From Candidatus Latescibacterota bacterium (GTDB taxonomy: Bacteria; Latescibacterota; UBA2968): a stretch of 41,041 nt of DNA. Of the stretch, positions 1 to 41,041 are shown in pieces. Under the pieces are notes generated by a model. It had not been told where the DNA came from, did no database searches, and worked only from the letters and a program-made list of their open reading frames with translations. The stretch covers positions 1 through 41,041 of the forward strand of contig JAYODI010000054.1 of NCBI GenBank assembly GCA_038279365.1. Reading direction: 5' to 3'. How positions within the stretch are numbered: position 1 is the first letter of the stretch; every line of letters starts with the position of its first letter. A program made the translations under genes and the position numbers.

Positions 1-60
1 GAGTTAAGGTTGGGGCATGGTGATACTTGGTTTAAATGATATCAAAATATAAATTATAGA

Positions 61-93
61 AGGGGTTATGTGATTTTGAGCATAACCTCTTTT
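61..93 (+). terminator. Probable intrinsic terminator of an upstream gene
   Basis: AGGGGTTATG...CATAACCTCT inverted repeat followed by a short T-run. Confidence 0.5.
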
Positions 94-244
94 AGCATTT
101 GAGCGAACAAATCATTGTGTATTTGTTGGATGTATGTATTTGGGAGGGAACAAAATATCATTTAAGATGTTTAATATAGATAATATTTATGTTTGGATAC
201 TTACCGTTAGATTGAGATACGGTGAAAAGATCGGGAGGCTTGGG

Positions 245-1318
245 ATGTTTGGACATCCAAAAAAACAAATGTGGTTTGTTTTATCTTTTTGTGTGGCACT
301 GAGTTTGGGATCGATGCCTGTTGGGGCTGGCATGATTAAAAGTGTGGGGCTTGCAACGTCTTATAATAACAATGTGTTGCGAGACTCAAACAGTCAAGGT
401 GACTACATTACCCAATTAAATGGATTTTTCGCCTGGAGCTATGGCAAGGCACAATCACAAACCCAGTTCTATTACTCTGGAACGGGGTATATGTTTGCAG
501 AAATTGGGAGCCGATCTTTTCTTTTGAATGGTGTGGGGGTGTCTTATTCGGGAGAATTTGGGCAAGGAAAACAGGTGCAGGTGGGGAGTTTTGCGTCGGT
601 GCGTTTGGACCGTGCGGGGTATGAAGTTTATAATAATTATGGCTTAAAGAATTATGCAACATTTAAGATGTATTTACCGAAGCGTGTGATGTTGCATGTG
701 GGCTACACGCTTCAGGTGAGAAATTATTGGCAGATGGATGTTGGTCAATATGCCGATCATTCTATTTATGCGCAAATGAGCAAACAATTTTCGACACAAA
801 CGTTGTTACGCGGTGATGTGGGGTATGGTTTTAAACAGCATGGTGATTCTGAGGGGCAAATTGTTTTGGGTCTTGAATTGGGTCAACCATTGGCTGAAAA
901 TACAAGCTTGAGTGTGCGGTATGAACGGCGGGTGAACACCCATGCCCATGTATTTGGTGGTGATCTTTTGGATCAAGATATTGACCTGTTGAACAACCGT
1001 TATGATTACAATGGGCAAGTTTGGTCGGCCAAATTGATACAACAATTGCCTCATCGCAGACAGTTGATTATGGCAGGTGGTTTGGCGGTGCGTCATTATC
1101 AAACATTGACCACATTGGCTTGGCAAGGCGTGCCACTTTTTGCTGATGATTTGCGCAAAGATAAAAACCCATACCTCTCTGTGGCTTTTGAAACCCCTTT
1201 GGGCAATCGGGTGCGTGGGCGTATGGTATATGATTTTGAAAGCAACAAATCGAATGACGCGTTTTATCATTTTGGCAAACGCAATAATTTGTCTTTAGAT
1301 GTTGGGTTTTCGTTTTAA
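245..1318 (+). CDS. Outer-membrane beta-barrel protein, unknown function
   Basis: ATG 245 follows GGGAGG; signal-peptide-like N-terminus; alternating aromatic beta-strand pattern; C-terminal LDVGFSF with terminal Phe. Confidence 0.75.
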   Translation: MFGHPKKQMWFVLSFCVALSLGSMPVGAGMIKSVGLATSYNNNVLRDSNSQGDYITQLNGFFAWSYGKAQSQTQFYYSGTGYMFAEIGSRSFLLNGVGVSYSGEFGQGKQVQVGSFASVRLDRAGYEVYNNYGLKNYATFKMYLPKRVMLHVGYTLQVRNYWQMDVGQYADHSIYAQMSKQFSTQTLLRGDVGYGFKQHGDSEGQIVLGLELGQPLAENTSLSVRYERRVNTHAHVFGGDLLDQDIDLLNNRYDYNGQVWSAKLIQQLPHRRQLIMAGGLAVRHYQTLTTLAWQGVPLFADDLRKDKNPYLSVAFETPLGNRVRGRMVYDFESNKSNDAFYHFGKRNNLSLDVGFSF

Positions 1319-1336
1319 ACATAAAAGAAACATGTC

Positions 1337-1376
1337 AAAAAAGCGGTTACGAGTTGGATCTCGTAACCGCTTTTTT
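1337..1376. terminator. Bidirectional intrinsic terminator
   Basis: AAAAAA-GCGGTTACGAG-ttggat-CTCGTAACCGC-TTTTTT between convergent genes. Confidence 0.9.
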
Positions 1377-1396
1377 GTTTATAGAGCAGGGCTTCG

Positions 1397-2641
1397 TTAA
1401 GATAATTTTCCCAAATAAACTTCTGTGGCTTGGGTATAGTCGTAGGTGGGGTCACTAAACAAACCCGCATTGACACCCGACGTGTATAAATACCAATGTT
1501 TGTCGGGGATCGGGTTGGGGTTTGCCCAGTTCCATTGTTCAATGGCAGGGAGCCATCGGGCATTGTTGGGATCGGTATCGGTGAGTTGATCACAACCGAT
1601 GACTTCGCCATTGGGGCTAAATGCGATATGGAAAAGTTCATGAGAAGGGTCATACCACCCAGAAGGTTGCTTATCGGGACGGGTGCCAACGAGTAAATGG
1701 ACATGGTCATTTTGATCATAAGAAATGGCGGTGGATTTGCCTTGCGATAAGTCTATGTTGGGAAGGGCTTCGGCCAAATCGATGCGATGCCAATCTTGAT
1801 AGGTTTTGCGCCACATCACGCCACTTTGAGAATCGGGCATAGAGCAAAATATCCAAGGGTGACCATTTTTATCTATGACGTGGGTACCAATGCGCAAAGA
1901 GTGGGATGGATTGTCATAACACTGTGCAAAGGGTGTGGCTGTTTCAATGGTGAGAGGCAGGTTGCAGGGCTTGCCTTCATTCACCCACGAATCGCCACCA
2001 TCTAAAGAGGTCATATGAATGGCTGATTTGCCCAAACACTCGCGGGCATGTCCCGATTCTGAATAATGAAATTGGAAGGTGAGATGCAATGTGCCAGTTG
2101 GGCCAAAAGATAAGGAATGCATAAAATGGTTGTAACCTGGGGTGGGGCTTTGGGCAATGGCTATGGGTTTTTCCCAGTTTCCATTGGGGCGTTTTCGGGT
2201 GTATTGCAATTGCCATTTGTCGCCACTTTCGCGCCAGGCCAAATGCAATGTGCCTTCTTTGTCGATGCAAAATGCAGGATAACTGTGTTTGGGGCCAATG
2301 GGCACGGGGTTTGACCACGAATGGGGATCGGATGGGGTGTCTGACCAACGGTGTAAAAAGTCGCCATGGTGGGCACCTATTAGGACATGGAGACGGTTGT
2401 TGTGATCCAATAAGAGTGCGGGCCCACAGTGGTTGTCGCGGCCTTCACCCAATGGAATGGTGTGACTGAGTGCACCTGTTTGGCCATTGCAAACACCTAT
2501 TTGTATGGTGGCCGGATCACCTTGTTTTTGGGGGGCATCAAGCCAACCCACATACAATTCGTTGTCTCGCCGAACGATTTTGTTGCTGATGTTGTAGGCT
2601 GTTGCTCGGTCTGATCCTTGATTTGAAAGTTTGACATGCAT
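1397..2641 (-). CDS. BNR-4 repeat beta-propeller protein (possible carbohydrate-active enzyme)
   Basis: Start MHVKLSNQ behind AGGAG; DNHCGPAL...HVLIGAHHG motif, SYP, Asp-box SLDGGDSW; no signal peptide. Confidence 0.7.
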   Translation of the reverse strand: MHVKLSNQGSDRATAYNISNKIVRRDNELYVGWLDAPQKQGDPATIQIGVCNGQTGALSHTIPLGEGRDNHCGPALLLDHNNRLHVLIGAHHGDFLHRWSDTPSDPHSWSNPVPIGPKHSYPAFCIDKEGTLHLAWRESGDKWQLQYTRKRPNGNWEKPIAIAQSPTPGYNHFMHSLSFGPTGTLHLTFQFHYSESGHARECLGKSAIHMTSLDGGDSWVNEGKPCNLPLTIETATPFAQCYDNPSHSLRIGTHVIDKNGHPWIFCSMPDSQSGVMWRKTYQDWHRIDLAEALPNIDLSQGKSTAISYDQNDHVHLLVGTRPDKQPSGWYDPSHELFHIAFSPNGEVIGCDQLTDTDPNNARWLPAIEQWNWANPNPIPDKHWYLYTSGVNAGLFSDPTYDYTQATEVYLGKLS

Positions 2642-2660
2642 TTTATGACTCCTGCGATGA

Positions 2661-3623
2661 TTATCTTTGGGCAAATTGCAAAAGGGCCCGCATATACCCA
2701 AGAGAAAAAGCCATGCCGCGATGGCGATAGTTGGATTCTCCTTGGATGATGGGGCAGTGATCGGGTATGAGTACGCCATCGTATTGAACATCTTTGTATG
2801 CTTGAATGGCGTCAAACATATTGACGTCACCTTCGTCTATAAAAACCTCATCGAATTTGGGAAATTGTCCTCGTACATTGCGAAAATGGACATAAAATAT
2901 TTTTTGTTGTTTGCCAAAACGGTGGATGGCCTCAATGACTTTGTCGGGGGCCATTTCGGCCACGGTACCTTGGCAAAATTCAAGCCCATTATTGGGGCTT
3001 GGAACGATGTCGAGCAAGCGTTGCATATTGTCGTGATTGGTAAGCAAGCGGCCGATACCGCGCAAATATTCGGCAGGTGGATCATCTTGGTGAGCGGCCA
3101 GTTTTACCCCTGCTTCTTCGGCAATGGGTATGATGCGTTTGAGATAATATTCTAAGCGCTGCCACATGGCGTCAATGCTTACCGCACCCGTTTCGTGTGT
3201 AGATGTATCGGGGACTTTGCTTAGGTCAAAGCTCTTGATGCCACACCCACCACGACCGCCTCCTTTGTAATTGCGCCAGTGTCCCCAAACTTTGACTATG
3301 CTAAAATAGTAGCCCAATATGGGAATTTCTGCTTTGCCCATGTTGCGTAAAGTTTGGCCAATATTGTCAATTTGTTCGTCGCGTTTAGGACCGGCATGCA
3401 ATACGTCATTCCAGTGGTCATTGGGTAAGTTTTCTATGGCTGCAAATTCGAGATCGTGCTTGTGAATGAGGTCTTTTAATGCATTGAGTTGGTCTAATTC
3501 TAAAATACCCCGATCACCCAAACGTGGGTTGTGAACCACAATGTGTGTGACCCCCAATTGTTTGGCAAAGAGCAGGTTGTCGTCTGTGACGTGTTGTTGT
3601 GGAAAACCAATACCGAGTTTCAT
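2661..3623 (-). CDS. uxuA: Mannonate dehydratase family protein
   Basis: AIEN, IPIAEEAGVKLAAHQDDPP, GLEFCQGT, YVHFRNV, FIDEGDVNM, PDH, AFSLGY motifs. Confidence 0.85.
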   Translation of the reverse strand: MKLGIGFPQQHVTDDNLLFAKQLGVTHIVVHNPRLGDRGILELDQLNALKDLIHKHDLEFAAIENLPNDHWNDVLHAGPKRDEQIDNIGQTLRNMGKAEIPILGYYFSIVKVWGHWRNYKGGGRGGCGIKSFDLSKVPDTSTHETGAVSIDAMWQRLEYYLKRIIPIAEEAGVKLAAHQDDPPAEYLRGIGRLLTNHDNMQRLLDIVPSPNNGLEFCQGTVAEMAPDKVIEAIHRFGKQQKIFYVHFRNVRGQFPKFDEVFIDEGDVNMFDAIQAYKDVQYDGVLIPDHCPIIQGESNYRHRGMAFSLGYMRALLQFAQR

Positions 3624-3663
3624 AGTATCTCCATATAGGTTAAGAATGAAAATTAACGCAGGT

Positions 3664-3692
3664 ATGATAGGCGAGATTTTTTATGCTGTCAA
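3664..3692 (-). promoter_or_regulatory. sigma-70 promoter for the uxuA operon
   Basis: Minus strand TTGACA-17 nt-TATCAT about 40 nt upstream of the uxuA start. Confidence 0.7.
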
Positions 3693-3800
3693 TTTTTGTT
3701 CGAAGGGTTAAATTGGGAAATCGGTTTTGAAAAGTGGGGGTAAAAAATGAAAGATGGATTTCTGGTTCGGACAAATATTCAAAAAAGGAAGGGAAGTTTC

Positions 3801-5051
3801 ATGGGGAAAACAACAGTGTCTGTGGAAGGTGAAAAAATATTGATCAATGGGAAATTGGTCTACGCTGACCTAGAAAAAAGCAATCCCAATGCTCATGGCT
3901 TGTTGATGAATGCACGATTTATTCAGGGTATTTTTGACGATAAAGCCGATGCCAATCGTTTTGCACGTTGGGGGTATCTCGAATGGGATGCGATGGCCAA
4001 TACCGATCGTTTAATTGCTGCTTTACCAGAGTGGTATCGACATGGGCTAAGAGGGTTTACGGTTGGTTTTCAAGGGGGTGGACCTTGTTTTACGACGCCC
4101 AATCATACAATAGACAACAACCCATTTGGTGCAGATGGTTTAACGTTGGATGCTGAATATGCCACGCGTATGGACAAACTGATTAAAGGTGCAGATGAGG
4201 CGGGTATGGTTGTGTTTGTTAGCTATTTTTATGGTGATCAGGCAAAACGCCTTAAAGATGGCAAAGCCGTTCGCAATGCGGTTACAACGGCTTCGCGATT
4301 TTTGAAAGAAGGGGGCTACACCAATGTGATTGTTGAAGTGGCCAACGAAATGAATATTGGGTCTTTTGACGCACACCCCATCATTCAGCAACCAGAAGGC
4401 ATGGCTGCATTGTTGGATTTGGCACGTGAAGAATCGGGCGGGATGCTTGTGGGATGCAGTGGCGGGGGTGGGTATCGAAATATTGAGGTGGCCAAAGCGA
4501 GTGACGTGATTATCATTCATGGCAATGGGTGTACACGACAACGATATTACAATATGATACAAGAGGTGCGTGGGTGGCAATTGAATCGGCCAATTGTGTG
4601 CAATGAAGATTCTCAGGCATTAAGTCAAATAGAAGTGGCCTATAAAACACAAACTTCTTGGGGTTATTATAACAACATGACCAAACAAGAACCGCCTGCC
4701 GACTGGGGCATTACCAAAGGTGAAGATGCTTTTTTTGCCTGGCGCATGGCAGAAGGTATTGGCATTGCGGTTGATCCCATAGCAAAAGAAGATCAATATT
4801 ATTTGCAAGGATTAGAACCCAACTGGTCTTATGATGGGAAACGTTGGTTACGGGTGGCCAGTTTGTATCCTGAAACCATCAATTATGTCGATTTCTACCG
4901 TGATGGGAAATTGGTTTATACATCTTATGACGACCCCTATTCCATCTACTTTCAGACAAACTGGCGACAAGGTGCGGTTGATGTCAGTGCGGGCGATGGC
5001 GAATGGAAAGCGTTTATTCATTTGACGGACGGGATTGTTATTGAAAAGTAG
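3801..5051 (+). CDS. Hypothetical glycoside-hydrolase-like (clan GH-A type TIM barrel) protein
   Basis: VEVANE (acid/base-like) and PIVCNED (nucleophile-like) motifs; start MGKTT behind AAGGAAGG; no signal peptide. Confidence 0.55.
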   Translation: MGKTTVSVEGEKILINGKLVYADLEKSNPNAHGLLMNARFIQGIFDDKADANRFARWGYLEWDAMANTDRLIAALPEWYRHGLRGFTVGFQGGGPCFTTPNHTIDNNPFGADGLTLDAEYATRMDKLIKGADEAGMVVFVSYFYGDQAKRLKDGKAVRNAVTTASRFLKEGGYTNVIVEVANEMNIGSFDAHPIIQQPEGMAALLDLAREESGGMLVGCSGGGGYRNIEVAKASDVIIIHGNGCTRQRYYNMIQEVRGWQLNRPIVCNEDSQALSQIEVAYKTQTSWGYYNNMTKQEPPADWGITKGEDAFFAWRMAEGIGIAVDPIAKEDQYYLQGLEPNWSYDGKRWLRVASLYPETINYVDFYRDGKLVYTSYDDPYSIYFQTNWRQGAVDVSAGDGEWKAFIHLTDGIVIEK

Positions 5052-5068
5052 GTTTGAGCGGAGATGGT

Positions 5069-6448
5069 ATGGATGCTATGGTAATTGAAAAAATTGAAGT
5101 TTTGGCACAGCAAACACTGGAGACGCACCGCTTGCCAGGCATTGCGTTGGGGGTTGTGCAAGGGGGAGAACTGGCTTGGTTTGGTGGATTTGGGCGAGGA
5201 GACCTGGATGGAAATGAGACACCTCATTCCCATTCGCTTGCCCGTGTTGCTTCTGTTACAAAAACATTTACAACAACGGCTATTTTACAACTGCGCGATG
5301 CAGGTAAACTGAGCTTAGATGATCCGTTGATTCAGCACCTGCCCGAGTTTGGGGCAGTCAAGGTTGTGGCGGGTTCATTGGCAGATGTGACTTTGCGTCG
5401 GTTGTTAACCCATTATTCGGGTTTATCAACGGAAGCACCTTTACCTGGTTGGGATGCCTTAAACTTTCCAACACGTGAAGCCATTTTGGAGGCCTTGGAT
5501 CAAACAGAAATTGTCATTGATCAAGATTCCGATTGGAAATATTCCAATTTGGCATTTGGCCTTTTGGGAGAAGTGATTCAACGTGTGTCCCGGCAATCTT
5601 ATGAAGATTATATTAAAGACCACATTTTGGATCCTTTGGGCATGACGGCTACGGTATTTGATTTGGTGGACGCAAACCGAGATCATTTGCTTACGGGATA
5701 TGATCCGTCGCCCTATCAAGATAGACCCAACAAAGCACCGTATGCACATTTGAATGGTTTGGCGGCGGCAGGGCAACTTTTTTCGAGTGTCTCCGATTTG
5801 GCCAAGTGGGTGTTGTTTCAATTTTGCGAAGATGGGGGGATGCGGGCTGGGGCACAAGTTTTGTCGGGGCGATCGCTCAGGGAAATGCATCGGCCACAAT
5901 ATATGTCACCCGATTGGTCTTCTGGGCAATGTTTGGGGTGGCGGGCAACACGCGTGGGCAATCGGGTATATTACAACCATGGAGGGGGAATCCACGGTTT
6001 TGCCACACAAGTTTGGTTTAACGTACCCAGCCAATTGGGCGTGATTCAGGTTATCAATATGTGGCCACCACCTGGTGGTCAGTCTTTGGTGCAAGATGTG
6101 TTAGAAATGCTTTTAAAAGAATCTTCGGGTGTCTCTCAAAAAACAACTGCAACCCCTTCGCAGGTACCACAAGAATATGCTGACATGTTGGGCTTGTATT
6201 GTGCGGCGCCTGGCATTTGGGTATCAGTGGTCTGGCGTGATAATAAATTACAATTGCAAGTACCTAAAGGACAGGCCTATTCGCTTCATGCACCTGCAGT
6301 GTTGAAACCCATGGAAGAAGATTCTTTTCGGGTGGTGGGGGGGCGAGGGGCAGGTGAAAAAGTGGTATTTGAACGTTGTCAAGGACAGGTGATCCAGTAT
6401 GAATTGGGTGCATTTGTTTTTAAGAAGCTTAATTACAAAGGAGAATAG
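5069..6448 (+). CDS. Serine hydrolase, beta-lactamase/PBP-like family
   Basis: SxxK (ASVTK), LLTHYSGL, YSN and HGG motifs; start codon uncertain (5054/5069/5078). Confidence 0.85.
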   Translation: MDAMVIEKIEVLAQQTLETHRLPGIALGVVQGGELAWFGGFGRGDLDGNETPHSHSLARVASVTKTFTTTAILQLRDAGKLSLDDPLIQHLPEFGAVKVVAGSLADVTLRRLLTHYSGLSTEAPLPGWDALNFPTREAILEALDQTEIVIDQDSDWKYSNLAFGLLGEVIQRVSRQSYEDYIKDHILDPLGMTATVFDLVDANRDHLLTGYDPSPYQDRPNKAPYAHLNGLAAAGQLFSSVSDLAKWVLFQFCEDGGMRAGAQVLSGRSLREMHRPQYMSPDWSSGQCLGWRATRVGNRVYYNHGGGIHGFATQVWFNVPSQLGVIQVINMWPPPGGQSLVQDVLEMLLKESSGVSQKTTATPSQVPQEYADMLGLYCAAPGIWVSVVWRDNKLQLQVPKGQAYSLHAPAVLKPMEEDSFRVVGGRGAGEKVVFERCQGQVIQYELGAFVFKKLNYKGE

Positions 6449-6451
6449 CCG

Positions 6452-7945
6452 ATGAGCCAGGACCGTATATTGGAATCGGTCAAACGGTTTGCTGATTTGA
6501 TTTTAGATAAAGGGCGCTATTTGTATGGCAACCAGGAAAATCCTTTGATTGCTGATGGCATCGATTTGGTCAATGGTGGTGGGGCGCGTATTGATGTGGC
6601 TGCAGAAGTGGTTGATGGGGCTGTGTTGTCTAATCCCGCCTGTCAGCAACGTTTGTTGCGGACGTTGGTGGGGTTGTCTCGTTTGACAGGAGACGAGACC
6701 TATGGCAATGCCGCTGAATCTGTGATGAAATATATGTTTGATGTGTTGTCTGATAAAAACGGATTGTTTTATTGGGGAGGGCATGTGGCGTTTGATTTGG
6801 AGCACAATAAAATTGTGACTGGAAAATCGGGGCCCCATGAATTGAAGTGCCATTATCCTTTTTATGATTTGATGTGGGACATCAATCCTGAAGGAACCAA
6901 GCGATATATTGAGGCTTTTTGGAACGCCCATATTTATAATTGGCAGGTTTTGGATTTTAGTAGGCACGGAAAATACGATTTGGAAATGGGCGATTTGTGG
7001 AACCATCGGTATCACCCTGGGCGTATCTTTTTTGTTGGGCGTGGGCTTACCTTTATTAACTGTGGCAGTGACTTGTATTATGCTGCAGGTATGTTACATG
7101 GCCTTGGGGGTGAAATTATGCCATTGACTTGGGCACAGCGTTTAAATGGGCGGTATTTGGAAACCCGTGACCCCAATACGGGTATGGGGGGATATCAGTT
7201 TACGCTGAGACATTTGCCAGGGGCACAATATTGGTCAGATCGGGCGATCCATCAATTTGGGAATCAATTGGCGGGGCATTTTATTGCCGAAGGAGCCATT
7301 TCGCACCCTCGACAAATTCAGGCAATATGTGGGTTGGCTGGGTTGGCAAGGATGGCGCTATCTGATCGTTTGGGTGATATTGGGTGGAATTTTGCGCAAA
7401 CGGCCATAGAAGATTTGATTGCTTACGGTAAGTGGGCTTACGAACCATCTGACAATACTTTGCACGCAACGCATACCGATGGCACGCGTTTAACGGGGTT
7501 GGTGTTTGAACAAGATGGTTATTATGGCAAAGCAGGCAGTACGTGGGAACCTGTTCGGGCGGGTGGGTTGATGTTGCGGGCTTATGCAACGGCTTATCGT
7601 TTGTGTTTGGATCGTGTAGAGCGTGCCTTTTTGTGGCAAATGATAAGAGATATTGCCCGTGGCAACGGCTTGGGTGATTTTGATGGCCAAGCAAACCTCA
7701 TCACAGACTGTGCCGATGCCGATACCATTCATGCATTGATCGAACTGTATGCTTGTACGCAGCTCGACGTTTTTCTCGATTTGGCTGAGCGTGTGGTGCA
7801 CAATATTATGGGGAGCCGTTTTCGGGAGGGGTATTTTGTAAGTGGGGACAGGGCATTGGTTGACGACCCCGCGCCATTGGCGTTGTTGCGTTTTTTTGCG
7901 GCCCGTGAGAATGTTTGGGATCAGGTGCCCAACCCCATTCGATGA
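6452..7945 (+). CDS. Polysaccharide lyase family 2 (PelW-like pectate lyase), probably cytoplasmic
   Basis: SNPACQQRLLRTL.GLS.LTGD, GLFYWGGH, HELKCHYPFYDLM, FWNAH, GLTFIN.G.DL motifs; no signal peptide. Confidence 0.8.
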   Translation: MSQDRILESVKRFADLILDKGRYLYGNQENPLIADGIDLVNGGGARIDVAAEVVDGAVLSNPACQQRLLRTLVGLSRLTGDETYGNAAESVMKYMFDVLSDKNGLFYWGGHVAFDLEHNKIVTGKSGPHELKCHYPFYDLMWDINPEGTKRYIEAFWNAHIYNWQVLDFSRHGKYDLEMGDLWNHRYHPGRIFFVGRGLTFINCGSDLYYAAGMLHGLGGEIMPLTWAQRLNGRYLETRDPNTGMGGYQFTLRHLPGAQYWSDRAIHQFGNQLAGHFIAEGAISHPRQIQAICGLAGLARMALSDRLGDIGWNFAQTAIEDLIAYGKWAYEPSDNTLHATHTDGTRLTGLVFEQDGYYGKAGSTWEPVRAGGLMLRAYATAYRLCLDRVERAFLWQMIRDIARGNGLGDFDGQANLITDCADADTIHALIELYACTQLDVFLDLAERVVHNIMGSRFREGYFVSGDRALVDDPAPLALLRFFAARENVWDQVPNPIR

Positions 7946-7950
7946 TTTAG

Positions 7951-7979
7951 AAGCCCGTCAACGTGACGGGCTTTTTTTT
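7951..7979 (+). terminator. Intrinsic terminator
   Basis: AAGCCCGTCA-acg-TGACGGGCTT plus T-run. Confidence 0.85.
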
Positions 7980-7983
7980 ATGA

Positions 7984-9948
7984 TTACCAATAATGCACCA
8001 AATGCCCTTGGCCAGAAAACCAAATGGCATCAACCACAAACGCCCACACAACACCTGCGGTGTAACCCGCAATAAGACCCAGAAAGATGGGTTGTGCGCG
8101 TTGATAGAGTTGAACCCCGCCCACTTTCATGATGATTGATTTTGCAACCCAAGCCATGAAAACTGGCATGACCAGATGGGCAGTGTTGTCGGCAGATGAC
8201 AGGGCAAGGCCAATGGGGTGCAAGGGCCACCAAGAGAGGCGATAACGCAAAAACGTGAGGGTGGCCATGAGACCTGCTCCAATGCCAAAAAAGATCAGCC
8301 GATTGGGATCGGCTGCTTGTGGGGTGCGCATTTGAACCAGTGTGGTGCTGAAAACATTTTTGGGATCACCGCTAAAAAATGGGAAACGCGGAAAATTGTA
8401 AGCACCGTGGGTATACCCTAAATAAAGGGTGAGTGTAACGGATGCAAATAGGCCCAATAAAATGCTGATGCATATCCAAAACAAGAGCTTGCGTCGGTTT
8501 TTACCCAATCCGTCACCTATTTGAACCGCGTGGGCAACACCGGGTGCAAACAGACCGCGCATATAATCGATGAGCGCATAAGAAAGGGCTACGGCGGTAA
8601 GACTTTGGGGCGATAGGCCAATGGTTCCGCGAACGTCCATTGCAAAGGCTTGGGGGGTAATGGTTGCACCTGCATACACAAGCCCCGCTTCGGTTACAAT
8701 ACGGGCAATGCCTATGTAAATGACACTGGATGCGGCAACAATAAGACCAGCAGTAACAAGATCCATGCCGGCGTGGTTAAGCCAATAGAACACATAAACA
8801 AGCCCCAAAATCAGCGTGATGAGTGCGGTGCGATAAGACAAAACTTCGCGATTGTCTTCAGCTTGAAGGCTTATGGCCGATTTCCAAACCTGGTGAAGGT
8901 GATGTCGGGCAACCCACAAACGCCAAACGACCAAACAGGCCAGTGCACCAAAACATTGATAAGCTTGGGTTGGTGGATCTGCGCTAAAGGAATCTGAAGA
9001 TTTTTGAATTTGGTAACCAAAACGATTGAAAAGACCGCCTTCAACAACATGTAGGAGGAAGAAAAACCACACGCTGAAAAGCACCTGCAAATTGGCAAAA
9101 TAGGCAAATCCAATGGTAAAGCAGTTGAGGGGTTCAACGTAGATATGGGGTGAATACCGTGTGAAATTGAATTTGCCAGCATGGGGGAAAATGTCGAGGG
9201 TGGGTAAAAGCGGATAGAACCACGACAAGGTTTTCCAAAACAGCAACACAAAAGGAAAAACCGCACCGGCCCAAAACAAGGGATTGTAAAATACGGTGGG
9301 TAATTTTTGATCACCAGCTATGAGATTTTCGGGTACGGCGACCAATGGATAAACCAATTTTTCGTTGTCTGCCCATTGCTTTCTTAAGATGACCATGACG
9401 CTGGCAGAAACGGCAAAAATGGCAGCAATGAGTGTGGCCCACCAGGCCAATGGGATAAACCATATGGTCCAGGGAATGTCTTGTCCAGGGCGAAGGCCTT
9501 CGAAAAAACCTCTTACGGCTTCTGGTTGGGTAGGCACAATCCAACTGTTGAGATAGGGGTGATAAAAATCAACCCAACTGTTTTCTGGTGTGGCAAAATA
9601 AAAGGGCGTGGAAATGACGCCAATGAGAAATCCCGTGATCCCCGAAGCGGGTACCACACATCCGACCATACCAATGGCCACCACAGCCATGAGTTCTGGA
9701 GGGTGATAGGCTTTGTGTGGTGACCACTTTTTGAGCAGGGGATTAACGATGAGGATGATGCCCAAAAACACCGCCATGAGAGTGAGTTGGAAAACACTCA
9801 AATTTAAACGAGAGGCATGTACAACCGTTTCAGAATAGGTCACCCAAAGATTAATAAAAACCACCACAAACAAACCCGTTGTTACAGATTTGTTTGTGAC
9901 ACCTTGTGTGGCTTGCTCGGTCACGATATGCGGGTGTATGAAAGCCAT
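7984..9948 (-). CDS. DUF6785/DUF6784-type polytopic membrane protein (putative transporter)
   Basis: Many TM helices; ILRKQW.D.EKL.YPL, RIVTEAGL, WWPLHPIG and GG.QLY...QP.FLGL motifs; start uncertain. Confidence 0.7.
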   Translation of the reverse strand: MAFIHPHIVTEQATQGVTNKSVTTGLFVVVFINLWVTYSETVVHASRLNLSVFQLTLMAVFLGIILIVNPLLKKWSPHKAYHPPELMAVVAIGMVGCVVPASGITGFLIGVISTPFYFATPENSWVDFYHPYLNSWIVPTQPEAVRGFFEGLRPGQDIPWTIWFIPLAWWATLIAAIFAVSASVMVILRKQWADNEKLVYPLVAVPENLIAGDQKLPTVFYNPLFWAGAVFPFVLLFWKTLSWFYPLLPTLDIFPHAGKFNFTRYSPHIYVEPLNCFTIGFAYFANLQVLFSVWFFFLLHVVEGGLFNRFGYQIQKSSDSFSADPPTQAYQCFGALACLVVWRLWVARHHLHQVWKSAISLQAEDNREVLSYRTALITLILGLVYVFYWLNHAGMDLVTAGLIVAASSVIYIGIARIVTEAGLVYAGATITPQAFAMDVRGTIGLSPQSLTAVALSYALIDYMRGLFAPGVAHAVQIGDGLGKNRRKLLFWICISILLGLFASVTLTLYLGYTHGAYNFPRFPFFSGDPKNVFSTTLVQMRTPQAADPNRLIFFGIGAGLMATLTFLRYRLSWWPLHPIGLALSSADNTAHLVMPVFMAWVAKSIIMKVGGVQLYQRAQPIFLGLIAGYTAGVVWAFVVDAIWFSGQGHLVHYW

Positions 9949-10055
9949 AAGAATATGGACGAAATGGGGGAATACCCCTTTAAGGGGATGGTGGTTTATG
10001 CCAAAAATATTAGGAAAGAACATAATACGCAGATTTTGATTTGCTTCACAACAAT

Positions 10056-10092
10056 AAAAAAACCCGCTAAACCACCTGGTTTAGCGGGTTTT
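10056..10092 (-). terminator. Intrinsic terminator of the MFS-porin operon
   Basis: A7-CCCGCTAAACCA-cc-TGGTTTAGCGGG-TTTT. Confidence 0.85.
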
Positions 10093-10113
10093 GCTTTGGG
10101 TGATATAAACGAT

Positions 10114-11208
10114 TTAGAATGCAGATTGCACCGACCATTGAAGCCGAAGGTCGTTGGCGATGCGGGCATTGTTGGGTGATGGGTTGCGGTATTTTGTTTG
10201 CCAGTGTGAAATTTCAAAACCAAACTGGGTATTTGATGACAAGGCATAAGTAACCAAGCCAAATTCAAATGCATTTTGAGAACGGATATCGGGGAGGTTG
10301 GCGAGATAGTTTTTTTCTTCGTCACATAAATCGTCTAAACCACCACCCAAAGAAAATGCCAGTGGGCCATTGGGATCATATGTCAGATTGATCCAACCGC
10401 CTCTGCTTTTGAGTTCGTTGACACAATCGTGATGGGAAATGGCACCATAATAGGCGGCTGTATTCACTCCTGTATAAGCCTCTCCCAAGAGGGTTATTTG
10501 AGAGGAGAGGTCAAACTTGCCGTCTATATTGATGGACCACGTAGCATATTCTTCTTGGGCTGTACCGGGGGCATTGAGGAGGCCGTAATGGGCAGATGCA
10601 CCAATGGCAAACTTAGAAAATTGCAACGCCGTGCGCGTTTGGATGGTAGGAACCCCAGAAGCATCGCCATCTGGGATGGCATCGGCGTTTAAGTCGGAAC
10701 TTAAACTGCGGGTGATACCAAGGGCAAATGTGTAGGGCATTTGGGTGATAAAAATGGCCAATTGGGGGCGTCGATAGCCAATGTTGCCTGCACCATATCC
10801 AACTGTATAATTGGTGGAAGTGGGATTTAAGGGGGCTATGAGGTCTATGGCTTGACCTGCTCGGAGCATGGTTGGCCCCAGGGGGATGTCTACATAGGCT
10901 TTGCGAAGGGCGAGGCTGTTTTTGTTTTCGGTGCCGCCTCCGTAGAAGTCTATTTCTATTATGCCTTTTGTTTTGTCGCGCATAAGCTGGACGCCCAGGC
11001 GCGTTTGACGGGCGGTGAAGCTTAGTGTGTGTGCGCTTTTTTGTTGTGATTGGGGTTCCACATACATAATGAAATTGCCATGACTTGAGAGGTGGTTGTC
11101 GTAGGCGATGTCGAGTTTCAGGTATCCATAAATGCTGGTTTGTAGCTCTTGCGCATGGATATTTGCAAAGACCAATATGGCCACAATAGAAAAAATGATG
11201 TGTTTCAG
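10114..11208 (-). CDS. DcaP-like outer-membrane porin
   Basis: IYGYLKLD, ARQTRLG, IEIDF, LRKAY, AGQ, YRRPQ motifs; terminal Phe; best signal peptide starts at CTG 11208 (ORF track uses GTG 11184). Confidence 0.75.
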   Translation of the reverse strand: MKHIIFSIVAILVFANIHAQELQTSIYGYLKLDIAYDNHLSSHGNFIMYVEPQSQQKSAHTLSFTARQTRLGVQLMRDKTKGIIEIDFYGGGTENKNSLALRKAYVDIPLGPTMLRAGQAIDLIAPLNPTSTNYTVGYGAGNIGYRRPQLAIFITQMPYTFALGITRSLSSDLNADAIPDGDASGVPTIQTRTALQFSKFAIGASAHYGLLNAPGTAQEEYATWSINIDGKFDLSSQITLLGEAYTGVNTAAYYGAISHHDCVNELKSRGGWINLTYDPNGPLAFSLGGGLDDLCDEEKNYLANLPDIRSQNAFEFGLVTYALSSNTQFGFEISHWQTKYRNPSPNNARIANDLRLQWSVQSAF

Positions 11209-11217
11209 GGTAGGCCT

Positions 11218-12597
11218 CTATGCTGTTTTTATTTTGGATGAAAACGACAAATTGGGTTCCGCTATGCTGTTTGTAGCACTTTGTGCGCGTGCAAGGCCCC
11301 AAACCACAATGGCGCAAGCTGCTGCGATAAAACATAAGATGCCAGCAAAAACAAACGCCATGATGTATTGTTTGGTGATGTCAAATAAGACCCCACCCAC
11401 CACTGGCCCCAAGATGCCTGCAACGCCATATGCCGTAAAAATCCACCCGTAGTTCATACCCAAATTTTTGGGACCAAAATAATCGGCCGTGGCTGAGGGG
11501 AAGAGTGCAAAATTGCCACCAAAATTGAGCCCTACCCACGCAGATGCTAAGAAGATGGCCAAATGGGATTCGACACTCACCAAGACCATAAAGGCCATGC
11601 CTTGTGCCAAAAACATAATCATCATGGCGCGAGGGCGGTCTATCAAGTCACTGACTTTGCCCCAGAAAATACGACCCAGCGCATTGAATATGGCCAAAAT
11701 GCCAACAGGTTCAATAAATCGACCAAAACCACCCATCCAGGCAGGGGCAAAGGTTTTGCCTTGAAGAATGGCACCCATCATGGGTTTCCATTGTCCAATA
11801 GCCATAAGCCCAGATGTGGCTCCAAATATAAATGTCAACCAAAGCATACACGCCAAGGGTGTGTTGAGCATTTCTCTGTAGGTGAAGTCGGCTTGTTTGT
11901 TAAAATCATTTTGAGGAGGCGTCCATCCGGGAGGTGTCCATCCGGGGGGTGGGTTTTTGAGGAGACTGGCTCCCAAAATGACAGCGATGGCGCAGACAAG
12001 GCCGTGGAGGATAAAGAAGGATTGCCAACCAATGCCAAACCCCGAACCTTGATACACACCCAAACCTACGAGCAATATTTGAGATAAGCCCATGGCTTCG
12101 TCTCCTTCGCCTGGGGGGAGAAGGAGGGTGGATGCTGGGCCAGCAAAAAAGAGTGCGCCGGCTCCAAAACCTGCTACTGCCAGACCAGTGATGAGGCCTT
12201 TTTTGTCAGGAAACCATTTAACGGATGCGGCAATGGGGCAAACATAGGCAAATCCAATACCTGCTCCTCCCAAGATGCCATAGGTAACATATAAGGCCCA
12301 AGGGCGGTCTGCTGAAATGAGAAATGCACCCAAAAGGAAGGACAAGCCCAAAAGCCCTCCTCCAATGGAGGCTACAATACGTGGGCCTAAGCGATCTTGC
12401 AGCCGACCTGCCGGTATCATGGTGAGGGCAAAAGTGGCCAATGCGAAAGAAAAAGCCCATTGGGTGGTTGCCCGATCCCATCCAAACTCCAATTGCAAAG
12501 GTTTGATAAAAACACTAAACGCATAGACCGTACCTAAGATGATTTGTACGATGAGGGCACCTGCCACAATCTTCCATCGATTTGTTTGGTGTGTCAT
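11218..12597 (-). CDS. OFA-family MFS transporter (oxalate:formate antiporter / L-lactate transporter-like)
   Basis: LGTVYAFSVF, AGRLQDRLGPR, KWFPDKKGLITGLAVAGFGAG, GRIFWGKVSD, GGNFALFP..TADYFGPKNLG.NYG. Confidence 0.9.
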   Translation of the reverse strand: MTHQTNRWKIVAGALIVQIILGTVYAFSVFIKPLQLEFGWDRATTQWAFSFALATFALTMIPAGRLQDRLGPRIVASIGGGLLGLSFLLGAFLISADRPWALYVTYGILGGAGIGFAYVCPIAASVKWFPDKKGLITGLAVAGFGAGALFFAGPASTLLLPPGEGDEAMGLSQILLVGLGVYQGSGFGIGWQSFFILHGLVCAIAVILGASLLKNPPPGWTPPGWTPPQNDFNKQADFTYREMLNTPLACMLWLTFIFGATSGLMAIGQWKPMMGAILQGKTFAPAWMGGFGRFIEPVGILAIFNALGRIFWGKVSDLIDRPRAMMIMFLAQGMAFMVLVSVESHLAIFLASAWVGLNFGGNFALFPSATADYFGPKNLGMNYGWIFTAYGVAGILGPVVGGVLFDITKQYIMAFVFAGILCFIAAACAIVVWGLARAQSATNSIAEPNLSFSSKIKTA

Positions 12598-12654
12598 ACC
12601 GTTGTACTTTCTTTTTAGAAAAGCATTCGGCCTGAAGTTATTAATATTGATTTA

Positions 12655-12670
12655 TACAAGAAACGTGCCA
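12655..12670 (-). promoter_or_regulatory. sigma-54 (-24/-12) promoter for MFS-porin
   Basis: Minus strand TGGCAC-GTTTC-TTGTA, about 60 nt upstream of the MFS start; one mismatch at -12. Confidence 0.65.
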
Positions 12671-12777
12671 ACGGCTCTTATTTTTTATGGGGAGCCGTAT
12701 CCACGCTTAAGTGTTAATTTATTAGTTTATTTGCATATTTTTTCTGTTTCAGTATTAGAATTGTTACTTTTGATTGT

Positions 12778-12816
12778 GAGGCAGGATTGCCACCTGTGTT
12801 GAGACAGAAATGTCTC
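12778..12816. promoter_or_regulatory. Tandem dyad sites, candidate enhancer (UAS) for a sigma-54 activator
   Basis: GAGGCA-GGAT-TGCCAC and GAGACA-GAAA-TGTCTC between divergent -24/-12 promoters. Confidence 0.5.
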
Positions 12817-12867
12817 TTTTCATTCTGTGAGTGGAGAATTTGGTCGTAAAATGTGGTGTTATTGAAA

Positions 12868-12883
12868 AGGCACGGAACTTGCT
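12868..12883 (+). promoter_or_regulatory. sigma-54 (-24/-12) promoter for the radical SAM operon
   Basis: AGGCAC-GGAAC-TTGCT. Confidence 0.7.
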
Positions 12884-12939
12884 CAAGTGATTTGTTGTGC
12901 GTGTTATTGATCATTTTACCTTTTGCTTGGATATTCGCG

Positions 12940-13137
12940 ATGATGGGTTCAAAACTTTTTCACGATCAGCAGATTGCCGCTGGTGAACATGTGCGTATCT
13001 GGCAAAGAGAAGATGGCAATTTGTTTGAGCATCTGTTTCCAACTGGGCGTAGCATTAGCATTCATTGTAGAACATTGGATGAAGCACGGTCATTGATGGC
13101 CCAATTTGTTCAAAATGACTCAAAAGCGGAGTCTTAA
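12940..13137 (+). CDS. Small hypothetical protein (65 aa)
   Basis: First ATG ORF downstream of the sigma-54 promoter; globular-looking sequence; weak SD. Confidence 0.45.
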   Translation: MMGSKLFHDQQIAAGEHVRIWQREDGNLFEHLFPTGRSISIHCRTLDEARSLMAQFVQNDSKAES

Positions 13138-13177
13138 TTTCCATTGTTTGAGTCGATATATCAAGAGAGGATCCGCC

Positions 13178-14257
13178 ATGAAACGCTTTGATTTGCGGTT
13201 GTTGTTTTGGGAAACCACTGTTGGGTGCAATTTGAGATGTGCGCATTGCCGTGCTTCGGCAGAACCTGGGCGTTCTCCAAACGAAATGAATACCCAACAA
13301 GCGTTGAAATTTGTGGATGATATTGCTGCTTTTGCCAAGCCGATTCTTGTGCTCAGTGGCGGAGAACCTCTTTATAGACCCGACATTTTAGATATTGCCA
13401 AACATGCTTCATCGCGTGGCTTGCAGGTGGCTTTGGCGACCAATGGGACACTGGTTGACCAAAAAATGGCCCACGCCATTCACAACGCTGGTATTTCTCG
13501 TGTGAGCATTAGTATTGATGGGGTGAACAATGCTATGCATGATGCTTTTAGGGGGGTGCCGGGGGCTTATGAAGCCGCTTTGGATGGGGCTGCTTTTTTG
13601 CGTCGCGAAGGTGTGGGGGTGCAATTTAATACCACTGTGACCAAACACAATATTGACTCGTTGCCGCAAATTGTGGCCTTGGCTGAGCGTGAAAAAGCGG
13701 TGGCCTTGCATCTGTTTTTGTTGGTGCCAGTTGGATGTGGTTTGGAAGTGGCTGAAACGGATCAAATTTCGCCTGAAGAATATGAAGATGTACTCAATTG
13801 GTTTTATCAAAAGTCTCGCGAGACAAAAATGGAAATGCGGGCAACGTGTGCGCCACATTATTATCGCATTATCAGGCAACGGGCACGAGAAGAAGGCCGA
13901 AAAGTGACTCTGCAAACAGATGGTATGGCGGCAATGACAAAAGGGTGCTTGGCGGGGACAGGTGTGTGTTTTGTGTCTTATACGGGAGATGTTTACCCGT
14001 GTGGTTACTTTCCTGTTTCGGCTGGCAATGTGCTCAATGAGTCGATTTCCGATATTTGGGCTGATGCCCCATTGTTTCAAGAATTGCGTGATACAGATAA
14101 TTTGGAAGGAAAGTGCGGTGGGTGTGAATATCGCAATGTGTGTGGTGGGTGCCGAGCCCGAGCATATGGCATGACGGGCAATTATTTGGGGGAAGAACCA
14201 TTTTGTGTTCATGAACCTGTTATGATACAGCGGGCATCTGAGGCTGTTGGCGTTTAA
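13178..14257 (+). CDS. Radical SAM/SPASM protein, AhbD (heme b synthase)/NirJ-like
   Basis: WETTVGCNLRCAHCRA, LSGGEPL, TCAPHYYRI, GCLAG, SPASM cysteines CGGCEY..VCGGCRARA...EEPFC; SD GAGAGG. Confidence 0.85.
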   Translation: MKRFDLRLLFWETTVGCNLRCAHCRASAEPGRSPNEMNTQQALKFVDDIAAFAKPILVLSGGEPLYRPDILDIAKHASSRGLQVALATNGTLVDQKMAHAIHNAGISRVSISIDGVNNAMHDAFRGVPGAYEAALDGAAFLRREGVGVQFNTTVTKHNIDSLPQIVALAEREKAVALHLFLLVPVGCGLEVAETDQISPEEYEDVLNWFYQKSRETKMEMRATCAPHYYRIIRQRAREEGRKVTLQTDGMAAMTKGCLAGTGVCFVSYTGDVYPCGYFPVSAGNVLNESISDIWADAPLFQELRDTDNLEGKCGGCEYRNVCGGCRARAYGMTGNYLGEEPFCVHEPVMIQRASEAVGV

Positions 14258-14271
14258 GGGAGGTGAGTGAA

Positions 14272-14376
14272 ATGATGTCGTTTCTTGTTCGAACGGTTTG
14301 TGTGCTGGGTTTGGCAGGTATTTTGATGTTGCCTTTGTTGTTGCTCATGCAATCGGGTGTGTTGCATGTTATGTGA
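14272..14376 (+). CDS. 34-aa single-TM small protein (not in ORF track)
   Basis: Strong SD GGGAGGTGA; MMSFLVRTVCVLGLAGILMLPLLLLMQSGVLHVM*; stop overlaps the next gene start. Confidence 0.55.
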   Translation: MMSFLVRTVCVLGLAGILMLPLLLLMQSGVLHVM

Positions 14377-15541
14377 AGCTCAGGTGCGGGTGCGCCCGCA
14401 CGTGATCAATGTGTCTTTGGACACCAGCCATGTCTATACTTTTGAACCATCGGGGCGGTTGCATGCGGCATTTATGCGTGGCAGACATTATCGACGGGCA
14501 TTAGACAATCGCATTTTAGAATCATGGCGGGTTGGTTTTCGGGGAATGGGTGGTTTGCGCCAAAGATGGATTTGTGGTGATGAGGCGGTGGATATGCTTG
14601 ATGGTATTCACCGCCAAGTGGCCATGGTGGCATCGCATCATTTGAGTGACAAACAACATCATGCAATTTCCCGTATTGGCCATTGGACATCCGATGTCTA
14701 TTTGCAGGATGTGGGTTTTTTCCAGCAGGTTTATAGGCCGATTGGTATTTTGCCTCCCGACCAATATCTCTCAGTTGTTGTTCAGGCAACTGAAGGGTGT
14801 TCCTGGAATCGATGTCGCTTTTGTGATTTTTATCAAGGTCAATCCTTTCGTATTCGCCCGTTAGATGAGTTAGATGCTCATGTGAAAGGTGTTCGTCAGT
14901 TTTGGGGAGATGGGATTGGTTTGAGGCGGTCTATCTTTTTAGGCGATGGCAATGCATTATCGGTTTCTTGGTCGGCTATTTTGGATATGTTTCGTTGTCT
15001 TCAGTCTCATTTTCCAGAAAAGGGATTCGGCCCATCGTGGCGAGAAACCTATGCATTTGTTGATACATGGGGGGGGCGTCGATTAAGCATTGAGCAAATA
15101 AAGACATTGCGGTCTATGGGCTTGAAACGTGTGTATCTGGGTTTGGAAACGGGACATGATGCCTTGCTTAAAAAAGTGAATAAACGAGGGTCTGCGGCTT
15201 TGGCTTGTGATGTGATTCGGCGTTTCAAAGCCGCTGGTGTTTCGGTGGGGGTGATTGTGATGTTGGGCATTGGGGGAAAGGCATTTGCCCAAGATCATGT
15301 ATGGGATACGGTAGCAGTGATCAACGAGATGGGGTTGGGGATGGGCGATATGGTTTATTTTTCGCCATTGGTGGTTTCTTCCCATTTGCCTTATGCCCAA
15401 GATATGTGGGCGGCCAATATTGAGCCACTTTGTGACACTGACCTGGCAGATCAATATGAGCAATTGGTGATGGGTTTACACTTTGATAAAGTGGCCAAAC
15501 CCAAGATGGCGATGTATAATATCAAGCGCTTTGTATATTAA
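14366..15541 (+). CDS. Radical SAM protein, uncharacterised
   Basis: YRPIGILPPDQY, QATEGCSWNRCRFC, IFLGDGNAL, RVYLGLETG; start uncertain. Confidence 0.85.
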   Translation: MLCEAQVRVRPHVINVSLDTSHVYTFEPSGRLHAAFMRGRHYRRALDNRILESWRVGFRGMGGLRQRWICGDEAVDMLDGIHRQVAMVASHHLSDKQHHAISRIGHWTSDVYLQDVGFFQQVYRPIGILPPDQYLSVVVQATEGCSWNRCRFCDFYQGQSFRIRPLDELDAHVKGVRQFWGDGIGLRRSIFLGDGNALSVSWSAILDMFRCLQSHFPEKGFGPSWRETYAFVDTWGGRRLSIEQIKTLRSMGLKRVYLGLETGHDALLKKVNKRGSAALACDVIRRFKAAGVSVGVIVMLGIGGKAFAQDHVWDTVAVINEMGLGMGDMVYFSPLVVSSHLPYAQDMWAANIEPLCDTDLADQYEQLVMGLHFDKVAKPKMAMYNIKRFVY

Positions 15542-15648
15542 AAAACTGCTTGACGGATGTGTATGAACACATTGTATTGGGGCGGGTGGGGGATTAACCT
15601 TACCTGTTTTTTTTGGTAAAGGCAAAGCAGTTTGTGAGGTTGTGAATT

Positions 15649-17019
15649 GTGAGCGATGAAATTCTTCAAAATCAGATCCAAAATTGCATTTCTCAACGCA
15701 AAAATTTGGAAGCAATCTTAAACAGTGTGACCGATGGCATTTTGGCTATTGATCCATTGTTTCGGATTGTGAACCTAAATTATGCGGCTGAGCAAATTAT
15801 AGGACAGAGTCGATCTGATATTTTGGGGCGGGCTTGTTCGGATGTGCTTACGCGTGCCGATGGTGAAACCAGTTGTTTTTTGCGGCCCATTATTGAAAGT
15901 GGGCGCATGGTAAAAGATGCCGAATTGATGGTTTTGCACCCCGATGGCAGTGAAAGGAAATTGAATATTACAACCCATGCCTTGCAAGATGATCGGGGAC
16001 ATTCGCAGGGGTTGGTGGCCATTTTTCGCGATCTCACAGAATTATACGCATTGCGAAAAGCCATCAGTTCACAGGTGCAATTTGAGCGTTTGGTGGGTAA
16101 AAATCACCGTATGCGTGAGATTTATCAGTTGATTGATGACATTGGTGAAAGTGATGCCACCATTCTCATATTGGGTGAAAGTGGTACGGGGAAAGAGTTG
16201 GTTGCCGAGGCGATTCACCGGCGAAGCCATCGGTCAAAAGGACCATTTGTAAAGGTGAATTGTTCGGCATTGTCTGAAGGGCTTTTGGAAAGCGAATTGT
16301 TTGGTCATGTCAAAGGGGCTTTTACGGGGGCGATACAAGACAAAATTGGGCGATTTGAGCTGGCAGATGGTGGCACCATTTTTTTGGATGAAATTGGCGA
16401 TATCAGCCCTGCAGTACAGGTAAAGCTGTTACGGGTTTTGCAAGAACGTGAGTTTGAGCGTGTGGGGAGCACTGAAACACGCCATGTCAATGTACGGGTG
16501 GTTGCTGCTACACACCGCGATTTGAAAGCGCGCATGGCAGACGGTTTGTTTCGAGACGATTTGTATTATCGGTTATATGTGGTACCAATTGAATTGCCTG
16601 CATTGAGAGAGCGCAAAGAAGATTTGCCGTTGTTGGTGAATCACTTTTTAGAAAAATTTAAACATGTGACACACAAACCGATTCGCGAAGTGTTGCCCGA
16701 TGCCATGAGGTTGATGATGGATTATAACTGGCCGGGCAATGTGCGCGAGTTGGAAAATGCCATTGAACATGCTTTTGTGAAATGCCACGGAGATGGTATT
16801 CGGGTTTCGGACTTGCCCTTGGGACTTGTTCGGGAAGTGCGAGGGGATTACCCCTTGATTGCAGATGAATCTCCCTTATCGGAAAAAGAACAGATGCTTT
16901 CTGTTTTGGAGCGAACGGGGTGGAATCGTTCTCGGGCCGCCCGGCTTTTGGGTATGCATCGCACAACCATTTGGCGCAAGATGAAAGAATATGGTATTGA
17001 TGTGCCAAAGTTGTCATAA
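15649..17019 (+). CDS. sigma-54-dependent activator (PAS + AAA+ + Fis-type HTH)
   Basis: PAS-like N-terminus, [32 protein letters not shown]-terminal HTH. Confidence 0.95.
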
Positions 17020-17040
17020 AAATCCAGTTGTTTCAAATGT

Positions 17041-17082
17041 AGGGGTGTTGCAACAAGTGTGTTGCAACACCCCTGTTTTTTT
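17041..17082 (+). terminator. Intrinsic terminator whose arms are TGTTGCAACA palindromes (possible enhancer)
   Basis: Perfect 15-bp stem AGGGGTGTTGCAACA-agtg-TGTTGCAACACCCCT plus T7. Confidence 0.75.
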
Positions 17083-17171
17083 GCATCAAGGCGATGGAGG
17101 GGGTATTGGAAGGGAGTTGTTTAAGTATTTGTTTTTAATTATTTTGAATGTTTTTGTTTTGCAAAGATAGT

Positions 17172-17187
17172 TGGCACGATGTTTGCG
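17172..17187 (+). promoter_or_regulatory. sigma-54 promoter for xdhC-like/DUF302 genes
   Basis: TGGCAC-GATGT-TTGCG, preceded by an AT-rich IHF-like tract (minus strand AAACAA-ATAC-TTA). Confidence 0.8.
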
Positions 17188-17225
17188 CCCCTTGTGTGCA
17201 ACAAATTTGGATCGTTGGGGGCAAA

Positions 17226-17840
17226 ATGGAATCGGATTTTGGGATTGTGCCGAAATTGTGGGAATGTGATATTGTTGCTAGCTTGGCACCTCTTGTTAAG
17301 ACCTTGGAGGAGAGACCACGGTTGTGTGTTTTTGGTGCAGGCCTTGTTGGACAAGCCATTTCGTATATTGCACCCCTGGCAGGTTTTCGCGTTTTGGTGG
17401 TGGATGATTGTGCAACCTTTGCCAGTCGAGAACATTTGCCCTATGTAGACGAAATAAAAGTGTGTCCATTTGAACAAGCTGTTGATGAAGTAGAAATGGA
17501 TCCCAAAACATTTGTTGCTATTATGACCCATAAACATCGATGGGACTGCCAAATTTTGGCAAAGGTGTTACGAAGGCCTATCGCTTATGTAGGCATGATG
17601 GGGAGTCGGGATAGAGTTGAACAGATTTTTAATGCACTTAAAAAGGATGGATTCACAGAATGTGAGTTGGGGCGGGTATGTGCGCCCATTGGGTTGGATA
17701 TTGGGGGCAATTCGCCTGGTGAAATAGCGATCAGTGTGGTGGCGCAAATGATACAAGTGTGGTATCGGCAAGTCCAATTGCTAAAAGCCCAATCAGAAAA
17801 TATGGGTTCTGTGCCTTGGGATGTTTTGTTACGTGGATGA
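17226..17840 (+). CDS. XdhC family protein, C-terminal Rossmann domain only
   Basis: VFGAGLVG, VVDD, IMTH.H..D, YVGMMGSR, APIGLDIGG.SP.EIAIS; start set to the first ATG after the sigma-54 promoter. Confidence 0.85.
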   Translation: MESDFGIVPKLWECDIVASLAPLVKTLEERPRLCVFGAGLVGQAISYIAPLAGFRVLVVDDCATFASREHLPYVDEIKVCPFEQAVDEVEMDPKTFVAIMTHKHRWDCQILAKVLRRPIAYVGMMGSRDRVEQIFNALKKDGFTECELGRVCAPIGLDIGGNSPGEIAISVVAQMIQVWYRQVQLLKAQSENMGSVPWDVLLRG

Positions 17841-17882
17841 ACAGTTGCTGAATAAACCTCTAAATTGGGAAGGTGTTCTAAA

Positions 17883-18266
17883 ATGGTTATTACTGTGCAA
17901 TCAAAAAAGAATATAGAGCAAGTATGTGAAGATTTGCAGGTGGCCATCACAAACAGAAAGTTTGGCGTGGTTGGTATGCATAATATGAAAGAGACAATGG
18001 CTAAAAAAGGGGTTTCGTTTGAACGGGAGTGCCGGATATTTGAAGTGTGTCATCCAGGCCATGCCAAGACTGTTTTGGAACAAAACATGGAAATATCTAC
18101 GGCTTTGCCTTGTCGTATTTCGGTATACGAAGATGATGGGAGTGTTGTTTTGGCCACTTTAAAACCTGCTTTGATGTTGCAGATGTTTGGTGGTGAAGGG
18201 TTGGATCAGGTGGCGCAAGAAGTGGAAACTGTTTTGTTGGAAAGTATGGAAGTTGCAGCAAAATAG
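17883..18266 (+). CDS. DUF302 domain protein
   Basis: FGVV..HN, IFEVCHP..A, STALPCRISVYE, LKP motifs. Confidence 0.85.
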   Translation: MVITVQSKKNIEQVCEDLQVAITNRKFGVVGMHNMKETMAKKGVSFERECRIFEVCHPGHAKTVLEQNMEISTALPCRISVYEDDGSVVLATLKPALMLQMFGGEGLDQVAQEVETVLLESMEVAAK

Positions 18267-18512
18267 GTTTTTATGTATTTCTATGGCGATGTGCGGGAAT
18301 AACTTAGGGGTTGCATCATGCCTGGTGAATTGCTCAGATGTGAGTATGGGGTGTGATTATTTCCGTTGTTGGAAATGGTGGTGAAAAAAATTCACTTGGG
18401 TGGTTTTGGTGATTTTATATGGGTGGTATGGCATCCGTAATTGATATGTGCCAAAGTGCATCCTAAGATTTTTGATGTAACAGTTGTTTTGAACTGGAAG
18501 GTGAGGTTGAAC

Positions 18513-20066
18513 TTGATTGCTATCAAGCGGTATGCAATGGCTCTAATTGTGAGTATGTGCTCTTTTCAAGTGTCTGCACAAGAATTGGTTACGTCGAACA
18601 CTTGTGCTCAATGTCACAGTTCTGATGGAAATGTGCTGATGGTGTCGGGGGAAGATGTGAGCCCCATTCAGGGGTGGAAAGCATCGGTCATGGCATTTGC
18701 ATCACAAGACCCATATTGGCGAGCAAAAATGGCAGCAGAGGTGGCCGATCGGCCGAGTATGAAAGCGACCATTGAAAAGGAATGTTTGACTTGCCATGCC
18801 CCTGTTGCTGTGGCCAAAGCTGTGGCAAATGGACAGCCTTACACCCGTGAATCGCTCGAACACGATGCCTTGGGGTTGGATGGTGTAACGTGTTTGTCTT
18901 GTCATCGCATTGCACCAGATGGTTTGGGAAAAAAAGCGAATATGAGTGGGCATTTTCAATGGGCAAAAGATGAGTCGGTTTATGGACCTTATCAAAACCC
19001 ATTGCAAAGACCTATGTGGATGCATACGGGTTTTGTGCCTCAATATGGCGCACACATCGAAAGTGCTTCGTTGTGTGCGTCGTGTCACAATTTGTACACG
19101 CCAGTTTTAGATGATGACAATCAAGTGGTGGGGCAATTTGCAGAGCAAACTATTTTTAGTGAATGGGCGGCTTCGGATTATGCCGAAGTGGGAGAGACGT
19201 GTCAGTCGTGCCACATGCCCGGTTTGGCAAACAATTCGCGCATTGCATTGATGCCTCCGTTTGCCCCTGTGCGAAAAACGGTGTGGAACCATCGTATTGT
19301 GGGGGGCAATACGTTTTTGTTGTCTTTGCTAAAATATAAGCGAGATGCATTCAATGTATCGCGAGAGGAATTTGATTTTGAGCGAACAATAGAAGAAACG
19401 CGCACCTTTTTGGAAACGGCAGTGGAAATGGATATGGAAGTAAAAACAGAAGGTGATTCAGTGGATGTGGTGGTTCGCTTGACAAACCTGACGGGACACA
19501 AATTTCCCACAGGATATCCCGAACGACGTGCTTGGTTACATGTATGGGTGGAAGACCCTGCAGGGCATATTGTTTTTGAAAGTGGTGCCGTGGATACGTT
19601 GGGGCAAATTGCGATGGACAGAGAAATCATGCCTCATTTTGATTTGATCAATGCCTCAAACCAGGTTCAAATTTACGAAATGATTCCGGGCGACTTGCAG
19701 GGTCGAAGAACGCGACGTATCTTACGTGCCAGTACAAAGCTTAAGGATAACCGATTGTTGCCCAGTGGCTTTCATGATACGATGGATGAATTTGGCGAAG
19801 ATATAAAAGTGGTGGGTGCCGCATTGGAAGATGATAATTTTGATGGCGGTGAGGGGGCTGATCGGGTGACTTATCGTTTTTATCGCAAAGGGCAAGTGGC
19901 TTTGCGGGTATATTGCGAGTTACTCTATCAACCCGTTCCACCTCAGGCCATTCAAGATTTGGAAGGCTTTGAGGGCGTGGATGTTTCGCAATTTCTACAT
20001 TTAACACGCGTATCAAAACCTCCTATGCAAGAGACTATTGGGAGCATATCTAAAATCATTCAATAA
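18513..20066 (+). CDS. Periplasmic multiheme (5 x CxxCH) cytochrome c
   Basis: CAQCH, CLTCH, CLSCH, CASCH, CQSCH; DPYW, GHKFPTG, DNRL motifs; signal peptide ending QVSA; TTG start behind AGGTGAGG. Confidence 0.85.
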   Translation: MIAIKRYAMALIVSMCSFQVSAQELVTSNTCAQCHSSDGNVLMVSGEDVSPIQGWKASVMAFASQDPYWRAKMAAEVADRPSMKATIEKECLTCHAPVAVAKAVANGQPYTRESLEHDALGLDGVTCLSCHRIAPDGLGKKANMSGHFQWAKDESVYGPYQNPLQRPMWMHTGFVPQYGAHIESASLCASCHNLYTPVLDDDNQVVGQFAEQTIFSEWAASDYAEVGETCQSCHMPGLANNSRIALMPPFAPVRKTVWNHRIVGGNTFLLSLLKYKRDAFNVSREEFDFERTIEETRTFLETAVEMDMEVKTEGDSVDVVVRLTNLTGHKFPTGYPERRAWLHVWVEDPAGHIVFESGAVDTLGQIAMDREIMPHFDLINASNQVQIYEMIPGDLQGRRTRRILRASTKLKDNRLLPSGFHDTMDEFGEDIKVVGAALEDDNFDGGEGADRVTYRFYRKGQVALRVYCELLYQPVPPQAIQDLEGFEGVDVSQFLHLTRVSKPPMQETIGSISKIIQ

Positions 20067-20119
20067 TTAAAAGAGACAAAAACGTTGCATCGTAATTGTT
20101 TTAATTGTGCAACAAAAAT

Positions 20120-20157
20120 AAAAGCACATGTGTTGCATTGCAACATATGTGCTTTTT
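20120..20157 (+). terminator. Terminator-like hairpin centred on TGTTGCA-T-TGCAACA (possible enhancer)
   Basis: AAAAGCACATGTGTTGC-att-GCAACATATGTGCTTTTT. Confidence 0.65.
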
Positions 20158-20211
20158 GGATTTTGTTTTTAAATAATTGTTTATTAAGGTAATATGTTTT
20201 ATTTGCTGTGT

Positions 20212-20227
20212 TGGCACATGGGTTGCA
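20212..20227 (+). promoter_or_regulatory. sigma-54 promoter for the TolC-RND operon
   Basis: Consensus TGGCAC-ATGGG-TTGCA, 37 nt upstream of the TolC start, with an AT-rich tract upstream. Confidence 0.85.
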
Positions 20228-20264
20228 ATAGTAAATGATACCACCACAAAGAGAGGATTGAAAG

Positions 20265-21587
20265 ATGTTTAAATATGTGACCTGCTTGACATTGGTTTTG
20301 AGTTTGTCAGTTGGTGCTGAAGATGTGAAACCGGTGAGTTTGGCACAGGCGCAACGTTTTGCTATCGAAAACAACCATCAATTGCGCATTGCCGAAAGCC
20401 AAGTGGCACAAGCCCAGGCAAAAAAGTTCCAAACCTGGGCAGGGCATTTGCCTTGGGTGAAATTGACCGAATCGGGCATTCGCACCAATGATGCGGTGCA
20501 AGCTTTTGGTATGCGATTAAAGCAGGAGCGTTTTACTCAGGCCGATTTTTCTATTGTTGCATTAAATGACCCGGCACCCATCACAAACTTTCAAACGCAG
20601 CTTGAAATTCGCCAACCCTTGTTTTTGGGTGGTGAAACCCTTTATGGACGCAAAGCGGCCACTATGGGGGTAAAAGCATCAGAGGCACAATTGGTACGTC
20701 AGGCGCAGTTGGTGCGCTTTGAAACTGCAAGGGCTTATTGGGGGGCGGTGTTGGCGCAAGAGGCCCTTAGAGCCGTTCAAAAAGGCCTAGAGACAGCCCA
20801 AAAACACGCGACCCAAACAGAGGTGCGCTATCGGGAAGAAACGGCAGATATGGCCGATGTGCTTGCGGCACGTGTGCGTGTGGCCGAATTGGAAGGTGAG
20901 GCCCTTCGGGCTTCTAACGATGTGGCCAATGCTCGCGACAACTTGATTCTTGTTATGGGGTTGAATTTTGATGATGGATTAACCCTTACAGACAGTTTGA
21001 TGAGAAAGCCAGTTCCCAATGATTTGGAGCGACTTTTAGATGTTGCCCAAAAACATCGACCAGATTTTCAAGCTGCTCAATTGCAAGAAAAAGCCACTGG
21101 ATATGGTGTGGGTGTGGCTCGGGCAAAATATATACCTCAGGTGAGTGCTTTTGCCACCTTTGCCTTTGACAGCGAAGACTTGCTTAAGCGAGAAGGGGAA
21201 AGTTGGTTGGTGGGGGGGCAAGTGTCTTGGGACATTTTTTCGGGTGGGCAAACCCTTGGCAAAGTGCGTGAAGCCAAAGCAACACATTTGGGTGCTCGGG
21301 CTGCTGTGGAATTTAAGCAGGCCGATGTGATTCGGGAGGTGCGGGCATCTTATCGCAATGTAATGGCCGCCAATGCCCAAGTGGATATTGCGCAGCGGGC
21401 TGTTGGGCATTCTGAAGAACGGTTGCGCATTGCCCAATTGCAATATCGGGAAGGGTTGTCAACGTCACTCGATTTGCTCACTGCCGAATCTGACTTGCGA
21501 AGAACACGTGTTTTATTGCTTCAGGCGTTGTATTTGTTAAATTTGGGACTGTCAGAGCTGGAAGTTTCTGTGGGACAAACACTTTAG
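20265..21587 (+). CDS. TolC family outer-membrane factor
   Basis: Signal peptide, two OEP-type helical repeats, QPLF.GG, YREGL...LDLL. Confidence 0.9.
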   Translation: MFKYVTCLTLVLSLSVGAEDVKPVSLAQAQRFAIENNHQLRIAESQVAQAQAKKFQTWAGHLPWVKLTESGIRTNDAVQAFGMRLKQERFTQADFSIVALNDPAPITNFQTQLEIRQPLFLGGETLYGRKAATMGVKASEAQLVRQAQLVRFETARAYWGAVLAQEALRAVQKGLETAQKHATQTEVRYREETADMADVLAARVRVAELEGEALRASNDVANARDNLILVMGLNFDDGLTLTDSLMRKPVPNDLERLLDVAQKHRPDFQAAQLQEKATGYGVGVARAKYIPQVSAFATFAFDSEDLLKREGESWLVGGQVSWDIFSGGQTLGKVREAKATHLGARAAVEFKQADVIREVRASYRNVMAANAQVDIAQRAVGHSEERLRIAQLQYREGLSTSLDLLTAESDLRRTRVLLLQALYLLNLGLSELEVSVGQTL

Positions 21588-21609
21588 GCAATTATTGAAA
21601 GGAGTTGCT

Positions 21610-21804
21610 ATGAGCATGGATCGCATTATTCGTATGTTTGCTGGCCTCTTTGTTTTGGCGAGTTTGGCATTGGGGTGGTATGTAAGCCCCTATTGGTTCT
21701 TGTTTACGGCTTTTGTTGGTTTTAACTTGTTTCAATCATCTTTAACTGGATTTTGTCCATTGGAAATAATTTTGGCAAAATTGGGTGTTGGAAAAGCCCA
21801 TTAA
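21610..21804 (+). CDS. DUF2892 (YgaP-like) two-TM protein
   Basis: DRIIR.FAG, FVGFNLFQSSLTGFCPL; SD AAGGAG. Confidence 0.9.
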   Translation: MSMDRIIRMFAGLFVLASLALGWYVSPYWFLFTAFVGFNLFQSSLTGFCPLEIILAKLGVGKAH

Positions 21805-21819
21805 TCGCAAAGGACATAC

Positions 21820-21981
21820 ATGGATATACTTTGGGTCATTTTGATGTTGGGGGGATATGTATTTGTGATGCGATATTTATTGCCCAAAATGGGTGTGGAT
21901 ACGTGAATGGCACCCCGTGCTCTGGATGAGCAAGTAGGCAAAGAAGAGACTGGGAATCGTCGGCAAGAGGAGAATGCATGA
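21820..21981 (+). CDS. Putative small membrane selenoprotein (53 aa, Sec at codon 29); 28 aa if TGA is a stop
   Basis: [62 protein letters not shown]; final stop overlaps the MFP ATG. Confidence 0.65.
21904..21932 (+). promoter_or_regulatory. Candidate bacterial SECIS element
   Basis: TGA + 11 nt + TGCTC-TGGAT-GAGCA hairpin with G at loop position 2. Confidence 0.55.
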
Positions 21982-23051
21982 AACGTTTGATGTTCATATT
22001 GGGAGTGGCTCTGCTTGGTAGTTGTGCCGAAGAGAAACATCAGAATATGGCACCAGAATCTGGTGAGGTCCAAAAAATAACTTCTGAAATGGTGCGCTTG
22101 GCCAATGTGCCTGTGCCAGTGACCGCGGTGGGAACGACTGAGCCCTATGCACGTGCCACGCCGGGGACGCGTCTTTTGGGGCGGGTGGCTTCGGTGGCAG
22201 TCGAAGAAGGCCAACGTGTGAAAGCCGGTGAGGTGCTGGTGCGCATAGAGGGAAGTGATTTGTCTGCAAAGCGTCAGCAAGCGGCATCGGCACTACAAGA
22301 AGCTCAGGCTGTGCGCGACAATGCCCAAGCGCAGGTGAGGCGCATTCGCAATCTGTTTAACGAAAAGGCGGTTTCCAAACAGGTTTTGGATGAAACGGAA
22401 ACGGCTTTTGAACGGGCAAGAGCCAATGTGGTTGCTGCCGAAGGCGCACTTATGGAAGTGGATGCCAATGTGGGATATTTGTCGGTGTCTTCACCTGTGG
22501 ATGGTATTGTGGTACAAAAATTTGTTGAATTAGGAGATATGGCCACACCAGGTGCGCCTCTTTTTACGGTGGAGCAACAAGACCCAATGAAGGTGACCGT
22601 TCAAATCAGTGAGCGCGATTTGCCCTATATCAAAGTGTCACAACCTGTTGTGGTGCGCATTGAAGCGACACAATATCGCAAAGATTTGGATGGCCGTGTA
22701 GAAGCCGTGATTCCTTCGGGTGATCCCCGCAGTCGTACATTTGAAGTTCGGGTGGTTTTGGATAATAAAAGTGCGACCCTACAATCGGGCATGTTTGCAC
22801 GGGTGCAATTTCAAAAAGACAGTCGTCCTGGGTTGTTAATTCCGGCATCTGCGGTGGTGCAAGAGGGACAATTGCAAGGCGTTTATGTCGTTGATGGCGA
22901 TCGGGTGCGGTTGCGATGGGTGCGGCTTGGAAAGGTATTTGGTGATCGAGTAGAAGTCATTTCGGGGTTGTCTGTGGGAGATGAGATTGTGACGGATGGG
23001 TTTAAGAGCCTGCGAGATGGCCAAAAGGTGGAGGTGGTAAACAATGCGTAA
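21978..23051 (+). CDS. RND efflux periplasmic adaptor (MFP), lipoprotein
   Basis: Lipobox LLGSC; lipoyl halves [12 protein letters not shown] and SPVDGIV; helical hairpin; VEVISGL..GD. Confidence 0.95.
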
Positions 23052-26000
23052 ATTGGGTGTTGCAGGTCAGGTGGCGCATTATTTTATCCAATCGAAGCTC
23101 ACCCCCTTAATCATTGTGGCATCTTTGTTGTTGGGGGCTTTTGCAGTGGTGATGTTGCCTCGAGAAGAAGAGCCTCAAATTAAGGTACCCATGGTAGATG
23201 TATTTGTTTCTGCGCCAGGGTTATCGGCCAAGGAAATAGAGAAACGCGTGACCACTCCAATGGAAAAATTGTTGTGGGAAATACCGGGTGTGGAATATGT
23301 GTATTCGACTTCCAGCCCAGGACAAAGCATGGTGATTGTCAGGTATTATGTGGGTGAAGATGAAGAAGACAGTATTCTCAAGACGTATAACAAACTGTAT
23401 TCAAATATTGATAAAATTCCCCCTGGGGTTTCTCAGCCCCTTGTTAAGCCTCGTTCAATAGATGATGTGCCCATATTGGCGCTTACCTTTTGGAGTGCAA
23501 ACTATGATGGTTATATGTTGCGTCGTATTGCGGCTGAGGTCGAAAATGCCATAAAGGCCATTGATGATGTGTCTGAAACACAACTGATTGGTGGGCTTAG
23601 AAGACAGCTGAATGTGGCATTGTATCCTGATCGGTTGGCGGCTTTTGGGGTGACAGCTGGTGGGGTTTTGGAAACCCTGCGTGGGGCAAATCGTTTGTTG
23701 CCTGCTGGAGGGATTTTGGAACGCAACCAACATGTGGTGGTCGAAACGGGGTCTTTTTTTGAAGATGCCGACGATGTGGGTGCGGTGGTTATTTCGGCCA
23801 CTGAGGGGCGGCCGGTATATTTGCGCGATGTGGCACAAGTGATAGATGGCCCAGAGGAACCTGCTGATTATGTGCGGTTTGGTGTGGGGGCGAGTGAGCA
23901 AACGGGTGGTTTGGATGCTGCAATTGGGCAAACCTTTTCGGGGGTAACGCTTTCGGTATCTAAGCGAAAGGCCAAAAATGCCATTGATGTGGCTCACAGA
24001 GTGTTGAATAAGGTGGAGGCGTTAAAGGGGCGGATAATTCCCAGTGATGTTGAAGTGACCATTACGCGCAATTATGGCGAAACGGCAGCCGAAAAATCGA
24101 ATGAGTTGCTTTTTCATATGGCCTTGGCCACCTTGTCGGTGATTGTTTTGATTTGGTTTGTTTTGGGGTTGCGTGAAGCCGGTGTGGTGGGTGTGGCCAT
24201 TCCGGTGACGTTGGGATTGACGTTGTTGGTGTTCTATTTGTATGGGTATACCCTCAATCGCATTACTTTATTTGCCCTCATTTTTTCCATCGGGATCTTG
24301 GTAGATGATGCCATTGTGGTGGTTGAAAATATGGTGCGCCACTTTCGTATGCCCAACAACCGTGGTCGTTCATTGACCGAAGTCGCCGTTGAAGCGGTTG
24401 ACGAAGTGGGTAATCCGACCATATTGGCCACATTTGCGGTCATTGGGGCCATTTTACCTATGGCTTTTGTAGGGGGATTAATGGGCCCTTATATGCGCCC
24501 AATTCCCGTGGGGGCAACTGCGGCGATGATGTTTTCTTTGATTGTTGCATTTGTTGTAACCCCTTGGGCGGCTTTGCGTTTGTTAAAACAAGACGGCGAC
24601 GAACACGCTCACGAAGCAGAAGGGTGGACCACCCAAATTTATCGCAAGGCAATGAATCCTTTAATTGCTTCGGGTAAAAAGCGCGGTATTTTTCTGTTGG
24701 GGATGGTGGGCTTGTTGCTTATGGCAATGACCACGGTGGGGATAAAATTTGTGATCGTGAAAATGTTGCCTTTTGACAACAAAAGTGAATTTCAGGTGAT
24801 GATCAATATGCCAGAAGGCACCACGTTAGAAACGACTGCTTCGGTGGCACAAGAAATGGGAGCTTATTTGGCACGTGTGCCAGAGGTGACAAACTACCAG
24901 ATCTACACGGGGACATCGGGGCCGTTTAATTTTAATGGGTTGGTCAGGCATTACTTTTTGCGAAAGGCGCCCCATCAGGCTGATATTCAAGTTAATTTGA
25001 CGCCCAAACATGACCGTTCGCGACAAAGCCATGACATTGCCAAGGCCGTCAGACCAGAGTTGACAAATATTGCACAAGCGTGGGGAGCACGCATAGAAGT
25101 GGCAGAGGTCCCACCAGGCCCACCGGTATTACAAACCCTTGTGGCTGAAATTTATGGTCCCAACTATGATCGCCAAATTGAGGTGGCCCAACAGATTTTG
25201 GCGGTGTTTGAACAATCGGAAGGCGTCGTGGATGCCGATTGGTATACGGAGGCCCATCAAACGAAGTATCGCTTTGTGGTCGATAAAGAAAAGGCTGCAC
25301 TCAATGGGGTGAGCACAGAGCAAGTGGCACAAACCTTGTCTATTGCGGTTGGAGGTGTGGTGGTGGGGTTGGCCCATCAAGACGAAGAAGCTGAAGATTT
25401 GAACATCGTCTTGCAAGTTCCCGTGGCCGAACGCTCCAGTGTGCCAGATTTGTTAGAGGTGAAGGTGGCAACTCCAACGGGCACATTGGTTCCATTGGGC
25501 GCATTGGTACAGGTGCTTGAAACAAACACTGACAGAAGTATTTACCACAAAAACCTCAAGCCTGTTGTTTATGTGACAGCCGATGTGGGGGGGCAATATG
25601 AAAGTCCGGTATATGCCATTATGCAATTGGGTGAGGCCATTTCAAAACTTCAGATCCCCGAAGGGTATGAGATTGAACAATTTACAGCAAGCCAACCCTT
25701 TTTGACGGACAAGTTGGCCATGAAGTGGGATGGTGAGTGGCATATTACATATGAAGTTTTCAGAGATTTGGGTTTGGCTTTTGCGGCGGTTTTGATTCTG
25801 ATCTATATTTTGGTTGTGGCGTGGTTTCAGTCGTTTTTGACACCGTTGGTTATTATGTCGGCCATTCCCTTTTCACTTGTGGGCATTATGCCCGCACATG
25901 GGATGTTGGGGGCATTTTTTACGGCCACATCTATGATTGGATTTATTGCTGGGGCTGGTATTGTGGTGCGGAATTCGATCATATTGGTCGATTTTATTAA

Positions 26001-26241
26001 TTTGAGAATTGAAGAAGGTTTCCCCCTCGAGCAAGCTGTGGTCGATGCTGGGGCGGTGCGCTTTCGCCCGATGTTGTTGACGGCGGCGGCAGTCATTGTG
26101 GGGGCTTCGGTTATTTTGTTTGACCCCATCTTTCAAGGTTTGGCCATTGCGTTGATGGCTGGTGAGGTGGCGTCATTGTTGTTGTCGAGAATGGCCGTAC
26201 CCATATTATATTATATGCAGCGTAAATCTTTGGCAGATTGA
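23044..26241 (+). CDS. RND efflux permease subunit
   Basis: 1065 aa; [43 protein letters not shown]. Confidence 0.95.
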
Positions 26242-26279
26242 TAAAGAATTGAAAGCTGGTTTGGGAAAGGACTTGTCTT

Positions 26280-26624
26280 TTGTTTTTGCGTGGGGTCGTC
26301 ATTTGTGTTTGGATAGGCTTTGGATGTCTGGGGTGTGAAAAAACACCTGTAGATGGAAGAACAGTTTTTTTAACCGTTGGGTGTGCGCGTTGCCACGGCA
26401 ATGATGGAGAAGGTGCTTCATTGGGTCCGCCGTTAGAGGATCTCAGGCGCAAATTTAACCAACAGGCACTGACGGCATTTTTAGACAACCCAATAGCCTA
26501 TGCCGAAAAAGACGAACGGCTTCAAAAGTGGCGAGATGAGTATTATACACCTATGCCCAAATTGCAAATGACCGATGAACAGCGTGTGGCTTTGGTGGGG
26601 TATTTGTTTGAAAAACATCCGTAA
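26280..26624 (+). CDS. Monoheme cytochrome c, probable lipoprotein
   Basis: LGC lipobox, CARCH, GPPL, distal MP. Confidence 0.85.
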   Translation: MFLRGVVICVWIGFGCLGCEKTPVDGRTVFLTVGCARCHGNDGEGASLGPPLEDLRRKFNQQALTAFLDNPIAYAEKDERLQKWRDEYYTPMPKLQMTDEQRVALVGYLFEKHP

Positions 26625-26668
26625 TGATTTAAAAAAATTAAAATCATCTTCGTTGATGATGTCAGCTC

Positions 26669-26706
26669 AAAAGGCTATGGTAGAAGTTTCTGCCATAGCC
26701 TTTTTT
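26669..26706 (+). terminator. Intrinsic terminator of the efflux operon
   Basis: AAAAGGCTATGGTAGA-agtt-TCTGCCATAGCC-T6. Confidence 0.9.
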
Positions 26707-26850
26707 ATCGTACGGTTAAAATTTTTTATAAAGTCATGTTTTTTTAAGAATATTTGTGTTGACTTGGGCATGATTTGTTAGTAAAACTGCGTTAACCCGT
26801 ATTTCAGATGGCGCTTGGAAATATTCTCCCTCCCAAGTTAGGTGGTCGTG

Positions 26851-27072
26851 ATGAAGACCGAAACGGTTCGTTGTATGGCTTGCCAACACTTGCGTGTTGT
26901 AAAGGGTATACCCGTATGTGGGCATTGTGATCGTCCTGTAACGCCTGGCAATATGCTTGCCACTCGTGTTTTTTTGTCTGATCGAGGTGTTTGCAAAATG
27001 GCAGCAACATTGCAGGTGGCTACCGGAGAAGAACTGTTAAAGGTAGAGCGTATTTTGCACGGGTATATTTAA
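26851..27072 (+). CDS. Small CxxC-x11-CxxC (zinc-ribbon-like) hypothetical protein
   Basis: MKTETVRCMAC...VCGHC; AGGTGG SD; TTGACT-17-TAAAAC upstream at 26759-26787. Confidence 0.5.
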   Translation: MKTETVRCMACQHLRVVKGIPVCGHCDRPVTPGNMLATRVFLSDRGVCKMAATLQVATGEELLKVERILHGYI

Positions 27073-27192
27073 CTATTCTTTTAAACTGCGTGTGATTTTG
27101 CTTGACTTGTCTGTCTTAAAAGCCCATTTTCCTAAAAGCTTGGATATTACGGGGCATGGGGCTTAATTTGGGGTTATAAAAAATTTGATGAA

Positions 27193-27223
27193 ACCGTTTC
27201 CAAGCTTTGGAGGCGGCTTTTTT
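27193..27223 (+). terminator. Intrinsic terminator just upstream of the response regulator
   Basis: CCGTTTCCAA-gct-TTGGAGGCGG with G-U pairs, then T6. Confidence 0.65.
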
Positions 27224-27249
27224 GTTGCCTGCTCTTAGGGGAGGATTTT

Positions 27250-27627
27250 GTGGCAACTGTTGTAGTTCTTGACGATGACGATTTTGTTCGTCGATTTGTT
27301 TGTAAACTTTTGCAAATGTTTGGCCACCACGTATTGGCCTATTCAGATGCCCAACCTGCTTTGGATGAAGTCGATTTCGATGAGGTCGATTTGGTTATTA
27401 CAGACCTGCAAATGCCCACTCCAGGAGAAGTGGCCATTAAAACCATTCGGGAACGAGGTTTTGATGTGCCCATTGTGGTGATGAGTGGGCACGTTGCACC
27501 TGAAAAGGTTGATTATTATATTGAAATTGGTGCCCAATCTATTTTGCTTAAGCCATTTACGATTGATAATTTTTGGAAGATTAATGGCGCTTGGATTCCA
27601 AAAATAGGAAACCAAAAAGTGGTTTGA
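27250..27627 (+). CDS. Single-domain response regulator (CheY-like)
   Basis: VVVLDDD, TDLQMP, VMSG, KPF; SD GGGGAGG. Confidence 0.9.
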   Translation: MATVVVLDDDDFVRRFVCKLLQMFGHHVLAYSDAQPALDEVDFDEVDLVITDLQMPTPGEVAIKTIRERGFDVPIVVMSGHVAPEKVDYYIEIGAQSILLKPFTIDNFWKINGAWIPKIGNQKVV

Positions 27628-27648
27628 TGAGTTGGTCTAAACAAAATG

Positions 27649-27681
27649 AGCCCTTTCGAAAAAATCGGAAGGGCTTCTTTT
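27649..27681 (+). terminator. Intrinsic terminator
   Basis: AGCCCTTTCGA-aaaaa-TCGGAAGGGCT-TCTTTT. Confidence 0.75.
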
Positions 27682-27740
27682 GTATCTGTGGTGTTTGGGA
27701 AAGCTTACCCGTTAAATTGTATTTATGAAAGGATGTTGAA

Positions 27741-28604
27741 GTGCTGTTAGATCATAAAGTTTCTACGGAAGACATTAAACATTTTGACCAAAATGGCTAC
27801 TTAATTGTTCGCAACGCGTTAAGCCCAGAAACGATTGCCCGTTTGATAGAGGCTGGTGATCGGTTGCTGAGTAGCAATTTGAAGCAAAACCGCCAAACAG
27901 CGGTGGGTGGGTTGTATGATGGGTTTCGCAATGCGATTGTTTTGGATGATGCGTTTATCCCGCTGATTGATCACGAGGTTATTTTGCCCACTGTGGTTCA
28001 ATTGTTGGGTGCGGATCTTCACATTATGACTTCACATTTGATCTACAAACAACCCGATCCCACAGATAAGCCCGATTCGTATCGTCAGCCGGGTTGGCAT
28101 CGCGATTATGCCATGGCCACTCACGATTTGGGCAATGCCGCTATTCCGCGTATATTGGTCAAATGTGCCTATTATTTGACCGATTTAACGGAACCGAAAC
28201 GTGGTGCAACGATGGTCGCACCAGGAAGCAACCATCTTTTAGGGCGCCCAGAGATTGCGGAAGGAGAGGTAGATCCCAATGGGGCGGTTGAGCCCAGTTT
28301 ACAGCCGGGTGATTGTTTGATATTCGAAAATCGCACATTTCATGCAGGTGCTGTACACCGTGGAGTCGATACCCGGAAGGCCATTATGGTGGGGTATGGA
28401 TACCGTTGGGTGATGCCCATGGATTATGTGCGGCAACCCGTTTCGTTTTTAGAGAAGTTGACACCCTTGCAAAAATATTTGGTGGGTGAGCCTTTTGACA
28501 ATGTTGAAGAATTTCAGGTCAACGGTGGGCGAAACCCCTTAAAAGAATGGTGTGAAACACTAGGTTTACCTGCTGCGCGACATCCACAACCCCAAAGTCG
28601 TTAA
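27741..28604 (+). CDS. PhyH-family Fe(II)/2-oxoglutarate dioxygenase
   Basis: F.QNGYLIV, WHRD, YYLTD, PGSNH, PGD.LIF...FHAG...R. Confidence 0.9.
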   Translation: MLLDHKVSTEDIKHFDQNGYLIVRNALSPETIARLIEAGDRLLSSNLKQNRQTAVGGLYDGFRNAIVLDDAFIPLIDHEVILPTVVQLLGADLHIMTSHLIYKQPDPTDKPDSYRQPGWHRDYAMATHDLGNAAIPRILVKCAYYLTDLTEPKRGATMVAPGSNHLLGRPEIAEGEVDPNGAVEPSLQPGDCLIFENRTFHAGAVHRGVDTRKAIMVGYGYRWVMPMDYVRQPVSFLEKLTPLQKYLVGEPFDNVEEFQVNGGRNPLKEWCETLGLPAARHPQPQSR

Positions 28605-28697
28605 AAGAATGTGGTCTTAATGACGTTTGTTGGATAGATAAAAAAAGTAGTGGTGGTTTAAAAATGGCGTAGCACACACTTTGATTGGAGGCGTATT

Positions 28698-29234
28698 GTG
28701 ACCATATCGTTGAGCAATTTATGGAGATCTATTTGTCGAATGGGTGTTGGCGTGGGTTTGGTTTGTCTTTTTGCAGGGGGTGTTTGGTGCGATGATTTGG
28801 TTGTGGATGTTCACGAATCCATTGCGGGGGGGGCTTTGTGGTGTCGGGTTGGGCGTGTTGATGCAGAGAATATGACCATTACTTGGGGTGACAGTCAAAA
28901 ATATGATATAGGCCACACGCCTATGGTGGATACCGATGGCAGTTTGGTTGTTGAGGTTCATCAAGCACATGAAGGAACGGATCTTTGGTGTCGCGTGGGT
29001 AAAATTGATCCAGAGGCACTTGTGATCAATTGGGGAAAAAGTGCCAAGTATGATCGCGGAAATATTCCAACGTTGGCACTTAAAGGGGATGTGGTTGTTG
29101 AGGTACACCAGTCGCACACGGGCGCAAGCGATTTGTGGTGCCATGTGGGAAAAGTAAATGCCGAGTTACAAACGATCACTTGGGGGCCAAGTGCCAAATA
29201 TGACAAAGGGAACTTCCCCAGTATTGGTTTTTAA
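28698..29234 (+). CDS. Secreted protein made of three ~49-aa beta-rich repeats
   Basis: Signal-like N-terminus; three copies of VV(D/E)VH...LWC.VG......I.WG.S.KYD.G..P. Confidence 0.8.
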   Translation: MTISLSNLWRSICRMGVGVGLVCLFAGGVWCDDLVVDVHESIAGGALWCRVGRVDAENMTITWGDSQKYDIGHTPMVDTDGSLVVEVHQAHEGTDLWCRVGKIDPEALVINWGKSAKYDRGNIPTLALKGDVVVEVHQSHTGASDLWCHVGKVNAELQTITWGPSAKYDKGNFPSIGF

Positions 29235-29267
29235 AAGCAATTTAAGAAAGTGTGGGTGGAAACAACG

Positions 29268-29308
29268 ATCCCCCTAATCATTTTTTAATGGTTAGGGGGA
29301 TATTTTTT
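29268..29308. terminator. Terminator between convergent genes
   Basis: ATCCCCCTAATCATT-tttt-AATGGTTAGGGGGAT plus T-run. Confidence 0.75.
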
Positions 29309-29831
29309 ATCTTTCATCCAATCCCATTTTATCAAGCAACAGATCGAGTTTTTTTTCTATACGTGCCAATGTCTCAGAAAGATCATCTGAGGTTGTTACT
29401 GGTTTTTTGGTGCTGGGTTTCTCCTGGGGAGAGGCAGTTGGTGAACGACCTTGCGTGGCCAATGTATCTGCTTTTTTATTGTTGGCGCGAACAATGTGCT
29501 CGTAAGTTACTTCCTCAAACTTGGACATGATCGATTGTGCTTCATGCATCAGGCGGGTGAGTTCGGCATCTTTATTACGCCACGTGCCTGTCATTTGGTT
29601 AACGATCAATTGACTGTCCATGCGAATGTGCAAGTGCGTCACATTCAACTGCAAAGCGAGTTTGGCGCCCTTAATGAGGGCCAAGTATTCAGCTTGGTTG
29701 TTGGTGCCATTTCCAGCAGACTCGCTAAAATCTGCCACTTCAATACCATCTATTGTGATGTGGCCACCAATACCCATTGTGCCAGGATTGGGTTCACACC
29801 CCCCATCACAATGGAGAATTGCAGAGATCAT
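29307..29831 (-). CDS. Ribonuclease HI family protein with C-terminal coiled-coil tail
   Basis: HCDGG..PNPG, TNNQAEY, DSQLIVNQM.G.W, HIVR..NKKAD.LA; no basic protrusion. Confidence 0.9.
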   Translation of the reverse strand: MISAILHCDGGCEPNPGTMGIGGHITIDGIEVADFSESAGNGTNNQAEYLALIKGAKLALQLNVTHLHIRMDSQLIVNQMTGTWRNKDAELTRLMHEAQSIMSKFEEVTYEHIVRANNKKADTLATQGRSPTASPQEKPSTKKPVTTSDDLSETLARIEKKLDLLLDKMGLDER

Positions 29832-29881
29832 GTTATATCCAAGTGGAAAAGGTTGACTGTGTTTATGGGCAATTGTGTAAA

Positions 29882-30235
29882 TCACACACCTAATGTGTCC
29901 AGGGTTGTTAAAATCATATCACGTGTTAGAGGTTTGGTGAGTGTTATTTCTGCTCCCAAGTCTTTGGTTACGTCCAAATATTCACTTCCCTCTCCCGACA
30001 TGGTGACGATTTTGGGAGGGTTTGCCAAGTGTGAAATTTCCAATAAAGCCTCAATGCCATCTTTTTGAGGCATCAGCAGATCGGTAAAAATAATATCTAA
30101 TTTTTCGTTTAAATAAATCTTCGCACCTAAATCGGCATTTGTTTCTGTAAAAAGCGTGTGGCCCAAGGGCTCCAAAGTATATTTAAACAGCTCAAGAATA
30201 TCTCCGTCATCATCCATAACCAAAATATTTGCCAT
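29882..30235 (-). CDS. Single-domain response regulator (paralog 1)
   Basis: ILVMDDD, TDLLMP..DG, MSG, KP. Confidence 0.9.
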   Translation of the reverse strand: MANILVMDDDGDILELFKYTLEPLGHTLFTETNADLGAKIYLNEKLDIIFTDLLMPQKDGIEALLEISHLANPPKIVTMSGEGSEYLDVTKDLGAEITLTKPLTRDMILTTLDTLGV

Positions 30236-30448
30236 AAAAACTCCAGAACATTGTGTGTAGAACTGGTGATAAACCTCTTTGTTTAAAAAACGTGATGGAC
30301 TAAGGGGTTTTGTGTTATTGTGGTCAATCCGGGGTTAATATCGGGCAATTCACCATTATTGACAATTTTGAGCAGTGTTCTGGTGAAAATCTGATTAGAT
30401 AGGCATTGAAAAAGGTTTTCGGTTGATATTGCGAATGGGAGATGTCTC

Positions 30449-31303
30449 TCACCCTTGTGCATCGCGCCACGAGTAGCGTGGGGTATAGCCCAGTGTGTTT
30501 TGTGCTTTTGTGATGCTGTAGGCAGGATGGGTACTGGTAAGTCCCAAAGTTAGGCCTGCTACTTCGGGCACATAGCGCGGAATTACCTCGCATAGTGGTT
30601 CGGCACTGTGGGCGTCTGCTGCACCAACATTGAATGGATGATTTCCAGATCCAAGATCATCGAGGTTTTCAAGTGCAAGCCGAGTCGCTTGCGCAACATC
30701 ACGAGAGTCGACATAAGACCAAAGACCTGCGGAAGCGTCTCTGTTTCCTCGAGGACGACCTCGGGTCCCGTATTCGTCAGGTCCAACCACAAAGGCGATG
30801 CGAAGGGAAGCAACTTGAAGACCGTGCTCCTGAGCCGCAAGTGTCAAAGTCTCTTCGCCTACCCATTTGGAAAGGGCGTAAAAATCATCCGGTCGCTTGG
30901 CAACCTGCTCGTCTGAGGGTAGGGTTTCAATACCGCCATGTCGAATTTGGTAATCAAGCCCGTAGACGGTGATAGAGCTGGCATACACCACGCGTTTGAT
31001 GCCGAGAGCGACACATGCTGCTGAAACATTCGCAGTGGCTGACGTATTGTTTGTAAAAACCTCTTCGCCCGGATGATGTGCGGTGTCGGGATAGGCTCCC
31101 AAGTGAACAACGGCATCGGCCCCAGCCAAAGCTGCATAGACACTTCCTGCATTAGACAGGTCGATATACAAAGATTGCCGTGCCAGACCCGAGGGTGGCA
31201 AGATGCGATCTGCAGCAACAATGGAGTAGGTTGTTTCCTTCTGAAATTCAGCAAGAACAGATCGTCCCACACGCCCCGCAGCCCCAGTAACGACAACTTT
31301 CAT
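30449..31303 (-). CDS. NAD-dependent epimerase/dehydratase (extended SDR)
   Basis: VTGAAGRVG, VVHLGA, YASS, YALSK; SD AAGGAG. Confidence 0.9.
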   Translation of the reverse strand: MKVVVTGAAGRVGRSVLAEFQKETTYSIVAADRILPPSGLARQSLYIDLSNAGSVYAALAGADAVVHLGAYPDTAHHPGEEVFTNNTSATANVSAACVALGIKRVVYASSITVYGLDYQIRHGGIETLPSDEQVAKRPDDFYALSKWVGEETLTLAAQEHGLQVASLRIAFVVGPDEYGTRGRPRGNRDASAGLWSYVDSRDVAQATRLALENLDDLGSGNHPFNVGAADAHSAEPLCEVIPRYVPEVAGLTLGLTSTHPAYSITKAQNTLGYTPRYSWRDAQG

Positions 31304-31507
31304 AATATTCTCCTTAATAAATAAATACGAAAAGCAAAGCTTTCATATTGGGTCATACGCTCAAATGAAAATCTTGACTCAAGACAATATATGTCTTTCC
31401 ATATGTACAAGCAATTTTGTGAAGTGAAGGTTATGTGCATCAAATGAAATGTAGAGCAGGAAATTCAAATACAATTTTAAATCGGTAAATCAAAGTGGAG
31501 ATGCATT

Positions 31508-32644
31508 ATGAACGCAGACTTTGAAGCAATGATGGAGCTGGCAATTTCCAAGTGCACGACCTTGTCGCCGACAGATGCAAGGCATTTTCTTGAGCATGGC
31601 TGGGTCTTGGTTAAGGGCGCTGTCTCGAAAGAGATTGCGGCGGATATTGTGGCCTGTGCCTGGCGCGAGCTAGAGGAACGGGGTATCAAGAAGGACGACC
31701 CGAAGACATGGAAACAAGAGCCATATATCCGGACAGGTTGCCCGCCCAACATTAGCATTATGGCTTCGCGCGGCGATCAGAAGGCGGCCGCACAGAAACT
31801 GGAGATTAGGACGCGTTACGGTATGCCGCCGGAAAGCCCGCTGCTAATGGACGTTGCACCACGCGCACTCGGCGCCCAGCTTGATTGTGTGGGGGGCTGG
31901 GACCGGGTGAAAGACCCGGAACAAATCATGTTGCCAGATTCCCTGGCTGTGAACCTGTGTAAAGATGACAGTGCTCTGGGTGAGGGTGGGTGGCGTTCCG
32001 CGCGTGCTCCAGGTTGGCACAAGGACGGCTGGCACTACCGTCACTTCCTCGACTCGCCACAGCAGGGGCTCTTGCTGGGTTACTTATATTCCGACATACT
32101 CCCTGGCTCCGGGGGGACTCAAATGTGCGTTGATTCTATCGGTGTGGTTGCTCGATTGCTCGCCCAGCATCCAGAAGGCATTCACCCAGATTCTGTCCAG
32201 TCTTACATTCAGCCGCACATGATTAAAGAGTGCAAGCAGTTTGAAGAACTCACAGGGGAGGCGGGAGACTTGGCCATTATGCATCCGTATATGGTCCACC
32301 GCGTTGCAGGCAATCCCAGCGGGAGACCCCGCTTTGCGCAATTTCCCAGCCTGAAACTTTCCCAGCCGATGCAGTTTGGCCGAAATGATCCGAGTGACTA
32401 CAGCCTGAGTGAACTCGTTGTGCTGAAGGAGCTCGGGCAATTGAAGCGTTTCGACTTTGCAGAAGAAGAAGATTATGTAACGTATCCTCGCGAAGACATC
32501 ACGCCGCCACCATCACGTACTGAAGAAGAAAAGTTGGCAATTGGTGTGGTACTCTATGAGGAGCAACAACGGATGGCGCTAACAGAGCCTGAATGGGCCA
32601 AAGAGATGTGGCCTAAGCGAGAGCTTCCTGAAATGTCTAAATAG
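31508..32644 (+). CDS. PhyH-like dioxygenase-fold protein
   Basis: HFLEHGWV, GWHKDG, SDI.PG.GGT, GEAGD..IMHP...H...R. Confidence 0.65.
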   Translation: MNADFEAMMELAISKCTTLSPTDARHFLEHGWVLVKGAVSKEIAADIVACAWRELEERGIKKDDPKTWKQEPYIRTGCPPNISIMASRGDQKAAAQKLEIRTRYGMPPESPLLMDVAPRALGAQLDCVGGWDRVKDPEQIMLPDSLAVNLCKDDSALGEGGWRSARAPGWHKDGWHYRHFLDSPQQGLLLGYLYSDILPGSGGTQMCVDSIGVVARLLAQHPEGIHPDSVQSYIQPHMIKECKQFEELTGEAGDLAIMHPYMVHRVAGNPSGRPRFAQFPSLKLSQPMQFGRNDPSDYSLSELVVLKELGQLKRFDFAEEEDYVTYPREDITPPPSRTEEEKLAIGVVLYEEQQRMALTEPEWAKEMWPKRELPEMSK

Positions 32645-32887
32645 CTTTTCTTTGAACTGAAACTTCAGCACAATTGACAAAATTCGAACAGAAAATGCAG
32701 TGTCTTTTTGGGTTAGGAAAGGCAAAAGTCAATGAAAGCGATTGATGGTTTCAGGGGCCGCGATGGTTGGAGTGGCTATTTGAGGGGGAATTCTAAAAGG
32801 TTGGAAACTTACGGTTACAACAGATAGTCAAGAGGCGGCGGATGAAGATCTAACTTGGCCCCCAGGTTCACCAGACTCATTCCCAAT

Positions 32888-32923
32888 AAAAAAGAAACAG
32901 CTCCTGAAAGGGGCTGTTTCTTT
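32888..32923. terminator. Intrinsic terminator, strongest on the minus strand
   Basis: AAAAAAGAAACAGCTCC-tgaaa-GGGGCTGTTTCTTT. Confidence 0.75.
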
Positions 32924-33163
32924 AAGCAAACATGGTTCAGCAGTTGTATTAGTTGGTGACCCCGAGGGTTCACGTTCCAAAAGTGAAAAAGATCAGAATT
33001 TGCCTGAAGCCAAAGGATTCACGGTCGTAACGCAAAGAGGAACGTATATAGAAGTATTTCTAATCTGGTCGTCAGGTAAAGCTCTGACTTACTCTGATGG
33101 CTACTCTCGCAGCGCGAACATGAAAGGACCTCGGCCTATTACAGAGCCGGGGTTTACTTTTGC

Positions 33164-33390
33164 ATCACCGGCCTCTCCCATTGAAGAGCCACACCGATCA
33201 TGGGCGTGTGTGACAGTTGGGGGGGGCAATGTTTTGGCTATCCATGCATAGCCGTATGGTTGCGTTTTGTGAACTGTTTGTTCATGAATTAAGCACCGTG
33301 ATCACTTGTTTTAAAATTTATAAATTGTTTATTAATAAGGTTTTATGGTGTTTTTTTTGTCGTGGCTTATTACCTTGGTACATCTTTTGC
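33164..33390 (+). repeat. Copy A of a ~225-bp inverted duplication (partner 40479-40702)
   Basis: First 42 nt identical to the reverse complement of 40661-40702; similarity continues to TGGTACATCTTTTGC. Confidence 0.95.
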
Positions 33391-33391
33391 G
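33376..33391 (+). promoter_or_regulatory. sigma-54 promoter for the acidic lipoprotein
   Basis: TGGTAC-ATCTT-TTGCG, conserved in both repeat copies. Confidence 0.7.
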
Positions 33392-33453
33392 ATATTATGG
33401 TTTAGAACCAATCACGAAGTATCGATCTGTCGGGATAACCAAGGAGAATAAAG

Positions 33454-35085
33454 ATGTTGAAAGTTTTTAGAACGTTGTTCGGTTTATTCGTGTTTGCCGG
33501 TCTTGTCGCCTGTGGTGGCAATTCAGGTATAGGACCCGCTTCCGATGCGAGTGTAGAATCTACACCCTTCGCACTGACCAAGCCGACCACTGCAAAAGGG
33601 GGTGGCAACGGTGGCGAAACAGCCTTCAGCTGCGATGCAGATGGTGTAATGGTAGGTTATGAAGGGGAATGTCCCTCAGTGGGTGTTTACGAGTACACCC
33701 TGTGGGCTGGTAAACACAATGATGCTGGTCGTGTCAGCATTTGGGCAGATGATGTAAACATTTATGTTAAATACGATACCAACGAGACGGCAGACCTCCA
33801 AGAAGCGCACGTCTATGTCTGGACCGACCTGGCTCAGATTCCATCGAAAAGGCCTGCCCCAGGACAAGCACCTTACACAGCTGAACAAATTAATGCCGAC
33901 AGCTATTTATTTGTAATTCCGGCCTCTGATTTTGGTGCTGCTGATCCCTGCGGTAGCACGTTCTATATCTCCACGCACGCTGCCCTGATCGGTGAAGGTG
34001 GAAGCACAATTGGTGGTGACGGCGACAACGGTGGTGAAACTGCCTATGGTGGGGGACCCAACTCTCCCACATGTTTTGATGGTCAAAAGGGGGCATGGTG
34101 GGGATATGTCAACTTTACGGTTGAATGTTATTATGATGTTGTTGGCACTGCTTATGAAGATAGCAACAACAATGGTTCTTTCGATGCTGGTGAAGCTGTG
34201 TTTGCTGGTATTTCCGTTTCTGCTGGAAGCGAGACGACAACAACAGCAACTGATGGATCCTACTCATTTTTGTTGCCAGCTGGTGAAAGCTTCACGATTA
34301 CATCGGCAAGCCCTAATGGAGATTACCTAGCTAATGAAAATGCCGGAGGATATAGCACTGGCGCTCTGAGTGCTTGTTTGGAAGACGTTGACTTCGGATT
34401 TGTGCCTCTGTATGACATCGGCGTGGATGTGAATCTTTCGGTTGACGGTGATTGCTCACCCGATGTCGTAGTCTCAATTAATGGCAATGAGATTTCTCCC
34501 GACGGTGAAGGAAATTATACCCTCGAAAATCAATTGCCTGCTACTGATTACGTGGTTGTCGTTACGGCGTCCAGTGGCGAAGTCTCAGTCAGTGAAACTC
34601 AGACCATTGTCTCATTAAATGCTAATAAGTCACTTTCGTTCAATTTGTCCTTCACCTGTGGTGGCGATGACGGTGATGACGACGACTTCCCCTTGTGGAA
34701 CCAAGACATCTCCCACGTGATTCTCGTCTTCAGCCTTGATTCAAATCCCAACGGTAATACCCAAGACAATGATGGATACTACACAATCAAGATCGATGAG
34801 TATCAAGATGTCGATCCGGATGATCTGGATGGTGATATTGATGCTTACCTGGTAGCGCTGATCGCTGACGGGTTGCTCAGTCCAACCTATGATCTGTTGG
34901 GCGCATCCATCAAAGGTGGCAGACAGACGACCAGTTTCTACAGTTTTGGTGATTACAACACCAACGGTGAAGCGTCAGATCTGCTGCCGGAAGGTATTGG
35001 ATTCAGCTACACAGGTGGTAGTGATAACGAATCTGGTCAAAATTCGATTGACGTCAATATCGTTCGTGCTGTCCTTCTTCAATAA
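33454..35085 (+). CDS. Acidic multidomain surface lipoprotein with SdrD-B-like Ig domain
   Basis: SD AAGGAG; lipobox LVAC; YEDSNNNGSFDAGE and TATDGSYSF motifs; D/G/S-rich. Confidence 0.8.
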   Translation: MLKVFRTLFGLFVFAGLVACGGNSGIGPASDASVESTPFALTKPTTAKGGGNGGETAFSCDADGVMVGYEGECPSVGVYEYTLWAGKHNDAGRVSIWADDVNIYVKYDTNETADLQEAHVYVWTDLAQIPSKRPAPGQAPYTAEQINADSYLFVIPASDFGAADPCGSTFYISTHAALIGEGGSTIGGDGDNGGETAYGGGPNSPTCFDGQKGAWWGYVNFTVECYYDVVGTAYEDSNNNGSFDAGEAVFAGISVSAGSETTTTATDGSYSFLLPAGESFTITSASPNGDYLANENAGGYSTGALSACLEDVDFGFVPLYDIGVDVNLSVDGDCSPDVVVSINGNEISPDGEGNYTLENQLPATDYVVVVTASSGEVSVSETQTIVSLNANKSLSFNLSFTCGGDDGDDDDFPLWNQDISHVILVFSLDSNPNGNTQDNDGYYTIKIDEYQDVDPDDLDGDIDAYLVALIADGLLSPTYDLLGASIKGGRQTTSFYSFGDYNTNGEASDLLPEGIGFSYTGGSDNESGQNSIDVNIVRAVLLQ

Positions 35086-35102
35086 TCAATACTTTAACAG
35101 AT

Positions 35103-35140
35103 AAAGAAAAAGGGCCCTTCGAATGGGGCCCTTTTTCTTT
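35103..35140 (+). terminator. Intrinsic terminator
   Basis: AAAGAAAAAGGGCCC...GGGCCCTTTTTCTTT. Confidence 0.9.
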
Positions 35141-35274
35141 ATGGTACCCTTCAGGTAACAAAGGACAATTAAAAACAGGCATTTTTCCCACCCGGTACTG
35201 GGTGAGGAAAAAGATCAAACCGCGCTGTTGCGAAAACCGTTTTAACACTGCGGCGGATAAAAAAGAGCCAGCTT

Positions 35275-35391
35275 ATGGCACGTATTCTGATTATGGAAGA
35301 CGATCAACCCACACGCGTCTTTATCAGGCGTATTCTGACCAGAGAAGAGCACGAGGTAAAAAGAGATCACGATGCGCTGGATTTTATGTAG
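35275..35391 (+). pseudogene. Truncated response-regulator receiver fragment (38 aa)
   Basis: MARILIMEDDQPTRVFIRRILTREEHEV... matches REC beta1-alpha1-beta2, then TAG before the phospho-Asp. Confidence 0.65.
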
Positions 35392-35498
35392 GGTTTGATG
35401 TATTTTGGGACAACGGTGTAACAGTTCAAAATTTTGTATCTCTTAGAGGCCACATTTTGCAGGTTACCGAGCCTGCAACTGTGCCGGAAAACACGCAG

Positions 35499-37799
35499 AT
35501 GAGTAAATATAAAGACGATGTGTGCTCAAGAACAACCGTGCTTAGAAAAATTGAGGCAGAACGGGATCTCTATGCCCGAGAATTTGCATCGCTCACGGCA
35601 CGTTTTGAAGAAAAAGTTCGTGAGCTTTCGGTTGTTCGTCGCGTTGGTGAAACACTGAAATATGTGCGCGATATACAACGGGTATTTGGGTTTATTCTGG
35701 AAATTATTCTCGAAGAAACCCACGCAGAAACATGTTCAATCATGCTCTATGATCGCCAAACCGAGACGCTGAGTGTTCGCGCAGCCAAAAGTCAAAAGAA
35801 ATGGTCTTTTGATTTCTATGACGCTGAAAATACATCGGGTGTTCGTATGAGTGCCGGAGAGGGAATCGCTGGACGCGTCGTCCAGGAACAAAAAGCCGTC
35901 TATATCCCAGACATTGCAAATGACAAACGATATATTGCAGCTACGGAATACGCGTCGGAAGGTTCTATGCTCTGTTTGCCCCTTGAGATCAACAATAAGA
36001 TCGAGGGGGTTGTCAATCTACGCCATCCGAAACCTCGCGCCTTTGGTGATGAAGACCTGCGGTTGATCTCCATTCTGATTGACCAGGTGGCGATTGCACT
36101 CAACAGCGTCACCGCAATGGAAAGTCTTGCGCAGCTCAATGATACACTCGAGTCGAAAGTCGCGCGGGCGACGCGCCATTTACAAGAGGCCAATGGTCAA
36201 CTGCATCAAGAAATCATAGAGCATGAACGCACCGAAGACGCACTCAAAGAAGCAATAGAGGAAGCCGAATCGGCTAATCACGCCAAGAGTGAGTTCTTGG
36301 CCAATATGAGTCATGAGATTCGCACACCACTTAACGCCGTGATCGGCATGGTGCAAATTCTGGATGAGGCACGCCTTGATGACGAGCAAAAAGACCAGTT
36401 CGCAATTATCAAAAATTCCGCCGACGTACTTTTGGAGCTGATCAATCGCGTTCTGGATTTCTCTAAAATCGAAGCTAGGCAATTTCAACTGCAGGTACAG
36501 GATGTCTACGTTCAGAACCTATGCCACGATGTCTGTTCGCTTTTTATGTTGAATGCGAGCAAGAAAGGTATTGCCCTCACATATGAAGTGCCCGATGATC
36601 CTGAATTGGTCTGGCGCTCAGATGCCGGGGCCCTCCGGCAAATTTTGATCAATCTCGTTGGGAACGCGATCAAATTTACGGAACATGGACAAGTACAACT
36701 TTGTGTTGCACACCAAGACAAAGCCCTCATTTTTGCCATCTCAGATACGGGGCTGGGCATACCTGAAAATCTACATAAAACCATTTTTGAACCGTTCAGA
36801 CAGGCAGACGGATCCACGAACAAACGACATGAAGGCACTGGCCTGGGTCTGGCTATCTCTGCGCGTTTGGTTGCACTGATGGGCGGAAAGATTTGGCTTG
36901 ATAGCACTGTATCTTCAGGAAGCACATTCTATTTTACACTTCCAGCGATGGCGGATTCTATCGCCCCGACAGCGACACCAGATACTCACGATAACCCGCT
37001 TTCTGAGTCGCCGGATCCATTGTGCATTTTGCTCGTAGAAGACAATGAGATCAATCAGATGGTTACTCAGAGAATACTTGAGAGCCGAAAGCACAATGTT
37101 TTTGTTGCCGAAAGCGCCGAAAAGGGCATCGCCCTCTACAAAGAAAGGCTTTTCGACATCGTGTTGATGGATTTACAGATGCCCGACATGGACGGCTTTG
37201 CTGCAGCAGAGGCCATTCGGGCTTTAGAGCGTGATCAAAAACGCGTTGAAACGCCCATTCTGGCTGTGACCGCTCATGCGATGGACGGATATTACGACGC
37301 AAGTCTGGCGGCCGGCATGAACGGTTTTATATCAAAGCCCTTTATGAGGGATGTTTTCCTGAAAACCGTTGAGCAAACCGTTGGTAAGGGCTACAGGCGA
37401 GACGGTACAGGGCAACCCCAATCTGCAGTTGCTGAACCACCCAAGTCTTCGCAATCTGTGTTTGATCGTGAAAAGGCTCTTGAACAGGTCTCGGGTGATA
37501 CGGTGCTGTTCCGAAAAATGTGCAGAGCTTTTTACGATAAATGTCCAGGCATTTTGAAGGAAATTCGAGTGGCACTCGAGGCTGGTGAATTGGGACGGGT
37601 AGAATCTTTGTTACATCGATTAAAGGGCGGAGTAGGTACCTTTTTTGCCTCCGACGCACACCGTGCAGCAAGTCATTTGGAAGAACTTGCCAAGCAAACG
37701 AATCACAGCGGAGTGTGTGCGTACCTGCCTGTCTTTGAGGGGAAATTGGAAGAACTTCATCGCGCACTGGTAGAGGAAGGTCTGATGGAGAGTGCATGA
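35499..37799 (+). CDS. Cytoplasmic hybrid histidine kinase (GAF-HisKA-HATPase-REC-Hpt)
   Basis: FLANMSHEIRTPLN, NLVGNAIKFT, DTGLGI, GTGLGL, VEDNEIN/MDLQMP, HRLKG; start uncertain (ORF open from 35202). Confidence 0.9.
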   Translation: MSKYKDDVCSRTTVLRKIEAERDLYAREFASLTARFEEKVRELSVVRRVGETLKYVRDIQRVFGFILEIILEETHAETCSIMLYDRQTETLSVRAAKSQKKWSFDFYDAENTSGVRMSAGEGIAGRVVQEQKAVYIPDIANDKRYIAATEYASEGSMLCLPLEINNKIEGVVNLRHPKPRAFGDEDLRLISILIDQVAIALNSVTAMESLAQLNDTLESKVARATRHLQEANGQLHQEIIEHERTEDALKEAIEEAESANHAKSEFLANMSHEIRTPLNAVIGMVQILDEARLDDEQKDQFAIIKNSADVLLELINRVLDFSKIEARQFQLQVQDVYVQNLCHDVCSLFMLNASKKGIALTYEVPDDPELVWRSDAGALRQILINLVGNAIKFTEHGQVQLCVAHQDKALIFAISDTGLGIPENLHKTIFEPFRQADGSTNKRHEGTGLGLAISARLVALMGGKIWLDSTVSSGSTFYFTLPAMADSIAPTATPDTHDNPLSESPDPLCILLVEDNEINQMVTQRILESRKHNVFVAESAEKGIALYKERLFDIVLMDLQMPDMDGFAAAEAIRALERDQKRVETPILAVTAHAMDGYYDASLAAGMNGFISKPFMRDVFLKTVEQTVGKGYRRDGTGQPQSAVAEPPKSSQSVFDREKALEQVSGDTVLFRKMCRAFYDKCPGILKEIRVALEAGELGRVESLLHRLKGGVGTFFASDAHRAASHLEELAKQTNHSGVCAYLPVFEGKLEELHRALVEEGLMESA

Positions 37800-37865
37800 A
37801 AAAAGCTTCCTGATAAGGAATTGGTTTGTTTGCGACGTGAAAATGCCACTTGGCCAGAATGTCTC

Positions 37866-39230
37866 TCAATCTGTTTGGTTGCGTATGGCTGCGGCATCAA
37901 TGCCAAGTTGCGCTACTTTTTTTCTTAGGGCGACTGGGTGTAAGCCGATTTGCCGCGCCGTTGCGGCGATATTGCCCTTGTTTGTTTGAAGGTGGCGTGT
38001 GATAAACTTGATTTCAAATTCTTTTCGGGACGTTTTGAAATCGGTAGTTGAAAAGTCGGGCGTTGTGACGGAGATGTCGGCGGGAAACAATCCGGGCGTC
38101 AGGCGGTCTGTTTGAGATAAGATTGTCACACGCTCTGCCACATTGCGCAGTTCGCGAATGTTACCAGGCCAAGGGTAGCCCAAGAGCATGCGAGTTATTT
38201 CCTCATCGATACTCGGTGGGGGTTTTTTCATTTTGTGCGCAAACTCGTTGACAAATTGCATAAAGTAGAGCACGATATCTTCGTGACGTTCTCTTAAAGG
38301 GGTGAGGTGAAAGTTAAACACATTGAGGCGGTAGTAGAAATCTTCGCGTATGTGTCCGTTTTGCACAGCGGTTTTCATATCGCGATTTGTTGCAGCAATG
38401 ATTCGCAATTCTGCTTTGATTTTTCGCGTATCACCTACACGAGAGAACGTTTTGTCTTGCAGAAAGTTTAATAATTTGACCTGGATCTGCTGGTTGACAT
38501 CACCGATCTCATCCAGAAAAATTGTTCCGCCATCCGCGATCTCAAAATACCCCTGGTGGTCTTTCTGGGCACCCGTAAATGCTCCTTTGATATGACCAAA
38601 CAATTCGCTTTCGAGAAGGTGCTCTGAGAGGGCCGAGCAGTTGACTGTGACAAACGGTCGGTCGATTCTTGTGCTCTCACCGTGGATGAGTTGTGCTAAA
38701 ACTTCCTTGCCTGTTCCGCTCTCTCCAGTTATAAGGATCGTGGCGTTGGTCTGGGCCACCGCCTGTGCTTGAGCTATAGTCTGTTTGATATGGGCATTAT
38801 TGGTTACAAAGGTGTTGGTGGTTGATCTTTGGCTCAACTGCGTTTTTAAGAGCTGATTCAGATGTGTCAGGTCCAGTTTCTCTTTTGCTCTTTGTGCCGT
38901 GATGATCAATTCATCAGCGTAGAGGGGTTTAGTGAGATAGTCAAAAGCGCCAGCTTTCATCGCTGCTACCGCATTTTCAATTGAGCCATAGGCAGTGATA
39001 ACGATGAAGATACATTGCGACTGTAATTCTTGGGCTTTCTGCATGATGTCCAAACCAGTCATGTCGGGCAAGCTGAGGTCTACAAATGCGATGTGTGGGC
39101 GCTCCAATGCGATTTGTTCAAGTGCTTGATGGCCTGTTTCGACACAAAGGGTTTCATAGCCGGCCTCTTGGAGAAAGTGTTCGACCATGATGCGAATTTC
39201 TTCTGCATCATCGACAATTAGAATTTTCAA
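37866..39230 (-). CDS. NtrC-family sigma-54 response regulator (REC-AAA+-HTH)
   Basis: [39 protein letters not shown] start behind GAGGAG. Confidence 0.95.
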   Translation of the reverse strand: MKILIVDDAEEIRIMVEHFLQEAGYETLCVETGHQALEQIALERPHIAFVDLSLPDMTGLDIMQKAQELQSQCIFIVITAYGSIENAVAAMKAGAFDYLTKPLYADELIITAQRAKEKLDLTHLNQLLKTQLSQRSTTNTFVTNNAHIKQTIAQAQAVAQTNATILITGESGTGKEVLAQLIHGESTRIDRPFVTVNCSALSEHLLESELFGHIKGAFTGAQKDHQGYFEIADGGTIFLDEIGDVNQQIQVKLLNFLQDKTFSRVGDTRKIKAELRIIAATNRDMKTAVQNGHIREDFYYRLNVFNFHLTPLRERHEDIVLYFMQFVNEFAHKMKKPPPSIDEEITRMLLGYPWPGNIRELRNVAERVTILSQTDRLTPGLFPADISVTTPDFSTTDFKTSRKEFEIKFITRHLQTNKGNIAATARQIGLHPVALRKKVAQLGIDAAAIRNQTD

Positions 39231-39365
39231 TGTTGTAATCTCCTCGTTACCTAACGGACAGGCGGGGGCGGTATCCTTGTTTTAGCAATTGCTCGCTCTG
39301 ATATTATCATATCATATTTTTAATCATGCGACAACCATTCTTCCAATGAGAGAAATTAGGAGGAG

Positions 39366-39629
39366 GTGGGAAAGGGGAGATGGTTCAGATTCAGCAGATT
39401 ATTTAAAGTGGCTCGAACAGAGGAACCACCAGCAGGGCAGAGACCCAGCCCAATAGCAAAGGTCGTGGAAAACAGAACTTACTGCTCCCAAATATATCAA
39501 GTGGTGGAGGCCCATCTGGGCAAGGTGTCACAATATATCGAGGAACTGAATGGGCATGACCAAGGCAAGATAATTGAAACCATGCTCAAGAAAAACGACC
39601 GTGAAATGGCCAATCTGACCGCAGCTTGA
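39366..39629 (+). CDS. Hypothetical protein or gene fragment
   Basis: 87-aa purine-rich ORF filling the gap between divergent and convergent genes; SD spacing poor. Confidence 0.35.
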   Translation: MGKGRWFRFSRLFKVARTEEPPAGQRPSPIAKVVENRTYCSQIYQVVEAHLGKVSQYIEELNGHDQGKIIETMLKKNDREMANLTAA

Positions 39630-39640
39630 AGAGTTGTCAA

Positions 39641-39994
39641 TTAAACGCCCAAAGACTCAAGGGTTGCTAAAATCATATCACGCGTAAGGGGTTTTTTGAG
39701 CGTTATTGCAGCACCCAACTCTTTGGTTACGTCCAGATATTCACTTCCGTTACCCGACATGACTACAATTTTAGGCATGTTTTCTAATTTTGCGATTTCC
39801 AATAACGCCTCAATTCCATCTTTTTCAGGCATAAGTAAGTCAGTGAAAATAACATCCAAGTGGGTGTTTAAGTATATCTTCGCACCTTGATCTGCGTTAA
39901 GTTCTGTAAAGATAGTGTAACCCAATGGCTCCAATGTATATTTGAAAAGTTCAAGTATATCTTTGTGATCGTCCATGACCAAAATGTTAGCCAT
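39641..39994 (-). CDS. Single-domain response regulator (paralog 2)
   Basis: 95/117 aa identical to 29882-30235 by manual alignment. Confidence 0.9.
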   Translation of the reverse strand: MANILVMDDHKDILELFKYTLEPLGYTIFTELNADQGAKIYLNTHLDVIFTDLLMPEKDGIEALLEIAKLENMPKIVVMSGNGSEYLDVTKELGAAITLKKPLTRDMILATLESLGV

Positions 39995-40112
39995 AAAATG
40001 ACTCCAGCGGTTAGATGTTTTTTTTAAAATTGGGTCCCATGCTTGCGACAATCTGAACCAAGCCGGTAGCCGTCGGAGGAGAGCTTGCTCATAGTTGAAG
40101 CCCTGTGTATTT

Positions 40113-40421
40113 CTACTGGTTTGCTTCTCGTGTCAAGTACCGAACAGGTTTACCGTGTTTTTTTGCATAGTCTATCTCTGCAATGGTGCTGGAACCCACA
40201 TACCCATCGACATCAATAACCAATACTTCGTCAGCCATATCTATTTTCTTCAAATGTAGTATATCCAGTAGCTCCTTGTCGGTTTCTGTGATCTCGTCTC
40301 CTGCGTGACCAAAGACGCCTGGCGCCAGCACGATTTTTCCCGCCATTGTTTCTCTGCGGTTCGCTTCCCGAAACTCATCATAAAACCGCGTCGACCCACA
40401 CAGACATATTATTTTGGCCAA
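40113..40421 (-). CDS. Small nucleoside-deoxyribosyltransferase-like fold protein
   Basis: IICLCGSTRF, HLKKIDMADEVLVIDVDGYVGSST..EI.YA...GKPV; TTG start behind GAGG. Confidence 0.7.
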   Translation of the reverse strand: MAKIICLCGSTRFYDEFREANRRETMAGKIVLAPGVFGHAGDEITETDKELLDILHLKKIDMADEVLVIDVDGYVGSSTIAEIDYAKKHGKPVRYLTREANQ

Positions 40422-40477
40422 CCTGTCCTCACTGATGTTGTTTAACTATCTATGCCAAGGGCAATTACTTATTATAC

Positions 40478-40493
40478 AGCAAAAGATGTACCA
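40478..40493 (-). promoter_or_regulatory. sigma-54 promoter for the 40421 gene (and possibly the downstream RR)
   Basis: Minus strand TGGTAC-ATCTT-TTGCT. Confidence 0.7.
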
Positions 40494-40702
40494 AGGTGAC
40501 AAGATACGACAAAAAACGGCATAATACCTTGTTGGTAAATAACTTATACATTTTAAAATGAGTGATTGCAGTGCTCAAAGCGTGAACAAACAGCTCACAA
40601 CATGCAACCATATGGCTATGTGTGTGTAGCCAAAATATTGCTCTCTCGACTGTCGCACATGCCCATGATCGGTGTGGCTCTTCAATGGGAGAGGCCGGTG
40701 AT
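40479..40702 (-). repeat. Copy B of the ~225-bp inverted duplication (partner 33164-33390)
   Basis: Reverse complement aligns to copy A end to end. Confidence 0.95.
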
Positions 40703-40749
40703 TGCTTCTTCTTGGCCATCCTATCTCCTATTGATTTGGGTGTCCTTGA

Positions 40750-40902
40750 CTATCGGACAGTTGAGATATTTTGACCATTTACATACTTCAATTTAAACAC
40801 TCCTGCTGAAACCTCTATCAACATTCCTTTACTTTTTTGTCTTGAAATATGGGGGGCATTACAACCCCATAGTAAAAGAACAAAAAGAAAGCTTAGATTC
40901 AT
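40750..40902 (-). CDS. Small lipoprotein-like ORF (50 aa), possibly truncated
   Basis: SD GGGAGG; MNLSFLFVLLLWGC lipobox-like N-terminus. Confidence 0.4.
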   Translation of the reverse strand: MNLSFLFVLLLWGCNAPHISRQKSKGMLIEVSAGVFKLKYVNGQNISTVR

Positions 40903-41002
40903 CAATACCTCCCAATAGTCATGTTTTCTAACACGTTCAGCAAAAAAACCCACACACCTTTTAGATTTTCCAAAGTCTTCAACGCACGGAGAATGAATTG
41001 AC

Positions 41003-41035
41003 AAAAAGGGCAGAAGAAATTCAAATCTTCTGCCC
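41003..41035 (-). terminator. Intrinsic terminator (minus strand)
   Basis: Minus strand GGGCAGAAGA-tttgaatt-TCTTCTGCCC-TTTTT. Confidence 0.75.
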
Positions 41036-41041
41036 CCCAGG

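Follow-up and report, generated by a model that had tools for sequence, protein, structure and literature searches.

The analyzed stretch of DNA, hereafter called the window, comprises 41,041 nucleotides from a Candidatus Latescibacterota bacterium and hosts an RND efflux operon on its forward strand. The first gene of this operon encodes an outer-membrane efflux protein (OEP, 20265..21587). It is followed by a YgaP-like_TM/DUF2892 gene (21610..21804; PF11127, 51 bits; PDB 2mpn YgaP, E 1e-11) with a conserved Cys in the sequence GFCPL, by the RND periplasmic adaptor gene (MFP, 21978..23051), and by the RND permease gene (23044..26241), OEP, MFP, and permease being assigned by Pfam. No substrate class could be assigned to the permease, its best solved relatives being generic RND pumps, with ZneA and AcrB similarly distant. 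A terminator-like hairpin, formed by a perfect palindrome of 17 bp and accompanied by a T-run (20120-20156), is located between the gene of a multihaem cytochrome and the OEP gene and marks the upstream border of the efflux operon.

Between the DUF2892 and MFP genes, the original prediction had placed a small uncalled ORF with a Shine-Dalgarno sequence, an in-frame TGA, a 24-codon tail, an ATGA overlap with the MFP gene, and a hairpin 11 nt after the first TGA. All of these elements were found in place on the forward strand, and both neighbors were confirmed by Pfam. The ORF starts with the ATG at 21820, 5 nt downstream of a Shine-Dalgarno-like AAGGA (21810..21814) that was read directly from the sequence. 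Its N-terminal 28 codons (21820..21903), MDILWVILMLGGYVFVMRYLLPKMGVDT, comprise an acidic N-terminus, one hydrophobic helix, and a conserved M-R-Y-L-L-P-K-M-G-V-D-T box. The subsequent in-frame TGA (21904..21906) corresponds to the Cys/Sec column of the protein family described below. Behind it, a hydrophilic read-through tail of 24 codons (21907..21978), lacking the second Cys of the family and also holding the ribosome-binding site of the MFP gene, extends to a TGA (21979..21981) that overlaps the MFP ATG at 21978 as ATGA. A run of four C residues (21913..21916) lies just 5' of a TGC codon (21918-21920), and this codon misses the in-frame U+5 position by one base on the 5' side. The hairpin itself, UGCUC-UGGAU-GAGCA (21918..21932, arms 21918-21922 and 21928-21932), resembles a bacterial SECIS element (bSECIS).

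Upstream of the operon lies the multihaem c-type cytochrome gene (18441-20066), and a mono-haem cytochrome c gene (26280-26624) directly follows the operon. The two showed weak, sub-threshold matches to the ExtKL (seleno)protein and ExtS models, which describe a selenite/tellurite reduction operon. The multihaem cytochrome was rejected as an ExtKL selenoprotein, scoring 31.6 bits against a cutoff of 250 and having no TGA extension. The region 5' of the multihaem cytochrome gene (17148-18266) encodes a DUF302 protein as well as a fragment of an XdhC-family maturation factor that is confined to the Rossmann domain. A radical SAM/SPASM protein (13106-14257) reached 477 bits compared with the cutoff of 500 of the AhbD haem b synthase model, and a second radical SAM gene (14357-15541) follows. 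A GeoRSP-type selenopeptide system at 12853-14257 was likewise considered and rejected, the radical SAM enzyme scoring best as an AhbD-like haem b synthase.

Taken each alone, the open frame and the ATGA overlap of the window are not beyond chance, an open tail of at least 24 codons being found after 501 of 1490 random TGA trinucleotides in the same stretch. TGA is a minority stop there, used by 8 of 26 long ORFs. Folding of the whole region was no better than that of shuffled sequences (z = +0.84 and +0.58), and minimum free energy (MFE) folds of 60-91 nt did not contain the hairpin. In a positioned test, perfect hairpins starting 8-18 nt after a TGA and carrying a G in the first two loop bases were compared with those at random TGA trinucleotides in the same DNA, the positional criteria having been set after the hairpins had been seen. 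By this measure, the hairpin of the window (energy <= -6.7 kcal/mol) was matched or beaten at 17 of 800 random sites, a significant result. Rfam returned no match at the gathering threshold for the window and none at E<=10 around the ORFs of the window and of the related locus L006, an absence that carries no weight for elements this short.

The original prediction had proposed a homology search with the read-through sequence. As a single query in a word-based search this sequence matched nothing, but the family was found by means of the 28-aa part and of profiles. A set of 80 loci was fetched by RND permease similarity and searched by tblastn with the 28-aa part, yielding matches in loci L006, L009, and L011; a motif scan and a profile search of the same loci added L046 and nothing further. 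The N-terminal box is thus present in four of the 80 RND loci and in the window. An alignment of the five read-through sequences retrieved 45 database proteins, 37 of which stop exactly at the T of the box, whereas eight continue beyond it; three of these have C at the TGA column, three W, one R, and one S. With a profile built from 13 long forms, the search of 1.84 billion representatives returned 1024 of them at E<=1e-3 and 52 at E<=1e-10. The 28-codon part of the window itself matches the family profile with 62 bits (E 2e-17).

The members of this family share one transmembrane helix, followed by R-W-V-L-P-x-x-G-[VI]-x-T-[C/U]-M-S-G-x-C and a hydrophilic tail, with L22, P23, G26, and T29 present in at least 191 of 194 aligned proteins. 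The N-terminal flank of the helix contains 167 D/E versus 37 K/R residues and the C-terminal flank 314 K/R versus 6 D/E. Because of these charges, the positive-inside rule probably gives an N-out, C-in topology, with the Cys/Sec motif facing the cytoplasm. In respect to annotation, the family is a blank: the source records of its members are nameless or read "hypothetical protein", and 12 members searched against Pfam and NCBIfam 20.0 at E<=10 gave only two unrelated chance matches at E~0.1. The ORF forms of the window had no family match in Pfam (E<=0.01) or NCBIfam (E<=1) either. The nearest cluster in the ESM Atlas, with a score of 0.87, is an unnamed 56-aa "hypothetical protein" cluster and serves as a lead only. 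A tblastn search of the PLSDB plasmids with the Cys form P0003 gave no match. Fused forms were also considered, and the sole longer match (P0082, 215 aa) looks like a mis-called start.

All 194 retrieved proteins were aligned to the family profile and the residue at the TGA column was tallied. Cys is the most frequent state (86 proteins, e.g., P0003, P0008, and P0009), and 80 of these have a further Cys at position +5. The small proteins with an LPxxGVxT-C-M motif named in the original prediction thus do exist. A further 70 proteins end at the column, so that position +5 does not apply; the actual stop codon is known for those among them that equal L011 or L046. Trp occupies the column in 29 proteins (26 with Cys at +5), Arg in three (2 with Cys at +5), and Ser, Gly, and Leu in two each (with 2, 2, and 1 having Cys at +5, respectively). 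Each of these non-Cys residues is a single-base neighbor of TGA. Behind the Trp, the motif M-S/A-x-x-C continues in frame as it does in the Cys forms. The Trp forms are probably products of gene callers reading TGA as Trp (translation table 4), because Trp is enriched about tenfold in their tails (16 of 1032 residues versus 5 of 3094 in the Cys forms, p 1e-6). If they are indeed TGA codons, the in-frame Cys at +5 would show selection on the frame past the UGA. Cys homologues combined with in-frame conservation past the UGA constitute the classical SECIS-independent criterion for a selenoprotein, as given in PMC13188914.

At the DNA level, five members are available (the window, L006, L009, L011, and L046), and all five carry TGA at the same codon, with no TAA, TAG, or Cys among them. 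From local stop usage, five TGAs would be expected with a chance of ~0.013. In the four related loci the TGA directly follows ...LP[RK]xGVxT, and three of these four (three of the five DNA-level members) continue in frame with M-x-x-x-C. The exception among the related loci is L046, in which TGA occupies the first motif position but +5 is Arg. Its small gene (2847-3071, reverse strand) and its close relative P0002 are reciprocal in this respect, P0002 having Ser in place of the TGA and a Cys at +5. Conservation beyond the TGA, on which the original prediction depended, is thus seen in the family (26 of 29 Trp forms, which are probable UGA forms, and three of five DNA-level members with Cys at +5) but not for the window, the tail of which begins UMAPRA.

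According to the Fig. 2 legend of PMC13188914, the bSECIS model comprises a loop of 3-9 nt, a stem of 4-16 bp, a G in the first two loop bases, a UGA-to-loop distance of 16-37 nt, and an MFE <= -7.5 kcal/mol. All five hairpins fall within this model, those of L006, L009, L011, and L046 clearly and that of the window only just, with its spacing at the lower limit and its energy at the threshold. L006 has a stem of 8 bp with the loop GUC (-13.2 kcal/mol, spacing 23 nt, 1 of 684 controls as good or better), L009 a stem of 9 bp with the loop GGA (-10.2 kcal/mol, spacing 23 nt, 8 of 530 controls), and L046 a stem of 6 bp with the loop CGUGC (-11.3 kcal/mol, spacing 17 nt, 6 of 536 controls). In L011, MFE folds show a bulged stem of 7 bp with the loop GUU at a spacing of 22 nt, and its score (-10.5 kcal/mol, 8 of 689 controls) refers to a different, perfect hairpin with a 6-bp stem and the loop CGGUUCGC. 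The hairpin of the window has a stem of 5 bp and the loop UGGAU at a spacing of 16 nt, with -6.7 kcal/mol for the bare stem and -7.5 kcal/mol if two outer pairs are included. Fisher's method gave a combined p of 9e-7 for the five hairpins, a value based on five DNA sequences and on criteria set after the hairpins had been seen. At the family level, whole-stretch folding z-scores are modest (-0.36 to -1.89) and not informative.

An 8-bp stem persists in both L006 and L009 even though paired positions on its two sides differ, and RNAalifold on three sequences returned eight pairs, four of them with both-sided changes. The residues xVExR, which the hairpin region encodes, occur in 6 of 26 Trp forms versus 0 of 79 Cys forms. 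This distribution fits an RNA constraint that would act where the UGA needs recoding; shared ancestry could also explain it. A hairpin 3' of the TGA, as expected in the original prediction, is present in all five DNA-level members, that of the window being borderline. Because Cys homologues, a kept M-x-x-x-C, and TGA codons with bSECIS-like hairpins in all five DNA-level members coincide, a Sec/Cys selenoprotein family is very likely, and we consider it highly likely that the UGA forms of this family are selenoproteins.

The copy in the window is the atypical and weakest member of this set, with a minimal hairpin and the partner Cys out of frame. Its 15 nearest database relatives comprise 11 proteins ending at the TGA column, four Trp forms, and no Cys form, and judged by these relatives the gene belongs to the putative UGA-type branch of the family. 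Its read-through tail (UMAPRALDEQ...) has no Cys at U+5 because the TGC is shifted by one base: the sequence CGTGC, coding for S-C in L006, occurs here as well but one base further 5', immediately behind the C4 run, placing the TGC in frame +2, which reads NGTPCSG-stop. One base may really have been lost here, or the assembly may have miscounted the homopolymer. Within the 41-kb window, we found no selA, selB, selC, or selD, no tRNA, and no convincing other TGA-interrupted gene.

These peculiarities make it possible, if less probable than decoding at some recent time, that translation in the window simply ends at the TGA. The product would then be a 28-aa membrane peptide, a decaying or Sec-independent copy of a former selenoprotein, and the tail a spacer with the MFP ribosome-binding site. 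In favor of this, the partner Cys codon is one base out of frame, none of the other four hairpins is as weak (-6.7 versus -10.2 to -13.2 kcal/mol), the open tail is within chance, and no Sec machinery was found in the window. Moreover, tblastn with the 24-aa tail gave only matches with E>1, and the tail bears no likeness to those of other members. On the other hand, TGA has been kept in spite of being a minority stop, the G-loop hairpin is still rightly placed at a level reached by few control sites, all 15 nearest relatives are UGA-type, and the overlap between the read-through stop and the MFP start is exact. Furthermore, a one-base miscount in the C4 run would explain the lost Cys equally well. 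The odds that the UGA of the window is decoded as Sec today appear roughly even. For the original claim of a 53-aa selenoprotein this means that the ORF, its Cys homologues, and the TGA and hairpins of the family stand, but that the in-frame partner Cys is missing and the hairpin only just reaches the bSECIS thresholds; a 53-aa selenoprotein may plausibly be made from this locus.

The same doubt can be raised for the family as a whole, namely that the TGA is an ordinary stop throughout, leaving a 29-aa product, a hairpin that serves as an mRNA stability or attenuation element, and Cys proteins that are longer paralogues. Database entries called as 29-aa proteins (70 of 194), the absence of a SECIS assignment from Rfam, and the modest whole-stretch z-scores would agree with this, but the distribution of residues makes it very unlikely. 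A Cys occupies precisely the TGA column in 86 of 194 proteins, the non-Cys residues are all one-step neighbors of TGA, and the Cys at +5 is found behind Trp (26 of 29) just as it is behind Cys (80 of 86). In addition, all five DNA-level members use TGA, and the covarying hairpin is placed at a fixed spacing of 16-23 nt and has its G at the first or second loop position. The Sec/Cys family thus remains the preferred reading. The homologue codons, proposed as a check in the original prediction, agree with it, with TGA in five of five DNA-level members, Cys in 86 of 194 proteins, and TAA or TAG in none of the five.

The genomic context of the small gene varies around a common set of neighbors. 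In the window, the DUF2892 and MFP genes enclose it, and in L009 and L011 it directly precedes a DUF2892 gene, followed by OEP, MFP, and RND genes; the DUF2892 gene accordingly adjoins it in three of five cases. In L006 and L046 it closes a divergently transcribed unit that begins with the gene of an ArsR-type regulator. ArsR-type regulators are found beside the cluster in L006, L011, and L046, and none is encoded in the window. The unit in L006 (2372-4640, reverse strand) consists of the ArsR gene, a tryptophanase-like lyase, and an OsmC-like peroxiredoxin, with the small gene at its end. OsmC-like proteins are a catalogued selenoprotein family, and the OsmC-like gene of L006 has no TGA. Wherever the small gene shares its strand with the gene behind it (three cases), the read-through frame closes right next to the following start, as ATGA with MFP in the window, as ATGA with DUF2892 in L009, and with a 2-nt gap in L011. 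This geometry would suit a selenium-sensing leader, in which Sec decoding of the UGA lets ribosomes reach the ATGA and so couples the next gene (MFP or DUF2892) to selenium status, but we regard this as highly improbable, as no gene follows the small gene within its transcription unit in L006 and L046, a separate Shine-Dalgarno sequence for each downstream gene is present inside the tail, and the abundant Cys forms with a conserved Cx4C argue for a function at the protein level.

Extension of the context analysis to all 80 RND loci showed a DUF2892 gene in 48 of them, often right after the permease gene, and its Cys is invariant in 44 of 44 aligned proteins. This pairing of RND and DUF2892 genes seems to be new to the literature. 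A DUF2892/YgaP-TM gene with the motif FTxWCPM immediately follows the permease gene in many relatives of this RND pump, among them L026, L030, L031, L037, L040, L047-L050, L064, L068, L079, and L080 (coordinates around 11150-11400). The association of the small gene with DUF2892 anywhere in the locus is not significant (4 of 48 versus 0 of 32 loci, p 0.15); significance is reached only for the post-hoc class "DUF2892 upstream" (4 of 16 versus 0 of 39, p 0.005). As the loci were chosen by RND similarity, the linkage of the small gene to RND genes is partly a matter of construction.

Two precedents from other bacteria connect these neighbors with sulfur. The E. coli ygaVP pair combines a sulfide-derepressed, SqrR/BigR-like repressor of the ArsR type with YgaP (PMC9774250), and a DUF2892 gene of Azospira is induced about 10-fold by H2S (PMC5358917). 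By analogy, both point to reactive sulfur. The resemblance to YgaV-YgaP lies in the adjacent YgaP-like transmembrane domain and in the ArsR-type regulators that flank three of the four related loci. Unlike the E. coli system, in which an ArsR-type repressor accompanies a membrane rhodanese, the DUF2892 protein of the window stands alone in an RND operon and has no rhodanese domain, and in contrast to the family loci no small Sec/Cys partner has been described for ygaVP. The ArsR proteins of the related loci score below the cutoff of the BigR model and have differing Cys patterns; therefore, a role in handling soft metal(loid)s is equally conceivable.

Considering all of this, we propose that the family consists of small single-pass inner-membrane proteins, the core of which would be a membrane-proximal [Cys/Sec]-x4-Cys motif (T-[C/U]-M-S-G-x-C) situated just after the basic R-W-V-L-P-x-x-G box and probably facing the cytoplasm. 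In about half of the retrieved members the first Cys would be encoded by UGA with a bSECIS-type loop 16-23 nt later, and gene callers would shorten these proteins to 29 aa. The UGA of the window is presumed to be, or to have been until recently, a Sec codon, with read-through giving a product of 53 aa that ends in overlap with the MFP gene. The selenol/thiol pair may bind or exchange thiophilic species such as sulfane sulfur, selenium, or a soft metal(loid). It could do so on the inner side of the membrane, jointly with the invariant Cys that the neighboring YgaP-like DUF2892 protein carries, as part of a stress-responsive efflux module. We consider this explanation as a whole, a widespread Sec/Cys family of small membrane proteins with a UGA-type gene in the window and a function directed at thiophilic species, to be reasonably probable.

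The original prediction had assigned the small protein to the pump as an accessory subunit. From gene order we infer that such a role is conceivable, the tightest neighbor link being that to the DUF2892 gene. AcrZ is a small single-helix accessory protein of an RND pump, and CusF is a soluble periplasmic chaperone of metal RND pumps. The family resembles both in its very small size and its association with an RND system, which suggests a substrate-handling helper as an idea. It shows no sequence relationship to them, with no Pfam match at E<=10; moreover, the C/U-x4-C chemistry is absent from AcrZ, and CusF is periplasmic and soluble. A far-reaching version of this idea would make the protein the first membrane-anchored small selenoprotein to act as a substrate-handling subunit of an efflux system, in which a cytoplasm-facing U-x4-C and the Cys of the YgaP-like two-helix DUF2892 protein capture thiophilic species (sulfane sulfur, selenium/tellurium, or a soft metal) and pass them to a dedicated RND pump, with UGA read-through coupling translation of the pump to the selenium supply; we regard this as speculative and rather unlikely.

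In respect to known selenoproteins, a 2026 inventory lists 119 prokaryotic families with models and motifs (PMC13188914). Within the parts of its Table 1 that were covered, no small single-helix protein with T-U-M-x-x-x-C is listed. A literature search with the motif strings, and with DUF2892 in combination with selenoprotein, found no description of the family, BSepDB Table S2, the Haft papers, and bioRxiv supplements lying outside its scope. Judged from sequence comparison, these proteins very probably represent a new family of bacterial Sec/Cys selenoproteins, with no new mechanism involved.

The same table (PMC13188914) includes predicted selenoproteins linked to transport and metals, namely a putative mercuric transport protein (C/SxxU), the SO_0444 family Cu/Zn efflux transporter (UxC), and the YeeE/YedE family (GUxSG). 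Like our family, these combine a Sec/Cys pair with a membrane or transport-linked protein and, as far as this source describes them, were predicted from Cys homologues, post-UGA conservation, and a bSECIS hairpin. In contrast to them, the members described here have a length of ~30-90 aa, a single transmembrane helix, and U-x4-C instead of a polytopic architecture, and they do not match the Pfam and NCBIfam models of those families. A second similarity exists to UXX-star and other very short selenoproteins with C-terminal Sec, described by Haft and co-workers and named in this table, which are also short and carry Sec near the C-terminal end with a SECIS spanning or following the stop. Their motif is different, these families are not known to carry a transmembrane anchor, and the models NF041114 and NF041211 were not matched.

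Bacterial selenoproteins are systematically mis-annotated, and public protein sets hold this family in the form of dozens of "hypothetical proteins" of 29 aa or of read-throughs with a W. A simple profile in combination with a TGA-aware gene call would correct many of these records. Recognizing the family would add small, membrane-anchored U-x4-C selenoproteins to a catalogue dominated by soluble enzymes of the thioredoxin fold. It may also provide a handle on two poorly understood partners, the YgaP-like DUF2892 proteins and a broad RND clade in which DUF2892 accompanies the pump in 48 of 80 loci.
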